A stretch of 64,000 nt of DNA from an uncultured Gemmatimonadales bacterium. Its GTDB lineage: Bacteria > Gemmatimonadota > Gemmatimonadetes > Gemmatimonadales > GWC2-71-9. A model generated the notes under the pieces. That model saw only the letters and a program-made list of their open reading frames with translations, was not told where the DNA came from and did no database searches. Where the stretch lies: the NCBI GenBank assembly GCA_963795085.1, contig CAWCFX010000002.1, positions 192,001-256,000 of the forward strand. Reading direction: 5' to 3'. Position 1 is the first letter of the stretch. Each line of letters starts with the position of its first letter. The translations under genes were made by a program, and so were the position numbers. This document shows positions 1 through 64,000 of this stretch, in pieces.

Positions 1-2
1 CC

Positions 3-1580
3 AGTCTCCAGTTCGCCGCGGCCGCGCTGGATGAAAGCGGCCATCTGATTCCCGGCACCACCTTCACCTGGGTTTCCACGGTGCCGGCGACGGCGACCAT
101 CGACGGTTCCGGGCTGGCATTCGCCCAGGCAGTGGGGACGACGACCATCGAGGCGAGCGCCGGGGGCGTCACCGGTTCGACTTCCCTCGCCGTGGTGGTG
201 ACCGTCCAGGCGGGACCGACTCTCACCGCGGTGGGGGGACGCCTCCAGCGCGCGCCGTCCTCCTCCATGCTGCCGGTTCCCTATGTCGTGGAAGCACGGG
301 ACGGGTCCACTCCGCTCCCCAACGTGGAGATATTGTGGACGGTCGAGAGCGGGGGGGGGACGGTCGCCCAGAGCTCTTCGTTTACGGGAAGCGACGGACG
401 GGCGAGCATCCTTCATACCCTCGGGCCGGTGCTCGGAGTGCAACAGGTGCAGGCCCGCGCTCCCTCCCTGGCCCCCGCGGACAGCAACAACAGGAATGTG
501 GCCTTCAGCGCGACGGCTCTCGCGCCGGGCGGCATCGTCCCGGTGGCCAGCGTGGCGATTCCTCCGAATTACGGAATTCACGACACCTTCGTGCGTGAAG
601 GCATTGCCTTCGTGTTCGCGTGGGACAGCGGGGTCCGGATCTTCGACGTGGGCAACGGCATCCGGGGAGGCAGCCCCTCCAACCCGGTGCTGGTCTCCCG
701 GGTCGTCACCCATGGGGGGCAAGCCCATAACGGGTGGTGGTTTCACAATCCAAACACCCAGGAGAAGAAGTACCTGTTCGTCGGCGAAGAAGGCCCCGGC
801 CTGATCGGTAGCTCGTCCTCCGGCGATATCCACGTGATTGATGTCTCCAACCTGGCCGCGCCGCTGGAAGTCGCCTCCTTCACAGTGGCGGGCGCCGGGG
901 CCCACAACTTCTGGATGGACGAGGCCGCCCAGATTCTCTACGCCGCGTTCTACAACGGGGGCGTGGTCTCAATTGATGTCTCGGGCACCCTCAGCGGCAA
1001 CCTCGCCAGCCGGGAAATCGACCGGCTGGTGCCGGCATCCGGCTCCTACATCTGGGGGGTACAACTGTTCAACGGCTCCGTCTACGCCAGCGACATGGTG
1101 AACGGGTTTTGGCAACTTTCGACCACCGGAGGAAACCTGAGTATCGCCGCGGGTGGTGGCAACGTGCCGGAACGGTTCACATCCGACCTGTGGGTCCATG
1201 GCACCCATGCCTACAGCGGGACCTGGGGCAACCGCGGCGCCCAGGGCAATGTGGTGAAGATCTGGTCACTCAATGGGACCGGAGCGCCGGCGCTTGCCGA
1301 TTCCGTCATCATCCCCGCGATCAGCACGGTCAGCGACGTGGAGGTCAGCGCCGACGGCAGCGTGCTCATGGTGAGCACGGAGGGTGGCAGCGGCGACGGC
1401 TTTCAGTTCTACAGCCTGGCCAACCCGGCCAGCCCGGCCTTTCTGAACCAGCACCTGGTGGGGACCGGCATCCACACCACGACGTTCGGGTACATTGGGG
1501 GCCGGACCTACGCCTTCGGGGCCAAGAACCCGGGGAGCCCCGAACTGGTTGTTCTCGATGTCACCGGTCTGTTTCCCTGA
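3..1580 (+). CDS. Ig-like domain + LVIVD-repeat beta-propeller protein (5' truncated at window edge)
   Basis: Frame is open from position 3 (SLQFAAAALDESGHLIPGTTFTWVST, Big_2-like); repeated 'RIFDVGN/IHVIDVSN/LVVLDVT' LVIVD-type blades. Confidence 0.75.
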   Translation, partial: SLQFAAAALDESGHLIPGTTFTWVSTVPATATIDGSGLAFAQAVGTTTIEASAGGVTGSTSLAVVVTVQAGPTLTAVGGRLQRAPSSSMLPVPYVVEARDGSTPLPNVEILWTVESGGGTVAQSSSFTGSDGRASILHTLGPVLGVQQVQARAPSLAPADSNNRNVAFSATALAPGGIVPVASVAIPPNYGIHDTFVREGIAFVFAWDSGVRIFDVGNGIRGGSPSNPVLVSRVVTHGGQAHNGWWFHNPNTQEKKYLFVGEEGPGLIGSSSSGDIHVIDVSNLAAPLEVASFTVAGAGAHNFWMDEAAQILYAAFYNGGVVSIDVSGTLSGNLASREIDRLVPASGSYIWGVQLFNGSVYASDMVNGFWQLSTTGGNLSIAAGGGNVPERFTSDLWVHGTHAYSGTWGNRGAQGNVVKIWSLNGTGAPALADSVIIPAISTVSDVEVSADGSVLMVSTEGGSGDGFQFYSLANPASPAFLNQHLVGTGIHTTTFGYIGGRTYAFGAKNPGSPELVVLDVTGLFP

Positions 1581-1591
1581 TCCCCGCCTCC

Positions 1592-1876
1592 ATGCCCGTC
1601 GTCCTCCAGCGGGATTCCGCGTTTACCCTGAGCCCGGCCGTCCGGGGACGGCAGCTGGATAACGAGCTGATCCTGCTGGACCTTGGCAAGGGGGAGTACT
1701 TCAGCCTGAACGAGAGCGGCGCCGCCGTCTGGGCCTGCCTGGAGCGCGGCATGGCTCTCGGCGCTATTGACGAAGCGATGGCCGGCTGGCCGGTGGCGCC
1801 GGATCAGCGGTGGGAGATGATCACCGCCATCGTGCTCGAGCTTCGGAGCCGGGGACTGCTGGAGCCCGCCGGGTGA
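1592..1876 (+). CDS. PqqD-family RiPP recognition element (lasso B1/E-like)
   Basis: 94 aa, 'RQLDNELILLDLGKGEYFSLNESGAAVWACL...LRSRGLL' is a typical PqqD/RRE pattern; ATG 1592 lies inside the longer 1109 ORF; stop overlaps the next GTG. Confidence 0.9.
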   Translation: MPVVLQRDSAFTLSPAVRGRQLDNELILLDLGKGEYFSLNESGAAVWACLERGMALGAIDEAMAGWPVAPDQRWEMITAIVLELRSRGLLEPAG

Positions 1877-3351
1877 CAGGGCCGGCGGCCTTGGCCGTCC
1901 TGGTTCACGATCCCCGGGTGCGGGAATTCACGCCTGCCACCCTCGCCGAGCTCCGGGTCACCGGCTGGGCGCGTCTCCCCGATGGCGATATCCGGCTCCA
2001 ATCCGATCCAGCCGCCACCCGGCCATTCTGTTACCGGATGCTTGGCCGGACCCTCCACCTCGCCTGCTATCCCGGCGACCTGGCCCGCCTTGGTCCCCCC
2101 CCCGAACTCGACTGGACCACGCTCGCGGGCCTGCCGCGGTTCCGGTTTCCGGACGATGGCGCCACGGCTTTTGCCGGTATCCACCGACTGGCCGCAGGCA
2201 CCACGACGACCATCGCGCCGGATGGCGGCACCCGTTCGCATCGCTGGTGGGAGCTGCCCCCCGAGCCGTCATCGTCCGCCAAGCCGGATCTATTCGGAGC
2301 CCTGGTGCAACAGTGCGCCGGCCAGATCCAGGGCCGGCAGTGCGCCATCCTGCTGAGCGGGGGCCTGGATTCCTCCGCCATCGCGGCCGCGGCGGTGGCA
2401 GCTGCCCGGGCAGGCGGCGGCCCCGATCCGATCCTTGCTTCGCTCGTTTATCCCGGATTGCCCTGCGACGAAGACCTTACCCAGGAGGCCATCGCACGGC
2501 ACTACGGGCTTACGCGGGTCACGGTCAACCCGGTAGGCCGCCCGGTCTGGCCCGGAGCCCTGGGCACGGTCCACTCGCGGCTGGCCCCGGTCGTGGATAC
2601 TCAGTCGGCAGCCATCGGTCAGCTCTTCGAGCAACTGGAGGCCGCCGGATGCCGGGTCGTGCTCACCGGCCTGGGTGGGGATGTCCTGTTTCGCGGCATC
2701 GGGCTGGAAGGGAGCCTGCTGCGGCAGGGCAGACTCCTGGCGATACATCGTCACTTCCGGGGAATTTCCCGGGCCCTGCCGGTCTCGGTGCCAAGGCTCT
2801 GGTGGGCCGGTGTTCTCCGGCCCCTCGCCACCGGACGCCGGGGCCCCGGGCTTTCCCGCGCGGAGGTCCTGCGGGCAGGGAGCTCGGTCCGCAGTACCCT
2901 GATCCGCAACCTCGCGGCCGGCGGTACCGGGTGGTTGACCGAAGCGGTGGAACAATCCGGTAACCATCGCCTGGCCCTGGAGAGTCCGTTCTACGGCGCC
3001 GCCTTTCTTGACCAGTACTCCCGGCTGACCCAGCAGGATTTCGCGTCGAGCGCCTCCCACAAGGGAATCCTTCGCGAGATGATCCGGCCGCACCTGCCCG
3101 CTGCGGTGGTGAACCGCGTCAGGAAGCCGAACTTTCTTGATTATCATGCCACCTGGCTCCATCGGGAGCGCAGTTCCCTCGCGGCTCGCTATCGCGAAGT
3201 GCGGCCGATGGCTCCCGCCTCCATTGACATGCCGGCGGATATTAGCCGGGCCCTCAACGCCACCAGCGGCTCGGACGGGTTCTCCAGCTCCTGGATGAGT
3301 TTGACGATGCTCGAGTTCCTGGCGGCCTGGAACTTGAGGGTCAACCCTTGA
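1873..3351 (+). CDS. Asparagine synthetase-like protein, putative lasso cyclase
   Basis: SGGLDSS PP-loop, 'VLTGLGGD', 'SPFY', 'KGILRE...LPAAVVNR.K'; no N-terminal catalytic Cys of a GATase domain; GTGA coupling to the RRE gene. Confidence 0.85.
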   Translation: MTGPAALAVLVHDPRVREFTPATLAELRVTGWARLPDGDIRLQSDPAATRPFCYRMLGRTLHLACYPGDLARLGPPPELDWTTLAGLPRFRFPDDGATAFAGIHRLAAGTTTTIAPDGGTRSHRWWELPPEPSSSAKPDLFGALVQQCAGQIQGRQCAILLSGGLDSSAIAAAAVAAARAGGGPDPILASLVYPGLPCDEDLTQEAIARHYGLTRVTVNPVGRPVWPGALGTVHSRLAPVVDTQSAAIGQLFEQLEAAGCRVVLTGLGGDVLFRGIGLEGSLLRQGRLLAIHRHFRGISRALPVSVPRLWWAGVLRPLATGRRGPGLSRAEVLRAGSSVRSTLIRNLAAGGTGWLTEAVEQSGNHRLALESPFYGAAFLDQYSRLTQQDFASSASHKGILREMIRPHLPAAVVNRVRKPNFLDYHATWLHRERSSLAARYREVRPMAPASIDMPADISRALNATSGSDGFSSSWMSLTMLEFLAAWNLRVNP

Positions 3352-3417
3352 CGCCCCGTGCCGGGACGGGCAGCTTTCATTCACCCCTGGAAAAACCGAG
3401 TACCTCAGGAGATCGCC

Positions 3418-3558
3418 ATGGATCGGGAGCGCCCCGCCACGACGGCCAGTATGCCCAGGTTCGAACCCCCCAGGCTGACTCCGCTGGGGAGTGTCACCCG
3501 GGTGACCCAGGCCTTCGAACCTGGCACCAATACCGACTTCACGATGTCGTCGTTCTAG
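3418..3558 (+). CDS. Lasso-type RiPP precursor peptide (leader MDRE...VTQ, core AFEPGTNTDFTMSSF)
   Basis: AGGAG RBS at 3407-3411; leader FEPPRLTPLGSVTRVT fits (Y/F)xxPxLxxxGxxxxxT; Thr at -2; Asp at core position 9. Confidence 0.85.
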   Translation: MDRERPATTASMPRFEPPRLTPLGSVTRVTQAFEPGTNTDFTMSSF

Positions 3559-3656
3559 GCGGAGAGCTCAGCGACCGGGCCGCACCGACTGACGCAACCT
3601 CATTCTGCCGTGCCGCCGACTGAGCCGGACGGCGCCTTCAACCAGACTCCCTCCTG

Positions 3657-4502
3657 ATGCCTCCCGGCATCATCACGCCAACTCTCGCGATCGCCGGGTG
3701 GGAACGGATAGCCCGGCATTCCAGCCTGGCCATCACGGTCCGGTCTGGAACACCTCGCGGAATTGCCGTGCCACCGGGGGTAATTAACCGGGTGGACGGC
3801 GGCTGGGCGTTCACAACCGCCGACGGGCAATGGTACCGAGTCCGGGGACCGGCGCCCGTCGCCGTGGAGGGGTACCCGCTGGAGCAGGCGACCGAACCGG
3901 AATCAGTGCTCCGCCTGTTCGGGCCGGTTACCGCCCTGGTGGCCCAGGTCAGCGGGTGCCAGCCACTTCACGCCGCGGGATTGATGCGGGGAGGGAAGGT
4001 CCTGGCTCTCTGTGCCGAGTCTGGCCAGGGCAAATCCACGCTGGCGGCACTGGCGGCGGCCCACGGATGGCAGGTCCAGGGCGATGACCTGCTCGCGGTG
4101 GACCGATCGGGTATGGTGTTGCCACTACCCGGCTCACTCCGCGTCCGTCCCGAACTGGCGCCGCCGGGATGCACCTCGGCCTGGCATCTGCCCGATGGCC
4201 GGGAATGGTATCCGCTTCCGGCGCCCGCCCATTCCGCCCAACTCGGGGGGATTGTCCGTCTCGCCAGGGGCAGGGAGATCCTGCTGCGCACGCTTCGCGG
4301 CGCCGAACGGCTGGCCACTGTCGCCGTCGCCGCCTTGGCCCCATTCTTCGGCCATGTCGAGAACGATCCGCATCCCGCCCGGCTGCTGGACCTGGCCGGG
4401 GCCACTCCAGCCTGGCATCTCACCGTGCCTGAAGGGCTGACCCGCCTGCGCGAGTCCTGGGGCATATTGGATGGCCTGCTCACCGGTCTCCTCGGCGAAT
4501 GA
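3657..4502 (+). CDS. HPr kinase-like RiPP kinase
   Basis: LHAA, P-loop AESGQGKST and GDD motifs of the HPrK family; directly after the precursor gene. Confidence 0.85.
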   Translation: MPPGIITPTLAIAGWERIARHSSLAITVRSGTPRGIAVPPGVINRVDGGWAFTTADGQWYRVRGPAPVAVEGYPLEQATEPESVLRLFGPVTALVAQVSGCQPLHAAGLMRGGKVLALCAESGQGKSTLAALAAAHGWQVQGDDLLAVDRSGMVLPLPGSLRVRPELAPPGCTSAWHLPDGREWYPLPAPAHSAQLGGIVRLARGREILLRTLRGAERLATVAVAALAPFFGHVENDPHPARLLDLAGATPAWHLTVPEGLTRLRESWGILDGLLTGLLGE

Positions 4503-6289
4503 GCACGCCGGACGCGGTCGGGCAACGCCGGCCGAGGGGACGGGACCTGGTCATGCTCGGGCTGGCGGCGGGACTTCTCACCGGGCTGGGCGAAACGGTC
4601 CTCCTGCTGGTGAAACGGTTCCTCCGGGGCCGATTCATCACGGTTGGGGAGCACGCGCTCTGGATGGCGCCGGTCGCGGACGCGCTCCTCTTCACGCTAC
4701 TCGCCATCATCTTCGTGGCGCTTACCCGCCGGGTCAGCGTCGAGCGGCGGGACCGCCTCTTTGCCACCATGCTGGTGGCCCTGGGCCTCACGGCGATGCT
4801 GACCCTGTGGGGCCGTTTCCATTGGGTCGCCACGATCCTGCTCAGCCTCGGCATCGCGGTGCGATTGAGCGGACGGATCGCTCCCCGGCTGGATGCCCTG
4901 ATGAGGGCGGGGCGGGCGGCCATGCCGGGGATGGCGGTCCTGGTCCTGCTCACGGCGGCCGGCGTCGCCGGGGAAGCCTGGTGGAAGGAGCGTAAGAGCC
5001 TCGAGGCGACCCCCGCGGGATCCCAGCCTAATGTCCTGCTGATCATCCTGGACACCGTTCGCAGCCTGAGTATGGGCCTGTACGGACATGCCCGGGACAA
5101 CACACCCGAGCTGGCTCGCTGGGCCGCCCGGGGCACCGTCTTCGATCACGCCTTCTCCTCGTCCTCCTGGACCCTTCCCTCTCATGCCGCCATGTTCACC
5201 GGCCGGTGGCAAACCGATCTCACGGTCCGATTCAACCGCCCCCTCGACAGCACCTGGCCTACCCTGGCTGAATTCCTGGGGGACCGCGGGTATGCGACGG
5301 GGGGGTTCGTGGCCAACCTGATCTACACGCCCCGGGAATCCGGCCTGGCCCGCGGGTTCGGCCACTACGAGGATTTCGGCCTCAACGTCCGGGTGTTCAT
5401 TCGCAGTGCCACCCTGCTGCGGAAGCTGGTGGACCGGCCCCGGTTCCGCTGGGCCGCCCGGCCCCGGCACCCCATGCTGTGGAAGACGGCCCGGGAAGTC
5501 TCCGGGGGAGCGCTCGACTGGATCGACCGGCAGGAGGAGGACCGGCCCTGGTTCGCCTTCCTCAACTACATGGAGGCGCATGATCCCTGGTATGTCCCGG
5601 CTCCCTTCGATACCCTCTACGGGAATGGGGCCCTTCATATCTCATGGGCGGAGATGACCGCGACGCCGCTGCCCCCGCCGGTTGCCCTGGTCCGCTTCGC
5701 CGAGGGCTACGATGCGGCCATCGCCTATCTGGATCAGGAGATCGGCAGCCTGCTTGACACGCTCGAGCGGCGCGGGCGGCTTCGCAATACGATCGTCGTG
5801 ATTACCTCGGATCACGGCGAAGAGATCGGCGAGCACCAGTTCCTGGGGCATGGCGCCAGCCTCTACCGGCCGACCGTGGAGGTCCCCCTGATCGTAATCG
5901 CGCCCGGCTGCGCAATGTCCGGAGGCCGGGCACCGGATCCGGTATCGCTCCGGGACTTCGCCGCGACCATCATGGACCTCACCGGTATGCCGGAGCATCC
6001 TTTTCCCGGGGCTTCCTTCGCGGCCCTGGCCTGTCCCGGCAACGACACCCAGGCCTATCCCCGGCCGGTCTTCTCTGTGCTTCAGGAGGCCCGGGGACGC
6101 GCCAACCCTACCCTGGTCTCGGTGGTCCAGGATTCTTTCCGGTTTATCGGGGATGGACAGGGCAGGGGGGAACTCTACAGTTTTTACGGCGATCCGCTGG
6201 AACAACACGACCTGGCCGCCCAGCCGATGCTGGGTCCTGCCTTGCTCCGGCTCCAGACCCTGGCCGACTCACTCCGAAAACCTCACTGA
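4499..6289 (+). CDS. Membrane-anchored sulfatase/alkaline-phosphatase superfamily enzyme
   Basis: About 5 N-terminal TM segments; 'PNVLLIILDTVR', 'SWTLPSHAAMFTG', 'AHDP', 'TSDHGE', 'GHG' motifs. Confidence 0.85.
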   Translation: MSTPDAVGQRRPRGRDLVMLGLAAGLLTGLGETVLLLVKRFLRGRFITVGEHALWMAPVADALLFTLLAIIFVALTRRVSVERRDRLFATMLVALGLTAMLTLWGRFHWVATILLSLGIAVRLSGRIAPRLDALMRAGRAAMPGMAVLVLLTAAGVAGEAWWKERKSLEATPAGSQPNVLLIILDTVRSLSMGLYGHARDNTPELARWAARGTVFDHAFSSSSWTLPSHAAMFTGRWQTDLTVRFNRPLDSTWPTLAEFLGDRGYATGGFVANLIYTPRESGLARGFGHYEDFGLNVRVFIRSATLLRKLVDRPRFRWAARPRHPMLWKTAREVSGGALDWIDRQEEDRPWFAFLNYMEAHDPWYVPAPFDTLYGNGALHISWAEMTATPLPPPVALVRFAEGYDAAIAYLDQEIGSLLDTLERRGRLRNTIVVITSDHGEEIGEHQFLGHGASLYRPTVEVPLIVIAPGCAMSGGRAPDPVSLRDFAATIMDLTGMPEHPFPGASFAALACPGNDTQAYPRPVFSVLQEARGRANPTLVSVVQDSFRFIGDGQGRGELYSFYGDPLEQHDLAAQPMLGPALLRLQTLADSLRKPH

Positions 6290-6777
6290 TGGAAACCATC
6301 AACCGCCGATCCGCCCAGCACATCACCCGGAGTGGATTGTTCCCGCTTCGCTGTGCCGTCCTGAACCTCCCGTACGGGCCCCTGGCGGTATTCAGCCCGT
6401 CCGAAGGCCTCAAGCGAGTATTGGTTGAGACCGCCGGCCTGCGGGACGTCGAGATCCTGGGCGACGGTACCTTCGGGCTGACTCGGGCCGGGAAGGTTCT
6501 CCTGCCTGACCCCACCCCGCTGACCGCCCTGGTCAATCTGGTCGAAGGGGACCATTGCGCCCTGGGGCGGGTCGGTGGGCAGCGACGGCTCTCGATGCTC
6601 CTTGCGGCGGGATCGACCGGCGAGCTGGAGCCGGTTGCGGGCGATCCCTGGTACGACTCGCTCCTCGACATCACGGCCTCGCTCCCGGTCTGGGAGATGG
6701 TGCTTCCGCCCGAGCGCCGGGACATGCGCGCGGCCTGGCCCGAGATCGCCATGTTGCTGGCCGAATCGGCGTCATGA
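6289..6777 (+). CDS. Degenerate HPr-kinase-like paralog (putative pseudokinase)
   Basis: Ungapped by-eye similarity to the 3657-4502 kinase at both ends with catalytic motifs altered; start/stop overlaps on both sides. Confidence 0.65.
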   Translation: METINRRSAQHITRSGLFPLRCAVLNLPYGPLAVFSPSEGLKRVLVETAGLRDVEILGDGTFGLTRAGKVLLPDPTPLTALVNLVEGDHCALGRVGGQRRLSMLLAAGSTGELEPVAGDPWYDSLLDITASLPVWEMVLPPERRDMRAAWPEIAMLLAESAS

Positions 6778-7802
6778 CGGCCGAGCCCGCGCCGCTGGCC
6801 TGGGTGATCCTCATGGCCGCGGGGCGGGAGGTGGCGGTGCCCTCCGCCGAGTCGTGGCAGACACATCTGGAATGCCTCCGCCGCAGCCGCCTGGTTCCGC
6901 TGGCCGCCCACCTGCTCCAATCCAGATTCCAGGAACTGCACCCGGACACCCGGCGCTATCTCGAGGCCGCCACGATGATGGCGGAATCAAACGTCGAGCA
7001 GGCGGCCAGCGCACTGGTGGAGATTGCCGCCCGGTTCGACCGGCGTGCCATCCGCTGGGTGGTGCTCAAGGGGTATCCGCTGGCCGCTCGGCTCTATCCG
7101 AGACCTTCCTGCCGGCCCAGTGGTGACATAGACCTGCTGGTTGACGAGCCGTCGCTGGCGGCTGCGGAGGAGGATTTAGTGGAAGCGGGGTACCGGGCGG
7201 AGGGAGCGGACCGTTCCTACCATCTCCGGCTGGTCCGGAAGGGTCAAACGGGGACCCAGGTCGTCGAGCTTCACCATCGGGCCGCGCCCGCCGCCCACGG
7301 AGGGCCCCGGACGGCAGACATTCTGGCCCACCGGCGGGCCTTCCCGATCTCCGGGTCCACCGGGTGGCTGCCTTCGGCCGGGCATGAGGTCGATCTATTG
7401 ATCCGCCACTACCTGCGGCACGCGGGCCACCAGGCCATCTGGCTGGTGGACCTCCTGCTGCTTTCGGCCGGGACCCCGCTGTGGCACCGGCTGGGATCGC
7501 CCATTGGCGATGACCTCGAGCGGGTGGGGCTACCCCGCCTGGTTGACGGGCCGGCCCGCTATTCCCTGCGCCCACTGCGCCGCTGGATGGCCCGGCGAAC
7601 TTTCGAGGAGCGGCACACGGCGCGGCACATCTCGCCGGTCGGCACGGCGCTCGCGCTGGCCGAGTCGCCCGGGGCGGCATCCCGGATGCTGGCGAGGCTG
7701 GCGTGGCCAAGCCAGCCTACCCCGCGTTGGTTCGCCACCAGTCACACCAGTTGGGGCCGCTACACCTGGCGGATCCGGCGCTTGTTCAAGCTGGGAGGCT
7801 GA
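6774..7802 (+). CDS. Nucleotidyltransferase family protein (NTP_transf_5-like)
   Basis: 'VVLKGYPLAARLYP.PSCRPSGDIDLLV' and 'VELHH' motifs; ATGA overlap with the upstream gene. Confidence 0.85.
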   Translation: MTAEPAPLAWVILMAAGREVAVPSAESWQTHLECLRRSRLVPLAAHLLQSRFQELHPDTRRYLEAATMMAESNVEQAASALVEIAARFDRRAIRWVVLKGYPLAARLYPRPSCRPSGDIDLLVDEPSLAAAEEDLVEAGYRAEGADRSYHLRLVRKGQTGTQVVELHHRAAPAAHGGPRTADILAHRRAFPISGSTGWLPSAGHEVDLLIRHYLRHAGHQAIWLVDLLLLSAGTPLWHRLGSPIGDDLERVGLPRLVDGPARYSLRPLRRWMARRTFEERHTARHISPVGTALALAESPGAASRMLARLAWPSQPTPRWFATSHTSWGRYTWRIRRLFKLGG

Positions 7803-7806
7803 TCGG

Positions 7807-9795
7807 TCAGGGCTGCGGTCCTCCGGCCGGCGCCCGTGGCCACCCGTTGTTCTCCCGCCGGACTTCGGGGAACGCCCGGTCCGGGTCGATGCGCACCGAG
7901 GTCACGCGGGTGGGACCCGGTATCGCGGCCACGTAGGTGTCGCCGTAGTACCAGATCTCGACCGGCAGCGTCACCCGGCGGCTGAATCCGTCGTCCATCA
8001 TCAGGTCCATCACCACCGGCACCGGCATCGGGCCGATCTTCCGCAGGTAGATCAGCGAGAGGGGCTGCCCGGTGCTGTCGGGCGTCCGGACCGAGTCCAC
8101 GGCGATGTCCATCGTCTCCGTCGTGTAGAAGTAACTCCGCCAGAACCAGCTCAGGTCCTCCCCTGCGCCGTCCTCGATCGTCCTGAAAAAATCCGCCGGC
8201 GTGGGGTGCCGGTACTGCCAGCGCCGGATGAACTCCTTGAACGCAGGATCGAAACGATCCGGGCCGAGGATGTAGTCCCGGAGCAGCCGAAGCCCCAGCC
8301 CGGGTTTGTTGTAGGCTACCATGCCGAGGCCGGAAGGGTCTGTCCGGTCCGCGGGGGTAGCGATGGGCTGTTCCCGGCCGCTCAGCGCGAACTGGATCTG
8401 GAGATCGGTGTTGGCCCGCCGGTTGAACCTCCCGGGATACTTCGCCTCCCAGTTGTAGTAGTTCATGAACGTGTTGAACCCCTCGTCCATCCAGGGGTAG
8501 AGTCGTTCGTTGTTCCCGACCAGCATGGGAAACCAGGTGTGCCCGAATTCGTGATCGGTGACGCTGTAGAGCGCTTCGGCCCCATCGCGGTTGCAGAAGA
8601 TGATCATGGGATATTCCATGCCGCCCTCCCGCCCGTTGATGTTGATGGCCATGGGGTAGGGGTAGGGCCACCACTGCTCCGAGTAGCGCTCGATGGCGGT
8701 CTTGCCGTACTGGGTCGCCAGGTGCCAGGTGGAGTCCGCCGAAGGCGGATACAGGCTCATCACCAGGACGTTGCCACCGTTGGCACGGGCGGCGTCCCAC
8801 ACGAAGTGAGTGGCCGCGGCCCAGGCGAAGTCGCGCACACTGTCGGCCACGAATCGCCAGGTCAGCGTCCCGGCTCGGGAGGCGGGACGGGTGGCCGGAT
8901 CCCGGACTTCGTCCTTCCCCCGAATGATCACGGTGGTGTCGCTGGCCCGGGCGGCTGCCAGCCGGGTCCGCTGGACCGGGGTCAGCACCGCTACCGGGTT
9001 CTGCAGGGTCCCGGTCGCGGCCACGATCATACTGGCCGGGACGGTGAGACTGACGTCGAACTTTCCGTACTCGAGATAGAACTCGCCATTGCCCATGTAT
9101 GGCTCGGTATTCCAGCCCCGGATATCGTCGTAGACCGCGAGCCGGGGATACCACTGGGCCACCTCGTAGATGACGTCTCCATCTACGGTGACGATCCCCA
9201 TCCGGCTGTTGATCTCTTCAAGGAAAGGGAAATACCACTCCACGTCGAACACCACCTTGCCGCCGGGCGGGAGCGGCCGGGCCAGGTCCACCCGCATCAG
9301 GGTCCCGTTGATCCGGTAGCGGAGTTCGGAGGCCCGCTGGGCCGGCCGCCCCGGGGCCGCCGCCAGCGCCGGCTGGGAGACGCCGCCAATAGTGACTCCG
9401 CCGTCGGCCCCGCCGGTGCCGAAGCGCGCGTCCGGCGGAACCACCAGGCTGCCCCGGCTGTCGGAGCGGAACAGGTTCTGGTCCAGTTGCAGCCAGAGGT
9501 ATCGGAGCGTATCGGGCGAATGGTTGCTGTAGGTGATCCGCTCCTCTCCCGTGAGGATCTTCCGGGCGGTATCGAGGGTGGCCCGAATGACGTAGTCCAC
9601 CCGCTGCTGCCAGTACTCCCGTCCCGGCGCCCCGCTCCCGGTGCGGTACCGGTTGGGGGCCGGGAGATCGAGCCGGCGGAAGGGCGAACCATCGGCCGTG
9701 GGTTCGGGCACCGGGGCGCTGGCGGTGCGCGGCTGCTGGGCCGCGAGCGGGAGAGCCAGGAAAGCCAGCAGCAGACAAGACGGGGAGGTACGCAC
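7807..9795 (-). CDS. Secreted M1 family zinc metallopeptidase
   Basis: Signal peptide, 'YWQQRVDY', GGMEYP, HEFGH...MDEG; GTG 9795 overlaps the upstream stop and follows an AGGAG. Confidence 0.9.
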   Translation of the reverse strand: MRTSPSCLLLAFLALPLAAQQPRTASAPVPEPTADGSPFRRLDLPAPNRYRTGSGAPGREYWQQRVDYVIRATLDTARKILTGEERITYSNHSPDTLRYLWLQLDQNLFRSDSRGSLVVPPDARFGTGGADGGVTIGGVSQPALAAAPGRPAQRASELRYRINGTLMRVDLARPLPPGGKVVFDVEWYFPFLEEINSRMGIVTVDGDVIYEVAQWYPRLAVYDDIRGWNTEPYMGNGEFYLEYGKFDVSLTVPASMIVAATGTLQNPVAVLTPVQRTRLAAARASDTTVIIRGKDEVRDPATRPASRAGTLTWRFVADSVRDFAWAAATHFVWDAARANGGNVLVMSLYPPSADSTWHLATQYGKTAIERYSEQWWPYPYPMAININGREGGMEYPMIIFCNRDGAEALYSVTDHEFGHTWFPMLVGNNERLYPWMDEGFNTFMNYYNWEAKYPGRFNRRANTDLQIQFALSGREQPIATPADRTDPSGLGMVAYNKPGLGLRLLRDYILGPDRFDPAFKEFIRRWQYRHPTPADFFRTIEDGAGEDLSWFWRSYFYTTETMDIAVDSVRTPDSTGQPLSLIYLRKIGPMPVPVVMDLMMDDGFSRRVTLPVEIWYYGDTYVAAIPGPTRVTSVRIDPDRAFPEVRRENNGWPRAPAGGPQP

Positions 9796-11753
9796 TACGG
9801 GGCTCCTTTCCACTCGTTGTTGGCCGGGTTCACGTCCGGCAGCATGCCATCCGCATTGACGGTGGCCGACCGGACCGGTGCCGACGTCGGCACGCTGGCG
9901 ATGTACCGGTCGCCGTTATACCAGATCTCCACCGGGAACCGGACCACCTCGGTGGATCCATCCTGCAGCACCATCGTGAGGGTCACCGGCATCACCTGCC
10001 CGCCCAGGTTGCGGAGGGTGACGCGGGCCAGGTTGCGGCCGCCCGCGGCCCGCTGGGTTACCGACTCGATCCCCTGGTCCAGTGCAGCAGTGGTAAAGAT
10101 CCATCCCCGCCAGAACCAGGACAGGTCGCGGCCGGAGACGTCCTCCATGGTTCTGATGAAATCCGCCGGGTAGGGGTGCTTGAAGGCCCAGCGGCGGATG
10201 TACTCCCGGAACGCCGCGTCGAACACGGTGGAATCGAGCACCTGGTGGCGCAGCGTGAGCAGCATCAGCGACGGCTTGATGTAGGCCAGGCTTCCGAGGT
10301 TGTTGTCGCCCCGGTACCGGTTGGCGGGCGTGATCATGGGCTGGGCGGCGGGGAGCCGGTCGTTCTGCAGGACGAACGCCAGCTCGCCCTGGCGGACCTG
10401 GGAATCATCGCGGGAGAAGTATCCCTCCTCCGCGAAGGTGTTGATGAAGGTGTTGAACCCCTCGTCCATCCAGGCGAAGCGCCGCTCATCGCTGCCCACG
10501 ATCATCGGGAACCAGTTATGTCCAATCTCGTGGGTCACGACGCTGAAGACCTCCGCCAGGCTCCCGGCATCCGATTCCATGGCGAGCATGGGGTACTCCA
10601 TGCCGGAGACCGGCCCCTCGACCGCGGAGATCTGCGGATAGGGATAGCGGAACCAGCGGGTGCTGTACTCCATGATCGAATAGCGGGACTGGCGCGCCAC
10701 GTCCGACCAGTTGGCCCGCGCCGCCGGCCGGTAGTAGGCATGGGCCAGCACCCCGTCCCAGCCGGCCGCATCCCAGAGATACTCCGGAGAGGCGGCCCAG
10801 GCCACGTCCCGGACATTGGCTGCCCGGAACTTCCAGGTGAGGGTGCCGCCGGCGCGGGGCCGTGCCGTTCCGGCGCGAAGATCCTGCTCGCGGATGATCG
10901 GCACCGCGGTATCCGATGTCCGGGCCACCGCGAGCCGGGATCGCTGGTCCGCGGTCAGGACTTCGAGCGGGTTCGCAAGCGTCCCGGTGCCGGCGACGAT
11001 GAATCCCGCGGGGAGGGTTACCTGGTAGTCAATGTCGCCGTACTCGAGGTAGAACTCGCCCTGGCCCAGGTAGGGATCGGTGCTCCAGCCCTCGACATCG
11101 TCGTACACCGCCATCCGGGGATACCACTGGGCCATTTCGTAGAGGCTGCCTTCCCGCCCCATCCGGTCAGCGCCGTGCTCGGGAATGTTGAAGTGGTAGC
11201 GAATCGCCAGCGAGGTGGCCCGCCCGGGCGCCACCGGCGTCGCGAGCGCGACCCGCATCATGGTGCCGTCCACCCAGGTGGTGACCGGCAGGCGGGCCGC
11301 CGCGGTCCGGGGCCGGTTTGCACCGCCGGTGAGCGCGGGCGTCGGTACCTGGACGATGTCTTCGATTGTGTAGCCGCCCTCGAAGCCGGCGCCGCCGAAC
11401 CGGCTGGCCGAGGCATTCAGCAGGGCGCCGGCACTCCCGGGCCGAAACAGGTTCTGGTCCAGCTGTAACCAGAGCTGCGCCAGGGTGTCCGGTGAATTGT
11501 TGGTGTAGCGGATGGTGACGGACCCGCTGAGGCGCTGGGTTGCCGTATCCAGGGTGACGGCGATCGAATAGTCGGCGCGCTGCTGCCAATACCCCGGTCC
11601 GGGAGCGCCGTTAGGCCGCCGGGCCAGGCCCGGGGCGGAAAGGGGCAGGGGACTGAAGATCCCGGTATCGGCGACCACGGACTTCGAGCTGGTCTGTTGG
11701 GCATGCACGGGGTAACCGAGCACCAGGAGCGGGAGCAGCCATAACGGGCGCAC
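9795..11753 (-). CDS. Secreted M1 family zinc metallopeptidase (tandem paralog)
   Basis: Signal peptide, 'YWQQRADY', SGMEYP, HEIGH...MDEG. Confidence 0.9.
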   Translation of the reverse strand: MRPLWLLPLLVLGYPVHAQQTSSKSVVADTGIFSPLPLSAPGLARRPNGAPGPGYWQQRADYSIAVTLDTATQRLSGSVTIRYTNNSPDTLAQLWLQLDQNLFRPGSAGALLNASASRFGGAGFEGGYTIEDIVQVPTPALTGGANRPRTAAARLPVTTWVDGTMMRVALATPVAPGRATSLAIRYHFNIPEHGADRMGREGSLYEMAQWYPRMAVYDDVEGWSTDPYLGQGEFYLEYGDIDYQVTLPAGFIVAGTGTLANPLEVLTADQRSRLAVARTSDTAVPIIREQDLRAGTARPRAGGTLTWKFRAANVRDVAWAASPEYLWDAAGWDGVLAHAYYRPAARANWSDVARQSRYSIMEYSTRWFRYPYPQISAVEGPVSGMEYPMLAMESDAGSLAEVFSVVTHEIGHNWFPMIVGSDERRFAWMDEGFNTFINTFAEEGYFSRDDSQVRQGELAFVLQNDRLPAAQPMITPANRYRGDNNLGSLAYIKPSLMLLTLRHQVLDSTVFDAAFREYIRRWAFKHPYPADFIRTMEDVSGRDLSWFWRGWIFTTAALDQGIESVTQRAAGGRNLARVTLRNLGGQVMPVTLTMVLQDGSTEVVRFPVEIWYNGDRYIASVPTSAPVRSATVNADGMLPDVNPANNEWKGAP

Positions 11754-11859
11754 GAAGAACTCCAGGCAAAGGTAGTGGCGAACCGCGAAAGGTAACCGGG
11801 AGCGGCCGGACCCCTGCTGACGGGGCCGGGAGGGTTCCGGGCTCCGGTCAGCAATAGGG

Positions 11860-11891
11860 GTCTTGACATCTAGTGTGATAACATGTAGTTT
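11860..11891 (+). promoter_or_regulatory. Sigma70 promoter of marR with overlapping putative MarR operator
   Basis: TTGACA (11863-11868), 17 bp, TAGTTT (11886-11891), 6 nt before the ATG; imperfect palindrome GTCTTGAC-N7-GTGATAAC. Confidence 0.7.
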
Positions 11892-11897
11892 CCAGCC

Positions 11898-12365
11898 ATG
11901 TCACAGGGACTCCAGGCCGAGATCAAGCAGCGGGTTCCGTTCCGGAGCGCCGGGACTGAACTGATGCTGAGCATTCTGCGCACCGCGGCGCTCCTGGAAC
12001 ACGGGTTATCCGAGGTACTCAAGCCATTCGGCCTCACGGGAACTCAGCATAACGTGCTGCGGATTCTTCGAGGAGCCGGCGCCAAGGGGCTCTGCGGCAG
12101 GGAAATAGGCGAGCGAATGATCTCCCGGGTTCCCGATGTCCCCCGCATGCTGGACCGGATGGAGGCCATGCGGCTGATCACCCGGGAGCGGGACCAGGAG
12201 GACCGCCGCCACGTCACCGCCCGTATCTCGCCGGCCGGGCTGGCCCTCCTCGAGCGAGTGGATCCCCTCCTCGAGGCGTATGAAAATGCCAGGCTGGGTG
12301 GCCTGACCGGCGCCCGGCTCAAGAGCCTGATCGACGGGTTGGCGCAGGTACGGGAGCAGCTCTGA
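11898..12365 (+). CDS. MarR family transcriptional regulator
   Basis: 'GLTGTQHNVLRIL', winged helix 'RERDQEDRRHV'. Confidence 0.92.
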   Translation: MSQGLQAEIKQRVPFRSAGTELMLSILRTAALLEHGLSEVLKPFGLTGTQHNVLRILRGAGAKGLCGREIGERMISRVPDVPRMLDRMEAMRLITRERDQEDRRHVTARISPAGLALLERVDPLLEAYENARLGGLTGARLKSLIDGLAQVREQL

Positions 12366-12384
12366 GTTTTTTGCAGGAATATAT

Positions 12385-12407
12385 GTTATCACTGTTGTTG
12401 TCATAAC
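12385..12407 (+). promoter_or_regulatory. Second putative MarR operator upstream of doxX
   Basis: GTTATCAC-N7-GTCATAAC, same half-site and spacing as the site at 11860-11882. Confidence 0.6.
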
Positions 12408-12426
12408 TTCCAAGGAGAACGTAGCC

Positions 12427-12894
12427 ATGCCGAATCGCCTGATTGCAGCCAGTACCCGGGTGGACATCGCCCTCGGGATCCTCCGGGCCGTTACCGGGGC
12501 CGTGTTCATCGCCCACGGTGCGCAGAAGCTCTTCGTATTCGGGTTCGCGGGCGTGAGCAGTGCCTTTGGCCAGATGGGGGTGCCGTTCGCCGACATCACC
12601 GGTCCGGCGGTGGCCCTGCTCGAATTTTTCGGGGGGATGGCCCTGGTCCTCGGACTGCTGGCCCGGCCGGTCGCGCTTGGTCTGGCGGCCACCATGATCG
12701 GCGCCATCGTCATGGTCCACCTGCCCAATGGGTTCTTCAACCCTGCCGGGATCGAGTTTCCTCTGGCCATGCTTGGCATGACGGTCGCTTTGGCCATTGC
12801 CGGGGCGGGAAAGTACAGCCTGGACCGCGTGGTGACCTCCCGCCGGGGCCGGTCTCCGGTGTTGCCGGTCGACGTCCTCCAGCGCGCCGCGTAA
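12427..12894 (+). CDS. DoxX family membrane protein
   Basis: 'LR...G.VFIAHGAQKL', 'EFFGG', 'GAGKYSLD'. Confidence 0.92.
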   Translation: MPNRLIAASTRVDIALGILRAVTGAVFIAHGAQKLFVFGFAGVSSAFGQMGVPFADITGPAVALLEFFGGMALVLGLLARPVALGLAATMIGAIVMVHLPNGFFNPAGIEFPLAMLGMTVALAIAGAGKYSLDRVVTSRRGRSPVLPVDVLQRAA

Positions 12895-12946
12895 TTCCCG
12901 GGCCCGGTGCCGCATGGCGCCGGGCCGCTTTCCAGGAGAGTCCAAC

Positions 12947-13507
12947 ATGTTGAAGGTCGCCGTCGTCGTCGGAAGTACCCGCCCGAATCGCCGCGGGCTC
13001 GCGGTGGCCCAGTGGGCCCTGGAGTTCGCCAGCCGGCGGTCCGACGCGGAGTTCGAGCTGGTGGATGTCGCTGACTTCCATCTCCCGCTCCTGGACGAGC
13101 CGATGCCGGCATCCCAGGGCAATTATGCCCATGCCCACACCAGGGCCTGGTCGGCCCGGATCGCGCCGTTCGACGCGTTCATCTTCGTGACGCCGGAGTA
13201 CAACCACTCGGCGCCACCGTCCCTGACCAACGCCCTGGATTTCCTGTACCAGGAATGGCACAACAAGGCGGCGGGATTTGTCAGTTACGGGAGCAGTGCT
13301 TCGGGAGCCCGGGCGGTAGAGCACCTGCGGGGAATCATGGCGGAGCTGCAGATCGCGGACGTGCGGGGCCAGGTGGCGCTCTCGCTGTTTACCGACTGGG
13401 AGAAGTTCCAGGCCTTCACACCCGGGAGCCACCACGAGAAGGGCTTCACCGCGATGCTGGACCAGCTGGTGGCGTGGGGCGGGGCGATGAAGAAACTGAG
13501 GAATTGA
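12947..13507 (+). CDS. NAD(P)H-dependent FMN reductase
   Basis: 'VGSTRP.R', 'TPEYNHS...L.NALD', 'VSYG'; AGGAG RBS before ATG 12947. Confidence 0.92.
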   Translation: MLKVAVVVGSTRPNRRGLAVAQWALEFASRRSDAEFELVDVADFHLPLLDEPMPASQGNYAHAHTRAWSARIAPFDAFIFVTPEYNHSAPPSLTNALDFLYQEWHNKAAGFVSYGSSASGARAVEHLRGIMAELQIADVRGQVALSLFTDWEKFQAFTPGSHHEKGFTAMLDQLVAWGGAMKKLRN

Positions 13508-13672
13508 GGGAATGTTGGAATTGAGGGAATGTTGGAAATGAGGGAATGTTGGAATTGAGGGAATGTTGGAATTGAATCGTCAATTTCCCCATTCCTTCAA
13601 TTTCCACATTCCCTCAATTCCCCCATTCCCTCAATTCCCCCATTCCCTCAATTCCCCCATTCCCTCAATTTC
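13495..13672. repeat. Inverted pair of 17-bp tandem arrays between convergent genes
   Basis: About 4 copies of GAATTGAGGGAATGTTG followed by about 5 copies of TCAATTCCCCCATTCCC (near reverse complement); no spacers. Confidence 0.9.
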
Positions 13673-14231
13673 ACAGTCTGGGTCCCGTCACACCGGTCTG
13701 TTTCTGGTACTTCCCCTTCTTGTCCGCGTAACTCCTTTCGCACACGTCGTCCGCATCCGCTTCAAAGAACAGCACCTGGCAGATCCCCTCGTTGGCGTAG
13801 ATCTTCGCCGGCAGGGGGGTCGTGTTGCTGATCTCCAGGGTCACGAATCCTTCCCACTCGGGCTCGAAGGGAGTGACGTTGGTGATAATGCCGCAGCGGG
13901 CATAGGTGGATTTGCCCAGGCAGATGGTCAGGACGTTCCGGGGAATCCGGAAATATTCGATCGACCGGGCCAGGGCGAAGCTATTGGGCGGAACGATGCA
14001 CACGTCTCCCTGGAACTCGACGAAGCTCTTTTCGTCGAAGTGCTTGGGGTCCACCATGGCGGACAGGACGTTGGTGAAGATCTTGAACTCCGGCGCCACC
14101 CGCATGTCGTAGCCATAGGAGGATACCCCATAGGAGATGGCTCCCTGGCGAACCTGGCCGTCCACGAAGGGCTCGATCATGGCATGTTCGGTGGCCATGC
14201 GGCGGATCCAGCGGTCGGATTTGATGGACAT
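13671..14231 (-). CDS. dcd: dCTP deaminase
   Basis: '[11 protein letters not shown]', 'GKSTYARCG', 'PFEPEWEG', 'YANEGICQ'. Confidence 0.97.
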
Positions 14232-14411
14232 AGTCCTGTGCGAAGAAGGGGAGGCCGAGGGCGCGGAATATAATACCGGCCGTCCGCTTCCCGGCCGGTC
14301 CGGCCGTCCGGTTGCCCGCGGGTCGGGCCACAGACCGGGTTGATATCCCGTTTGTGGGGGTTACTTTAAATGTGAAATTTTTCACGTGCGGTCTTCCCCG
14401 GAACCTGGCCG

Positions 14412-14777
14412 ATGCTTCGCGCTTACGCCCCCATCCTGTTGGTGATCGCCTTCGTGGTGGCCAATGCCATCATGATGATCGCGCTCTCAACGGTCCTGTC
14501 GAGCTACCGGCCCACCCCCGTCAAGCAGGCCCCCTATGAGTCCGGCATGCCGGTCCTGGGGGACGCCCGGGAGCGGTTTTCGGTCAAGTTCTACATGATC
14601 GCGATGCTGTTCATCATATTCGACATCGAAACCGTGTTCATGATCCCCTGGGCCGCCGCCTTTCAGCAGCTGACCGCCATGCGGGGCCTCCTCCTGGTCG
14701 AGATGCTGGTCTTCGTCCTGATCCTGGTGGTGGGCTACGTGTACATATGGAAGAGAGGAGCGCTCGAATGGGAGTAA
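14412..14777 (+). CDS. nuoA: NADH-quinone oxidoreductase subunit A
   Basis: 'PYESG', 'FIIFDIE', 'GALEWE'. Confidence 0.97.
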
Positions 14778-15415
14778 CCCCCCCATCGGGACTGATAAAC
14801 CCGGCCACCGAAACCGGGGAAGCCGAGGGCGTCGAAATCGCCGGGGTGTCGCCCAACTGGGTCACCACCAAGCTCGACTTCCTGGCCAACTGGTCCCGGG
14901 CCAATTCCCTCTGGCCTATGCCCTTCGGCACCGCCTGCTGCGCCATCGAGTTCATGGCGACGGCGGCCAGCCGGTTCGACATCGCCCGGTTCGGCATGGA
15001 GCGCATGGCCTTCTCCCCCCGGCAGTCCGACGTGCTGATCTGCGCCGGCCGCCTCCCGTTCAAGCTGGCCCCGGTGATCCGGCGCATCTGGGACCAGATG
15101 ATGCAGCCCAAGTGGTCCATCTCGATGGGCGCCTGCGCCTCGTCCGGGGGCATCTTCGACAACTACGCGATGGTGCAGGGCATCGACACGATCATCCCGG
15201 TGGACGTCTATGTCCCGGGCTGCCCGCCCCGGCCGGAGGGCCTCATCTACGGCATCACGCTGCTGCAGAAGAAGATCATGGGCGAGACCTTCACGGACGA
15301 GTCGGTCCGCCGGGAGCAGCTGGTGTCCGACTCGGGGCTGTTTCTGCCGGCCCAGCGGGTGGATGAACTGTCGGAGCCGTTCGGCAACTCCGTCCACCAG
15401 ACGCGATCCTCATGA
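14768..15415 (+). CDS. nuoB: NADH-quinone oxidoreductase subunit B
   Basis: 'GTACCAIE', 'GACASSGG', 'PGCPPRPE'. Confidence 0.97.
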
Positions 15416-16065
15416 TCGACGCGACCGCCCCCTCGCCGCCGGGCACCGCGTCCGCGACCTCCCCTTCCGCCGGGGCGTTGCGGGACCGGTTCGGGCCGGC
15501 CATCACCCGGGTGGCGACCAGCTGCGGGGACACCATCGTGTACCTGGAGCGGGACCGGTCCCACGAGATCCTGGCCTGGCTCCGGGACGACCCGGGCCAG
15601 TCTTTCAACTACCTGACCGATGTGACGGCGGTCGAGTATCGCGATACCGAACTCCCGCTCGAGGTCGTCTACCAGCTGCGGTCGCTGGGGCGCCGGGCCG
15701 ATCTCCGGGTCAAGATCGCGCTCGACAAGACCCAGCCTCTCGTGGTGCGCTCGGTGGTGGACCTCTGGAAAGGCGCCGACTGGCTGGAGCGGGAGGTGTA
15801 CGACATGTTCGGCATCAGCTTCAGCGGGCACCCCGATCTGCGCCGCATTCTCATGTGGGAGACTTACAGCGAGGGGCATCCGCTCCGGAAGGATTTCCCG
15901 CTGCGGGGCCATTTCAGCCGCGCCGAACAGACCCGGCAGGCGCTCGACGCCAACCCGGAGGCCAACTACTCCATGGAGGAGCTGTCCATCGCCCAGGCCT
16001 ACACCGAGCTGCCCAGGGACATGCAGGAGCGGCTGGACCGGGGTGAGCGAGGCAAGGTCGGATGA
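15412..16065 (+). CDS. nuoC: NADH-quinone oxidoreductase subunit C
   Basis: '[20 protein letters not shown]', 'GHPLRKDFP'. Confidence 0.97.
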
Positions 16066-17342
16066 GCACCCGCACGGTCGAGTTCGAACTGAGCACGCCG
16101 GGCCTCGACGCCCGTGGCCAGGTTGTGCCGCTGCCCCTGGGCGTCCCCGGCGGCGATGCCCCGGCGGATCACCTGGGCGGGGAGCACATGCTGGTGAACC
16201 TGGGACCCCAGCACCCGGCCACCCATGGCGTGCTGCGACTGGTGGTGGAGCTGGAAGGCGAAGTGGTGCGCCGGGTGATTCCCCACGTGGGCTACCTCCA
16301 CTCCGGCTTCGAGAAACTGGGCGAATACCGCCACTACAACCAGATCATCCCGCTCACGGACCGGACCGACTACCTGGCGCCGATGGCCAACAACGTCTGC
16401 CTGGCGCTGGCGGCCGAGAAGCTGATGGGCATCGAGATCACCGAACGGTGCACCGTGCTCCGGGTGATCGCCTGCGAGATGAGCCGGATCATCAGTCACC
16501 TGGTCTGGCTGGGGACCACGGGGATCGACCTGGGTGCGTTCACGCCCTTTCTCTGGTCCTTCCAGGAGCGGGAGCGGATCTACAATTTGCAGGAGTCCTG
16601 GACCGGCGCCCGGCTGACCACCAGTCTTACCCGGGTCGGCGGCATGATGGCGGATGTTCCCGAGGGCTGGGAGAACGGCCTCCGGGAATTCTGCCGCACC
16701 TTTCCGACGACCCTGCGCGAGGTGGACACCATGTTCACCCGCAACGCCATCTGGATCGGGCGGACCCAGGGGGTCGGGGCGATGAACGCCGAGGACGCCA
16801 TCAACCACTCGCTTTCCGGCCCGATGCTCCGGGCCAGCGGCGTGGATTATGACGTCAGGAAAGATCGCCCCTACCTGGGGTACGAGACCTACGATTTCGA
16901 CGTGCCGATCGGCGAGCATGGCGATGTCTATGATCGCTACCGGGTGCGGCTGGAGGAGATGTTCCAGTCGGTGCGCATCCTGGAACAGGCGCTCGACCGG
17001 CTGCAGCCGGGACCGATCAACGTCGCCGACCCCCGCCTGGTCCTGCCGCCCAAGTCGCGCGCGATGAGCGACATGGAAGCGATGATCTATCACTTCAAGC
17101 AGGTGATGGAGGGGGTGAAGGCCCCGATCGGCGAGGCCTATATGGGCATCGAGAATCCCAAGGGCGAGCTGGGCTATTACTTCGTCTCCGACGGCACCGC
17201 CAAGCCGGTGCGCTGGCGGATCCGGCCCCCGGCCTTCATCAACCTGGCCTGCCTGCCCCGGCTGTGCGAAGGCGCCCTCCTGGCCGACGTCATCGCCATC
17301 AACGCGAGCATCGACATCGTGATGGGAGAGGTGGACCGATGA
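16062..17342 (+). CDS. nuoD: NADH-quinone oxidoreductase subunit D
   Basis: 'GPQHPATHGVLRL', C-terminal 'DIVMGEVDR'. Confidence 0.97.
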   Translation: MSTRTVEFELSTPGLDARGQVVPLPLGVPGGDAPADHLGGEHMLVNLGPQHPATHGVLRLVVELEGEVVRRVIPHVGYLHSGFEKLGEYRHYNQIIPLTDRTDYLAPMANNVCLALAAEKLMGIEITERCTVLRVIACEMSRIISHLVWLGTTGIDLGAFTPFLWSFQERERIYNLQESWTGARLTTSLTRVGGMMADVPEGWENGLREFCRTFPTTLREVDTMFTRNAIWIGRTQGVGAMNAEDAINHSLSGPMLRASGVDYDVRKDRPYLGYETYDFDVPIGEHGDVYDRYRVRLEEMFQSVRILEQALDRLQPGPINVADPRLVLPPKSRAMSDMEAMIYHFKQVMEGVKAPIGEAYMGIENPKGELGYYFVSDGTAKPVRWRIRPPAFINLACLPRLCEGALLADVIAINASIDIVMGEVDR

Positions 17343-17884
17343 GCGACCTGGTTTCCATCAACGGCGCCCCGCGGGAACCGTCACTGACGACCCATCCCGC
17401 CGAGCACTATGAGCCGGTGTTCGTGGGGGAAGCCCGGGCAAAGCTGGAGGCGATGTTCGCCAGCTATCCCACTCGGCAGGCCCTGCTGCTCCCGGCGCTG
17501 TGGATGATCCAGGAGGCCCGCGGCTGGATTCCGGAGCAGGCCATCGCCGAGGTGGCCGACGTGCTCGGCCTGACGCCGGCGCAGGTAAAGGGCGTGGTGA
17601 CCTTCTACACGATGTACCATACCCACCCGGTGGGCCGGCATTTCGTCCAGGTCTGCACCACCAGCCCCTGCAACCTGTGCGGCGCGGAAGACGTGGTCAA
17701 AGCCATTCTCCGGGAGACCGGGTGCGGGGAACTGGGCCGCACCAGCCCGGACGGCCGTTTTACCGTGATCGAAGTCGAGTGCCTCGGCGCCTGCGGGTTC
17801 GCGACCCCGGTGCTGGTCAATGACGACTTCCTGGAGAACGTCACGCCGGAGCGGGTCCCCGGCATCCTGCAGAGGTACCAGTAA
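17339..17884 (+). CDS. nuoE: NADH-quinone oxidoreductase subunit E
   Basis: 'CTTSPC...CLGAC' 2Fe-2S motif; ATG overlaps the nuoD stop. Confidence 0.95.
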   Translation: MSDLVSINGAPREPSLTTHPAEHYEPVFVGEARAKLEAMFASYPTRQALLLPALWMIQEARGWIPEQAIAEVADVLGLTPAQVKGVVTFYTMYHTHPVGRHFVQVCTTSPCNLCGAEDVVKAILRETGCGELGRTSPDGRFTVIEVECLGACGFATPVLVNDDFLENVTPERVPGILQRYQ

Positions 17885-19191
17885 TGGGCTATCCGCACCC
17901 GAGTCACCCCAGGGAAACGGTCGTCCTTTCGAAGTATTTCGGTGACGCCGCGGCCCGCACTTATGACGGCTGGATGGAGCGGGGCGGTTACCAGGCCCTG
18001 AAGCAGGCCCTGGCCATGACGCCCGAGGCCATCATCGAGGTCGTGAAGGCCTCGGGGCTTCGCGGCCGGGGCGGCGCCGGGTTTCCAACCGGTCTCAAGT
18101 GGTCCTTCATGCCGAAGGGCGACGGCAAGCCGCACTACCTGGTCTGCAACGCCGACGAGTCCGAACCGGGCACCTTCAAGGACCGGGAGATCATGCGGTG
18201 GACGCCGCACGGCCTGATCGAAGGCTGCGCCATCGCCGCCTACGCCATCGGCGCCGAGCGCTGCTACATCTACATCCGGGGGGAGTTCACGGAACCCTGG
18301 AAGGTGATGGGCCGGGCGGTCGAAGAGGCCTACGCCCAGGGCGTGCTCGGGGCCAATGCGATGGGGTCCGGCAAGCGCATTGACATCGTGCTCCACCGGG
18401 GGGCGGGCGCCTATATCTGCGGCGAAGAGACCGCCATGCTCAACTCGCTCGAGGGCAAGCGGGGCAACCCCAGGATCAAGCCGCCCTTCCCGGCCCAGGC
18501 CGGGGCTTTCGGGCTGCCCACCACGGTGAACAACGTGGAGACGCTGGCCGCGGTGCCCCACATCATGACCCGGGGCGCCGAGTGGTACAAGGGACTCTGC
18601 CTCAGCAACCCCAAGAGCACGGGGACCAAGCTGATCTCGGTGTGCGGGCACATCCAGCGGCCCGGCAACTACGAGATCACCATGGGGTTTCCCATGAAGG
18701 ACCTGATCTTCGAGATGGCCGGAGGCATGCGGCCGGGCCGCAAGCTCAAGGCGGTGATCCCCGGCGGGTCCTCGGTGCCGATCATGACCGCCGCCGAGAC
18801 CGAGGACTGCCTGATGGACTACGAGGGGATCGTGGCCCGCGGGTCGATGCTGGGCTCGGCCGGCTTCATCGTGATGGACGATTCCACCGACATGGTGTAC
18901 CAGATCTACCGGCTGGCCCGGTTCTATGCCCACGAATCGTGCGCCCAGTGCACCCAGTGCCGGGAAGGCACCGCATGGACGGTCAAGATCATGGAGCGGA
19001 TGCTGGCCGGCAAAGGCAAGCAGGAGGACCTCACCCTGCTGCTCGATCTGTCCGACCAGATGACCGGCAAGACCATCTGCGTGCTGAGCGACTCCTGCGC
19101 CGCGCCGGTCGTGAGCGGGATCCAGAAGTTCCCGGAGGAGTTCGAGGCCTACGTCTCGGGCAGCCGGAAGCCGGTGATGGCCGGAGTATGA
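17884..19191 (+). CDS. nuoF: NADH-quinone oxidoreductase subunit F
   Basis: 'GRGGAGF', 'NADESEPG', 'YICGEET', 'ESCAQCTQCREG'. Confidence 0.97.
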   Translation: MGYPHPSHPRETVVLSKYFGDAAARTYDGWMERGGYQALKQALAMTPEAIIEVVKASGLRGRGGAGFPTGLKWSFMPKGDGKPHYLVCNADESEPGTFKDREIMRWTPHGLIEGCAIAAYAIGAERCYIYIRGEFTEPWKVMGRAVEEAYAQGVLGANAMGSGKRIDIVLHRGAGAYICGEETAMLNSLEGKRGNPRIKPPFPAQAGAFGLPTTVNNVETLAAVPHIMTRGAEWYKGLCLSNPKSTGTKLISVCGHIQRPGNYEITMGFPMKDLIFEMAGGMRPGRKLKAVIPGGSSVPIMTAAETEDCLMDYEGIVARGSMLGSAGFIVMDDSTDMVYQIYRLARFYAHESCAQCTQCREGTAWTVKIMERMLAGKGKQEDLTLLLDLSDQMTGKTICVLSDSCAAPVVSGIQKFPEEFEAYVSGSRKPVMAGV

Positions 19192-19198
19192 ACAACTC

Positions 19199-19336
19199 GT
19201 ACAGAGTACCGGGTGCAGCGTGCAGCGGCACGGGCTCTCTCGCCAGACTGGGGCATGCAATGTCAGTTGGTCGAATCACCACGATGCCGGTCGATGCGGG
19301 GTGCAGGCTGCACGCTGCACGCGGCACGCGGCACGA
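19199..19336. repeat. Intergenic inverted heptamer repeats (GTGCAGC ... CTGCACG/CGGCACG)
   Basis: Seen directly between nuoF and nuoG. Confidence 0.7.
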
Positions 19337-19351
19337 CTCACCGTTACTTCC

Positions 19352-20938
19352 ATGACTCAGGATCTTGTCAAAGTCACCATCGACGGAATGGTGATTGAGG
19401 TCCCGAAGGGGACCACGATCATCGAGGCCGCCAAGCAGGCCGGCATCCTGGTGCCGCACTACTGCTATCATCCCTCGCTGCCCTCGCCGGCGGTGTGCCG
19501 GATGTGCCTGGTGGAAGTGGAAAAGGCGCCCAAGCTGGCTCCCGCCTGCGTCACCGCGGTCGCGGAGGGCCAGGTGGTGCATGTCAACAGCGCCTCGGCG
19601 AAGAAGGCCCGGGAGGGCGTGCTCGAGCTGCTGCTGATCAACCACCCGCTGGACTGCCCCATCTGCGACCAGGCGGGGGAGTGCGAACTGCAGGACTACG
19701 TCTTCCAGGAAGGCCGGGCGAACACCCGGTACGAGGCGTATGCCAAGCGGTACAACCCGGTCGAGGACTTCGGACCCGACGTATTGTACGTGCCCAACCG
19801 GTGCATCCTGTGTACCCGCTGCGTCCGGTTCATGGATGACGTGGCCAAGGACCCGGTGCTCAACGTCTCGGAGCGGGGCGACCGGGCCTTCATCGGGATC
19901 GACCCGGACCACGAGCTGACCCACATGTGGTCGGGCAACGTGGTGGATCTCTGTCCGGTTGGGTCGCTCATCAGCAAGGATTTCCTGCACAAGGCCCGGG
20001 CCTGGGACCTGGACAAGACCGCCAGCGTCTGCCCCGGCTGCAGCCAGGGCTGCAACACCATGATCGACACCCGGGACAACACGGTCGTGCGGCTGCGTCC
20101 CCGGCCCAACCTGGACGTCAACCGGCACTTCATGTGCGACTATGGCCGGCTCAACTACCGCTGGTTGAACCGGGGTGACCGGATCGAAGCGCCCCTGGTC
20201 CGGGAGGGTGGCCGCCACGTCGCGATGGACTGGGATGCGGCGCTCGAGCGGTTGGCTGAAATGGTCCGGGGCGCCTCGGGGCCGGTGGTCCTGGTCGCCG
20301 GCGGCAGCAGTTCGACCGAAGACCTGGCCTATGTGAAGCAGTTGCTGGACGGCGCCGCCCTGACCGCTGCCGCGCTCGTGCCCGAGTCGGGCGACGAGCA
20401 TCCCCTGCCCGGGATCCCCAACCTGGCGCTCCGGTCGGCCCGCGCGGCCAACGGCGACGGGGCCCGGCTGCTGGGGTACCAGGTCGGCGATGGCACTGCG
20501 GCGCTGCGAGCGGCGGAAACGGCCGGCCTCGTGGTCCTGCTCAACGCCGAGCTGCCGGAGGCGGCCGCCGCGCGGCTCGCGGGGCACAGCGGCCTGGTCA
20601 TCATCGGCACGGTTGCCAGCGACCTCGATCGCCATGCCCAGCTCGTGCTTCCCATGACCAACATGGCCGAAGAGCATGGCACGTTCGTGAACCGGGACCT
20701 CCGGGTCCAGCGCTACAACCAGGCCCGCAGTCCGCTCGGGATGGCCCGCCCGGCCTGGTGGATCGCCGCCGAGACGATGGCGGTCGCCACGGCGGGGTAC
20801 CGGGGACCGGGCACGGCGGCAGAGGCCTTTGACATGATGGCCGATTCGGTCGCCGCCTTTGGCGGTCTCCGGCACGCGGACCTGGGCCTGACCGGGCGGG
20901 TCCTGGCCGCCGCGCCGGCCGCGGAGGCGACCCGGTGA
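19352..20938 (+). CDS. nuoG: NADH-quinone oxidoreductase subunit G (short form)
   Basis: 'PHYCYH...CRMC', 'HPLDCPICDQAGEC', 'CILCTRC'. Confidence 0.95.
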   Translation: MTQDLVKVTIDGMVIEVPKGTTIIEAAKQAGILVPHYCYHPSLPSPAVCRMCLVEVEKAPKLAPACVTAVAEGQVVHVNSASAKKAREGVLELLLINHPLDCPICDQAGECELQDYVFQEGRANTRYEAYAKRYNPVEDFGPDVLYVPNRCILCTRCVRFMDDVAKDPVLNVSERGDRAFIGIDPDHELTHMWSGNVVDLCPVGSLISKDFLHKARAWDLDKTASVCPGCSQGCNTMIDTRDNTVVRLRPRPNLDVNRHFMCDYGRLNYRWLNRGDRIEAPLVREGGRHVAMDWDAALERLAEMVRGASGPVVLVAGGSSSTEDLAYVKQLLDGAALTAAALVPESGDEHPLPGIPNLALRSARAANGDGARLLGYQVGDGTAALRAAETAGLVVLLNAELPEAAAARLAGHSGLVIIGTVASDLDRHAQLVLPMTNMAEEHGTFVNRDLRVQRYNQARSPLGMARPAWWIAAETMAVATAGYRGPGTAAEAFDMMADSVAAFGGLRHADLGLTGRVLAAAPAAEATR

Positions 20939-22182
20939 CGCCCGAACTGAAGGGGTTCCTGCTGGTCACCGCCCTCAAGATGCTGCTGGTCTTCACGGTG
21001 GTCATGGTGGGCGTGGCGCTGCTCACGCTCATGGAGCGCAAGGTCTCCGCCTGGATGCAGAACCGGATCGGGCCCAACCGGGTCGGCTACGGGGGGCTGC
21101 TGCAGCCGGCCGCCGACGGCCTCAAGAACATCCTCAAGGAGGAAACCAATCCTCCCTTCGCCAGCCGGATCCTGTTCAACCTGGCGCCGGCCATGGCCTT
21201 CATTCCGGCCCTGCTCCTGTCGGCGGTGATTCCGTTCGCGGCGCCGCTGCCGGTCTCGTTCGATTTCACGGTTCCGCTGCTGGGGCGTTTCCTGCACACC
21301 GGGTCCACCCCCATGGTGGTGGCGGACCTGCCGGTCGGCTTTCTCTTCGTGATCGCGATCAGCTCGCTGGGCGTGTACGGGATCGCGCTGGCCGGCTGGG
21401 CGTCGAACAGCAAGTACTCTCTGCTGGGCGGGCTCCGGGCCAGCGCCCAGATGGTTTCCTACGAGGTGGCGATGGGGATGAGCCTGATCCCGGTGCTGCT
21501 CCTGGCCGGCAATGTCTCGTTCTCGTCCATCATCGCCAGCCAGCAGGCGGGGCTCTGGTACATCCTGCCGCTGTTCCTGTCGTTCTTCGTGTTTCTGATC
21601 TCGGGGTTTGCGGAGACCAACCGGCTGCCCTTCGACATGCCGGAGGCGGAGTCGGAGCTGATCGCCGGCTACCACACCGAGTACAGCGCGATGAAGTTCT
21701 CGCTGTTCTTCATCGCCGAGTACGCCAACATGGTTACCATCTCGGCGATGACGGCGACCCTGTTCTTCGGGGGCTGGGACATCCCGGGCAGCTGGGACCA
21801 GACCCACAGCGGGCTCCTGGTGACCCTGGCGACCGGGCTGGCCTTCTTCCTCAAGGTCTTCTTCTTCCTGTTCCTGTTCATGTGGATCCGGTGGACGCTG
21901 CCCCGGTTCCGGTTCGACCAGCTCATGGCCCTGGGGTGGAAGGTGCTGCTGCCGATGGCGCTGGCCTATATCATGGTGACCGCGGCGGCGATTTTCGTGA
22001 TCCAGGACCTGCTGGGGGTGACCAGCGTCCGGCTGCAGCACCTGATCCTGTTCGGGCTCAACGTGGTGCTGGGCTGGCTGGTGTTCTTCCTGCTGGACCG
22101 GGACACGGTGATCGCGGGGTCCCAGATGCGGAGGAGGGAAGGGCTGGTGAAGACAGGGGCCGCGGCGCCGGAGGCAGGGTAG
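20935..22182 (+). CDS. nuoH: NADH-quinone oxidoreductase subunit H
   Basis: 'ERKV...GPNRVG', 'AETNRLPFD.PEAESEL'. Confidence 0.97.
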   Translation: MTPELKGFLLVTALKMLLVFTVVMVGVALLTLMERKVSAWMQNRIGPNRVGYGGLLQPAADGLKNILKEETNPPFASRILFNLAPAMAFIPALLLSAVIPFAAPLPVSFDFTVPLLGRFLHTGSTPMVVADLPVGFLFVIAISSLGVYGIALAGWASNSKYSLLGGLRASAQMVSYEVAMGMSLIPVLLLAGNVSFSSIIASQQAGLWYILPLFLSFFVFLISGFAETNRLPFDMPEAESELIAGYHTEYSAMKFSLFFIAEYANMVTISAMTATLFFGGWDIPGSWDQTHSGLLVTLATGLAFFLKVFFFLFLFMWIRWTLPRFRFDQLMALGWKVLLPMALAYIMVTAAAIFVIQDLLGVTSVRLQHLILFGLNVVLGWLVFFLLDRDTVIAGSQMRRREGLVKTGAAAPEAG

Positions 22183-22358
22183 TTCCGGGGCGGGCGACTT
22201 CAATGAGCGGGACGGTTGTGTCCGAAAATCACGAACCCACGCAGGATCGCGAACACTCGACGCACGCGGTACGACGGACAAACTACCGAAGATGCTTTCG
22301 TGATCCTGTACTCGAACCTGCATCACCGAGATGCCGGGGTAACCCAAACGGAGCCTGA

Positions 22359-22865
22359 ATGGCAATCGGCGTCAAAATCATGAAGCGGCCGGATGAGAAG
22401 GTGTCCTACATCCGCGCCACCCTCAAGGGCATGGCGCTCACCTTCAAGCATATTTTCCAGCCGAAGGTCACCATGCAGTACCCGGAGCAGAAGAGCACCG
22501 CCGACTGGAGCATCTCGCCCCGGTGGCGGGGCACCCACCGGATGCTCACCGACGAGCAGGGCCGGTCCAAGTGCGTGGCCTGCGGCCTCTGTCCCCAGAT
22601 CTGCCCGGCCAACTGCATCAAGCTGGTGCCGGGCGAAGACGAGGAGGGCAACCGCTACCCACTGATCTACGAGATCGACGAGTTCCGCTGCGTCTTCTGC
22701 GGGTACTGCCAGGAGGTCTGTCCCGAGGAGGCAATCCACGTGGGGGTCCACTTCGAGAACTCGGAGTACTCCCGGGAGCGGTTCGTGTACGACCTGGAGC
22801 GGCTGCAGTCGCAGACCCATGCCGTGTCCACGTTGTGGGATCCCACCGATCCCCGGGGCGAATAG
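22359..22865 (+). CDS. nuoI: NADH-quinone oxidoreductase subunit I
   Basis: Two CxxCxxCxxxCP motifs. Confidence 0.97.
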   Translation: MAIGVKIMKRPDEKVSYIRATLKGMALTFKHIFQPKVTMQYPEQKSTADWSISPRWRGTHRMLTDEQGRSKCVACGLCPQICPANCIKLVPGEDEEGNRYPLIYEIDEFRCVFCGYCQEVCPEEAIHVGVHFENSEYSRERFVYDLERLQSQTHAVSTLWDPTDPRGE

Positions 22866-23423
22866 ATGACGCACGCGGTCTTCTATTTCTTCGCCACGGT
22901 CGCCCTGCTGTCGGCGCTGCTCTGCATCCTGCAGAAGAATCCGATCGCGGCGGCGCTCTGGCTGGTGAGCACCATGTTCTCGCTGGCGGCCATTTACGTG
23001 CTGCTGCACGCGCCCTTCATCGCGGCCATCCAGGTGCTGGTGTACGCCGGGGCGGTGATGGTGCTTTTCCTGTTCGTGATCATGCTGCTCAACCTGGGCA
23101 AGGCGAAGAGCGATCTCCGCGGTTTCGGGTACGGGCTGGTTGCCCTGGTGGTGGTGGGGATCCTGGCGTCGCAGCTGCTGCCCCTGATCCGCTACAGCCC
23201 GGAACGGGTCACCCTGGAGTATACCGGCACCGAGGCGATGGCCAATCCCGACCTGGTCTTCCCGGCCGGGCGGGCCGGGCTGGAGGCGACCCAGTCCCAG
23301 GGGGTCGTGGGGGCGGTGGCCCAGCCGCTGTTTGAAGCCTACCTGGTTCCGTTCGAGCTCACCTCGATACTGCTGCTGGCCGCCATCGTGGGCGCGGTCG
23401 TGCTGGCGAAGCGGAGGATCTGA
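22866..23423 (+). CDS. nuoJ: NADH-quinone oxidoreductase subunit J
   Basis: '[18 protein letters not shown]', 'PFELTS'. Confidence 0.96.
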
Positions 23424-23719
23424 TGCTGCTGGGCGAGTCCCTGGCCCTCTCGGCCCTCCTGTTCAGCCTCGGCGTGGCCGGGGTCCTGATCCGGCGCAAT
23501 GCCATCGTGCTGTTCATGTGCATCGAGCTCATGCTCAACGCCGTGAATCTGGCGTTCGTGGCGCTGGCCCAGGTCCACGGCCTGGGCGGGCAGGTCATCG
23601 TGTTCTTCGTGATGACGGTGGCGGCGGCGGAAGCCGCGGTCGGGCTGGCCATCATCCTGGCCATCTTCCGGCATACCGAGTCGGTGGACCTCAATAACAT
23701 CAACCTGCTCAAGGGCTGA
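23423..23719 (+). CDS. nuoK: NADH-quinone oxidoreductase subunit K
   Basis: 'ELMLNAVNL', 'AAEAAVGLA'. Confidence 0.97.
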
Positions 23720-25773
23720 TGACTTCCCCTCTTCTGGCCGTACTCGGGACCCCGTACGCGGCGCTGACCCAGCACGCCGGCCCGGGCGGAGCGCTGGCGG
23801 GGTCAGCGGCCGACTGGATCTGGCTGGCCGTCGCGCTTCCGTTCCTCGGATTCCTGGTCAACGGCACCCTCGGGTTTGTCCGTCCCCAGGCCCGCCGGAC
23901 CGTGGCCGCGGTCGGGGTCGGCGTCATGGTGGCCGCCTTCGTCCTCGCCGTGGCAGTGTTCCTCGCCGTGCGCGCGGCCCACCCGGAGGCGCCGCACGTG
24001 GTGCGGCTCTGGTCCTGGATGCCGGCCGGGACGCTCCAGGTGGATTTTGCCTTCCAGGTGGACCAGTTGTCCACCGTGATGCTGCTGGTCATCACCGGGG
24101 TGGGCGCCTTGATCCACGTGTTCAGCGTGGGATATATGTGGAGCGACGAGGGGTTCGCGCGTTACTTCGCCTACCTGAACCTGTTCGTGTCCTTCATGCT
24201 GGTCCTGGTGCTGGGCGCCAATTTCCCCATGATGTTCATCGGCTGGGAAGGGGTAGGGCTCTGCAGCTACCTGTTGATCGGCTTCTGGTACAACGTCAAG
24301 GCCAACGCGGACGCCGGCAAGAAGGCGTTCATCGTCAACCGGATCGGCGATTTCGGGTTCCTGGTCGCGATGTTCCTGATCTGGACTTCGGTGGGATCGC
24401 TGGACTTCGTCGCGGTCTTCGACCGGGCGCCGGATGTCTTCCGGGTCGGCGGGCCGGTGGTCACCGCGATCACCCTCTTCCTGCTGCTGGGGTGCACCGG
24501 GAAATCGGCCCAGATTCCGCTCTATACCTGGCTCCCCGACGCGATGGCGGGCCCGACACCGGTCTCCGCCCTGATCCATGCCGCGACCATGGTGACCGCC
24601 GGCGTGTACCTGGTCGCCCGGACCAACCTGCTCTTTACGCTGGCGCCGACGTCCAGCCTGGTCACGGCGGGCATCGGGGCGCTGACCGCGCTGTTCGCCG
24701 CGACGATCGGCCTCCGCCAGTATGACATCAAGAAGGTGCTGGCCTATTCGACCGTCTCCCAGCTGGGCTACATGTTCCTGGGCGTCGGCGCCGCCGGCTA
24801 CGCCGCCGGAGTGTTTCACCTGGTCACCCATGCCTTCTTCAAGGCGCTGCTGTTCCTCGGCGCCGGCAGCGTGATCTACGCGATGCACCACGCGTACCAC
24901 GCCACCCACTCCCACGAAGACGCGCAGGACATGCGCAACATGGGCGGGCTGCGGCGGTACATGCCGTGGACCTTCGCACTGATGGGGCTGGCCACGCTCG
25001 CCATCGCGGGGATTCCGCCCTTCTCGGGCTTCTTCTCGAAGGATGAAATCCTGGCGACGGCGTTCGCGCGGGGCTCCGACCACCCGTTGTACTACCTCTT
25101 CTACGCCATGGGCCTGGCGGCGGCCGGGATCACCGCCTTCTACATGGCGCGGCTGATGGCCATGACCTTCCTGGGCGAGAACCGCTCGGGCGAGACGGCA
25201 CGGGAGCACCTGCACGAGGCGCCCTGGGTCATGACTGGTCCGCTGCTGGTCCTCGGCGTCCTGAGCGTCGTGGGCGGGGTGCTCAACCTTCCGCCCGTTA
25301 TCGGCGGCAACCTGGCGCTCCACCACTGGCTGCTGCCGCTGCTGGACACCAGCGAGGGGTTCCTGGCTCCGCACCAGCTGTCGCACGGCACCGAGTATCT
25401 GCTGATCGGGGCCGCCGTCGTGGTCGGAGTCGCCGGGCTGGTGCTGGGATACCGGGCCACCCTGGCGGCGGAGATCGTCCCCGCCGCGCGGGCCCCGCGG
25501 GAGCAGGGCTTCGCCCGGGTTCTCCTGCACAAGTATTACGTGGACGAGATCTACGACGCGGTGATCGTCCGGCCGCTGGCCTGGTTCAGCCGGGCCGTGC
25601 TGTGGCGGCAGGTGGATAGCAACCTCATCGACGGCCTGGCGGTTAACGGTTCCGGGCGGCTGTCCCGGGTGACGGGCCGCCTGGGCAGCGCGCTGCAGAG
25701 CGGCCGGGTCGGCGCCTATGTGGTGGCGTTCCTGGTGGGGGCGCTGTGGATTCTGTACGCGGTGATACCCTGA
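23719..25773 (+). CDS. nuoL: NADH-quinone oxidoreductase subunit L
   Basis: 'GWEGVGLCSY', 'WLPDAMAGPTPVSALIHAATMV'. Confidence 0.97.
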   Translation: MTSPLLAVLGTPYAALTQHAGPGGALAGSAADWIWLAVALPFLGFLVNGTLGFVRPQARRTVAAVGVGVMVAAFVLAVAVFLAVRAAHPEAPHVVRLWSWMPAGTLQVDFAFQVDQLSTVMLLVITGVGALIHVFSVGYMWSDEGFARYFAYLNLFVSFMLVLVLGANFPMMFIGWEGVGLCSYLLIGFWYNVKANADAGKKAFIVNRIGDFGFLVAMFLIWTSVGSLDFVAVFDRAPDVFRVGGPVVTAITLFLLLGCTGKSAQIPLYTWLPDAMAGPTPVSALIHAATMVTAGVYLVARTNLLFTLAPTSSLVTAGIGALTALFAATIGLRQYDIKKVLAYSTVSQLGYMFLGVGAAGYAAGVFHLVTHAFFKALLFLGAGSVIYAMHHAYHATHSHEDAQDMRNMGGLRRYMPWTFALMGLATLAIAGIPPFSGFFSKDEILATAFARGSDHPLYYLFYAMGLAAAGITAFYMARLMAMTFLGENRSGETAREHLHEAPWVMTGPLLVLGVLSVVGGVLNLPPVIGGNLALHHWLLPLLDTSEGFLAPHQLSHGTEYLLIGAAVVVGVAGLVLGYRATLAAEIVPAARAPREQGFARVLLHKYYVDEIYDAVIVRPLAWFSRAVLWRQVDSNLIDGLAVNGSGRLSRVTGRLGSALQSGRVGAYVVAFLVGALWILYAVIP

Positions 25774-25777
25774 GAGG

Positions 25778-25848
25778 GCAGAGTACAGAGTACAGAGTGC
25801 AGAGTGGAGAGTACAGAGTGCAGAGTGCAGCGTGCAGAGTGCAGCGTG
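25778..25848. repeat. Tandem heptamer array (GCAGAGT/ACAGAGT), about 10 copies
   Basis: Immediately after the nuoL stop codon. Confidence 0.9.
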
Positions 25849-25937
25849 ATGGATTTCTCCTGGATGGCCCATTGAATGATCGATGACATGACCCAGATTT
25901 TCAGCACCCGGTACGCGGCACCACTCGCGACCGCGCC

Positions 25938-27497
25938 ATGACGGCCTTTCTCGCGTCGGTCGGCTACGACCGCTGGATCCTGCATGTCCTGCTGCTTCTA
26001 CCGCTGGCGGGCATGCTGCCGGTGCTGCTGGCCCCGGCCCGGCTGGCCCGCCAGCTGGCCCTGTGGATCACGGTGCTCGAGTTCATCCTCTCCATGGGGC
26101 TCTGGTGGGCCTACGTGCCCCAGGCCGGCATGCAGTTCACCGCCACGGTGGACTGGCTGCCCGACTGGGGGATCGCCTACCGGGTGGGGCTGGACGGGAT
26201 TTCCCTGTTCATGGTGCTCCTGTCCACCGCCCTGATGCCGCTCTGCGTACTGGGCAGCTGGCAGTACATCACCGAGCGGGAGCGGGGGTATTACGCGCTG
26301 TTGCTGGCGCTGCTGACCGGCATGCTGGGCGTGTTCGTGTCGCTCGACATGTTCGTGTTCTACGTGTTCTGGGAAGTCATGCTCATCCCGATGTATTTCA
26401 TCATCGGGATCTGGGGCGGGCAGCGGCGGCTCTACGCGGCCATCAAGTTCTTTGTCTACACGTTCGCCGGCTCGATTCTCATGCTGGTCGCGATCCTGGT
26501 GATGGTGCGCCGGATCGGCGCCGTGACCGGCACGTATTCGTTCGCTTACGACCACCTGCTGGAGCACGCGGCCCTGATCGGCCCCGCCGCCCCCTGGCTG
26601 TTCGCGGCGTTCGCGCTCGCCTTCGCCATCAAGGTCCCGATCTTCCCCTTCCACACCTGGCTGCCCGATGCCCACGTGGAGGCGCCCACGGCGGGCAGCG
26701 TGCTGCTGGCCAGCGTCCTGCTCAAGATGGGCACCTACGGCTTCCTCCGGTTCGCGGTTCCCTTCTTTCCCGAGGTCGCCCTGAGCCCGGCCGTCACGAC
26801 CCTGATGGTGTCCCTGGCGGTGATCGGCATCATCTACGGCGCGCTGGTTGCGATGGTCCAGCCTGACATCAAGAAACTGGTGGCCTACTCCTCGGTGAGC
26901 CATCTCGGGTTCGTGATGCTGGGCATCTGGGCCGCGACCCTGCAAAGCGTGCAGGGCGCCCTCATGGTCATGATCGGCCATGGCCTCTCCACCGGCGCGC
27001 TCTTCTTCCTGATCGGCATGCTCTACGAACGGCGCCACACCCGGCTGATCGAATCCTACGGCGGTATCGCGCGGGTGGTCCCGCTGTTCAGCGCGATTTT
27101 CACCCTGGTGGCGCTGGCTTCCATCGGCCTGCCGGGGCTGAACGGGTTCGTCGGTGAGTTCCTGGTGCTGGTGGGCAGCTTTCCCCGACATCCCCTCGCG
27201 ACCGGGGTGGCCACCACCGGGGTGATCTTCGCGGCCGCCTACCTGCTCTGGGCCCTGCAGCGGATCATTTTCAACCCGCTCGACAACGACGAGAACCGGA
27301 CGCTGGCGGACCTTTCGCCCCGGGAACTCGCGGTCCTGCTCCCCCTGGTGCTGGGGATCGTGTGGATGGGACTCTATCCCAAGCCGGTGCTGGAGCGCAT
27401 GGAGCCCTCCGCCCAGCAATACGTGGATCATGTGCAGCCCGCCCTCGAGCGGAGCCGGACTACCCCGGCGGCAAACCGGGCGGAGACCCAGCCATGA
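25938..27497 (+). CDS. nuoM: NADH-quinone oxidoreductase subunit M
   Basis: 'HTWLPDAHVEAPT.GS..LA..LLKMG.YG'. Confidence 0.97.
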   Translation: MTAFLASVGYDRWILHVLLLLPLAGMLPVLLAPARLARQLALWITVLEFILSMGLWWAYVPQAGMQFTATVDWLPDWGIAYRVGLDGISLFMVLLSTALMPLCVLGSWQYITERERGYYALLLALLTGMLGVFVSLDMFVFYVFWEVMLIPMYFIIGIWGGQRRLYAAIKFFVYTFAGSILMLVAILVMVRRIGAVTGTYSFAYDHLLEHAALIGPAAPWLFAAFALAFAIKVPIFPFHTWLPDAHVEAPTAGSVLLASVLLKMGTYGFLRFAVPFFPEVALSPAVTTLMVSLAVIGIIYGALVAMVQPDIKKLVAYSSVSHLGFVMLGIWAATLQSVQGALMVMIGHGLSTGALFFLIGMLYERRHTRLIESYGGIARVVPLFSAIFTLVALASIGLPGLNGFVGEFLVLVGSFPRHPLATGVATTGVIFAAAYLLWALQRIIFNPLDNDENRTLADLSPRELAVLLPLVLGIVWMGLYPKPVLERMEPSAQQYVDHVQPALERSRTTPAANRAETQP

Positions 27498-28996
27498 ACG
27501 ATCTGGACCTGAGTACGCCGCTGGGCCTGACCCGGGCGCTGGCGCCCGAGATCCTGCTCACCCTGTGGTCGCTGCTGGTGCTGCTGGTCGTGGCCTGGCG
27601 CCACCGCACCGCGGCCGACAGCCGGCTGGCCGGCTGGCTGAGCTTCGCCGGGGTCGCGGCTACCGCCCTGGTGGTGGCCTGGATGTGGGCCACCACCAGG
27701 GGCAGCCCGGCCGTCCCCAACATGGTAGACGTGGACGCCTTCCGCTTCGCCACCTCGCTGCTCTTCCTGGCGTCCGCCGGCTTTACGATTCTCATCTCGC
27801 TGGGATACCTGGAACGGGAGGGACTGCTGGCCCCCGAGTACTACGTCCTGGTCCTGCTGGCCACGGTCGGCATGATGTTCATGGGCGGGGCGGTGGACCT
27901 GATCGTGATGTTCCTGGGCCTCGAGGTGATGTCGGTGGCGGTGTACGTGCTGGCCGGGTTCGACCGGGGCAGCCGCTTCAGCGCCGAAGCCGCGCTGAAG
28001 TATTTCCTGATCGGCGCCTTCGCCAGCGGATTTCTGCTCTACGGAATCGCCCTGGTTTACGGCGCCACCGGCCTGACCAACCTGGCGCTGATCGGGCCCG
28101 GCATGGGGCAGGGGGCGATGCCGCTGATGGCGAGCCTGGGACTGGGGCTGCTGCTCATCGGGTTCGCGTTCAAGGCCGCCGCCGTCCCCTTCCACATGTG
28201 GGCGCCCGACGTGTACGACGGGTCACCGACGCCGGTCGCCGGGTTCATGGCCACCGGCGTCAAGGCGGCCGCCTTTGCGGCCCTGACCCGCACCCTGCTG
28301 GTCGGGTTTCCGGCCGCGGCCATGCAATGGCAGCCGGTGATCGCGGTGCTCAGTATCGCGACCATGGTGGTCGGCAACCTGGTCGCCCTCGTCCAGCGCC
28401 CGCTCAAGCGTATGCTGGCGTACAGCTCGGTGGCCCACGCCGGCTATCTCCTCGCCGCGCTCTGGGCCGGTACCCGGTTCGCCGCGGCCACCGTGCTGGT
28501 GTACCTGGCCGCCTACACGCTGACCACCCTGGCCAGCTTCGCCATTCTCGCGGCGATCGGACGCAAGGGAGAACGGGACGTCACCCTCGACGACCTGGCC
28601 GGGCTGGGCCAGCGGCGTCCCTGGATGGCGGCGGCCCTGGCCATCTGCATGCTCTCCCTGCTGGGATTCCCCGGCACCATCGGTTTCATCGGGAAGTGGT
28701 ATATCCTGACCAGCCTGGTGCACGAGGGGCAGTGGATTCTTCCCGTCGTGCTGGTGGTGACCAGCGTGGTCTCCGCCGGCTACTACCTGCCGGTGATCAT
28801 GGCGATGTACATGCGGCCCGCCCCCAACGAGACCTGGCATGCCCACCGGGGGCTGGTGCCGCTGGCGTCGGCCGCGGTGGGTCTCTGCGTTGTCGGGATC
28901 CTGCTCTTCGGCGTCTGGCCCAACCAGTTCCTGGCCCTGGCCAACGCCACGGTGGAGAACCTGGGGCGAATGGTCCTCCCGATCGCCGCGCAGTAG
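27494..28996 (+). CDS. nuoN: NADH-quinone oxidoreductase subunit N
   Basis: 'EAALKYF', 'PFHMWAPDVY.GSP', 'KRMLAYSS'. Confidence 0.97.
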   Translation: MNDLDLSTPLGLTRALAPEILLTLWSLLVLLVVAWRHRTAADSRLAGWLSFAGVAATALVVAWMWATTRGSPAVPNMVDVDAFRFATSLLFLASAGFTILISLGYLEREGLLAPEYYVLVLLATVGMMFMGGAVDLIVMFLGLEVMSVAVYVLAGFDRGSRFSAEAALKYFLIGAFASGFLLYGIALVYGATGLTNLALIGPGMGQGAMPLMASLGLGLLLIGFAFKAAAVPFHMWAPDVYDGSPTPVAGFMATGVKAAAFAALTRTLLVGFPAAAMQWQPVIAVLSIATMVVGNLVALVQRPLKRMLAYSSVAHAGYLLAALWAGTRFAAATVLVYLAAYTLTTLASFAILAAIGRKGERDVTLDDLAGLGQRRPWMAAALAICMLSLLGFPGTIGFIGKWYILTSLVHEGQWILPVVLVVTSVVSAGYYLPVIMAMYMRPAPNETWHAHRGLVPLASAAVGLCVVGILLFGVWPNQFLALANATVENLGRMVLPIAAQ

Positions 28997-29009
28997 CCGC
29001 GCTCCCGCC

Positions 29010-30386
29010 ATGCACACGCCTCGCGCCATCTTTCGCCAGTACGACATCCGCGGCGTGGCCGGTACCGAGTTGACGGCCGAGCTGGCGCGGGCCGTGGGCC
29101 GCGCCTATGCCACCCTGGGCTGGGACAAGCTCGGCCGGGCCCCGGTGCTGGCGGTCGGCCGGGACAACCGCCCCAGCGGCACCGGGCTGGCCGAAGCGAT
29201 CCGGGCCGGCATCGCCGACACCGGGGCCACCGCGATCGACATCGGCGTGCTGCCGACGCCGGCGCTTTATCTCGGCGTCATCGCGCTGGGGACCGATGGG
29301 GGCCTGCAGGTCACCGGGTCCCACAACCCGCCCGAGTTCAACGGATTCAAGATGGTCCTGGACGGTGACTCGGTGCACGGCGAGGAGATCCAGGAGTTGT
29401 GGGAGATCATCACGGCCGAGCGATGGCGGGCGGGGACCGGTGCCATCGGCGCCGACGGCTCGGTCCTCCAGCGCTACCGGGAGGCGATCCTGGAGCGGCA
29501 CACGCTCGCCCGGCCGGTCCACGTGGTGGTGGACTGCGGCAACGGTGCCGGCAGCCTGGTCGCGGTGTCCACCCTGGAGGGCCTGGGCGCCCGGGTGACC
29601 CCGCTGTTCTGCGAGTCGGATGGCACCTTTCCCAACCACCATCCCGATCCCACGGTGCCGGCCAACCTGCGTGACCTGCAGGAGACGGTCCGCCGCACCG
29701 GCGCCGAACTGGGTATCGCGTTTGACGGTGATGCGGACCGGATCGGCGCCGTGGATGAAACCGGGCGCATCATCTACGGCGACCAGCTGCTGGTGCTGTA
29801 CGGCCGGGACGCGGTCCGCCGGTTCGGGCCCGGGATCCCGGTGATCTTCGACGTCAAATGCTCCGAGGTGCTCGCCACCGCCCTCGCCGAGAGCGGGGCG
29901 GTGCCGCTGATGTGGAAGACCGGGCATTCGCTCATCAAGGCCAAGATGAAAGCGATGGGCGCCCCCCTGGCGGGCGAGATGAGCGGCCACATGTTCTTCG
30001 GGGGGGACTACTTCGGGTTCGACGATGCGCTCTTCGGTGCCGCCCGGCTGCTGGAGATCGTCTCCCGCGGCCCCGGAGGCCTGAGCCGGTTCCTCGCCGA
30101 CCTGCCGGAGACCTTTACGACCCCGGAGATCCGGGTGGACTGCGGCGACGAGCGCAAGTTCGCGCTGGTCGAGCGGGCCGCGGCGCATTTCGCCGCCCGC
30201 TACCCGGTGAACGCCATCGACGGGGTGCGGATGACGTTTCCGCAGGGCTGGGGTCTGATCCGGTCCTCCAATACCCAGCCGATCCTGGTGCTCCGCTTCG
30301 AGGCCGGGAGCCCGGAGGCGCTGGCGGCATACCAGGCTGAAGTCCGGGCCTACCTGGCCGCCGAGGGGCTGGCTTCGGACTGGTAG
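29010..30386 (+). CDS. Phosphomannomutase/phosphoglucomutase
   Basis: 'FRQYDIRG', 'TGSHNP', 'FDGDADR', 'GEMSGH'. Confidence 0.95.
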   Translation: MHTPRAIFRQYDIRGVAGTELTAELARAVGRAYATLGWDKLGRAPVLAVGRDNRPSGTGLAEAIRAGIADTGATAIDIGVLPTPALYLGVIALGTDGGLQVTGSHNPPEFNGFKMVLDGDSVHGEEIQELWEIITAERWRAGTGAIGADGSVLQRYREAILERHTLARPVHVVVDCGNGAGSLVAVSTLEGLGARVTPLFCESDGTFPNHHPDPTVPANLRDLQETVRRTGAELGIAFDGDADRIGAVDETGRIIYGDQLLVLYGRDAVRRFGPGIPVIFDVKCSEVLATALAESGAVPLMWKTGHSLIKAKMKAMGAPLAGEMSGHMFFGGDYFGFDDALFGAARLLEIVSRGPGGLSRFLADLPETFTTPEIRVDCGDERKFALVERAAAHFAARYPVNAIDGVRMTFPQGWGLIRSSNTQPILVLRFEAGSPEALAAYQAEVRAYLAAEGLASDW

Positions 30387-30408
30387 CCTTCTCAGGTGAA
30401 AGGTGACA

Positions 30409-32841
30409 ATGTCGCGCCGTGGACGCGTGGCGGCGTTGATCGTCCTCGCCGTCGTCGCATTCCTCTTCATCGGCCGTTGGGCCACCCTGGTCATCGCCGA
30501 GCGCTGGTGGGCGGAGACCATTTCGCCGGCGGCGGGACGGTTCGCCGGTGAAGTGCAGGCGCTTCGCCTGCTGCTCGACCTTGCCGGCATCCTGGCCGCC
30601 ACCGCCTGGTTCACCGGCAACCTGTACATCGTGTACCGGACGATCGGGTCGGTGCACGTCTCCCGCCGGGTGGCCAACCTCGAAATCAATGAAGCGCTGA
30701 CGTCCCGGGCCCTCCTCACCGGTACGATCGCCGGGGGCGTGCTCCTCGGCGTGCTGACCGGCCTGGGGACCTCGCGATGGTGGCACAGTGTCGTGCTGGC
30801 GGTGCATGGCGTGTCGTACGGGACCCTGGATCCCGTCCTGGGCAAGGACCTGGGACTGTACGTCGCCCAGCTGCCCCTCTGGCGCCGGGCCCATGGCGCC
30901 GCGCTGCTGCTGGTGCTGCTGGCCCTGGGGACCTGCTTCCTGCTGTACCTGCTGGTGGGCGCGGTCCGCTGGTCGGCCCGCCGTCCCGCCGTCAGCGACC
31001 ACGCGAGACGGCACCTGGGCTGGCTGCTGGCCGCACTGGCCCTGGCCCTCGCCTGGGGCTACTGGCTGGAGCCCTACGAAGCCGTCGCGGGGATCGACGC
31101 CAGCCTGCGGCTCGATATCGCGGCGTTTTCCGCGGTTGTCGCGAATGCCCTCACCGGGGTCGCGCTGGCCGCGGCCCTCGTCTCGGCGGCGTGGGCGCTG
31201 CGGCCTCGGCACCTGCTGATGACCATGGCCTGGCTGATCCTCGCGTTCTCCTCGATCGTCGGCCATCATGTCCTTCCCGCATTCGCCAGCGTGCGGGAGC
31301 GAGCCATCGGATACCGCGAGGATACCGTCATCCGGCTGGAACGCACCGCGTTTGGGCTGGCTCGAATGGAGGAAGCGGAGCGCTATTCCGGTGACGCGGT
31401 CCGCCGGCCGCCGGCCCCGGTTTCCCTGTGGAGCCCGGAACAGGTAGAGCGGATCGGCGAGGGCGATTCCTCCCGTGTCGTGGCGATCAACCAGTCGGTG
31501 CTTCGGGTGCGGGGACGGAGGCTGCCGGTCTGGATCACGGTGCGATCCGTGCCGGGCGACACCACGGTCGTCAACGCCTACGCGGATGACCGGGTTGCCC
31601 CTTCCGGCGGCCCCCTGTCCTTCCGGTCCCAGGACACCCTCGCCTACCCGGGCACGGTGCGGCTTCTCTCCCTGCCGGCCGCGGCGATCCGGCCGCAGGC
31701 GCCGGAGTTCGTCGTCAACCAGGATTCGGCGGGCGTACCGGCCGGACGCCTGGGGCGCCGGGTGGTCCTGGCCTGGGCGCGGCAGGCGGGCGCCCTGCTG
31801 GCCCCGGTCCCCGCCGGCGCCCACCTGGCCTGGCATCTCGACCCCCTCGGCCGCCTGCAGGCGATAGCGCCCCATGTGGCCTGGGGCCAGCCGACGGCCC
31901 ACGTGGTCGGCGACCAGCTGGTATGGATTTCGGACGGCTACGTGGCCTCGGCGACTTTCCCGGTCGTGGAACGGGTGCCGTGGCGGGACCGGAACATCGG
32001 CGCGCTCGACGTTCCCTTTCTCGCCACCATCAACGGGGAAAGCGGCGAGACCCGGATCTACCGGCGGCAGTCGGCCTCGCCGCTCGGGCGCGCCTGGCAG
32101 GAGATCACCGGCGCCATGGCGCTACCCTGGACGGACCTGCCACCGGAAATCCTGGCCGTGCTCGTGTACCCCGATGAACTATTCCAGGTGACCTCGCGGG
32201 TGCTGGAGCGGCCGCACTGGCTGGGAGGCCGGCAGGCCGGACGGCCCGGTTTCGATCCGGTCTTCTCCCTGATGCCCACGGCCTGGCGGCGGGCGGACAC
32301 GACCCTGGTGCAGGTGGCGGTCTTCGAGGCAACCGCGGGCCGGGGGGTGACGGCGGTCCTCACCGGATATCGCGGCGGCCCCGAGCCCCGGCTGGTGCTG
32401 CGCCGCATTGACGAAACCGAAGCATTCGGTTCCCCCCGCGCCCTCGACCGAAACTGGAAGCGGTTCGCCACCTTCGAGCAGCTCCGGGATTCGCTTCGAT
32501 CGGTCAACGCGGACGCCGAGCCATCCTCCATCCGGGTGTGGGTGGAGCGGCATGGGCTGGGTGCCTACCAGGTGATCTACGGGGTGGGGCCGGAGCGGCA
32601 GCGGTCGGTCGCCTGGGTCAACATCGCGGCGCGGGACAGCCTGGGCGCGGGGCGCACCGTGGTCGAGGCGTGGGAGAACCTGCTGGGTGAATCGGCCCCG
32701 CTGCTCTCCGGCGGCTTCACCGGCCGGCTGGGAGAGGCGCGGCAATGGATGGCCATCGCCGATTCGGCGTTCAAGCGGGGGGACTGGAGTGCGTTCGGAC
32801 GGGCGTTCGAGGCCCTGCGTGAGGTGCTGAAGCCGGAGTAG
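30409..32841 (+). CDS. UPF0182 family membrane protein
   Basis: Multiple N-terminal TM segments, 'DPVLGKDLGLYV..LP', 'WISDGY', C-terminal 'GDWSAFG'. Confidence 0.85.
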   Translation: MSRRGRVAALIVLAVVAFLFIGRWATLVIAERWWAETISPAAGRFAGEVQALRLLLDLAGILAATAWFTGNLYIVYRTIGSVHVSRRVANLEINEALTSRALLTGTIAGGVLLGVLTGLGTSRWWHSVVLAVHGVSYGTLDPVLGKDLGLYVAQLPLWRRAHGAALLLVLLALGTCFLLYLLVGAVRWSARRPAVSDHARRHLGWLLAALALALAWGYWLEPYEAVAGIDASLRLDIAAFSAVVANALTGVALAAALVSAAWALRPRHLLMTMAWLILAFSSIVGHHVLPAFASVRERAIGYREDTVIRLERTAFGLARMEEAERYSGDAVRRPPAPVSLWSPEQVERIGEGDSSRVVAINQSVLRVRGRRLPVWITVRSVPGDTTVVNAYADDRVAPSGGPLSFRSQDTLAYPGTVRLLSLPAAAIRPQAPEFVVNQDSAGVPAGRLGRRVVLAWARQAGALLAPVPAGAHLAWHLDPLGRLQAIAPHVAWGQPTAHVVGDQLVWISDGYVASATFPVVERVPWRDRNIGALDVPFLATINGESGETRIYRRQSASPLGRAWQEITGAMALPWTDLPPEILAVLVYPDELFQVTSRVLERPHWLGGRQAGRPGFDPVFSLMPTAWRRADTTLVQVAVFEATAGRGVTAVLTGYRGGPEPRLVLRRIDETEAFGSPRALDRNWKRFATFEQLRDSLRSVNADAEPSSIRVWVERHGLGAYQVIYGVGPERQRSVAWVNIAARDSLGAGRTVVEAWENLLGESAPLLSGGFTGRLGEARQWMAIADSAFKRGDWSAFGRAFEALREVLKPE

Positions 32842-32950
32842 CACGTCCACCGGGAAGCCCGGCAAGGTGGGGAGGCGTGGGTGCCCACTGGTCGGGGCAC
32901 CGGTGAGTCCACTACCTTGCTGGCCCGTTGACCTGAACCGTCAGGCTTGC

Positions 32951-33886
32951 ATGCGAACCGCGGTGATTGCCCTGGGTGGAAACGCGCTGGCCCTGGCCGG
33001 TGAGCCGGCAACGATCACCAATCAGTTCCGGCACACCCGTTCGAGCCTTGCGCCGATCGTGGAACTGGCCCGCGGCGGGTGGGCGATTGCGCTGGTCCAT
33101 GGCAATGGCCCCCAGGTGGGCGACGAGTTGACCCGGAACGAACTGGCAACCGGGGTGGTCGAGCCGCTCCCGCTGGGCGTCCTGGTGGCCTCTACCGCCG
33201 GATGGATCGGCTACATGATCCAGCAGTCACTGCAGAATGCGCTCGCCCGGGCCGGCATCGAGCGCGAGGTCATCACCGTGGTGACCCAGACCATCGTGGA
33301 TCCCGGCGACCCCGCGCTGCGCACCGCGACCAAGCCCATCGGCCATTCCATCCCCGCTGGGCGGCTCGATCGGCTGCAAGCGTCAGGCGCAGCGGTGGGG
33401 AAGGATGGACGCGGCAACTGGAGACGGATGGCGTCGAGCCCGCTGCCGCTGGCGATCGCGGAGGCGGCGCTGGTCAAGCGCCTGGTGCATGACGGGGTCA
33501 TCGTGGTCGCGGGCGGCGGCGGTGGGCCCCCCGTCTATCGCGATCCGCTACTCGGCCTGGAGGGGATCGACGCGGTGGTGGACAAGGATCGGCTGGCCTC
33601 GGTGCTGGCCGGGGCACTCTCCGCCGACGTTCTGATGATCCTCACTGATGTGGACGGAGTGTACCTTGACTATGGCAAGCCGGGGGCCCGCCGGCTGGAT
33701 CGGCTTACCCTGGAGGAGGCGCAAGGCCTGCTCCAGGGCGGCGATCTGGGCAAGGGCAGCATGGAGCCCAAGCTGGAGGCGGCCGCGGCATTCGTAAGGG
33801 GTGGCGGTTCCCGGGCGGTCATCGCCCAGCTGTCCGATGGTCTGGCGGCGCTGGAGGGGCGGGCCGGCACCACGGTGGTCCCCTAG
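32951..33886 (+). CDS. arcC: Carbamate kinase
   Basis: 'ALGGNAL', 'HGNGPQVG', 'TKPIG', 'VDKD', 'GSMEPK'. Confidence 0.93.
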   Translation: MRTAVIALGGNALALAGEPATITNQFRHTRSSLAPIVELARGGWAIALVHGNGPQVGDELTRNELATGVVEPLPLGVLVASTAGWIGYMIQQSLQNALARAGIEREVITVVTQTIVDPGDPALRTATKPIGHSIPAGRLDRLQASGAAVGKDGRGNWRRMASSPLPLAIAEAALVKRLVHDGVIVVAGGGGGPPVYRDPLLGLEGIDAVVDKDRLASVLAGALSADVLMILTDVDGVYLDYGKPGARRLDRLTLEEAQGLLQGGDLGKGSMEPKLEAAAAFVRGGGSRAVIAQLSDGLAALEGRAGTTVVP

Positions 33887-33934
33887 GGCGGAGTGCCGAG
33901 GGCTGATGTTTTTGGACCCAATCAAGGAGTCAGC

Positions 33935-35074
33935 GTGAATCTTCACGAGTACCAGGGACGGGCGCTGTTCCGCGCGGCGGGTATCCCGATGCCGGACGGC
34001 GATGTGGCGGCGACCCCCAAGGAGGCGGAGAGTATCGCCCGGCGAATCGGCGCTCCGGTGGTCATCAAGGCCCAGGTCCACGCCGGCGGGCGGGGCAAGG
34101 CCGGCGGCGTCAAGGTCGTCACCGATATCACCGAGGTGGAGGATGTGGCGGCCCGGATCCTGGGTCTGAGCATCAAGGGGTTGCCGGTCCAGAAGGTCCT
34201 GGTGGTTCCGGCGGCCGACATCAAGAGCGAGGCCTACGTCGGCCTCATCATGGACCGGGATACCCAGCGCCCGGTCTTCATGGTCAGCTCGGCCGGCGGC
34301 ATCGACATCGAGGAGGTAGCGGCCAGGACGCCGGAAAAGATCACCCGGCTGGCGGTGGATCCGCGCTACGGGCTGCTTCCCCACGAGGCCCAGACCCTGG
34401 CATTCGGCCTCTACCAGGATATCGGGCAGGTGCGGGCCGCCGCGCGGATCATGGAGCAGCTTTACCAGGTCTTCACCGCCAACGGATGCACCCTGGCCGA
34501 GATCAATCCGCTGGTGACGACCCCGGAGGGGAAGATCATCGCGCTCGACGCCAAGGTCTCGATCGACGATAACGAGCTGGACCGGCGCCCCGACCTGGCC
34601 GGGCTCCGGGACGAGTCGGCGGAAGAGCCCAGCGAGGTGATCGCGCGCAAGGCGAACCTGACGTTCATCAAGCTGAACGGCAACGTGGGATGCGTGGTCA
34701 ACGGGGCCGGCCTGGCGATGGCCACCATGGACCTGGTCAAGTACTACGGCGGCGAACCCGCCAACTTCCTGGATATCGGGGGCAGTTCCAATCCCGAAAA
34801 GGTGGTGAGCGCGCTCAAGATCATCACCTCCGACCCCAGCGTGAAGGCCATCCTGTTCAATATCTTCGGCGGGATCACCCGGACCGACGATGTCGCCAAC
34901 GGCATCGTGACGGCCCTCAACCAGTTCAAGGTCACGGTCCCCATCGTGGTGCGGCTGACCGGCACCAACGAGGCCGAGGCGTTCCAGATCCTCAAGGGCA
35001 TCGGCATGACGGCGCTCTCCGACATGGACGAAGCGGTCCAGCAGGTCGTCAAACTGGTGAAGGAGGCGGCGTGA
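33935..35074 (+). CDS. sucC: Succinyl-CoA synthetase beta subunit
   Basis: 'NLHEYQ', '[14 protein letters not shown]', '[11 protein letters not shown]'. Confidence 0.97.
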
Positions 35075-35955
35075 GCATTTTCATCGGCAGGAACACCAGG
35101 CTGGTGGTGCAGGGCATCACCGGCCGGGACGGCAGCTTTCACGCCAGGCAAATGATGGCGTACGGCACCCGGGTCGTGGCGGGGGTGACCCCCGGCAAGG
35201 GCGGCCAGACCTTCGAAGGCACCGTTCCGGTCTTCAATACCATGGCGGACGCGGTCCGCGAGACCGGGGCCGACACCTCGGTCATCTACGTGCCCGCGGC
35301 CGTAGCGGCGGGCGCCATCTACGAGGCGGCCGATGCCGGCATCGGGCTCATCGTGTGCATTACCGAAGGGGTCCCCACCATGGACATGACCCGGGTGATG
35401 CCGTTCATCCGGGAGAAGGGGGCCCGGCTGCTGGGGCCCAACTGTCCCGGGCTGATTACGCCGGGCGAAAGCAAGGTGGGGATCATCCCGGGCAATATCT
35501 GCATGCCGGGCCGGATCGGGCTGGTGTCCCGGAGCGGCACGCTGACCTACGAGGTCGTCAACCAGCTGACCCGGGCCGGTATCGGGCAGAGTACCTGCGT
35601 CGGCATCGGCGGCGACCCCATCATCGGCACCAACTTCATCGACTGCCTGCGCGCGTTCCAGGATGACCCAGACACCGACGCGATCGTGATGATGGGAGAG
35701 ATCGGCGGCACCGATGAGCAGCGCGCCGCCGAATTCGTCACCCGGCAGGTCACCAAGCCGGTGATCGGGTTCATTGCCGGACAGACCGCGCCGCCGGGCC
35801 GCCGGATGGGGCATGCCGGCGCCATCATTTCCGGATCGGCGGGGACCGCCGCCGAGAAGATGGCCGCGTTCGAAGCCGCGGGCATCGCGGTCATGAAACG
35901 GCCGGTGGACGTGGTGCCGCTGCTGAAAGCGAATCTCGAGAAACGCAGGACCTAG
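35071..35955 (+). CDS. sucD: Succinyl-CoA synthetase alpha subunit
   Basis: 'VQGITG', 'GPNCPG', 'RMGHAGA'. Confidence 0.97.
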
Positions 35956-36026
35956 CAGAAAACCGGCGAAAGGGGACGCTGACGCGCCTGCTCGCCGACG
36001 ATTCACGCCAATTCACGGAGTATTCA

Positions 36027-36461
36027 GTGACGTCGCAGACCTTGGGAATCATCAAACCGGATGCCGTGGCCTCCGGGAAGGCCGGGCTCATCCTGGCCCA
36101 CCTGGAGAAGGCTGGATTCACGGTGCGGGCGGCGCGGCTGGTCCGGCTCAGCCGGGCCCAGGCCGAGGCGTTCTACGAGGTGCACCGGGGCCGGCCGTTC
36201 TACGGGGAACTGGTGGAGTTCATGTCCAGCGGGCCCTGTATGCCCCTGGCGCTCGAACTGCCCGGTTCCGATGCCGTTGCCCGGATGCGGGCCGCGATCG
36301 GAGCCACCGACCCGGCCGAGGCCGAGGCGGGGACCATCCGGAAGCTGTACGCGGAGTCCAAGGGCCGTAACGCCATTCACGCCAGCGACAGCGACGAGAA
36401 CGCCCGGCGGGAGATCGGCTTCTATTTCAGCGAGAGCGAGCTGGCGGGCCTCTGGACTTGA
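36027..36461 (+). CDS. ndk: Nucleoside diphosphate kinase
   Basis: 'IIKPDAV', 'NAIHASDS'. Confidence 0.97.
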   Translation: MTSQTLGIIKPDAVASGKAGLILAHLEKAGFTVRAARLVRLSRAQAEAFYEVHRGRPFYGELVEFMSSGPCMPLALELPGSDAVARMRAAIGATDPAEAEAGTIRKLYAESKGRNAIHASDSDENARREIGFYFSESELAGLWT

Positions 36462-36627
36462 CGACATTGGAGGTCTTGAGGAACGCTGGGGAAACGATGG
36501 TATGGATGAGGTGGAACTGACCCTCCTTCCGTGCCCTCAATTGCCTCATTTCGCTCAATTCTTTCATTTCCATCGCTCCCCCCGCCCGCCTTGCTCTAAG
36601 TCTAGGCGTTGGTTAGGTTTGCCCCCT

Positions 36628-37080
36628 ATGTTTGAAGTCGACATTCGGGAGCTGCACCGGGGGCCGGTCGAGACCGTGGGGACGCTGGCCCCGGACGACC
36701 CCGTCTTTGCGGGGTTGGATATCGGGTTGGCGGGTCCGCTGGCGGTCGACGGCCAGTTGCAGGAAACCTCGGACGGCGAGTACTTGTGGCGGGCCACGCT
36801 CTCCGGCTCCGTGCGGAACGAGTGCAGCCGGTGCCTGGCCCCGGTCACCAGCCCGCTGGATATCGACATCAGCGTCATGTTCAGTGCCGACCCCGAGGCG
36901 GCGGATGATCCCAGCGTGTACCCGCTGGCGGAGAGCAGCCGATCCGTGGATATTCGCCCGGCGGTGCGGGAAGAGCTGGCGCTGGTCGCGCCGGGGTTTC
37001 CGCTCTGCCGGGAAGAGTGTGCCGGGCTCTGCCCCAAATGCGGGGCGGACCTGAACGCAGGACCCTGTTCCTGCACCTAA
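36628..37080 (+). CDS. yceD: YceD/DUF177 family protein
   Basis: 'CSRCL', 'C.EECAGLCPKCG.DLN..C.C'; upstream of rpmF. Confidence 0.9.
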   Translation: MFEVDIRELHRGPVETVGTLAPDDPVFAGLDIGLAGPLAVDGQLQETSDGEYLWRATLSGSVRNECSRCLAPVTSPLDIDISVMFSADPEAADDPSVYPLAESSRSVDIRPAVREELALVAPGFPLCREECAGLCPKCGADLNAGPCSCT

Positions 37081-37133
37081 CCAGTCCCGCCGCCCTCCCG
37101 GGCGGTGGGAGCGAACGCGAAGACGAGGTTTCC

Positions 37134-37316
37134 ATGGCAGTTCCCAAGAGGCGGACGTCGAAGGCGCGCAAGCGCTCGCGCCGCAGCCACCACTCCGCCG
37201 CCGGGATGGCGACGCAGCCGTGTCCCCGGTGTTCCTCCCCCAAACTCCCGCACCGGGTGTGCGACACCTGCGGGTACTATCGGGGCAAGAAGCTGGTCGA
37301 GGTCGAGGACGCCTGA
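37134..37316 (+). CDS. rpmF: 50S ribosomal protein L32 (zinc-binding form)
   Basis: 'MAVPKRRTSK', CxxC...HRVCxxCGYY. Confidence 0.97.
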   Translation: MAVPKRRTSKARKRSRRSHHSAAGMATQPCPRCSSPKLPHRVCDTCGYYRGKKLVEVEDA

Positions 37317-37318
37317 GG

Positions 37319-38332
37319 GTGATCCGCGTCGCCCTGGACGCCATGGGTGGTGACAACGCCCCCGCCGTGGAAATCGACGGGGCCATGCTGGCCATGAACG
37401 AACTGCCGCCCACCTTTGTCGTCCAGCTGGTGGGGAAGTCCGACGCCATCGAGGCCGAACTGGCGAGATATCCCGGGGTGGACCGAGGCCGCATCGAGAT
37501 TCACGAGGCGCCTGAAGTCATCGGCATGAGCGAGAAACCGCTGAGCGCCATCCGGCAGAAGCGGAAATCCAGCATCGTGATCGGGCTCGGCCTCCAGAAA
37601 GGCGGCCACTCCGACGCGTTCGTGTCGGCCGGCAATACCGGGGCGGTGCTCGCCGCCGGCACCGTCCTGCTGGGGCTGCACGACGGGGTGGAACGCGCCA
37701 CCGTGGCGACCATGTTTCCAACCGCCGACCGGCCCGCGCTGGTCCTCGATGCCGGCGCCAACGTGGACTGTTCGCCGCGGGAGCTGGTCTGCTTCGCACA
37801 CCTGGGCACCGTGTACGTCCGGGACCTCATGGGGCAGCCCAAGCCGGTGGTGGGCCTGCTCAACATCGGCGAGGAAGACGAAAAAGGAAACGCGATCGTC
37901 AAGGAAGCCCACCAGCTGCTCAAGCAGGATGCCCGGCTCAACTACATCGGTAACATCGAGGGGCGTGACATCCTGGTCGGCCACGCCAGGCACGGGCCCG
38001 TGGATGTCATCGTCACCGACGGCTTCGTCGGGAACATCGTGCTCAAGTTCTACGAGTCGGTGGCCCGGATGATTCTCCGGCTGGTCAAGCGGGATGCGCC
38101 GGAAGTCCTCGAGCGCGCCGACATCCGGAAGGTATTCAAGGTCCTCGACTACGCGGAGTACGGGGGGGCGCCGCTCCTCGGCGTCCAGGGGGTCTGCATT
38201 ATCTGCCATGGCAGCTCGACCGCCAGCGCCATCAAGAATGCCATCCGGGTCGCGGTGCAGTCGGTCGAGGCCGGTCTTTCCCAGCATATCGGCGCCGAGT
38301 TCGCCGACCGGGAGGCCGCCAGCTCCGCATGA
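37319..38332 (+). CDS. plsX: Phosphate acyltransferase PlsX
   Basis: 'ALDAMGGD.AP', 'SAGNTG', 'DGFVGN'. Confidence 0.96.
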   Translation: MIRVALDAMGGDNAPAVEIDGAMLAMNELPPTFVVQLVGKSDAIEAELARYPGVDRGRIEIHEAPEVIGMSEKPLSAIRQKRKSSIVIGLGLQKGGHSDAFVSAGNTGAVLAAGTVLLGLHDGVERATVATMFPTADRPALVLDAGANVDCSPRELVCFAHLGTVYVRDLMGQPKPVVGLLNIGEEDEKGNAIVKEAHQLLKQDARLNYIGNIEGRDILVGHARHGPVDVIVTDGFVGNIVLKFYESVARMILRLVKRDAPEVLERADIRKVFKVLDYAEYGGAPLLGVQGVCIICHGSSTASAIKNAIRVAVQSVEAGLSQHIGAEFADREAASSA

Positions 38333-39322
38333 TTCCCCGTCCTTTCGCCCAGATTACCGGCCTTGGCGTCGCGGTGCCCGAACGGGTGGTGACCAACGCC
38401 GACTTCGAGAAGACCCTGGAGACCTCCGACCAGTGGATCGTCGAGCGCACCGGAATCCGGGAGCGGCGGATCGCCGGGCCCGACCAGTCGCTGGCCAGCC
38501 TGTCCCGGGATGCGGCGATGATCGCGCTGCAACAGGCCGGCCTCACGCCCCTGGACCTGGACGCCATTGTGCTCGGCACCGCCACGCCGGACCGGCTGCT
38601 GCCGGCCACGGCCTGCGACCTCCAGGCGCTGATGGGCGCCGACAATGCCGCCGGCTTCGACATTTCGGCGGCCTGCCCCGGGTTCATCTTCGGGCTGACG
38701 GTGGGCGAGGGGTTAATCGCGGCGGGCCAGTCGCGCCACGTCCTGGTGGTGGGGGCCGAGAAGCTCTCCACGATTACCGACATGACGGACCGGTCCACCG
38801 CGATCCTTTTCGGGGACGGGGCCGGGGCCGCGGTGCTGAGCCGGGGATCCACCAACGGGCGAGGCCTGCTCTCCACGTTCATCAAGTCGGACGGCAAGCT
38901 GGCGCCCCTGCTGTACCGGCCGGGGGGTGGCGCCTGCGACCCGATCAGCGCCAAGGTGGTCCAGGAGCGTACCCACTTCATCAAGATGGCGGGCCGCGAG
39001 GTCTTCAAGGCCGCGGTCCTGGCGATGTCGGAGTCCTGTGACGAGGCGCTCACCCGGGCCGGCATCACCGCCGACGAGATCGACCTGCTGATCCCCCACC
39101 AGGCCAACATCCGCATCATCGAAGCGACCGCCAAACACGCCGGCGTCCCCATGGACAAGGTGATGGTGAACGTGGATCGCTTCGGCAATACCTCGTCCGC
39201 CTCGATCCCCCTGGCGATCGACCAGGCCGTCCGGGAAGGCCGGGTCAAGCCCGGGTCGCCTGCTGCTCCTTGTCGCCTTCGGCGCGGGGTTCACCTGGGG
39301 CAGCGTGGTCGTCCGGTGGTAA
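38329..39322 (+). CDS. fabH: 3-oxoacyl-ACP synthase III (apparent +1 frameshift near 39259)
   Basis: 'AACPGF', 'HQAN', 'GNTSSAS'; removing one C restores 'LLLVAFGAGFTWGSVVVRW*'. Confidence 0.93.
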
Positions 39323-40252
39323 CGGTTGTCCTCTGTCCCCGGCCAGGGCGCCCAGAAGGTCGGCATGGGCAAGGACCTGGCCGAGCGCTTTCCGGCCGCG
39401 CGGGAAACGTTCGCGGCGATCGACGAAGCCCTCGGGCTTCCGCTCTCCCGCATCATGTGGCAGGGCCCCGAGGATGAGCTGACCCTGACCCACAACGCCC
39501 AGCCGGCGATCCTCGCTCACAGCGCGGCGGTCTTTGCGGTGGTCGCCGGCCAGTTGGGGACGGTCGGCGCGGGCGCCGGCCATAGCCTCGGCGAGTACAG
39601 TGCCTGGATGATGGCCGGCAGCCTGGATGCCGCCAGCGCCGCCCGGCTGGTGCGCCGGCGGGGCCAGTTGATGCTGGAATCCGGCCGGCAGCGTCCCGGC
39701 GCCATGGCCGCGGTGCTGGGCATGGATACGGCGGACGTAGAGGCCGCCTGCATGGAGGCCTCCACGCCGGAGGCCATCGTGGTGGCCGCCAATCTGAATG
39801 CGCCGGACCAGACCGTGATCTCCGGCGACCCGGCGGGCGTGGAGCGGGGCGGGGCCCTCTGCAAGGCGAAGGGCGCCAAGCGGGTCATCCCCCTCAAGGT
39901 CAGCGGGGCGTTTCACTCGCCCCTGATGGCTCCGGCGGTGGACGGCCTGCTGGAAGCGCTGAATAAGGTGGATATCACCGAGGGCCGGTTTCCGGTGATC
40001 GCCAACGCCAGCGGAGAACCGATCCGGAGCGGCACCGATGCCAAGCGCCTCCTGGCCGACCAGCTCACGGCACCGGTGCGGTGGGTGGCGTGCATGCGGG
40101 AGGCCGCCCGGATGGTGCCCGAGGCCCGGTTCGTCGAAATCGGCCCCGGCAACGTGCTGAGCGGGCTGCTCAAGAAGATCGTCCCCGGCGCCGCCAGCGT
40201 CACGCTGGGCACGGCGGACGAAGTCGAACGTTTTCTGGCGACGGCCGCATGA
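39316..40252 (+). CDS. fabD: Malonyl-CoA:ACP transacylase (apparent +1 frameshift in CCCC at 39337-39340)
   Basis: 'PGQG', 'GHSLGE', 'SGAFHS'; removing one C gives 'MVTVVLCPGQGAQ'. Confidence 0.93.
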
Positions 40253-40989
40253 TCCCGATCGACCTGACCGGCAAGGTCGCCTTCGTGACCGGAAGCACCC
40301 GGGGCATCGGCCACGCGGTGGCCGGCGTGCTCCACGCGGCCGGCGCCCGGGTTGCCGTCGTCGGGCGGGACCCGGCCCGGGCGGCCGAGGTGGCGGCCGC
40401 GATGGGCGAGGGGGCGGCCGGGTTCGGATGCGACGTGCTGGACGCGGCCCAGGTGGAACAGGCCCTCGCCGGCGCGGAGCAGGCTCTGGGCCCCATCGAC
40501 ATCCTGGTCAACAACGCGGGACTGGCCCGGGACAATCTCCTGCTCCGGATGAGCGAGGCCGACTGGGACACGGTGCTCGATGCGAACCTCAAGGGCGCCT
40601 TTCATGCCACCCGGTTCTGCATCCGGGGCATGATGAAGCGCCGAGCCGGCCGGATCATCAACATCACCAGCGTCGTCGGGCTGACCGGCAACAAGGGGCA
40701 GGCCAACTACGCCGCCAGCAAGGCGGGCCTGATCGGGTTTTCCCAGTCGGTGGCCAAGGAGTATGCCAGCCGCAACGTGCTGGTCAACTGCGTGGCCCCC
40801 GGGTTCATCGACACCGACATGACGACCGGCTTGCCCCAGGAAGTAAGGGTGGCAATGTTACAGGGCGTCGCGCTGGAGCGGCCGGGGCGCCCCGAGGACG
40901 TGGCCGGCGCGGTCCTGTTCCTGGCCTCCGACCTGGCGGCCTACATTACGGGGCAGGTGATCGTGGTTGATGGCGGGATGGTGTTCTAG
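40249..40989 (+). CDS. fabG: 3-oxoacyl-ACP reductase
   Basis: 'TGSTRGIG', 'NNAG', 'YAASK'. Confidence 0.96.
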   Translation: MIPIDLTGKVAFVTGSTRGIGHAVAGVLHAAGARVAVVGRDPARAAEVAAAMGEGAAGFGCDVLDAAQVEQALAGAEQALGPIDILVNNAGLARDNLLLRMSEADWDTVLDANLKGAFHATRFCIRGMMKRRAGRIINITSVVGLTGNKGQANYAASKAGLIGFSQSVAKEYASRNVLVNCVAPGFIDTDMTTGLPQEVRVAMLQGVALERPGRPEDVAGAVLFLASDLAAYITGQVIVVDGGMVF

Positions 40990-41027
40990 TACTCAGGTGC
41001 TCGGTGCTGAGTACTCAGCACTGAGTC
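40988..41027. repeat. Short palindromic heptamer repeat (GTACTCA/GTGCTGA)
   Basis: Starts at the fabG stop: agtactcaggtgctcggtgctgagtactcagcactgagt. Confidence 0.6.
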
Positions 41028-41051
41028 TTACCACTCTCTTCCGAGGCAAGC

Positions 41052-41291
41052 ATGAGCGAGATCGAAGAAAAGGTCAAAGACATCATCGTCGAGGAACTGG
41101 GCGTTGAGCGGGAGAAGCTCACCGACTCGGCGAGCTTCATGGAAGATCTCGGCGCCGACAGCCTCGACACCGTCGAACTCGTCATGGCGTTCGAGAAGGA
41201 GTTCGACATCGACATCCCCGACGAAGAAGCGGAAAAGCTCCGCACCGTGGGCGATGCCATGAAGTACCTTCACGAAAAGATCGGAAAGTAA
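41052..41291 (+). CDS. acpP: Acyl carrier protein
   Basis: '[12 protein letters not shown]'. Confidence 0.98.
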
Positions 41292-41292
41292 G

Positions 41293-42534
41293 TTGCCGCA
41301 ACGTGTCGTCGTCACGGGCCTCGGGCTCGTGACTCCGCTGGGCGTGACCGTCGAGGAGAGTTGGGCCGGCCTGGTGGCCGGACGTTCCGGCGCGGGCCCC
41401 ATTACGAAGTTCGATCCCTCCCGGCTCCAGGTGCGCTTCGCGTGCGAGGTGAAGGGGTTCGATCCGCTCCAGTACATGGACCGCAAGGAGGCCAAGCGGT
41501 ACGACCTCTTCGCCCAGTTCGCGCTGGGCGCGGCTCACCAGGCCGTGACCCAGGCTGGCCTCGAGGGCCGGTTCCCCAATCCGGAACGTACCGGGGTGGT
41601 GATCGGGAGCGGGATCGGAGGCATGGCCACCTTCGAGGAGCAGTGCACGCTCTATCTGCAGAAGGGGCCGGACCGGGTCTCGCCGTTCTTCGTGCCGATG
41701 TTCATCCCCGATATCGCCGCCGGGCTGGTGTCCATCCGGTACGGCCTCCGGGGCCCCAATTTCTGCACCGTGTCCGCCTGCGCCAGTTCGGCCCATGCGA
41801 TCGGCGAATCGTACAAGATGATCCGACACGGCGCCGCCGACGCCATGATCACCGGCGGGTGCGAGGCCGCCATCACCGGACTGGCCATCGCCGGGTTCCA
41901 GAACATGAAGGCCCTCTCCACCCGGAACGACGAGCCCGAAAAAGCCAGCCGCCCGTTCGACAAGGACCGGGATGGCTTCGTGCTCGGCGATGGAGGCGCC
42001 GCGGCGGTGCTGGAGAGCCTGGACCATGCCCGGGCCCGGGGTGCCGCCATCCTGGGCGAGGTGATCGGGTACGGGCTCTCCGGCGATGCCTACCACATCA
42101 CGTCCCCGGCGCCGGAAGGCGAAGGCGCGCAGCGGGCCATGCGGGCCTGCCTGGAAGACGGGGACATCGCGCTCACGGACGTGCAGTACATCAATGCCCA
42201 CGGCACCTCCACCTCCCAGGGCGACATCGCGGAGACCCAGGCGGTCAAGGCGGTCTTTGGCGAACAGGCCCGGAAGCTGGTGTTTGGCTCGACCAAGTCC
42301 ATGACCGGCCATCTGCTGGGTGCCGCGGGCGGTGCCGAGTTTGCCTTCTCGCTGCTGGCGGCGAAGCACGGAGTGATTCCCCCCACGATCAACCAGGACG
42401 TGCCCGACCCGGAGTGCGACCTCGACTCGGCCCCCAACGCGGCCGTCACGCGGGACGTCAAGGTGGCGCTCAGCAATTCCTTCGGGTTTGGCGGCCACAA
42501 CGTGACCCTGGCGGTTCGCCGCTGGGACGAGTGA
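41293..42534 (+). CDS. fabF: 3-oxoacyl-ACP synthase II
   Basis: 'SACAS', 'NAHGTST', 'GHLLGAAG', 'NSFGFGG'. Confidence 0.97.
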   Translation: MPQRVVVTGLGLVTPLGVTVEESWAGLVAGRSGAGPITKFDPSRLQVRFACEVKGFDPLQYMDRKEAKRYDLFAQFALGAAHQAVTQAGLEGRFPNPERTGVVIGSGIGGMATFEEQCTLYLQKGPDRVSPFFVPMFIPDIAAGLVSIRYGLRGPNFCTVSACASSAHAIGESYKMIRHGAADAMITGGCEAAITGLAIAGFQNMKALSTRNDEPEKASRPFDKDRDGFVLGDGGAAAVLESLDHARARGAAILGEVIGYGLSGDAYHITSPAPEGEGAQRAMRACLEDGDIALTDVQYINAHGTSTSQGDIAETQAVKAVFGEQARKLVFGSTKSMTGHLLGAAGGAEFAFSLLAAKHGVIPPTINQDVPDPECDLDSAPNAAVTRDVKVALSNSFGFGGHNVTLAVRRWDE

Positions 42535-42536
42535 CC

Positions 42537-42710
42537 ATGCCCCTTGCCGCCCTGCTGCAGGGCGGCCCCCCCCCGGGGCCGGACATCTGCTACCTCCTCG
42601 GGTTCTGCCAGACTTCCTCCGGCGTGGCCAGTCCTTCCAACCTCATGTTCCTGGCCTTCGCACTGGTGCTGGCCGGCGTCGTGGTCCGCCGGACGACCCG
42701 CCGCAAGTAA
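42537..42710 (+). CDS. Small membrane protein with Cys pair, TM helix and basic tail
   Basis: 57 aa, ATG 2 nt after the fabF stop; ends '...LAFALVLAGVVVRRTTRRK'. Confidence 0.5.
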   Translation: MPLAALLQGGPPPGPDICYLLGFCQTSSGVASPSNLMFLAFALVLAGVVVRRTTRRK

Positions 42711-43028
42711 TCCCCTACCGGTGCGGTGCCGCCCGGTTCCAGGGCGGTGCGCAGGGAACCATTCCGTTTCAGCTCGGCGAGACTCGTCCTGGGGCGCGCA
42801 ACCAATCCGGCGCGCCGCGCGTCTGACTGCCCGAACTTCCACTTCGAGGTCGCATGGTCCGTTGCCGGAGTCCGGCCGTGGGTCTGGTGTTGCTCATGGC
42901 TGCCTGTTCCGCGGGCTCGGTTCGTACCGATCCGGCAGGCGCCTGCGTGCAGTAGTCCGGACCAGGCGCGGAATCGGAGAACCGGGCGGTATCGTGCCGC
43001 CGGCCCTCCTGGCGCCGCGCGTGGCCAC

Positions 43029-43952
43029 CTAGTTCCCCAGGTTGCGCCGCAGGTCGCCCAGGTTCAGGAGGGGGGTCCCGCCGTCCGTCGGCACCATGAT
43101 GACGAGGTTGCTGGAGCCCCGCATGTCGTGCAGGACTTCCAGGTACTGCTTCATCAGGGCTTCCGGCGTCAGGGTGAGATTCAGCAGCTTCTGCTGCTCC
43201 GACTGGAGCCGCGCCACTTCCACCCGGTGCCGCTCGGTCTGGATCTGCTGTTCCTGGGCGATCTTGTTGTTGATGGCCTGGACCACCTGGGGCGGCGGCT
43301 GCAGGTCCCTGAGGAAGAACGCGGTCACCTCGGCGATCTTGAACGCCGTGCCGCCGGCCCGGGGTTGGGTGATGAGCGCCGAGTCCACCTGCGCCTGCAT
43401 GGCCTCGGCGATCAGGGCGCGCTGGTTCAGGTTGTTGACCGAGAACTGGCCCATCGCGTCCCGCACACCCTGCCGGATCGCGTTCCGAACGATACTGTGA
43501 ATCTGCTCCTCCCCGCCGATCTCGGTAAAGATATTGGGGGCGTCCTGGGGGTTGATCTGCCACCGCAGGCCGGCGTCGATGGTCATGCCCATCTGCTCGC
43601 TGGAAAGGGCCGCGATCTCCTCGACCTGGTCGCCCGCGGCCGGGTACTGCTCCTCCCGGGTGGAGTAGATCTCCACCTCGGACCAGGGTTCCACCAGCCG
43701 GATCCCGGGGTGCAGCGGGGCCGCGGAGACCTTGCCGAAGGCGTGCTTCACGCCGACCTGGCCGGCGTCGATGATGCGTACCGTGGACCCCACCAGCAGG
43801 AAGGCGGCCAGGATGATGAACCCGGTCGCCACCGCTCGCAGGATCGAAGCAGCGGGCTTGGGGCCGCCCGACCCGCCCTTGAGCCCGGCCACCGCGGTCA
43901 TCATCAGGAACGCAGCCACGAGGAGTACCACGCCCATTACGAGCCTGCCCAT
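43029..43952 (-). CDS. SPFH/prohibitin family membrane protein
   Basis: Two TM segments followed by band-7 domain 'RIIDAGQVGV...G', coiled-coil C-terminus. Confidence 0.9.
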   Translation of the reverse strand: MGRLVMGVVLLVAAFLMMTAVAGLKGGSGGPKPAASILRAVATGFIILAAFLLVGSTVRIIDAGQVGVKHAFGKVSAAPLHPGIRLVEPWSEVEIYSTREEQYPAAGDQVEEIAALSSEQMGMTIDAGLRWQINPQDAPNIFTEIGGEEQIHSIVRNAIRQGVRDAMGQFSVNNLNQRALIAEAMQAQVDSALITQPRAGGTAFKIAEVTAFFLRDLQPPPQVVQAINNKIAQEQQIQTERHRVEVARLQSEQQKLLNLTLTPEALMKQYLEVLHDMRGSSNLVIMVPTDGGTPLLNLGDLRRNLGN

Positions 43953-44025
43953 GCGCTACCTCAATGTGGAGGGAAGGCTGTAATATACCCCGACCCCATC
44001 CTTCTACCTTCCCCGAGCGGACCCC

Positions 44026-44355
44026 ATGGCACACCTCTCCAAGTCCCTGGTCTTTGCCGGCATCAAGGGCCACGTCGTCGCGCTGGACCGGCTGAGCGGC
44101 GGCGAGATATGGCGCGCCAAGCTCAAGAGCACCGGCTTCGTCAACCTCTCCACCGATGGCCGGGCGCTCTACGCCGCCACGGCGGGAGAGGTTTACTGCC
44201 TGGACCCGGTGACTGGCGCGATTCTCTGGACCAACCCGATGAAAAGGCTGGGACTTGGCCTGGTCAGCCTGCTGGCGGGATCCGGGGACAACGGAATGGT
44301 GCTGGGCGCGGCCGCGGCCGAGGCCCAGGCGCGGCAGGCGGCAGCGGCCGGCTAG
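44026..44355 (+). CDS. Small PQQ-like beta-propeller repeat protein
   Basis: Two blades 'VVALDRLSGGEIW' and 'VYCLDPVTGAILW'. Confidence 0.75.
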   Translation: MAHLSKSLVFAGIKGHVVALDRLSGGEIWRAKLKSTGFVNLSTDGRALYAATAGEVYCLDPVTGAILWTNPMKRLGLGLVSLLAGSGDNGMVLGAAAAEAQARQAAAAG

Positions 44356-45530
44356 TTGACGACGAAGATGCCGGCGCGGCCACCGAGGCCGTCATCGGCG
44401 CCGGGCAGGCCAGGAGGTACGATCCAGGGACCACCATTGATGCGGATGTTCAGGTGATGGAGGCCGGGGTCGATCCAGGCGCGGTACCGCCAGGTCGCGT
44501 CGCCATTCGGCACCAGGGGCACCGGCGCCCATGCCGTGAAATCGCCCATCAGTTCGACCGTCGCGGCCAGCGGGACCCGCAGCAGAAGGAGCGTGGTGCC
44601 GGATTCGCCTTCCGTGACGACGAAGGATGACTCGCCCGCCGAGGGCCGCCGGGGCGCCACCTCGGGGGCGGGGCCGGTCGCTCCCAGCCCCAGCCGGAGC
44701 GAGAGGGTGGTAAACGCGCCGCTCGGCAGGCCCGACACGAGATCCACCGGGAACTGCCCGCTGCTGGCCACCAGGGCCAGGCGGGGATGGATCTGGTATT
44801 GTCCCTGCAGGTACCACGAGGTCACCCGGAGGACGCGTCCGATTCGCCGGCCGGCGCCGCCTTCCAGCGCCAGTTTCCCGCGAGACCAGCCGACCGTTGC
44901 CTCCAGATCCGTGTAGTGATCGGGCAGGGTGCGCCGGCTGGGGCCGCCAACGCCGAGGGAATCGCGGGGTGAACTGATGCCGGTTTCCGTTCCCGGGGCA
45001 ACCAGGCCGGTGCGCTTGAGCCAGAGTCCCAGGTCCAACTGGCCAATCCGGTTCCAGCCTCCCATCTCGAGCCGCGAAAGCGGCTGGGTTCCCTCCCGGG
45101 AAAACGTCCGGCCGGTCCCGGCCTCCAGCGCGAACCCCCGGGCGGCGGACCCGGCCTCCAGGCGCGCGAGACCCAGCAAGCCGCCGGCTCCCTGGCTCCA
45201 CCTGGTGCGGCTCCAGGCGCCCTCGAATCCAGCCCGGACCTGGACCCACCCAAACCGGTAACCGGTTTGCCCGTGAGCTCGGCCGGTACTCTGCCAGCCC
45301 CGGTCACTGTGGCCCGCGTAGTCGCCTACGGCGGCCAGACGAAACCAGTCCCCGGAAAAGTGGACGGACGGCGCCAGACGGAGTGCCCCCCACGGGGCCT
45401 CGGCCCCCATCCGCACCGACCCGGAACCGGCATCGATATGGCCCCCGAGCTGGGCCTGCGCGGGCTCGCCGAAGGCCAGCGCCCCGACCATGACCATCCC
45501 CAGGGCAGCCGGACAGGGCCGGGCCGTCAT
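44352..45530 (-). CDS. Probable outer-membrane beta-barrel protein with C-terminal glycogen-binding (CBM48/AMPK-type) domain
   Basis: Signal peptide (AQAQ), amphipathic beta strands, C-terminal 'ATVELMGDFTAWAP...PGLHHLNIRINGGPW'. Confidence 0.75.
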   Translation of the reverse strand: MTARPCPAALGMVMVGALAFGEPAQAQLGGHIDAGSGSVRMGAEAPWGALRLAPSVHFSGDWFRLAAVGDYAGHSDRGWQSTGRAHGQTGYRFGWVQVRAGFEGAWSRTRWSQGAGGLLGLARLEAGSAARGFALEAGTGRTFSREGTQPLSRLEMGGWNRIGQLDLGLWLKRTGLVAPGTETGISSPRDSLGVGGPSRRTLPDHYTDLEATVGWSRGKLALEGGAGRRIGRVLRVTSWYLQGQYQIHPRLALVASSGQFPVDLVSGLPSGAFTTLSLRLGLGATGPAPEVAPRRPSAGESSFVVTEGESGTTLLLLRVPLAATVELMGDFTAWAPVPLVPNGDATWRYRAWIDPGLHHLNIRINGGPWIVPPGLPGADDGLGGRAGIFVVN

Positions 45531-45895
45531 GGGGTGGCACCGATGGTCAGTGTCACGGTCGGAAAGCGATCGAGCCGGGTCGGCTCAACTATCCGGCTCT
45601 CCACGAACCGGGCCACCGCGTCGCTACCCACGGCATACACGAAAAGGAGGATGCCGTCCCCTGGCCGCTGTCCCGGAACCGTGTCGATTCCCAGCGTTCC
45701 GCCCGCTTCGACACGTCGGTTCTCGGGGATCACGCCGAGTTGGGGCGCCGGATCCACGACTGGTCCCGATACTGCCGGGAGCGCCAGGACGACCAGGGTA
45801 CTGGGCGACCGGTTGAGCACTGTCAGGATGTCGCTGGGCCCGGTGGACGTGCAGGCGGCGAGCAACGAGAGCAACAGCAGCGGTAAGCGAGTCAT
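45527..45895 (-). CDS. Hypothetical lipoprotein
   Basis: Lipobox LAAC; overlaps both neighbours. Confidence 0.65.
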   Translation of the reverse strand: MTRLPLLLLSLLAACTSTGPSDILTVLNRSPSTLVVLALPAVSGPVVDPAPQLGVIPENRRVEAGGTLGIDTVPGQRPGDGILLFVYAVGSDAVARFVESRIVEPTRLDRFPTVTLTIGATP

Positions 45896-46416
45896 GGCCG
45901 GGACCTTTCCATCTGGCGCTGCTTGAGCCGGAGGAACTCGGCATCAGGCGCCTGGCTCCTGGCCAGGTCAAGGATGGACGCGGTGGCGGCTTCCGCCCGG
46001 AGTCCCAGGCCGACGAGGTCCGCCAGAACGGCAAGGGGGACGTCGAGGTTCCCCGTTCGTGCACGGCGCAGGCTGGTCAGCGCCGCGGGGTCGGCGCCCG
46101 CGCCCAGGGCGGCGGCGCCGGCCACCAGCTCGGCCGGGCGGGACGCGGCGCCCAGCGCGTCGCGGGCGGTGCCCAGCCGTGCCCCCAGGGCCCGGACTGC
46201 CGCCACGATGCGCTCCCCCGAGGCGCCCTTGCTGGAACCTTCGAGGGCCTTGAGCACCAGCGGCTCGACCGGGAGACCCGCCAGCCGGCTGGAATCGATC
46301 ACCCCGGTGACCGTCTCCAGGGTCACCGGGTCCAGGCGACCTTCGAGGCGAGCGTCCTGGGCGGCCGCCGGGGCGGCGGCGAACGAGGCGCAGAGCAGGA
46401 CTGCGAGAGTCTTCAT
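45892..46416 (-). CDS. Secreted helical hypothetical protein
   Basis: Signal peptide; 'GLPVEPLVLKALEG..KGA..ERI'; operonic overlaps. Confidence 0.7.
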   Translation of the reverse strand: MKTLAVLLCASFAAAPAAAQDARLEGRLDPVTLETVTGVIDSSRLAGLPVEPLVLKALEGSSKGASGERIVAAVRALGARLGTARDALGAASRPAELVAGAAALGAGADPAALTSLRRARTGNLDVPLAVLADLVGLGLRAEAATASILDLARSQAPDAEFLRLKQRQMERSRP

Positions 46417-46907
46417 GAGCGCGCCGGAGGAATGGTGATCACCGAAGTCGGCTGGTCGAAATCCTCACCGATCGCATGGGGGAGGGCCGGATCGGCCACC
46501 CAGCGGGTGCCATCGACTACGAAGGTGAACTGATACCGGCCCGGCGGCAATGGGAGGATGGCTTCCCATCGCCCGGTGGCCGTCGTGCGGCGGAGGGGGG
46601 TTGCCAGCGGGTCCCAGTTGTTGAAATCGCCAACTACGCTTACCCGGCTGGCCTCCGGTGCCTCGAGGGCAAACGGCACACCGCCCGGGGGGCGGCCGGG
46701 GGTCCGAACCAGGAGCAGGGCCAGGGCGGCCATGCCGGCGGCCAGGGCTCCTCCCGCCCAGACCCAGGTCCGCGGGCGGGACTGCGACCCGGGCCGGGCG
46801 ATTGCCGTCATGACCCGGTCCCGCAGGGCCGGGTCGAGGGGCACCGGCTCACGCAGGTTCCGGGCGATGGCCTGGATCAGCTGATCCTCGTGTTCATCAC
46901 CGGTCAT
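46413..46907 (-). CDS. Putative anti-sigma factor with extracytoplasmic CBM48-like domain
   Basis: Short cytoplasmic N-terminus, one TM, then 'ASRVSVVGDFNNWD...PGRYQFTFVVDG.RW..DP'; overlaps the sigma gene. Confidence 0.8.
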   Translation of the reverse strand: MTGDEHEDQLIQAIARNLREPVPLDPALRDRVMTAIARPGSQSRPRTWVWAGGALAAGMAALALLLVRTPGRPPGGVPFALEAPEASRVSVVGDFNNWDPLATPLRRTTATGRWEAILPLPPGRYQFTFVVDGTRWVADPALPHAIGEDFDQPTSVITIPPARS

Positions 46908-47466
46908 GATACACCTCGCCGAGCTGGGCGCGCAGCCGTTCACAGGCACGCTTGACCCGCATCTTGAGGGCGGGAATGCTGGCGCCCAGGATGGGTGCCA
47001 TCTCTTCGTAACTCATCTCATCGACGTACTTGAGGAGAAAGGCCTCGCGCTGCTCCGGCACGAGGTGGGCCAGCGCACGCTGAATTTCTTCCCGCCAGGC
47101 GGCATCGTCCACTGGCGACCCCCGGGCGGCCAGGTGGGCTTCCCTGTCCACGTCCACGGACTGACCGCGCCGCTTCCGGATGCCGTGGGCCGTGCGGCAG
47201 CGATTGACGAGGATCCGGAAGAGCCAGGCCCCGAATCGTTCGGGCTCCGCGCACTGGCCAAGGAAGCGATACCCCCGGATGAAGGTGTCCTGGAGGGCAT
47301 CCTCGGCCTCCTGCCAGTCTCCCAGCAGGTGCGCCGCATACCGGCCAAACCGGTCGCGGTAGCGGTCCATCAGTGCGCCGTACGCCGTTAGGTCTCCGGC
47401 CCGTACCCGGCCCACGAGGGCGGCATCGCCGTCAATCACAGGAGGGAGACTCGGGGAAATCGTCAC
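46897..47466 (-). CDS. ECF sigma-70 factor
   Basis: 'EAEDALQDTF', 'FGAWLFRI..N', 'MSYEEMA.ILG......K.R..R'. Confidence 0.93.
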   Translation of the reverse strand: MTISPSLPPVIDGDAALVGRVRAGDLTAYGALMDRYRDRFGRYAAHLLGDWQEAEDALQDTFIRGYRFLGQCAEPERFGAWLFRILVNRCRTAHGIRKRRGQSVDVDREAHLAARGSPVDDAAWREEIQRALAHLVPEQREAFLLKYVDEMSYEEMAPILGASIPALKMRVKRACERLRAQLGEVYHDR

Positions 47467-47573
47467 GGGTCACATGGCGGCGCTCAGGGGGATCGGGTGG
47501 CGGCGGTGACGTGAGGCGGGCCGCCGGGGTCATTACCGCAGAGGTCCTGCAACGGTTTCAGCGAAGGAGACGC

Positions 47574-48011
47574 ATGGGTGCAGCACGGCTACACCGGGTG
47601 GCGGCCATCGCGGTGGTCCTGGCCGCCACCGCCTGCGGGGCGCCCACCTCCCCAGGGGGGCCGACAGCGGCGGGCGGCCTGATTACCCTCCGCACCGACA
47701 CGACCGAGTACCGGGACGGCGGGCTGGTGGGGCTGGCGATCCGGAATAACGGGGGTGAGGGCCTGTCCTACAACGCCTGCCTCCGGACCCTGGAGAGGTG
47801 GGTTGATACCATGTGGGTGGCGATGCCGCCATCGCTCCGGCTCTGTACCCGGGAGGTGAACCGGGTGCTCCCGGGGGCCGCCCGGACCGACTCCACGGCG
47901 CTCGACCCGGGCCTGGACCTCGGGGAGTACCGCCTGCTGCTGGTGTTGACGCCGGAGCTTCGGGATATCGCCCTGATCGCGACCAGCAATTCCTTTTTCA
48001 TCATTCCCTGA
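47574..48011 (+). CDS. Lipoprotein with Ig-like domain
   Basis: AGGAG RBS, lipobox ATAC, beta-sandwich pattern ending 'GEYRL...SNSF'. Confidence 0.7.
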   Translation: MGAARLHRVAAIAVVLAATACGAPTSPGGPTAAGGLITLRTDTTEYRDGGLVGLAIRNNGGEGLSYNACLRTLERWVDTMWVAMPPSLRLCTREVNRVLPGAARTDSTALDPGLDLGEYRLLLVLTPELRDIALIATSNSFFIIP

Positions 48012-48032
48012 CGCAAGGATGAGGAAATCCTC

Positions 48033-49070
48033 ATGAGATACCGCCTGATTGCCACGACACTGCTGGCCGCTCTGTGGGTGGGAGCGTGCGACAACAAGAT
48101 CGCCGACCCGCTTCCTGGCGAGACCGCCATGATCCGCCTGGTCCACGGGGCTGCATCGCCGGGCGCACTCGACTTGCGGGTGGATGGCGCCGCGGTCCTG
48201 GCCAGCGTGGCCGCGACCCAGATCTCGAGCTACGCGGAGGTGGCCGCGGGGACCCGGACAGTCAGCGTAACCCTGGCGGGCTCCAGCCAGGTCCTGTTGA
48301 CGCGGCAGATATCTCTGGCTGCGGACGGCGAGTACACCGTCCTGGTGTCCGGCACACCAGGGTCGCCCGAGTGGATGATTGCCTCGGACACGGCATTCAT
48401 CCCGCTGGCGGGAAAGGCAAAGATCCGGGTCCTGCACGCCGCCCGCCAGGCGCCTCCCCTGGACGTGTACCTGACGACCCCGGGGGCCGACCTGGCGACC
48501 TCGTTCAAGCTGGTCGAGCCGTTTGCGTTCAACGTGAATGACACCGCGTACTTCCCCGGGTTTGCGGAGCGCGATCCGGGCGACTGGCAGATGCGGTTCA
48601 CAGCGGATGGAACGACCGACGTGGTCCTCGACACCGGCCCCTTTGCGGCGGGGGCGGGAAAGGTGATCACCGTGATCCTGTCCCACGATGGCGGGAATGC
48701 CCTGGTGGCCCGGATCGTGGATGAAACTCCCGGTACAACGCCCCAGCGAGTGGCCATCCGGGTGAACCACGCGGCACCGGCGGTGCCCAATGTCGCGCTT
48801 CACCTCACGGACCCGGGGGCGGACCTGAACCTCCCTCATCTCACGATTTCGCCGTTCAACTATGGGGTGGACAGCAGTACCGTGACGTTCATGCTGCCGC
48901 CGAACAACCAGAACAGCCTGGACTTCGAGGTGCGCTTCACCGAGATCGGCACCCTGAACCTGCTCGCTTCCTCGGGGGCGGTCTCGGCGCCGGTGAATGC
49001 GAGCAAGCTGGTCACCCTGCGGCCGGCCCAGGGCGGCGGCCTGGAGGTGGTCGTGACGGACGCGCCCTGA
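48033..49070 (+). CDS. DUF4397-like lipoprotein
   Basis: Lipobox VGAC; three repeats 'IRLVHGA/IRVLHAA/IRVNHAA'. Confidence 0.85.
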   Translation: MRYRLIATTLLAALWVGACDNKIADPLPGETAMIRLVHGAASPGALDLRVDGAAVLASVAATQISSYAEVAAGTRTVSVTLAGSSQVLLTRQISLAADGEYTVLVSGTPGSPEWMIASDTAFIPLAGKAKIRVLHAARQAPPLDVYLTTPGADLATSFKLVEPFAFNVNDTAYFPGFAERDPGDWQMRFTADGTTDVVLDTGPFAAGAGKVITVILSHDGGNALVARIVDETPGTTPQRVAIRVNHAAPAVPNVALHLTDPGADLNLPHLTISPFNYGVDSSTVTFMLPPNNQNSLDFEVRFTEIGTLNLLASSGAVSAPVNASKLVTLRPAQGGGLEVVVTDAP

Positions 49071-49114
49071 GCATTCATCTGGCCGGGAGGCGCGGTTATA
49101 TTACGCCCGCGTTT

Positions 49115-49202
49115 GGACGGGTGGCCGAGTGGCTTAAGGCGCACGCCTGGAAAGCGTGTGGGGGTCTCAAGCCCCTCGCGGGTTCGAATCCCGCCCTGTC
49201 CG
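49115..49202 (+). tRNA. tRNA-Ser (anticodon GGA), CCA not encoded
   Basis: Acceptor GGACGGG/CCTGTCC, anticodon arm CACGC-CTGGAAA-GCGTG, long variable arm, GGTTCGAATCC. Confidence 0.96.
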
Positions 49203-49263
49203 TCGGGTCCTGCCTCCGCGGGTGAATCCTTGTTCCGCCCGGTATCGTACCTAGATTCCTGTC

Positions 49264-49614
49264 ATGTCCTCCCGGTCCCTTCGATCCCGGATCGCAGCCC
49301 TGGTGCTGCTGCTCGCCTCCCCCGGCCTGGCCGGGGTGGCGCTTGCCGCGGCCCATCCATGTCCGGACCAGGCACCCTGGACCGTCGAGCCGGGCGATCA
49401 TCACCACGCCCCGGCTCCGGCGGAGCAGCATGATTGCCATTGCATCGGCAGTTGCCAGACCGCCGTCCCGGCCCCGATTCCTGCTACGGGGGACGTGCTC
49501 ACCCCGGTCGAACCCGTCGAAGCGGTCGTCCCCCGCTTTGAGGCCGGGAGCCGCATCCATCCGGTCCAGCCTCGCCACCGCCTTCCTCCCGCTACCGCAC
49601 CTCCCCAGCTCTAA
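49264..49614 (+). CDS. His/Cys-rich upstream ORF, CruR/DUF2946-like
   Basis: N-terminal hydrophobic helix, HHH, CHCIGSC, C-terminal LPPATAPP; directly upstream of a TonB receptor. Confidence 0.65.
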   Translation: MSSRSLRSRIAALVLLLASPGLAGVALAAAHPCPDQAPWTVEPGDHHHAPAPAEQHDCHCIGSCQTAVPAPIPATGDVLTPVEPVEAVVPRFEAGSRIHPVQPRHRLPPATAPPQL

Positions 49615-49637
49615 CGGCAGCGCGGTTCGCCGCGCCT

Positions 49638-49666
49638 GATGTGCCCCGCCACCGGCGGGGCGCATC
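49638..49666 (+). promoter_or_regulatory. GC-rich hairpin between the upstream ORF and the TonB receptor gene
   Basis: GATGTGCCCCGCC-ACC-GGCGGGGCGCATC (13-bp stem with one G-U pair), no U-tract. Confidence 0.55.
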
Positions 49667-49707
49667 GACATGACCATTGCCTTGGAGCCTTCATCTTGGG
49701 GAGCATC

Positions 49708-52008
49708 ATGCATGCACGTGGCATTGTTATGACGGGCCTGCTGGCCGGACTGGTTTCCGCGTCCGCCCAGGCCCAGAACGGAAGTATCAGCGGGACCGTG
49801 ACCGGAGCGGTGAGCGGCCAGGTCATCGCGGGGGCTACCGTGTCCGTGGCGGGATCCGCCCGGAGCGTCGCGACCGACCGGGTGGGACACTATCGCCTCG
49901 CCGGCGTCGCGCCGGGCCGATTGGTCCTCGATGTCCGGCAACCCGGGTATGACCCGGTGCGCCGCGAGGTGGATCTCGCGATAGACCAGGTGATGGTCCA
50001 GAACTTCGTGCTGAGCGCGGCGGCGACCGAGCTCGCCGCCCTGACGGTGATCGGTTCCCGCAGCGACCTGCAGGAGACCCGGCAACGGCTGGACCAGGTC
50101 CCCGGCGGGGTGGACCTGGTGTCCGCCGAGGAGATTCAGTCGACCCGCCAGGCCAATCTGCGAGACGTGCTCAGGATGACGCCGGGAGTCTTCGTGCAGC
50201 CGCGGTTCGGGGCCGCCGACGAGAGCCAGATCAGCATCCGGGGCTCCGGGCTTCGAAACAATTTCCACGCGCGGGGCGTCAATCTGCTGGTCAACGGGAT
50301 GCCCTACCGCAATGCCGACGGGTTCACCGACTTCGAGTCGCTGGAGCTGCTCAACACCGAGGCCATCGAGGTGTACAAGGGCGCCAACGCGCTCCGCTAC
50401 GGCGGGTCCACCATGGGCGGTGCCATCAACCTGCACACCCGGACCGGCTACACGTCCCCGGGGCTCTCGGTGACCGCCGAGGGCGGAAGCTTCGGATTCC
50501 TCAAGGCCCAGGTGGCGGCCGGAGGTGTCAGCGGCGGCTTCAACTATTTCGCCAGCTACGCCCGCACCGAGCTGGAAGGCTTCCGGGACTACAACGTGCA
50601 GGGACGCGACCGGGTCAATGCCCACGCCGGCTATGTTCTGACGCCCTCGACCGATCTGCGGGCCTTTTACTTCTTTGCCCGGGTGAATGAGCAGCTACCC
50701 GGCGCGTTGACGGCGACGGAATTCGCCGCGGATCCGACCCAGGCCAACGCCGGCAACCGCGCCGGCCGCTGGGGACGGGACTACGACCTGCACCACCTCG
50801 GGCTCCAGCTCCGCAGCCAGCCGGGCGCCAACCAGCGGCTGGAGATCAACCCGTACTTCCAGTACCGGGATATCGATCACCCGATTTTCCGGGTCATCGC
50901 CCAGGTCAGCCGCGACTACGGCGCCGAGATCCGCTACGAGAATGCGAACCCCATCGGGGGACGGACCAACCGCTTCGTGCTGGGGGTGCAGCCCGCGTTC
51001 ATGCGCCTGGACAACCGCCAGTTCGACAACCAGGCCGGCCAGCATGGGTCGCTCCGGAAGGACCAGGAGGACGGGGTCCAGGCGCTCGCGGTGTACGCCG
51101 AGAACATGCTGGGCCTGACTTCCCGGCTCTCCCTGGTGCTGGGGGCCCGGTTCGATTACTCGACTCGCAAGACCGAGGATTTCTTTCTTTCGGACGGCGA
51201 CCAGTCCGACGAACGCACCTACCAGCCGCTCAGCCCCAAGGTGGGGGTCCTCTATGTCATGGACGGCGACGGGCAGGTGTTTGCCAACGTGAGCCGGTCC
51301 TTCGAGCCGCCGCTCCTGCTGGAACTCAACAGCCTGACGGTGCCGGGGTTCATCGACCTCGAGGGGCAGGACGCGCTCCAGTTCGAGGTGGGGACCCGGG
51401 GCCGGTTCGGCGGATTCCGCTGGGACCTCTCGCTCTATGACGTCGAGATCCGCAACGAGATTCTGAACGTGAACGTGGAACCGTTCCCCGGCGCCGGGTT
51501 CACGGTGCCCACCTACCGGAACGCGGCGAAGACCAGACACTACGGCATCGAGGCCGGGGCCCAGTACGGCATCCCAGGCCCGCTCCTCACCGCCGGCCAT
51601 GGCGGCGACGGACTGCTGCTCCAGGCAGCCTACACGTTCGGCCACTTCACCTACGTTGAGGACGGGGCGTTCGGCGGCAACGACATCCCGGGCGCGCCCC
51701 GGCACGTGGTGAACGCCGAAGCCAAATACGTTCACCCCTCCGGTTTCTCCCTGGCCCCGAGCGTGGAGTGGGCACCGACGTCGTACTTTGTGAACAGCGA
51801 GAACACCGAGACCAACCGGGGCTGGATCAACCTTGGTCTCCGGGCCGAGTGGGCCCTGCCGGGGCCGGGGCTCACGATCTTCGCTGCCGGGCAGAACCTG
51901 ACCGACACCCGCCGTTCCCCCTCGGTCCAGGTGGACAATGCCGCCGGCCGTTTCTACGAGCCGATGGATGGCCGGTCCTATTACATCGGCCTGCGGTGGG
52001 GCCGGTAA
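49708..52008 (+). CDS. TonB-dependent receptor (probable metal/copper uptake)
   Basis: Signal peptide, N-terminal carboxypeptidase-regulatory-like domain, plug 'ISIRGSG...IEVYKG..A..YG...GGAIN', barrel C-terminus 'GRSYYIGLRW'. Confidence 0.93.
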   Translation: MHARGIVMTGLLAGLVSASAQAQNGSISGTVTGAVSGQVIAGATVSVAGSARSVATDRVGHYRLAGVAPGRLVLDVRQPGYDPVRREVDLAIDQVMVQNFVLSAAATELAALTVIGSRSDLQETRQRLDQVPGGVDLVSAEEIQSTRQANLRDVLRMTPGVFVQPRFGAADESQISIRGSGLRNNFHARGVNLLVNGMPYRNADGFTDFESLELLNTEAIEVYKGANALRYGGSTMGGAINLHTRTGYTSPGLSVTAEGGSFGFLKAQVAAGGVSGGFNYFASYARTELEGFRDYNVQGRDRVNAHAGYVLTPSTDLRAFYFFARVNEQLPGALTATEFAADPTQANAGNRAGRWGRDYDLHHLGLQLRSQPGANQRLEINPYFQYRDIDHPIFRVIAQVSRDYGAEIRYENANPIGGRTNRFVLGVQPAFMRLDNRQFDNQAGQHGSLRKDQEDGVQALAVYAENMLGLTSRLSLVLGARFDYSTRKTEDFFLSDGDQSDERTYQPLSPKVGVLYVMDGDGQVFANVSRSFEPPLLLELNSLTVPGFIDLEGQDALQFEVGTRGRFGGFRWDLSLYDVEIRNEILNVNVEPFPGAGFTVPTYRNAAKTRHYGIEAGAQYGIPGPLLTAGHGGDGLLLQAAYTFGHFTYVEDGAFGGNDIPGAPRHVVNAEAKYVHPSGFSLAPSVEWAPTSYFVNSENTETNRGWINLGLRAEWALPGPGLTIFAAGQNLTDTRRSPSVQVDNAAGRFYEPMDGRSYYIGLRWGR

Positions 52009-52076
52009 TGGCGGTGCCCCGGACCGGTGCCTGGCAGTATAAATTGCAACCTGGGGTCGTCCCGGGGAGGTCTTCC

Positions 52077-53390
52077 ATGAGATGGCAGGCAGTAGCGTTT
52101 TCAATGGCGTTGCTCGCTGGGTGCAACGGAGACGCGCCGCGCGCCGGGCTGGCGAGCGTGATGCTCCCGGTTCCGGCCGGCGGGGCAGAGACGGCGGATG
52201 CCGCGCTGGCCCGCGACCCGGAAACTGGCGATGTCCTGCTCAGCTGGGTCGGCGGCGATAGCGCGGGCTGGGCGCTCTATTTCGCCCGGAGCGGAGACGA
52301 GGGTCAGACCTGGGAATCCGCGACCGCGGTGACGGCGCCGGGTCTCGACCTGCGGCCCACCGGAGAATCCTCCCCCCGGCTGGTTCCCGCGGCCGGGGGC
52401 AGGGTCGCCCTGGTATGGACCCGGAGCGTCCCGGTGCCCGGGCAGCGGTGGCCGGCGACCGAGATCAGGATCGCCCGGTCCCTGGATGGCGGCGCCACCT
52501 GGTCGCCCCCGCTCACCCTGAACGACGACAGCGCCGGCACGCCGGCGGGGCACCAGTTCCAGGGGGCGGCCTGGCAGGGCGACTCGGGGCTGGTGGTGAG
52601 CTGGCTGGACGAGCGGAAGGGCGCAGCGGAGCGAGTGCTCGGCGGGACCAGCCCGACAGCAGGGGACCCGACCGATGAGCCGGACGCGGTCATCGTCACG
52701 GCCTTTTCACCCGACTTCGGGCGCACCTGGGGCCAGTCGAATGAACTCCTGTGGGGACAGGTCTGTCCCTGCTGCCGGGTGACGCTGGCGCGCCACCCCG
52801 ATGGATCGGTGATCAGCGCGTGGCGAAAACACTATCCCGGGAACATCCGGGACGTGGTGACAGCACCAGTGGCGCCCGGCCTGCGAAGCGAGCCGGTCCG
52901 GGTCAACCAGGACAACTGGGTGTATCCCGGCTGTCCCTATACCGGACCGGGTATCGCCGTGGGCCACGATGGGGCCAGGCATGTGGTCTGGTACATGGGG
53001 AAGGAGGGCGCCGCGGGGGTCTATTATCAAAGAGTGGACCAGGGCGGGTCGCCGGCCGATCCACCCCTGGCGTTAATACGGGCCCAGACCTTGCCATCGG
53101 CCCATACCACGGTCGCCGCGTTGCCCGGCGGACGCGCCCTGGCGGCCTACGACCAGACCGGGACGGGAGACCGGGCGGTCGGCCTGTCCTTGATTGGGGC
53201 CAGCCGGGATGTCCTCGAGCAGCACACCATTGCCGGCTCGGAAGGCGGGCAATATCCCCAGGTGCTGTCGGTCGGGCCCGGACGGGCCCTGGTTGCCTGG
53301 GTCGGCCGCAGCGGCGAACGACGCGCCGTGCGCCTGGCGGCGATAACTTTCAACGCTTCAGAGGGATCCGCAGTGGCCCTCAGGGACTAG
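52077..53390 (+). CDS. BNR/Asp-box repeat (sialidase-fold) lipoprotein
   Basis: Lipobox LAGC; SxDxGxTW three times; CPCC and GCP.TGP motifs. Confidence 0.85.
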   Translation: MRWQAVAFSMALLAGCNGDAPRAGLASVMLPVPAGGAETADAALARDPETGDVLLSWVGGDSAGWALYFARSGDEGQTWESATAVTAPGLDLRPTGESSPRLVPAAGGRVALVWTRSVPVPGQRWPATEIRIARSLDGGATWSPPLTLNDDSAGTPAGHQFQGAAWQGDSGLVVSWLDERKGAAERVLGGTSPTAGDPTDEPDAVIVTAFSPDFGRTWGQSNELLWGQVCPCCRVTLARHPDGSVISAWRKHYPGNIRDVVTAPVAPGLRSEPVRVNQDNWVYPGCPYTGPGIAVGHDGARHVVWYMGKEGAAGVYYQRVDQGGSPADPPLALIRAQTLPSAHTTVAALPGGRALAAYDQTGTGDRAVGLSLIGASRDVLEQHTIAGSEGGQYPQVLSVGPGRALVAWVGRSGERRAVRLAAITFNASEGSAVALRD

Positions 53391-53394
53391 CATC

Positions 53395-53790
53395 ATGCGA
53401 CTCCGAGTACCGCGATCGGCGCTGGCCATGGCGGCAGCCGTCCTGCTGTTTCCGGCCGCGTTTCATCTCCGGCTGGTCAAGAGCCTCCCCGGCGACGGCG
53501 ATGTGCTATCCTCCGCGCCGCCCGAAATCCAGCTGTGGTTCAGCCAGAAGCCCGAGATGGGACTGACCACTATCCGCCTGCTGCGTCCGGACAGTTCGAA
53601 AGTGGAGACCGGCCCGGTGGCGCCGGCCGACGACTCCCTGGCCGTCAAGGCGAAAATCGGCAGCGCGCTTGTCCCCGGCCGTTACACCGTCACCTGGAAG
53701 ACGGCTTCCCGGGACGGCCACGTGGTCCGGGGCAGCTATGATTTCATGGTGGTGCCCGGCCCCCCGGCGAGGAAGCAATCGGGCCCCTGA
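53395..53790 (+). CDS. copC: Copper-binding protein CopC
   Basis: Signal peptide followed by His ('HLRLVKSLP'), 'W...S.DGH...G'. Confidence 0.9.
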   Translation: MRLRVPRSALAMAAAVLLFPAAFHLRLVKSLPGDGDVLSSAPPEIQLWFSQKPEMGLTTIRLLRPDSSKVETGPVAPADDSLAVKAKIGSALVPGRYTVTWKTASRDGHVVRGSYDFMVVPGPPARKQSGP

Positions 53791-54689
53791 TGGACCTGCT
53801 GCTGCCCGTCGCCCGGTGGATCGGCTCCCTCGGTCTCGCGGGCCTGGTGGGAGCGGCGACCTTTCAGGCCATTATCCGACTCCGGCTGGCCCGGCACCAT
53901 TCTGCCGCCGCGCCCCGGCTCATTGGGCGGGCCCGGGCCGGGGCCTTCATCTCCCTCCTGCTCATTCTCGCATCGCTGGCGCTCAAGCTGCTGGGCCAAC
54001 TGCAGGCACTGGTGGACCCGGGTGAGGCCGTTACCCGCGAGCTGTTTGATCTTGCGGTCCTCCAGTCTTCCTGGGGACACAGCTGGCGTATCCAGGCCGG
54101 TGTCGCGGTGGCGGCGCTGGCCGGTGTGCTCCTGCTACGGAACACCTGGGCCCTGGTGGTGTTCGCGGTGGCGGCGGTGGCGGTCGCACCGCTCACCGGC
54201 CATGCGGTGGAGCACCCGTGGGGCAGGGACGTCGGGATCGCCCTGCACGGGTTCCATGCCCTCGGCGCCGGCGTCTGGCTGGGCACTCTCGCGATGGTGC
54301 TGGGCGGTGGGTACGCCGGGACGCGCGCGCTCCCGGAGGAGGACCGTCACCGGCTGATCGCCGACCTGGTGCACGCTTACTCGCCGGTGGCGCTCACCGG
54401 GGTGGCCGTGATCATCGCGGCGGGCCTCGCGATGACCTGGACATACGTGGATCCGCTCTCCGGGCTCTGGAGTACCGGATACGGCCGGGTCCTGCTGCTC
54501 AAGATCGTGCTGCTGGCCGGCACTGCAGGGCTCGGCGCCTACAACTGGAGGCGGGTCCGTCCCCGGTTGGGGGAGGCCGCCAGCAGTGCCCAGCTCTATC
54601 GTTCGGCCACGCTGGAACTGGTGCTGGGCGCGCTGGTGCTGGGCGCCACCGCCGTACTGGTGGCCATGGCCGCGCCGGGACTGGAATAA
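53790..54689 (+). CDS. copD: Copper import membrane protein CopD
   Basis: About 8 TM segments, 'TGHA', 'H....G.W.G.L', 'TGYGRVLLLK'. Confidence 0.88.
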   Translation: MDLLLPVARWIGSLGLAGLVGAATFQAIIRLRLARHHSAAAPRLIGRARAGAFISLLLILASLALKLLGQLQALVDPGEAVTRELFDLAVLQSSWGHSWRIQAGVAVAALAGVLLLRNTWALVVFAVAAVAVAPLTGHAVEHPWGRDVGIALHGFHALGAGVWLGTLAMVLGGGYAGTRALPEEDRHRLIADLVHAYSPVALTGVAVIIAAGLAMTWTYVDPLSGLWSTGYGRVLLLKIVLLAGTAGLGAYNWRRVRPRLGEAASSAQLYRSATLELVLGALVLGATAVLVAMAAPGLE

Positions 54690-54739
54690 GACGTTGCTCG
54701 GTTGATTTGGCCCGGGCACCGCACTACTTTCCCGCCCCG

Positions 54740-55276
54740 ATGCCCTCCCGCACCCCTCTCCTGGACGACCGCGCGATCAGCCGCGCACTCACCCGCATGG
54801 CTTCCGAGATCGTCGAACGCTGCCAGGGAATCGAAGGCCTCGTGCTGGTGGGAATCCAGCGCCGGGGCGTCGAGCTGGCGGACCGGCTGGCCCGGCAGAT
54901 CGAGGCCTCGGAAGGCGGGGCAGTGCAGCGGGGCAAGCTCGACATTACCCTCTATCGCGACGATCTCCAGGCGGTGGGTCCCCGCCCGGTGGTGGGCGAG
55001 ACCCGGCTGCCGGCCAACCTGGACGGCACCACGGTCGTGATCGTGGACGACGTGCTCTACACCGGGCGCACGATCCGCGCCGCGCTGGACGAGTTTGCCG
55101 ATTTCGGGCGGCCCCGGCGGATCCTGCTCTGCGTCCTGATCGACCGGGGCGGCCGGGAACTGCCGATTCACGCCGACATCGTCGGAACCACCATCAACAC
55201 CAGTCCCCGGGATCGCGTCGATGTCCTTGTCAGCGAACTCGATGGCCGCGACGCCGTTGAACTTGTCCGCGACTGA
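54740..55276 (+). CDS. pyrR: Pyrimidine regulator/uracil phosphoribosyltransferase PyrR
   Basis: '[10 protein letters not shown]', '[14 protein letters not shown]', 'DRG.RELPI'. Confidence 0.95.
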
Positions 55277-56234
55277 ACCGGCGGTGCCCACCCTGGGCAA
55301 GGACCTGGTCGGGCTGGAACCGCTCAGCGCGGACCAGATCCGCCTGATCCTCGATACCGCCGAACCCTTCAAGGAAGTGAGCGAGCGCCCGATCAAGAAA
55401 GTCCCGGCGCTCCGCGGCAAGACCATTGTCAACCTCTTCTTCGAAGCCTCCACCCGGACCCGGATCTCCTTCGAGTTTGCCGAGAAGCGGCTGTCCGCCG
55501 ACACGGTCAACGTGGCCGCGTCCGGCTCGTCGGTCAGCAAGGGGGAGACGCTGGTGGACACGGCGCGCAATCTGGAGGCGATGCGGATCGACATGGTGGT
55601 GATCCGGCACGGCTCGTCCGGGTCCGCCCAGTTCCTGGGCGACCGGATCCGCTCCAACGTGGTGAACGCCGGCGACGGCAAGCACGAGCACCCGACCCAG
55701 GGACTCCTCGATATCCTCACGCTGCGCGACAATTTCGGGAAGATCGAGGGCCTCAAGGTCGCTATCTGCGGGGACGTACTCCACAGCCGGGTGGCGCGGA
55801 GCAATATCTGGGGCCTCACCAAGCTGGGGGCCGAAGTGGCCGTCTGCGGTCCGGCCAGCCTGATGCCGCGCGACATCGAAGCCCTCGGCGTTACCATCAT
55901 CCCCCACATCGAAGACGCCATCCAGTGGGCCGATGCGCTCAATATTCTTCGTCTTCAGCTGGAGCGGATGAACGCCGGCTTCATTCCCTCGCTGCGGGAG
56001 TACAACCGGGTCTTCGGGGTCACCCGCGAGCGGCTGGAGCGGGCCCCCAAAGACCTGATCATCATGCATCCGGGCCCCATGAACCGCGGGGTTGAAATCG
56101 ACAGCGACGTCGCCGATGGCCCCCACAGCGTCATCCTGCCCCAGGTCACCAACGGCGTCGCGGTCCGGATGGCGGTGCTCTATCTGCTGGCCGGCGGGTC
56201 GCCCACGTGGGCCAGCGAGGGAGGCGAGCGGTGA
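55263..56234 (+). CDS. pyrB: Aspartate carbamoyltransferase catalytic subunit (start codon uncertain)
   Basis: 'FFEASTRT', 'HPTQ', 'HPGP'. Confidence 0.96.
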
Positions 56235-57517
56235 GCACGATTCTCCTGCGGGGCGGGCGGGTGGTGGATCCCTCGCAGAACCTCGACCGGGTCTCCGATG
56301 TGCTGGTGGTGAACGGCAAGGTGGAGTCGGTCGCCGAGCGGCTGGCCGCACCGGATGGCGCCAACGTGATCGACGTGGCCGGCCGGGTCGTCGCCCCGGG
56401 GCTGATTGACCTCCACGTGCATTTCCGGGAGCCTGGCCAGGAGGACCTGGAGACCGTGGCCACCGGCGCGATGGCCGCCGTGGCGGGCGGCTTCACCTCG
56501 GTCTGCGCGATGCCGAATACCGATCCCGTCACCGATAACCAGGCCGCCATCGGGTTCATCGTCCGGCAGGCGCAGCGGGCGGCCCGGGCCCGGGTCTATC
56601 CGATCGGGGCGATTACCCTGGGCCAGCGGGGCGACAAGCTCGCCGAGTTCGGCGAGATGGTGGGCGCCGGCGCGGTCGCGGTGAGCGACGATGGCAAGCC
56701 GGTGGTCTCCAGCCACATGATGCGCACCGCGCTGGAGTACGCCAGGACCTTTGGCATCCCGGTGGCGGATCACTGTGAAGAGCCGTCACTCGCCCAGGGC
56801 GGCGTCATGCACGAAGGTATCGTGTCCACCCGGCTCGGCCTCAAGGGGATTCCCGCCGCCGCGGAAGAAATCATGGTCGCGCGTGATGTCATCCTCGCCG
56901 AGCTCACCGGCGGACACGTACACCTCTGCCACATGTCCACCCGGGGGTCGGTCGAAATTATCCGGCGGGCCAAGGAGAAGGGGCTCCGGGTGACGGCGGA
57001 GGCGACGCCGCACCACTTCTCCCTGACCCATGAGCGGTGCGAGGGCTACGACACCAACGCCAAGATGAACCCGCCGCTGCGCGAGGCCGCCGACCGGGAG
57101 GCGATTCGCCAGGGCCTCAAGGATGGCACCCTGGACGTGATTTCGACCGATCACGCGCCCCACCACTACGATGCCAAGGAACGCGAGTTTGACGATGCGC
57201 CCAACGGCATTATCGGGCTGGAGACCTCGCTGGGCCTGGCCCTGACCGAGCTGGTCCACACCGGGCTCCTCACCCTCCCGCAGCTGATCGCCCGGATGAG
57301 CACCGATGCGGCCCGCATTTTCAGGCTGCCGGGGGGGACTCTGCGGAAGGGGTCGCCGGCCGATATCGTGATTATCGATCCGGACCGGAAATGGACGGTG
57401 CGCCCGGAAGAATCCTTCAGCAAGAGCCGCAATACCCCGTTTGCGGGGGCCGAGTTGAAGGGCAGGGCGGTCTCCACCATCGTGCGGGGCAGCGTGGTTT
57501 TCGACCTGGGCGATTGA
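56231..57517 (+). CDS. pyrC: Dihydroorotase
   Basis: '[10 protein letters not shown]', 'KMNPPLR', 'TDHAPH'. Confidence 0.96.
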
Positions 57518-57586
57518 GCGAAACCAGCCTTCTATATACATTTAGCCCATCCCGGCATCGCCTTCTCACAGAGGGACGCCTCGCTC

Positions 57587-64000: not shown

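Follow-up and report, generated by a model that had tools for sequence, protein, structure and literature searches.

A probable lasso-type RiPP island with kinase, nucleotidyltransferase and membrane sulfatase-fold genes in one Gemmatimonadota genus

What peptide, if any, is made by a tight run of seven genes in an uncultured Gemmatimonadales bacterium, and which of these genes belong to its pathway? The genes lie at 1592-7802 of the window, by which we mean the whole 64,000-nucleotide stretch of DNA that was analysed. The best overall reading, to which we give a probability of roughly 70%, is a paeninodin/pseudomycoidin-type phosphorylated lasso peptide island that relies on a B2 protease acting in trans and has a dedicated Thr-type sulfatase-fold enzyme. 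The broader assignment, a lasso-type RiPP island with kinase/nucleotidyltransferase tailoring, is very probable. The features are:

1592..1876, + strand: B1 / RiPP recognition element (RRE), PqqD family, 94 aa (PF05402, 37.4 bits, cut-off 23.4)
1873..3351, + strand: lasso cyclase, Asn-synthetase-like, 492 aa (PF00733, 70.1 bits, cut-off 21)
3407..3411, + strand: AGGAG ribosome-binding site of the precursor gene, read from the sequence; the ATG at 3418 follows after 6 nt
3418..3558, + strand: precursor, 46 aa; leader at 3418-3510 (31 aa, FEPPRL..LG.....T-Q), core at 3511-3555, AFEPGTNTDFTMSSF
3657..4502, + strand: HPrK-like peptide kinase, 281 aa (TIGR04352, 34.7 bits, below the cut-off of 200)
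4499..6289, + strand: membrane sulfatase-fold enzyme (alkaline-phosphatase superfamily), 596 aa (PF00884, 163.7 bits)
6289..6777, + strand: pseudokinase, 162 aa, paralogue of the kinase C-terminal domain (hhalign against the kinase alignment)
6774..7802, + strand: PF14907 (NTP_transf_5) nucleotidyltransferase-fold enzyme, PsmN-type, 342 aa (PF14907, 128.9 bits)

The original prediction described seven co-directional, mostly overlapping genes, and re-reading the whole set places each of them on the + strand at the coordinates above. Four of the six gene junctions overlap by 1 to 4 nt, and the remaining gaps, of 66 and 98 nt, lie on either side of the precursor gene. G+C content by codon position follows a coding pattern in all seven frames (0.71/0.50/0.83 for the 162-aa frame). 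The names of homologues agree with the earlier assignment to a probable Gemmatimonadota genome; the host is an uncultured bacterium of soil type.

The island, 6.2 kb in length, is an insertion between two conserved genes that are neighbours in relatives. In five loci it is flanked by an LVIVD-repeat gene on one side and by M1 peptidase genes on the other. Two further genera of this family have the flanking genes directly side by side, with ~80 bp between them in genome G407. The island is specific to one Gemmatimonadota genus: its cyclase is present in four of the five genomes of that genus (the fifth is 64% complete) and in none of 400 genomes sampled elsewhere in the phylum (E <= 1e-20). No B2 leader protease was found in any of the five islands examined, and no exporter gene was found in the island; these are points that the original prediction did not raise.

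The first three genes bear on whether a peptide pathway is present at all. The RRE matches the NCBIfam lasso PqqD models, below cut-off; it is kept in 5/5 islands at 45-52% identity and precedes the cyclase in every one. The cyclase gene starts with a GTG that overlaps the RRE stop as GTGA, and 12 homologues share its ATP-binding motif SGGLDS (residue 162) without change. Among NCBIfam models it scores best against a macrolactam-cyclase family, though far short of the cut-off, and there are weak matches to polysaccharide amidotransferases as well. For none of RRE, cyclase, precursor and kinase does a lasso-specific NCBIfam model reach its cut-off. These scores, together with a polysaccharide-type sulfatase-fold gene in the region, could mean that the Asn-synthetase homologue is a polysaccharide amidotransferase and that the short ORF is spurious. 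We consider this highly improbable, given the constant position of the RRE before the cyclase, the absence of a detectable glutaminase domain from the cyclase (more distant matches carry one), and the short ORF itself, which has a ribosome-binding site and occurs in all five islands with its lasso-type positions invariant while the N-terminal part of the leader varies. Conservation of this ORF beside the cyclase had been named as a point to check, and it holds. The cyclase had also been suspected as a possible ordinary AsnB; the missing glutaminase domain, and the RRE and precursor that adjoin every close cyclase homologue with a visible neighbourhood, speak against that identity.

The precursor scores 23.8 bits against NF033528 (cut-off 33) and 18.7 bits against NF033521 (cut-off 19). 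Across the five precursors, F15, P17, P18, L20, L23, G24, T30 (position -2), D40 (core Asp9) and S45 (core Ser14) are invariant, and the leader consensus is FxxPxL..LG. The motif opens with Phe and not with Tyr or Trp; that described in PMC13381572 is [Y/W]xxPx[L/V/I/F/A]-like. The first core residue is Ala, Ser or Gly. Of the hydroxyl residues in the tail, only Ser14 is invariant; it stands next to last in the window's core, which ends in Phe, and last in one relative.

A kinase, a paralogue of it and a nucleotidyltransferase are among the remaining genes. The kinase was predicted to be HPrK-like, and alongside the sub-threshold TIGR04352 match it retains His105, the P-loop GQGKST at 123 and Asp143-Asp144 in 4/4 complete orthologues, residues that match the His-Lys-Asp-Asp motif described for lasso kinases in PMC9266682. 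The 162-aa protein is indeed a catalytically dead paralogue of this kinase, as had been proposed: the two are related at BLASTP E 6e-7 and by profile-profile comparison (hhalign probability 97.4%, E 1.4e-11), and none of His, P-loop and second Asp survives in the shorter protein. Two equally long homologues in the database, 65% and 48% identical to it, are likewise without His, P-loop and Asp-Asp. This pseudokinase was found in one of the five islands with readable DNA, where it probably serves as a non-catalytic partner. The nucleotidyltransferase is the only PF14907 match in the genome and keeps its D118-x-D120 motif in 4/4 aligned orthologues. The precedent quoted for a kinase/nucleotidyltransferase pairing is correct as far as PMC6993621, PMC9266682 and PMC8498205 describe it.

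From these genes we infer a route to the product, and with it each chemical step, the phosphorylation site, the threading of the tail and what the sulfatase-fold enzyme acts on. The RRE would bind the FxxPxL..LG leader of the 46-aa precursor, and the HPrK-like kinase would phosphorylate the linear precursor, most likely at core Ser14. A B2 cysteine protease encoded at a distant locus would cut after Thr(-2)-Gln, and the ATP-dependent cyclase would then link the freed amine of Ala1 to the side chain of Asp9, giving a 9-residue ring and a 6-residue tail. The PF14907 enzyme may then decorate the phosphate, as PsmN does in pseudomycoidin by adding a hexose. In addition, the Thr-type sulfatase-fold enzyme, anchored in the membrane, could act there on the phospho- or phosphoglycosyl-Ser by phosphoryl-ester or related chemistry. 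Phosphorylation of the linear precursor by HprK-type kinases and addition of a hexose to the phosphate by PsmN are both described (PMC6993621, PMC9266682). The lasso kinases characterized in PMC9266682 and PMC8498205 act on a C-terminal Ser, which counts against Ser14 as the site here.

The short tail also counts against the best reading, because six residues behind the ring are few for a stable thread. The product could instead be a branched-cyclic or even linear phosphorylated peptide (compare the linear polyphosphorylated peptides, LPPs, of Bacillota), possibly carried on a glycan. Pseudomycoidin, which has the same 1-9 ring, is reported not to be threaded when it is produced unmodified, with kinase and nucleotidyltransferase left out (PMC6993621), and PMC13381572 describes kinase/nucleotidyltransferase RiPP clusters that have no cyclase, and such clusters within capsular polysaccharide loci. 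The ties of the sulfatase-fold family to polysaccharide loci in this genome point the same way. Against such a product, every island has an intact cyclase with an invariant SGGLDS, and Asp9 and the small first core residue are invariant or conservatively replaced, which argues that the ring is made; in addition, none of the seven genes matches the signal-peptidase family of the LPP-defining kind. We judge a product other than a threaded lasso to be distinctly unlikely.

In the best reading a B2 protease removes the leader. The genome has a single B2 gene, which lies on a different contig immediately downstream of a gene for an M48 protease and matches NF033537 at 74.1 bits (cut-off 33). It is kept in a VWA-UDG-B2-M48 context in three genomes of the genus, at 56-60% identity and with its Cys and His motifs retained. 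At that locus it is absent from 3/3 genomes of other genera examined, all of which are without the island cyclase. This co-occurrence amounts to one evolutionary observation, because a single lineage lies behind both. A predicted fold of the RRE, the precursor and the orphan B2 gave a median score of 0.44 (runs 0.72, 0.44 and 0.41) against 0.01 for the best control, and the runs share at least 66% of contacts, with partner pLDDT of at least 72. The mark used for such folds is reached by 116/157 solved complexes and 2/215 mismatched pairs; passes at or below 0.60 comprise only 18 of the 157 solved complexes and both passing mismatches, and the calibration differed from our run, for which we made the alignments ourselves and folded three chains. 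Similar B1/B2/leader complexes have already been solved, so that likeness alone may account for the pass, and we take the model as weak support for a complex.

We think it probable that the orphan B2 is the leader protease and acts in trans. The opposing view, that host proteases or the cyclase alone remove the leader and that the B2 serves another purpose, strikes us as somewhat unlikely. Pseudomycoidin is reported to be made efficiently without B1/B2, and a cyanobacterial cluster with cyclase, precursor and kinase has no B genes as described in the same source (PMC6993621). The separate contig, the position behind an M48 protease gene, the limited weight of the predicted complex, and the failure to find B2 in G403, an island-bearing genome that is 81% complete, are all consistent with that view. 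It accounts less well for the invariant Thr at -2 in 5/5 precursors, the usual B2 recognition residue (PMC10368454), or for a genome with one B2, one RRE (its sole PqqD-family match) and a single lasso-type cyclase gene, no second having been found. Retention of the Cys and His motifs across three species, and the presence of B2 at its locus in 3/3 genomes of the island genus versus 0/3 in other genera, also speak for a role in this pathway.

The membrane sulfatase-fold enzyme is, to our knowledge, a component never before tied to lasso peptides. It has an N-terminal helical membrane domain (about 1-167) and a catalytic domain (about 175-596), and its AF2 model has a pLDDT of 92.5. Its closest solved folds are a phosphonate monoester hydrolase and S1 sulfatases (Foldseek E 2.5e-21, TM 0.58/0.67 to 4uph). 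The 'Thr-type' label of the original prediction is borne out by alignments in which the conserved motif W-T-L-P-S-H, with Thr225 at the nucleophile position, lines up with C-x-P-x-R both in solved sulfatases and in a true sulfatase that this genome encodes. With Thr-Leu-Pro-Ser-His in place of Cys/Ser-x-Pro-x-Arg, formylglycine cannot be made. Conservation extends to the metal ligands, D185 and D438-H439. On a count of five helices, the positive residues put the catalytic domain outside; in the AF2 model residues 109-167 are a single unbroken helix, and the catalytic domain would then be inside.

Both the orphan B2 and this sulfatase-fold subfamily are co-inherited with the island. At least one sulfatase-fold gene is present in 5/5 islands, within the inserted unit and, in the window, away from its edge, where it overlaps the kinase gene at its start and the pseudokinase gene at its stop. 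The islands differ in how many copies they have (1-2), in the lineage of the gene (a or b) and in its position. A tree of 25 proteins sets 15 copies, cluster-linked and related, apart from the 10 other paralogues (SH-aLRT 96, midpoint root only). Such a split fits a single recruitment followed by duplication, and not repeated chance insertion. The variation between islands would also suit a passenger gene, a copy from a family that decorates envelope or polysaccharide and acts on the envelope while the island still makes a phosphorylated lasso peptide. That family is hugely expanded in the phylum and has at least 1937 members at E <= 1e-30. This genome has eight other full-length paralogues at 36-41% identity: seven stand in tandem within an exosortase/polysaccharide locus that continues into genes for PAPS synthesis, and the eighth adjoins glycosyltransferase and epimerase genes. 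All eight are separate from the cluster-linked copies in the tree, and this, with the universal presence and the overlapping start and stop, makes a passenger fairly unlikely. We lean towards the enzyme being a functional part of the pathway. Its action on the peptide, and a peptide that is 'multiply modified' as first proposed, would follow by inference.

Among known enzymes, the catalytic domain shares its fold and metal ligands with phosphonate monoester hydrolases and S1 formylglycine sulfatases (4uph, 4upi, 2vqr), and differs from them in its Thr-Leu-Pro-Ser-His and its extra helical membrane domain of about 170 residues. In LtaS, EptA (MCR) and PptA-type membrane phospho-transferases of the alkaline-phosphatase superfamily, several N-terminal membrane helices precede a sulfatase-family domain whose nucleophile is Thr. 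None of them is among the top structural matches listed for our model, and NCBIfam EptA/MCR models cover only ~50 residues at the D-H-G metal site, with scores far under the cut-off; the resemblance lies in the architecture and the Thr nucleophile.

Among known pathways, the LPP clusters of Bacillota (PMC13381572) share a discrete RRE, a kinase resembling HprK, an NTP-transferase that is uncharacterized, a similar leader and a link to polysaccharide loci. As described there, they lack a cyclase and use a signal peptidase of archaeal type with an exporter similar to MsbA, the reverse of the island here, and their NTP-transferase is proposed to need a partner encoded outside the core cluster. 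The putative B-less cluster of Stanieria cyanosphaera PCC 7437 likewise combines cyclase, precursor and PsmK-type kinase without a clustered B2; in the account of PMC6993621 it has no B proteins at all and a recognizable glycosyltransferase, whereas the island here includes an RRE, and its genome has a conserved orphan B2 at another locus. With paeninodin (pade) and ThcoK/SyanK (PMC9266682, PMC8498205) the island shares a His-Lys-Asp-Asp HprK-type kinase that works on a linear precursor near its C-terminus. Those clusters are described with B1, B2, C and D together and with kinases specific for a C-terminal Ser, while the window's core Ser is penultimate. Pseudomycoidin (psm, Bacillus pseudomycoides DSM 12442, Bacillota; PMC6993621) has the RRE, the Asn-synthetase-type cyclase, a ring that joins Ala1 and an acidic ninth residue, and an HprK-like kinase with a PF14907-type NTP-transferase acting on the phosphate. 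As described in that source, the psm cluster includes B2 and an ABC exporter, has neither a sulfatase-fold gene nor a pseudokinase, and encodes a core ending in Ser. The island here differs in its unclustered B2, its lack of an exporter, a core that ends in Ser-Phe and a leader motif that starts with Phe, and the sulfatase-fold enzyme and (in this genome) the dead kinase paralogue are its two lineage-specific extra components.

The island at 1592-7802 on the plus strand is real, conserved, genus-restricted and lasso-type, and is known here from its genes alone. It comprises seven genes.

Genes of the island, with Pfam scores where a family matches (B1 and C are lasso cluster gene names)
1592-1876, plus: RRE (B1), PqqD family, 94 aa; PF05402, 37.4 bits (cut-off 23.4)
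1873-3351, plus: Asn-synthetase-family protein (cyclase, C), 492 aa, without a glutaminase domain; PF00733, 70.1 bits
3418-3558, plus: small ORF, 46 aa; AGGAG six bases 5' of its ATG
3657-4502, plus: P-loop protein (kinase), 281 aa
4499-6289, plus: sulfatase-family protein, 596 aa; PF00884, 163.7 bits
6289-6777, plus: 162-aa ORF without a family match
6774-7802, plus: NTP_transf_5 protein (nucleotidyltransferase), 342 aa; PF14907, 128.9 bits

Four of the six junctions overlap, by 1 to 4 bases, and the only gaps (66 and 98 nt) lie on either side of the 46-aa ORF. G+C by codon position is gene-like in all seven frames, the 162-aa ORF included (genome, 67% G+C). The genome holds exactly one PqqD-family match, the island RRE itself, and exactly one PF14907 match, also in the island. 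NCBIfam models for the lasso RRE, cyclase, leader and HprK-related kinase match island genes, every one below its cut-off; NF033530 and NF033536 likewise score under cut-off on the RRE. The original prediction had named these seven genes and read them as a lasso-type RiPP cluster. Its gene identities are right by the Pfam matches and the below-cut-off NCBIfam lasso matches. The observation is confirmed and the interpretation supported; the HMM searches it proposed all match for PF05402, PF00733, PF14907 and PF00884, with the HPrK-related model below cut-off. Scanned for promoters and terminators, 1300-8100 yielded nothing usable: a single promoter-like site, where shuffles give 0.4 on average, and a single terminator-like site, which is on the minus strand and compares with 2.3 on average in shuffles. 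The spacer 3' of the precursor gene has no special RNA structure (folding z-score 0.77). Among public sequencing runs no RNA holder is listed, and five DNA rows hold 6-9% of sampled words.

We read five islands: those of the window, locus L003, metagenome contig L082, and the related genomes G402 (two short contigs, L176 and L177) and G404 (L175). L003 is identical to G403:C436 coordinate for coordinate and was counted once. All five are flanked by an LVIVD-repeat gene and convergent M1-family peptidase genes, and the synteny comparison with related genomes that had been proposed finds the island between these neighbors in five of five loci. Two genomes from other genera of this family, G407 and G033, have the LVIVD and M1 genes side by side; at the empty site of G407 (L188:4312-7686, G407:C64) about 80 bp separate them. 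Because the flanking genes adjoin each other in these relatives, the island coordinates originally proposed mark a discrete insertion, with the M1 peptidases outside it. We had considered the two M1 genes (7807-9813 and 9795-11753, minus) as members of the system and rejected them: homologues occur in 27 of 31 related genomes, and in G407 and G033 nothing of the island separates them from the LVIVD gene, their immediate neighbor. They are paralogues, 47% identical with a 19-base overlap, that converge on the island; genomes of this order each carry many members of the family. The conserved left neighbor (3-1580, plus) encodes a large secreted-type protein that runs off the window start, with Ig-like (Big_2/Big_1) domains, LVIVD beta-propeller repeats and a weak 'choice-of-anchor B' match. 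Beyond the second M1 gene, a 155-aa ORF (11898-12365, plus) would be a MarR-type regulator by the look of its sequence.

The island cyclase scores above the PF00733 cut-off and has an SGGLDS motif, and its membership of the cyclase family holds at the Pfam level only, given 65.3 bits against 300 for NF033561 and 29.6 against 525 for NF033535. Close homologues are rare (13 database proteins, 33-58% identical, carrying PF00733 alone), and the remoter database matches are Asn synthetases of the ordinary, glutamine-dependent kind. A search of 400 other genomes sampled from the phylum gave no copy of the cyclase at E ≤ 1e-20; it is present in three of the four other species of the genus, the fourth genome being 64% complete. 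An apparent RRE-cyclase fusion in L003 and L082, where a long stop-to-stop frame occurs, was rejected, as the RRE matches fall in another frame.

A short ORF lies 3' of the cyclase gene in all five islands. In the alignment of these precursors, F15, P17, P18, L20, L23, G24, T30, D40 and S45 are invariant and the first dozen residues variable. The window precursor has the leader FEPPRL..LG.....T-Q and a core that begins AFEPGTNTD; the NCBIfam lasso leader model, the nearest of the lasso models, scores 18.7 bits on it against a cut-off of 19. All five leaders have Phe where the lasso pattern has Tyr/Trp, followed by the Gly and by Thr at -2, and all five cores start with Ala, Ser or Gly and have Asp at position 9. 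The window core, AFEPGTNTDFTMSSF, thus implies a 9-residue ring (Ala1-Asp9) and a 6-residue tail. By its conserved positions the 46-aa ORF is a lasso-type precursor; the YxxPxL-type precursor originally predicted beside the cyclase stands, conserved in five of five islands and with Phe for Tyr. Between L082 and G404 the RRE regions (L082:68-406 and L175:4114-4451) share 91% DNA identity, whereas the cyclase and precursor genes have diverged past a DNA match (cores AFVPGNNTDFTMTSF and GTGLITTTDGFFGS, respectively), which suggests that a cyclase-precursor cassette was exchanged within a mosaic island.

The kinase has His105, Lys126 in the P-loop GQGKST, and Asp143-Asp144, all invariant in the four complete orthologues; these His-Lys-Asp-Asp residues are the ones that PMC9266682 describes for lasso-peptide kinases. 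The PF14907 enzyme keeps D118-x-D120 in four of four aligned orthologues. According to the account of pseudomycoidin in PMC6993621, the kinase PsmK (poly)phosphorylates the C-terminal Ser, and the PF14907-type NTP-transferase PsmN is needed to put one or two hexoses on that phosphate. Across the five islands the sole invariant hydroxyl residue of the tail is core Ser14. The core ends Ser14-Phe15 in the window and three other islands, and Ser14 is the last residue only in G404. We infer from this alignment that Ser14 would be the phosphorylation site, in which case the island kinases would tolerate one residue more than characterised lasso kinases.

BLASTP (E 6e-7) and hhalign (probability 97.4%, E 1.4e-11) both align the 162-aa ORF, originally predicted to be a kinase paralog, with the kinase's C-terminal domain; the kinase's His, P-loop and second Asp are missing from it. 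Two database homologues, one of 163 aa (65% identical) and one of 162 aa (48% identical), have the same losses and many invariant blocks in common with it, so that the gene is a maintained one rather than a decaying fragment. On these comparisons the ORF is a conserved pseudokinase; it occurs in the window only, one of the five islands read.

The sulfatase-fold gene encodes a candidate new tailoring enzyme, and here too the predicted Thr-type membrane enzyme was borne out. Thr225, in W-T-L-P-S-H, aligns at the sulfatase nucleophile position, and 43 family members show no variation at W224, T225, S228 and H229 or at the metal ligands D185 and D438-H439. This motif is common to all membrane-anchored paralogues and orthologues; a true sulfatase of the same genome has C-T-P-T-R. 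Compared with S1 sulfatases, the fold (PF00884, 163.7 bits) and metal ligands are present, but Thr-Leu-Pro-Ser-His replaces the formylglycine motif Cys/Ser-x-Pro/Ala-x-Arg, so no formylglycine can form. Compared with LtaS and EptA, the protein has a membrane domain and the Thr; its match to EptA/MCR models is confined to residues ~400-455 and scores far below cut-off. An AF2 model built from the 43-member alignment (pLDDT 92.5) has helices at 13-42, 53-75 and 81-104 and a long helix at 109-167, followed by the catalytic domain. Its top Foldseek matches are phosphonate monoester hydrolases (PMH) and S1 sulfatases, with LtaS and EptA absent from the top structural matches listed. Searched against the ESM Atlas, the membrane domain (residues 1-172) matched unnamed clusters only. 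In the alkaline-phosphatase superfamily, a nucleophilic Thr suggests that phosphoryl and not sulfuryl groups are transferred. Such an activity would be chemically plausible beside a peptide kinase. Lys+Arg counts favor a cytoplasmic N-terminus. On a five-helix reading the catalytic domain would then lie outside, and with the unbroken AF2 helix 109-167 it would lie inside.

The size of this family raises the question of whether the gene is a passenger and not a member of the pathway. At E ≤ 1e-30 the family counts at least 1937 proteins, most of which carry names from Gemmatimonadota. Eight further full-length copies (36-41% identical) occur in the window's genome, seven of them as a tandem array in an exosortase/polysaccharide locus that runs into PAPS-synthesis genes, and another genomic copy adjoins glycosyltransferase, epimerase and carbamoyltransferase genes. 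The islands also differ in copy number (1 or 2) and position: in the window alone the gene lies between the kinase and nucleotidyltransferase genes, and the order elsewhere is kinase, nucleotidyltransferase, sulfatase-fold. In favor of a role in the pathway, all five islands hold at least one copy, and in the window the gene overlaps both its neighbors. A 25-protein tree (quick LG+G4 search, midpoint root only) also sets the island copies and their closest database relatives (15 rows) apart from 10 other paralogues with SH-aLRT 96; an earlier 15-row tree did not resolve the separation of island copies from paralogues. The 15 cluster-linked rows form two sister lineages, a and b, and the history that fits the copies best would be one recruitment followed by duplication and differential loss. 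We consider it fairly likely that the sulfatase-fold enzyme acts in the pathway.

The seven-paralogue array itself (L191:10659-19901 and L192:1-7495; G000:C6:525658-542395 in the window's genome) also includes a PMT_2-like membrane protein. Its locus is of the exosortase (EpsH/EpsI) polysaccharide type, with a Wza-like exporter, a priming sugar transferase and GT2. The array genes are co-directional, with overlapping stops and starts, and continue into CysN/CysC-like, CysQ+APS-kinase and CysD-like (PAPS-synthesis) genes. This run into PAPS-synthesis genes within a polysaccharide locus suggests that the Thr-type sulfatase-fold family decorates a sulfated or phosphorylated exopolysaccharide. Three other loci with a cyclase homologue and a sulfatase match (L010, L028 and L074) were rejected as instances of the same system: their genes lie 3-6 kb apart and are only distantly related.

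Two standard lasso genes are absent from the island. There is no transporter-family match in any of its seven genes and no exporter in any of the five islands read; with the borders fixed by the empty site, the exporter gene (D) of lasso/paeninodin-type clusters is therefore absent from the island. The leader protease (B2) is likewise missing, with PF13471 matches in 0 of the 7 window genes and no B2 by tblastn in any of the five islands. According to the review PMC8498205, some clusters have their B2 domain fused to a nucleotidyltransferase. We rejected this arrangement here: PF14907 spans residues 25-232, and the remaining C-terminal part lacks Cys.

The window's genome has exactly one B2-family match (PF13471, 66.3 bits; NF033537, 74.1 bits against a cut-off of 33), which lies on another contig than the island.

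Orphan B2 gene
L002:8729-9178 (G000:C6:741.7-742.2 kb), minus: B2-family leader protease

The gene adjoins a UDG-family gene and lies downstream of an M48 (BepA-like) protease gene, at a distance of 48 bp. Orthologues in G402 and G404 are 56-60% identical, keep the PPPWRRTCLTR and AHAW motifs and share the VWA-UDG-B2-M48 context. The UDG-B2 pair is thus at the M48 locus in three species of the genus and not in three other genera: in G407, G033 and G367, which have no island cyclase, the M48-VWA-MFS locus is conserved and B2 absent there. Where B2 is present elsewhere in these or other relatives, it adjoins a cyclase-like gene, as in ordinary lasso clusters. B2 was sought and not found in G403 (81% complete) and G401 (64% complete). 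The co-occurrence of B2 and island falls in one lineage and so counts as one observation.

Folding the RRE, precursor and B2 together gave a median of 0.44 (runs 0.72, 0.44 and 0.41; best control 0.01), with at least 66% of contacts agreeing and partner pLDDT of at least 72. This supports the complex weakly: of 157 solved complexes 116 reach the mark, as do 2 of 215 mismatches, but at scores of 0.60 or below only 18 of the 157 and both mismatches reach it, and our fold, unlike the calibration, used its own alignments and three chains. The pass may also reflect likeness to already solved complexes. From the genome, locus and fold evidence and the invariant Thr(-2), the orphan B2 is probably a leader protease acting in trans; our literature search found nothing on point for an unclustered lasso leader peptidase. 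Between the VWA and UDG genes, and in the window's genome only, lie DUF559 endonuclease-like genes (L002:5708-6199, minus, and a weaker second copy at ~6561-6956, minus), which hint at further insertions at this locus.

The candidate tailoring enzyme, the pseudokinase and the in-trans protease, all predicted from genes, can be joined in a single pathway. In it, the sulfatase-fold protein would represent a so far unseen class of RiPP tailoring enzyme, acting on the phospho-Ser14 that the kinase makes or on the phosphoglycosyl-Ser14 made with the PF14907 enzyme: it might convert the Ser14 group into a phosphodiester, transfer the peptide through that group onto a membrane or glycan acceptor, or remove the group at the membrane and so activate the peptide. 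The dead kinase paralogue would serve as a partner that holds the substrate, and the pathway would need a leader protease whose gene is maintained elsewhere on the chromosome. We give this joint reading a tentative probability of about 35%. If true, it would define a branch of lasso-type peptides, new to description, with ties to the glycan chemistry of the cell envelope.

Lasso peptides attract interest as stable scaffolds and as antibiotics, and their known tailoring chemistry is limited. Rule-based miners typically require B2 beside the cyclase, so clusters like this island would be missed. The island adds to RiPP pathways a candidate dedicated alkaline-phosphatase-superfamily membrane enzyme, a conserved pseudokinase beside an active-type peptide kinase, and a conserved but unclustered leader protease. 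Among the papers listed by our full-text searches, judged by title or abstract, there was no report of an alkaline-phosphatase-superfamily membrane enzyme in a RiPP pathway, nor of a sulfatase-fold or phosphoethanolamine-type enzyme in a lasso cluster; subscription-only papers and the supplementary tables of large mining studies, which lie outside that scope, could hold such a co-occurrence. The word 'sulfatase' is absent from the PTM review PMC9266682, and the sulfatase mentioned in PMC13352647 is unrelated. For Gemmatimonadota we found no characterised lasso peptide; the lasso clusters given for the phylum in PMC11316326 are predicted ones, only counted by genome mining of 29 marine MAGs.

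RiPP clusters with a kinase and an NTP-transferase, and also paeninodin-like lasso clusters, are reported from within capsular polysaccharide loci (PMC13381572, 2026), a pattern compatible with, and not proof of, a link between these phosphopeptides and glycan chemistry. The polysaccharide neighborhoods of the sulfatase-fold family in the window's genome point to the same link. The NTP-transferase of linear polyphosphorylated peptides (LPPs) was inactive in a heterologous host, perhaps wanting a partner encoded elsewhere (PMC13381572), and the island may bear on the real job and needed partner of PF14907 enzymes in LPP and pseudomycoidin pathways. LPP clusters have a leader peptidase of the archaeal signal peptidase I type, their hallmark, and no cyclase, whereas the island has a cyclase instead and no signal-peptidase-family match in any of its seven genes. 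It works like pseudomycoidin and paeninodin clusters in its RRE, cyclase, HprK-like kinase and PF14907 enzyme. It differs from them in its unclustered B2, its missing exporter, a leader Phe in place of Tyr/Trp, and a conserved Ser that is penultimate (four of five islands) and not terminal, and it adds a Thr-type sulfatase-fold enzyme and a pseudokinase.

Follow-up and report, generated by a model that had tools for sequence, protein, structure and literature searches.

A reduced HPrK-like protein, candidate pseudoenzyme of a lasso peptide tailoring module in an uncultured Gemmatimonadales bacterium

Results

Gene content of the lasso peptide locus

The window is a stretch of 64,000 nucleotides from contig CAWCFX010000002.1 of an uncultured Gemmatimonadales bacterium. 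It contains a lasso peptide cluster in which a kinase, a membrane enzyme, a small protein (ORF162) and a nucleotidyltransferase (NTase) are encoded one after another. Among the enzymes that tailor lasso peptides and related RiPPs, HPrK-like kinases and PsmN-type NTases recur but are poorly understood. The genes are as follows.

1592..1876, + strand: PqqD-family RiPP recognition element (RRE; lasso B1), about 94 aa (Pfam PqqD, E 3.3e-8)
1810..3351, + strand: asparagine-synthase-like lasso macrolactam cyclase (C protein; Pfam Asn_synthase, E 4e-19)
3418..3558, + strand: lasso precursor peptide, 46 aa (ATG 3418) or 35 aa (ATG 3451), C-terminal end ...TQAFEPGTNTDFTMSSF
3657..4502, + strand: HPrK-like peptide kinase, active-looking (His, SGQGKST and GDD present; PF27840, precomputed)
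4499..6289, + strand: membrane-anchored alkaline-phosphatase/sulfatase-superfamily (AP-type) enzyme, 596 aa (Pfam Sulfatase, E 8e-48)
6289..6777, + strand: ORF162 (P0001), degenerate HPrK-like protein (ATG start, 162 aa, intact frame)
6774..7802, + strand: PsmN-type uncharacterised nucleotidyltransferase, 342 aa (Pfam NTP_transf_5, E 5e-37; frame GC and ATGA junction)

Several NCBIfam models match these genes below their cut-offs. They are lasso_PqqD_Strm for the PqqD-family gene (E 3.6e-6), the macrolactam cyclase and lasso cyclase models for the cyclase, lasso_cyano (E 7.6e-5) and lasso_leader_L3 (E 2.6e-3) for the precursor, and HprK_rel_A for the kinase (E 1e-8; 34.7 versus 200 bits, TIGR models). 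The true start of the cyclase may lie downstream of 1810. An AGGAG sequence is found about 10 nt upstream of the precursor ATG at 3418. The window kinase is 281 aa long from the ATG at 3657; the database call, P0004, is 244 aa long from a GTG at 3768. The gene of the AP-type enzyme overlaps the kinase stop by 4 nt. Its product has four hydrophobic N-terminal segments and, at residue 225, T-L-P-S-H in place of the sulfatase C/S-x-P-x-R.

ORF162 has the features of a genuine gene, as had been proposed when it was described as intact and coupled to both neighbours. The frame is open, and its codon-position GC (0.71/0.50/0.83 for positions 1/2/3) resembles that of the neighbouring genes. Its start overlaps the stop of the upstream gene by 1 nt (TGATG), and its stop overlaps the NTase start at 6774 by 4 nt (ATGA). 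Two competing readings of this region have a non-coding look and were rejected: an antisense ORF at 6144-6941 that overlaps ORF162 (codon-position GC 0.62/0.66/0.74), and an NTase frame lengthened to 6555-7802, whose upstream extension has GC 0.88/0.73/0.55. The position upstream of the NTase suggested a lasso leader peptidase B2 (PF13471, Transglut_core3). This assignment was rejected: ORF162 has no Pfam match, and when 13 B2 ORFs were turned into an HMM, it found no match anywhere in the window at E≤10.

Homology to the cluster kinase

BLASTP aligns ORF162 with the window kinase at E 2e-5 over 170 collinear columns. The two proteins are 27% identical. The Smith-Waterman score of the pair is 99; shuffled sequences score 35.0±5.8, none of 2000 reaching 99 (z about 11), and five other window proteins score 29-43. 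Profile-profile comparison of the ORF162 family with the kinases by hhalign gives a probability of 98.3% and an E value of 1.4e-14 over 146 columns. When the three-member ORF162 profile was searched against 1.84 billion representatives, 17 proteins were retrieved, the kinase-like ones down to E 1e-47. These comprise ORF162 and the kinase from the window, P0003, 12 other kinase-like proteins and two giant T9SS repeat proteins (P0017 and P0022), which were counted as repeat artefacts. The homology to HPrK-like kinases spans ORF162 residues 15-160. By these sequence comparisons ORF162 is a true homolog of the HPrK-like kinase of the cluster.

The first-pass annotation had based the relationship on two ungapped alignments, both of which were reproduced exactly: 12/46 identities between ORF162 residues 19-64 and kinase-ORF residues 103-148, and 10/33 between residues 125-157 and 243-275. 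In a composition this rich in Ala and Leu, raw ungapped identity at these levels does not exceed chance, being matched somewhere by 54/100 and 61/100 shuffles, respectively. Significance appears only with proper scoring.

Family models did not recognise ORF162. No match was found in Pfam (a set lacking PF27840) or NCBIfam at E≤1, nor for P0002 and P0003, the two other members of the family, at E≤0.01. As it matches no curated model and is without the catalytic features of the kinases (below), ORF162 cannot be filed as a kinase. Searches of PDB chain sequences returned no HPrK/P, the ORF162 family giving only a chance NDK match (E 1.7) and the kinase family only generic P-loops. The closest ESM Atlas clusters consist of short 'hypothetical proteins', and in one of them 28% of members carry PF27840; we note this as a lead only.

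Catalytic features lost and regions retained

The alignment of ORF162 with kinase-like ORFs places the following features in the gene.

6349..6351, + strand: codon of R21, at the column of the conserved His that precedes the P-loop strand (His in 85/87 kinase-like ORFs)
6400..6420, + strand: S38-V44, SEGLKRV, remnant of Walker A (SGxGKST in kinases); Lys alone is kept, and is Arg in P0003
6463..6468, + strand: D59-G60, at the DD column (85/87 kinase-like ORFs have DD or DE)
6499..6504, + strand: junction L71/L72, where the 35-residue kinase loop (PLPGSLRV...DGRxWYPLP) is missing
6574..6699, + strand: best-conserved part, GGQRRL (96-101) and AGDPWYDxLLDITAxLPVWEM (117-137)

The motif changes that had been read from the sequence at the outset (His to R21, SGQGKST to SEGLKRV, DD to D59-G60) are thus all present. 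They extend through the family: P0001, P0002 and P0003 have R, R and Q at the His column, SEGLKRV, SEALKAA and VEALRSA at the Walker A column, and DG, DG and NG at the DD column. GK[ST] occurs in 86/87 kinase-like ORFs, a count that is biased because a P-loop pattern had served to find the sampled loci. Relative to full-length relatives, about 120 N-terminal residues are absent from ORF162, and both the N-terminal domain and the PLPGSLRV...DGRxWYxLP loop are missing in 3/3 members.

In PsmK, the D158A/D159A double mutant is reported to be inactive (PMC6993621). As ORF162 lacks Walker A, the His and one Asp (the second) of the DD pair that binds metal, normal ATP binding and phosphorylation are not expected, and we infer that ORF162 is catalytically inactive. 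Lys42 and Asp59 are kept in 2/3 members, so some residual phosphate- or nucleotide-related activity may persist. R100 (in QRRL) is conserved in 14/15 family members, and it hardly varies, like A107, when the kinases and ORF162 are taken together. The invariant polar residues of the ORF162 family are D119, D123, D127, R99, R100, C90 and E152.

Predicted structure

One of five AlphaFold2 (AF2) models of ORF162, computed from a three-row alignment, is confident (pLDDT 84, versus 41-50 for the others). A Foldseek search with the ORF162 model, the check proposed for an HPrK fold, placed HPrK/P (3tqf_B, 1kkm, 2qmh) and PEPCKs first, with probabilities of 0.97-1.0, modest E values of 1e-3 to 1e-2 and TM scores of 0.41-0.56. 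The AF2 model of the window kinase (pLDDT 89) matches the same PEPCK superfamily, and in both models the secondary-structure elements follow one another in the same order. The predicted complex of kinase and ORF162 (score 0.00, mark 0.32) counts neither for nor against an interaction.

Relatives and phylogeny

The ORF162 family is extremely rare. Among 5.8 billion clustered proteins it has three members of 162, 163 and 162 aa, the two beyond the window being P0002 (65% identity) and P0003 (48%). Both deletions are common to all three, and the architecture is the same; judged from protein sequences only, the ORF is intact in both known relatives, and the decay that had been named as a possible refutation was seen in neither. 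Pairwise identity over the core is 49-68%, similar to the 49-61% of clade-A kinases. The distribution of conservation differs. In the ORF162 family the C-terminal half is 58-70% identical and the N-terminal half 36-66%, so that the former nucleotide-binding half is the less conserved; the kinases have the opposite pattern (C-half 42-59%, N-half 59-64%).

The nearest relative is P0012, a 301-aa metagenomic protein with 57% identity over the shared core, and the only one retrieved in a search for longer relatives. Its P-loop, GRGKST, is intact, yet the His is changed to Leu and DD to DG. The ORF162 family and P0012 group together with support of 100/99, and the clade that contains this group, sister to that of the window kinase, otherwise holds intact kinases (91/92). 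A tree in which ORF162 is joined to the clade of the window kinase is not rejected (AU p = 0.079). The proposal that ORF162 is a truncated paralog of the cluster kinase therefore stands in part. Smith-Waterman, hhalign, the profile search and the alignment all identify a truncated HPrK-family homolog without a P-loop; ORF162 is no recent copy of the window kinase, and direct duplication is not indicated (27% identity, versus 57% to P0012).

Degeneration was probably stepwise, from an intact kinase through a P0012-like form to ORF162. At the protein level, constant length and junctions, invariant blocks and the shift of constraint to the C-terminal half are supportive of ORF162 having been kept by selection.

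Genome contigs were scanned with two alignments. That of ORF162 with P0012 gave 36 pattern matches, none of which was confirmed. With the kinase alignment 79 loci were obtained, every one of them distant (24-50% identity). No ORF162-like gene was found in the 79 kinase loci by hmmsearch with four profiles, filters off, at E≤5; beyond 87 kinase-like ORFs these searches returned just ABC-transporter P-loops and noise. The tailoring module evidently works without ORF162 elsewhere.

Discussion

Proposed role of ORF162

Loss of the catalytic parts from an ORF that remains intact points to what is probably a non-enzymatic helper protein. The reading that we favor, with moderate confidence, is that ORF162 is a maintained pseudoenzyme, the reduced descendant of an HPrK-like (PF27840/ScmC-type) RiPP kinase, which serves as a non-catalytic accessory subunit of the tailoring module. 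The sequence shows that the N-terminal domain, the 35-residue loop, Walker A, the His and the second Asp have been shed and that the C-terminal sheet-and-helix half, the best conserved part of ORF162, has been kept. In HPrK/P this is the half that contacts the substrate and the other subunits. Within a translationally coupled module of kinase, membrane AP-type enzyme, ORF162 and NTase, ORF162 could hold the precursor peptide, phosphorylated or not, attach itself to the kinase or the NTase, or do both, and in this way the peptide's phosphorylated C-terminal region would reach the next enzyme.

A more specialised form of this proposal, in which ORF162 is a phosphopeptide 'reader' carved from a RiPP kinase that hands the phosphorylated precursor to the PsmN-type NTase or the AP-type enzyme, we regard as doubtful. 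Expressed in a heterologous host, one member of this NTase family showed no activity, and a missing partner has been speculated upon (PMC13381572); were ORF162 a reader, it would be the kind of partner envisaged.

One objection to a maintained function is that ORF162 may be the decaying remnant of a second, once full-length kinase that was inactivated and trimmed by deletions, the remaining ORF, translated or not, doing nothing. No catalytic feature survives and two large segments have disappeared, the tree has long stems to P0012 plus ORF162 (0.49) and to the ORF162 family (0.40), and the rarity of the family, with no counterpart in the 79 genome loci, would fit such a remnant. Against this, length, both junctions and an open frame have persisted in three lineages whose core positions differ by 32-51%. 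Conservation is patchy and protein-like, with GGQRRL and AGDPWYDxLLDITAxLPVW invariant, the ORF162 tip branches (0.11-0.61) are not longer than those of active kinases (0.34-0.66), and the GC3 signature and start/stop overlaps are preserved. Decay is therefore, in our view, rather improbable.

Phosphopeptide binding, scaffolding of the NTase and hetero-oligomerisation with the kinase were the roles suggested at the outset. If ORF162 is functional, its partner could be the kinase or the NTase, and for each there is evidence on both sides. HPrK/P enzymes are oligomers in which the active site uses a residue of the neighbouring subunit. ORF162 could by analogy be an obligate kinase partner that hetero-oligomerises via its C-terminal half, contributing for example Arg100 in trans and tuning mono- versus poly-phosphorylation. 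The near invariance of R100 and A107 in both proteins and the placement of both genes in one overlapping operon are consistent with this idea. The two proteins share just 27% identity and fall into separate clades, and R100 is only a putative equivalent of the trans-acting Arg of HPrK/P, so that obligate partnership is possible but not what we would expect. Somewhat less likely still is that ORF162 is an adaptor or activator of the NTase, using a putative phosphate-site remnant (K42, R66, R99/R100) to bind the precursor's phosphorylated C-terminal region and presenting it to that enzyme. The ATGA overlap with the NTase start, the heterologous inactivity noted above and the small protein usually found directly upstream of such NTases (a B2 in 13/26 upstream ORFs scanned; B2-NTase fusions are reported in PMC8498205) speak for it. 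NTase homologs are, however, found in 34/79 kinase loci, none with an ORF162-like gene, and PsmN is reported to work in E. coli without such a partner (PMC6993621).

That the reduced fold has acquired another catalysis, for example as a phosphatase or in phosphotransfer without Walker A, is very unlikely. The invariant polar residues listed above could belong to an active site, and HPrK/P itself also catalyses phosphorolysis. This reaction is P-loop-dependent, and the known chemistry of the fold needs a P-loop, which ORF162 has lost; nor did any Pfam or NCBIfam enzyme family match at E≤1.

Comparison with known systems

ORF162 is homologous to the HPrK-like lasso/RiPP kinases (PadeK, PsmK, LppK; PF27840 'ScmC', TIGR04352 HprK_rel_A, TIGR04355 HprK_rel_B and TIGR04249), is predicted to be of the same core fold class and has the same genomic company, namely RRE, cyclase, precursor and PsmN-type NTase. 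Unlike them, it is without the N-terminal domain, Walker A, the His and the 35-residue loop, and has DG for DD. HPrK/P (PDB 1kkm, 3tqf) and the PEPCK superfamily are the best structural matches of the model, but identity is 8-11%, TM scores are 0.4-0.56, Pfam Hpr_kinase_C does not match and the P-loop is missing. The context of HPrK/P is carbon catabolite control; that of ORF162 is RiPP tailoring. Non-catalytic partners of RiPP enzymes include the E1-like or ocin-ThiF-like partners of YcaO and the RRE proteins, which bind peptide or enzyme. The concept of a non-catalytic binder is the same as that proposed for ORF162, and the folds are unrelated.

Literature searches found no HPrK-type pseudokinase in RiPP clusters and no description of the ORF162 family, and 'ScmC' returned unrelated acronyms only. 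If the favored reading is correct, ORF162 would be the first pseudoenzyme with an HPrK fold to be described from a RiPP pathway, and a conserved dead kinase derivative wedged between the enzymes of a kinase module would offer a natural handle on phosphopeptide hand-off. The weight of the case is limited by rarity, three sequences and one intermediate being known. P0012 shares identical termini with ORF162 (METLN..., ...MLLAESAS), as well as the lost His and DG, and differs in that its N-terminal domain, 35-residue loop and GRGKST P-loop are all retained. The series from intact kinase through P0012, which still has the P-loop but no longer the His and Asp, to ORF162, in which P-loop, loop and N-terminal domain are lost, would be a compact example of stepwise pseudoenzyme evolution.

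A second case may occur in the lasso cluster of Novosphingobium beihaiensis (L048:13120-14118), where a second HPrK-like gene, its product probably non-catalytic, lies beside an intact kinase. The same columns are changed as in ORF162 (His to Gln, DD to DG), but the ORF is full length (333 aa), retains the P-loop and adjoins sulfotransferases rather than an NTase. It lies in a different part of the tree, which indicates an origin independent of ORF162. If ORF162 were indeed a reader carved from a kinase, this second case would mean that pairs of kinase and pseudokinase are a recurrent, overlooked design in phosphorylated lasso pathways.

The lasso-peptide gene cluster

A lasso-peptide gene cluster occupies window positions 1592-7802 (+) and is surrounded by ordinary chromosomal DNA; beyond it the window carries the nuo operon together with fab and pyrimidine genes. 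The cluster consists of the following genes.

1592-1876 (+), PqqD-type RRE
1810-3351 (+), asparagine-synthase-like cyclase
3418 or 3451 to 3558 (+), precursor peptide
3657-4502 (+), HPrK-like kinase
4499-6289 (+), membrane-anchored sulfatase/alkaline-phosphatase-superfamily (AP-type) enzyme
6289-6777 (+), ORF162, 162 aa
6774-7802 (+), PsmN-type "uncharacterised nucleotidyltransferase" (NTase)

From the kinase to the NTase, successive genes overlap by 4, 1 and 4 nt. The kinase (K) and nucleotidyltransferase (N) are known to tailor lasso peptides that are phosphorylated or phospho-glycosylated (passages of PMC8498205 and PMC6993621). For the window kinase, the database call (P0004) begins at GTG 3768 and gives 244 aa. 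ATG 3657, which gives 281 aa, is more likely to be the start, because the alignment with the relatives P0005 and P0006 extends farther 5', into the W-x-R-I-A region.

An AGGAG lies about 10 nt 5' of the precursor ATG at 3418. The precursor (3418-3558, +) ends in ...TMSSF, i.e. without a C-terminal Ser, and the leader's T-Q end is likely followed by the core AFEPGTNTDFTMSSF. PadeK/PsmK-type kinases phosphorylate a C-terminal Ser, according to a passage of PMC8498205. The cluster has an RRE and no ABC exporter, and an HMM of 13 B2 (leader peptidase) ORFs finds no B2 peptidase in the whole 64-kb window at E≤10. Lasso clusters without B proteins are noted in part of PMC6993621. Two tandem M1-family peptidases (7807-9813 and 9795-11753, both -), each with a signal-peptide-like N-terminus, are encoded on the other strand immediately past the cluster.

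The AP-type enzyme (4499-6289, +) carries four hydrophobic segments in its N-terminal part (residues 17-158) and T-L-P-S-H at residue 225, where sulfatases have C/S-x-P-x-R. It therefore looks less like a sulfatase and, from its sequence, more like a membrane-anchored phosphotransferase/phosphodiesterase of the alkaline-phosphatase superfamily, a layout that we take to be EptA/LtaS-like.

ORF162 is homologous to the kinase and has lost its motifs

ORF162 lies at 6289-6777 as the first-pass annotation had it, and its codon-position GC (0.71/0.50/0.83) carries the same coding signature as the adjoining genes. That signature is absent from an overlapping antisense ORF and from an upstream extension of the NTase frame, and both were rejected. 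The two ungapped alignments with the window kinase made earlier by hand (12/46 and 10/33 identical) are exact; such raw identity is unremarkable for this composition, because 54/100 and 61/100 shuffles, respectively, reach the same size. Scored properly, the sequence similarity is far above chance. BLASTP aligns the two proteins collinearly over 170 columns (E 2e-5), the Smith-Waterman score is 99 (shuffles 35.0±5.8, 0/2000 as high; five unrelated window proteins 29-43), and a profile-profile comparison of the two families gives a probability of 98.3% and E 1.4e-14 over 146 columns.

Relatives are few. In 5.8 billion clustered proteins, a word-indexed search yields only P0002 (163 aa, 65%) and P0003 (162 aa, 48%) at similar length, and a search for longer relatives only the metagenomic protein P0012 (301 aa). 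Run exhaustively against 1.84 billion representatives, an HMM of the three members matches 17 proteins: ORF162, the window kinase, P0003, two giant repeat proteins and 12 further kinase-like proteins, mostly of 219-309 aa with a few shorter, all with a GKST loop where they cover the region. The giant repeat proteins are of T9SS type: P0017 (3206 aa) matches profile residues 21-95 in 25 stretches (E 5e-12) and P0022 (1428 aa) in 5 (E 3e-6), and both are probably repeat or composition artefacts.

A 15-sequence alignment places ORF162 in the kinase family and reveals five losses. It lacks about 120 N-terminal residues, although it still begins like P0012 (MET.NRR), and it also lacks the conserved 35-residue loop PLPGSLRV...DGRxWYPLP. 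In the three 162/163-aa members the Walker A loop has become SEGLKRV, SEALKAA or VEALRSA, the conserved His is R, R or Q, and the DD pair is DG, DG or NG; the changes of His, P-loop and DD noticed in ORF162 at first reading are thus confirmed exactly by alignment. A set of 87 kinase-like ORFs comprises 85 from 79 genome loci that hold distant relatives of the kinase, together with the two ORFs of the window. Across these 87, His is kept in 85, DD or DE in 85 and the P-loop in 86, the last count being biased because the loci were located by a P-loop pattern. In PsmK the D158A/D159A double mutation abolished phosphorylation, as a passage of PMC6993621 reports.

Predicted fold

AlphaFold2 with a three-row alignment gave one confident model of ORF162 out of five (pLDDT 84.4, pTM 0.81; others 41-50). 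Its best PDB matches are HPrK/P of Coxiella and Lactobacillus casei and PEPCKs (probability 0.97-1.0, E 1e-3 to 1e-2, TM 0.41-0.56). The model of the window kinase (pLDDT 89) matches the same PEPCK superfamily, and the order of strands and helices is collinear between the two, deleted parts aside. Because of these shared matches and this collinearity, the predicted fold is not the unrelated one that had been named as a refutation of the HPrK fold.

Phylogeny and origin

The window kinase, its two close relatives and the other metagenomic proteins make up a family of their own (support 100/99). Within it, the three 162/163-aa proteins form a clade (100/99) whose sister is P0012 (100/99), and together these group with the intact kinases P0013-P0016 (91/92), outside the window kinase's own clade (95/96). 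Forcing ORF162 and P0012 onto that clade costs 17.7 log-likelihood units and is unrejected (AU p = 0.079). From its position in the tree, therefore, ORF162 (27% identical to the window kinase) is a paralog of the cluster kinase, as had been claimed, only in a broad sense; more probably it is what remains of a different, second kinase gene. P0012, full length with GRGKST intact, His→Leu and DD→DG, looks like an intermediate.

Conservation and possible role

ORF162 is conserved at the protein level. Its three family members differ at 32-51% of core positions yet share length and both deletion junctions, and GGQRRL and AGDPWYDxLLDITAxLPVW are invariant. Pairwise identity (49-68%) is similar to that of three kinases of the window kinase's clade (49-61%). 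The constraint, judged from these alignments, is inverted: the C-terminal half of the ORF162 family is 58-70% identical versus 36-66% for the other half, whereas the kinases show higher identity in the P-loop half (59-64% versus 42-59%). Such a pattern would be expected if nucleotide binding had been abandoned and the C-terminal half were still selected. A relic without function is possible, with low probability, and a new enzymatic activity is unlikely.

We favor a protein that would be unable to act as a kinase and would serve the tailoring module as a non-catalytic accessory. Candidate modes are a hetero-oligomer with the kinase, a phosphopeptide adaptor for the NTase and a partner of the membrane AP-type enzyme. 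In the papers searched, which did not include the paeninodin JBC and FEBS Letters papers, HPrK-like kinases and NTases are described from lasso clusters and related ones, but no truncated or catalytically dead HPrK-type partner. ORF162 is rare and of interest to RiPP enzymologists.

Comparison with other kinase loci

Among the 79 loci, 34 have an NTase homolog and 44 a B2 peptidase; none has a homolog of the AP-type enzyme or the reduced, P-loop-less form. The slot directly 5' of the NTase usually holds the B2 peptidase (13/26 upstream ORFs scanned). ORF162 fills this slot, yet it has neither a Pfam match nor a B2-HMM match, and was rejected as a B2 peptidase.

Two kinase-like ORFs occur in six loci, and in five of these both copies retain the His, P-loop and DD motifs. 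The second HPrK-like gene of Novosphingobium beihaiensis (L048:13120-14118 (+), NZ_JALHLG010000011.1) has lost the same His and DD motifs as ORF162 (here His→Gln and DD→DG), but unlike ORF162 keeps an intact GVGKS P-loop. Its neighbours in this lasso cluster are two sulfotransferases, a cyclase and an intact kinase. Since it is placed elsewhere in the tree, these two losses arose independently there.

DE replaces DD at the metal-binding pair in 19/87 kinase-like ORFs, from 19 loci (e.g. L008, L012-L015, L024, L026, L037-L039), mostly of sphingomonads. At another locus (L072:9716-12433 (+)) the kinase and PqqD are tandemly duplicated with identical motif regions, and the two PqqD copies give identical phmmer E-values.
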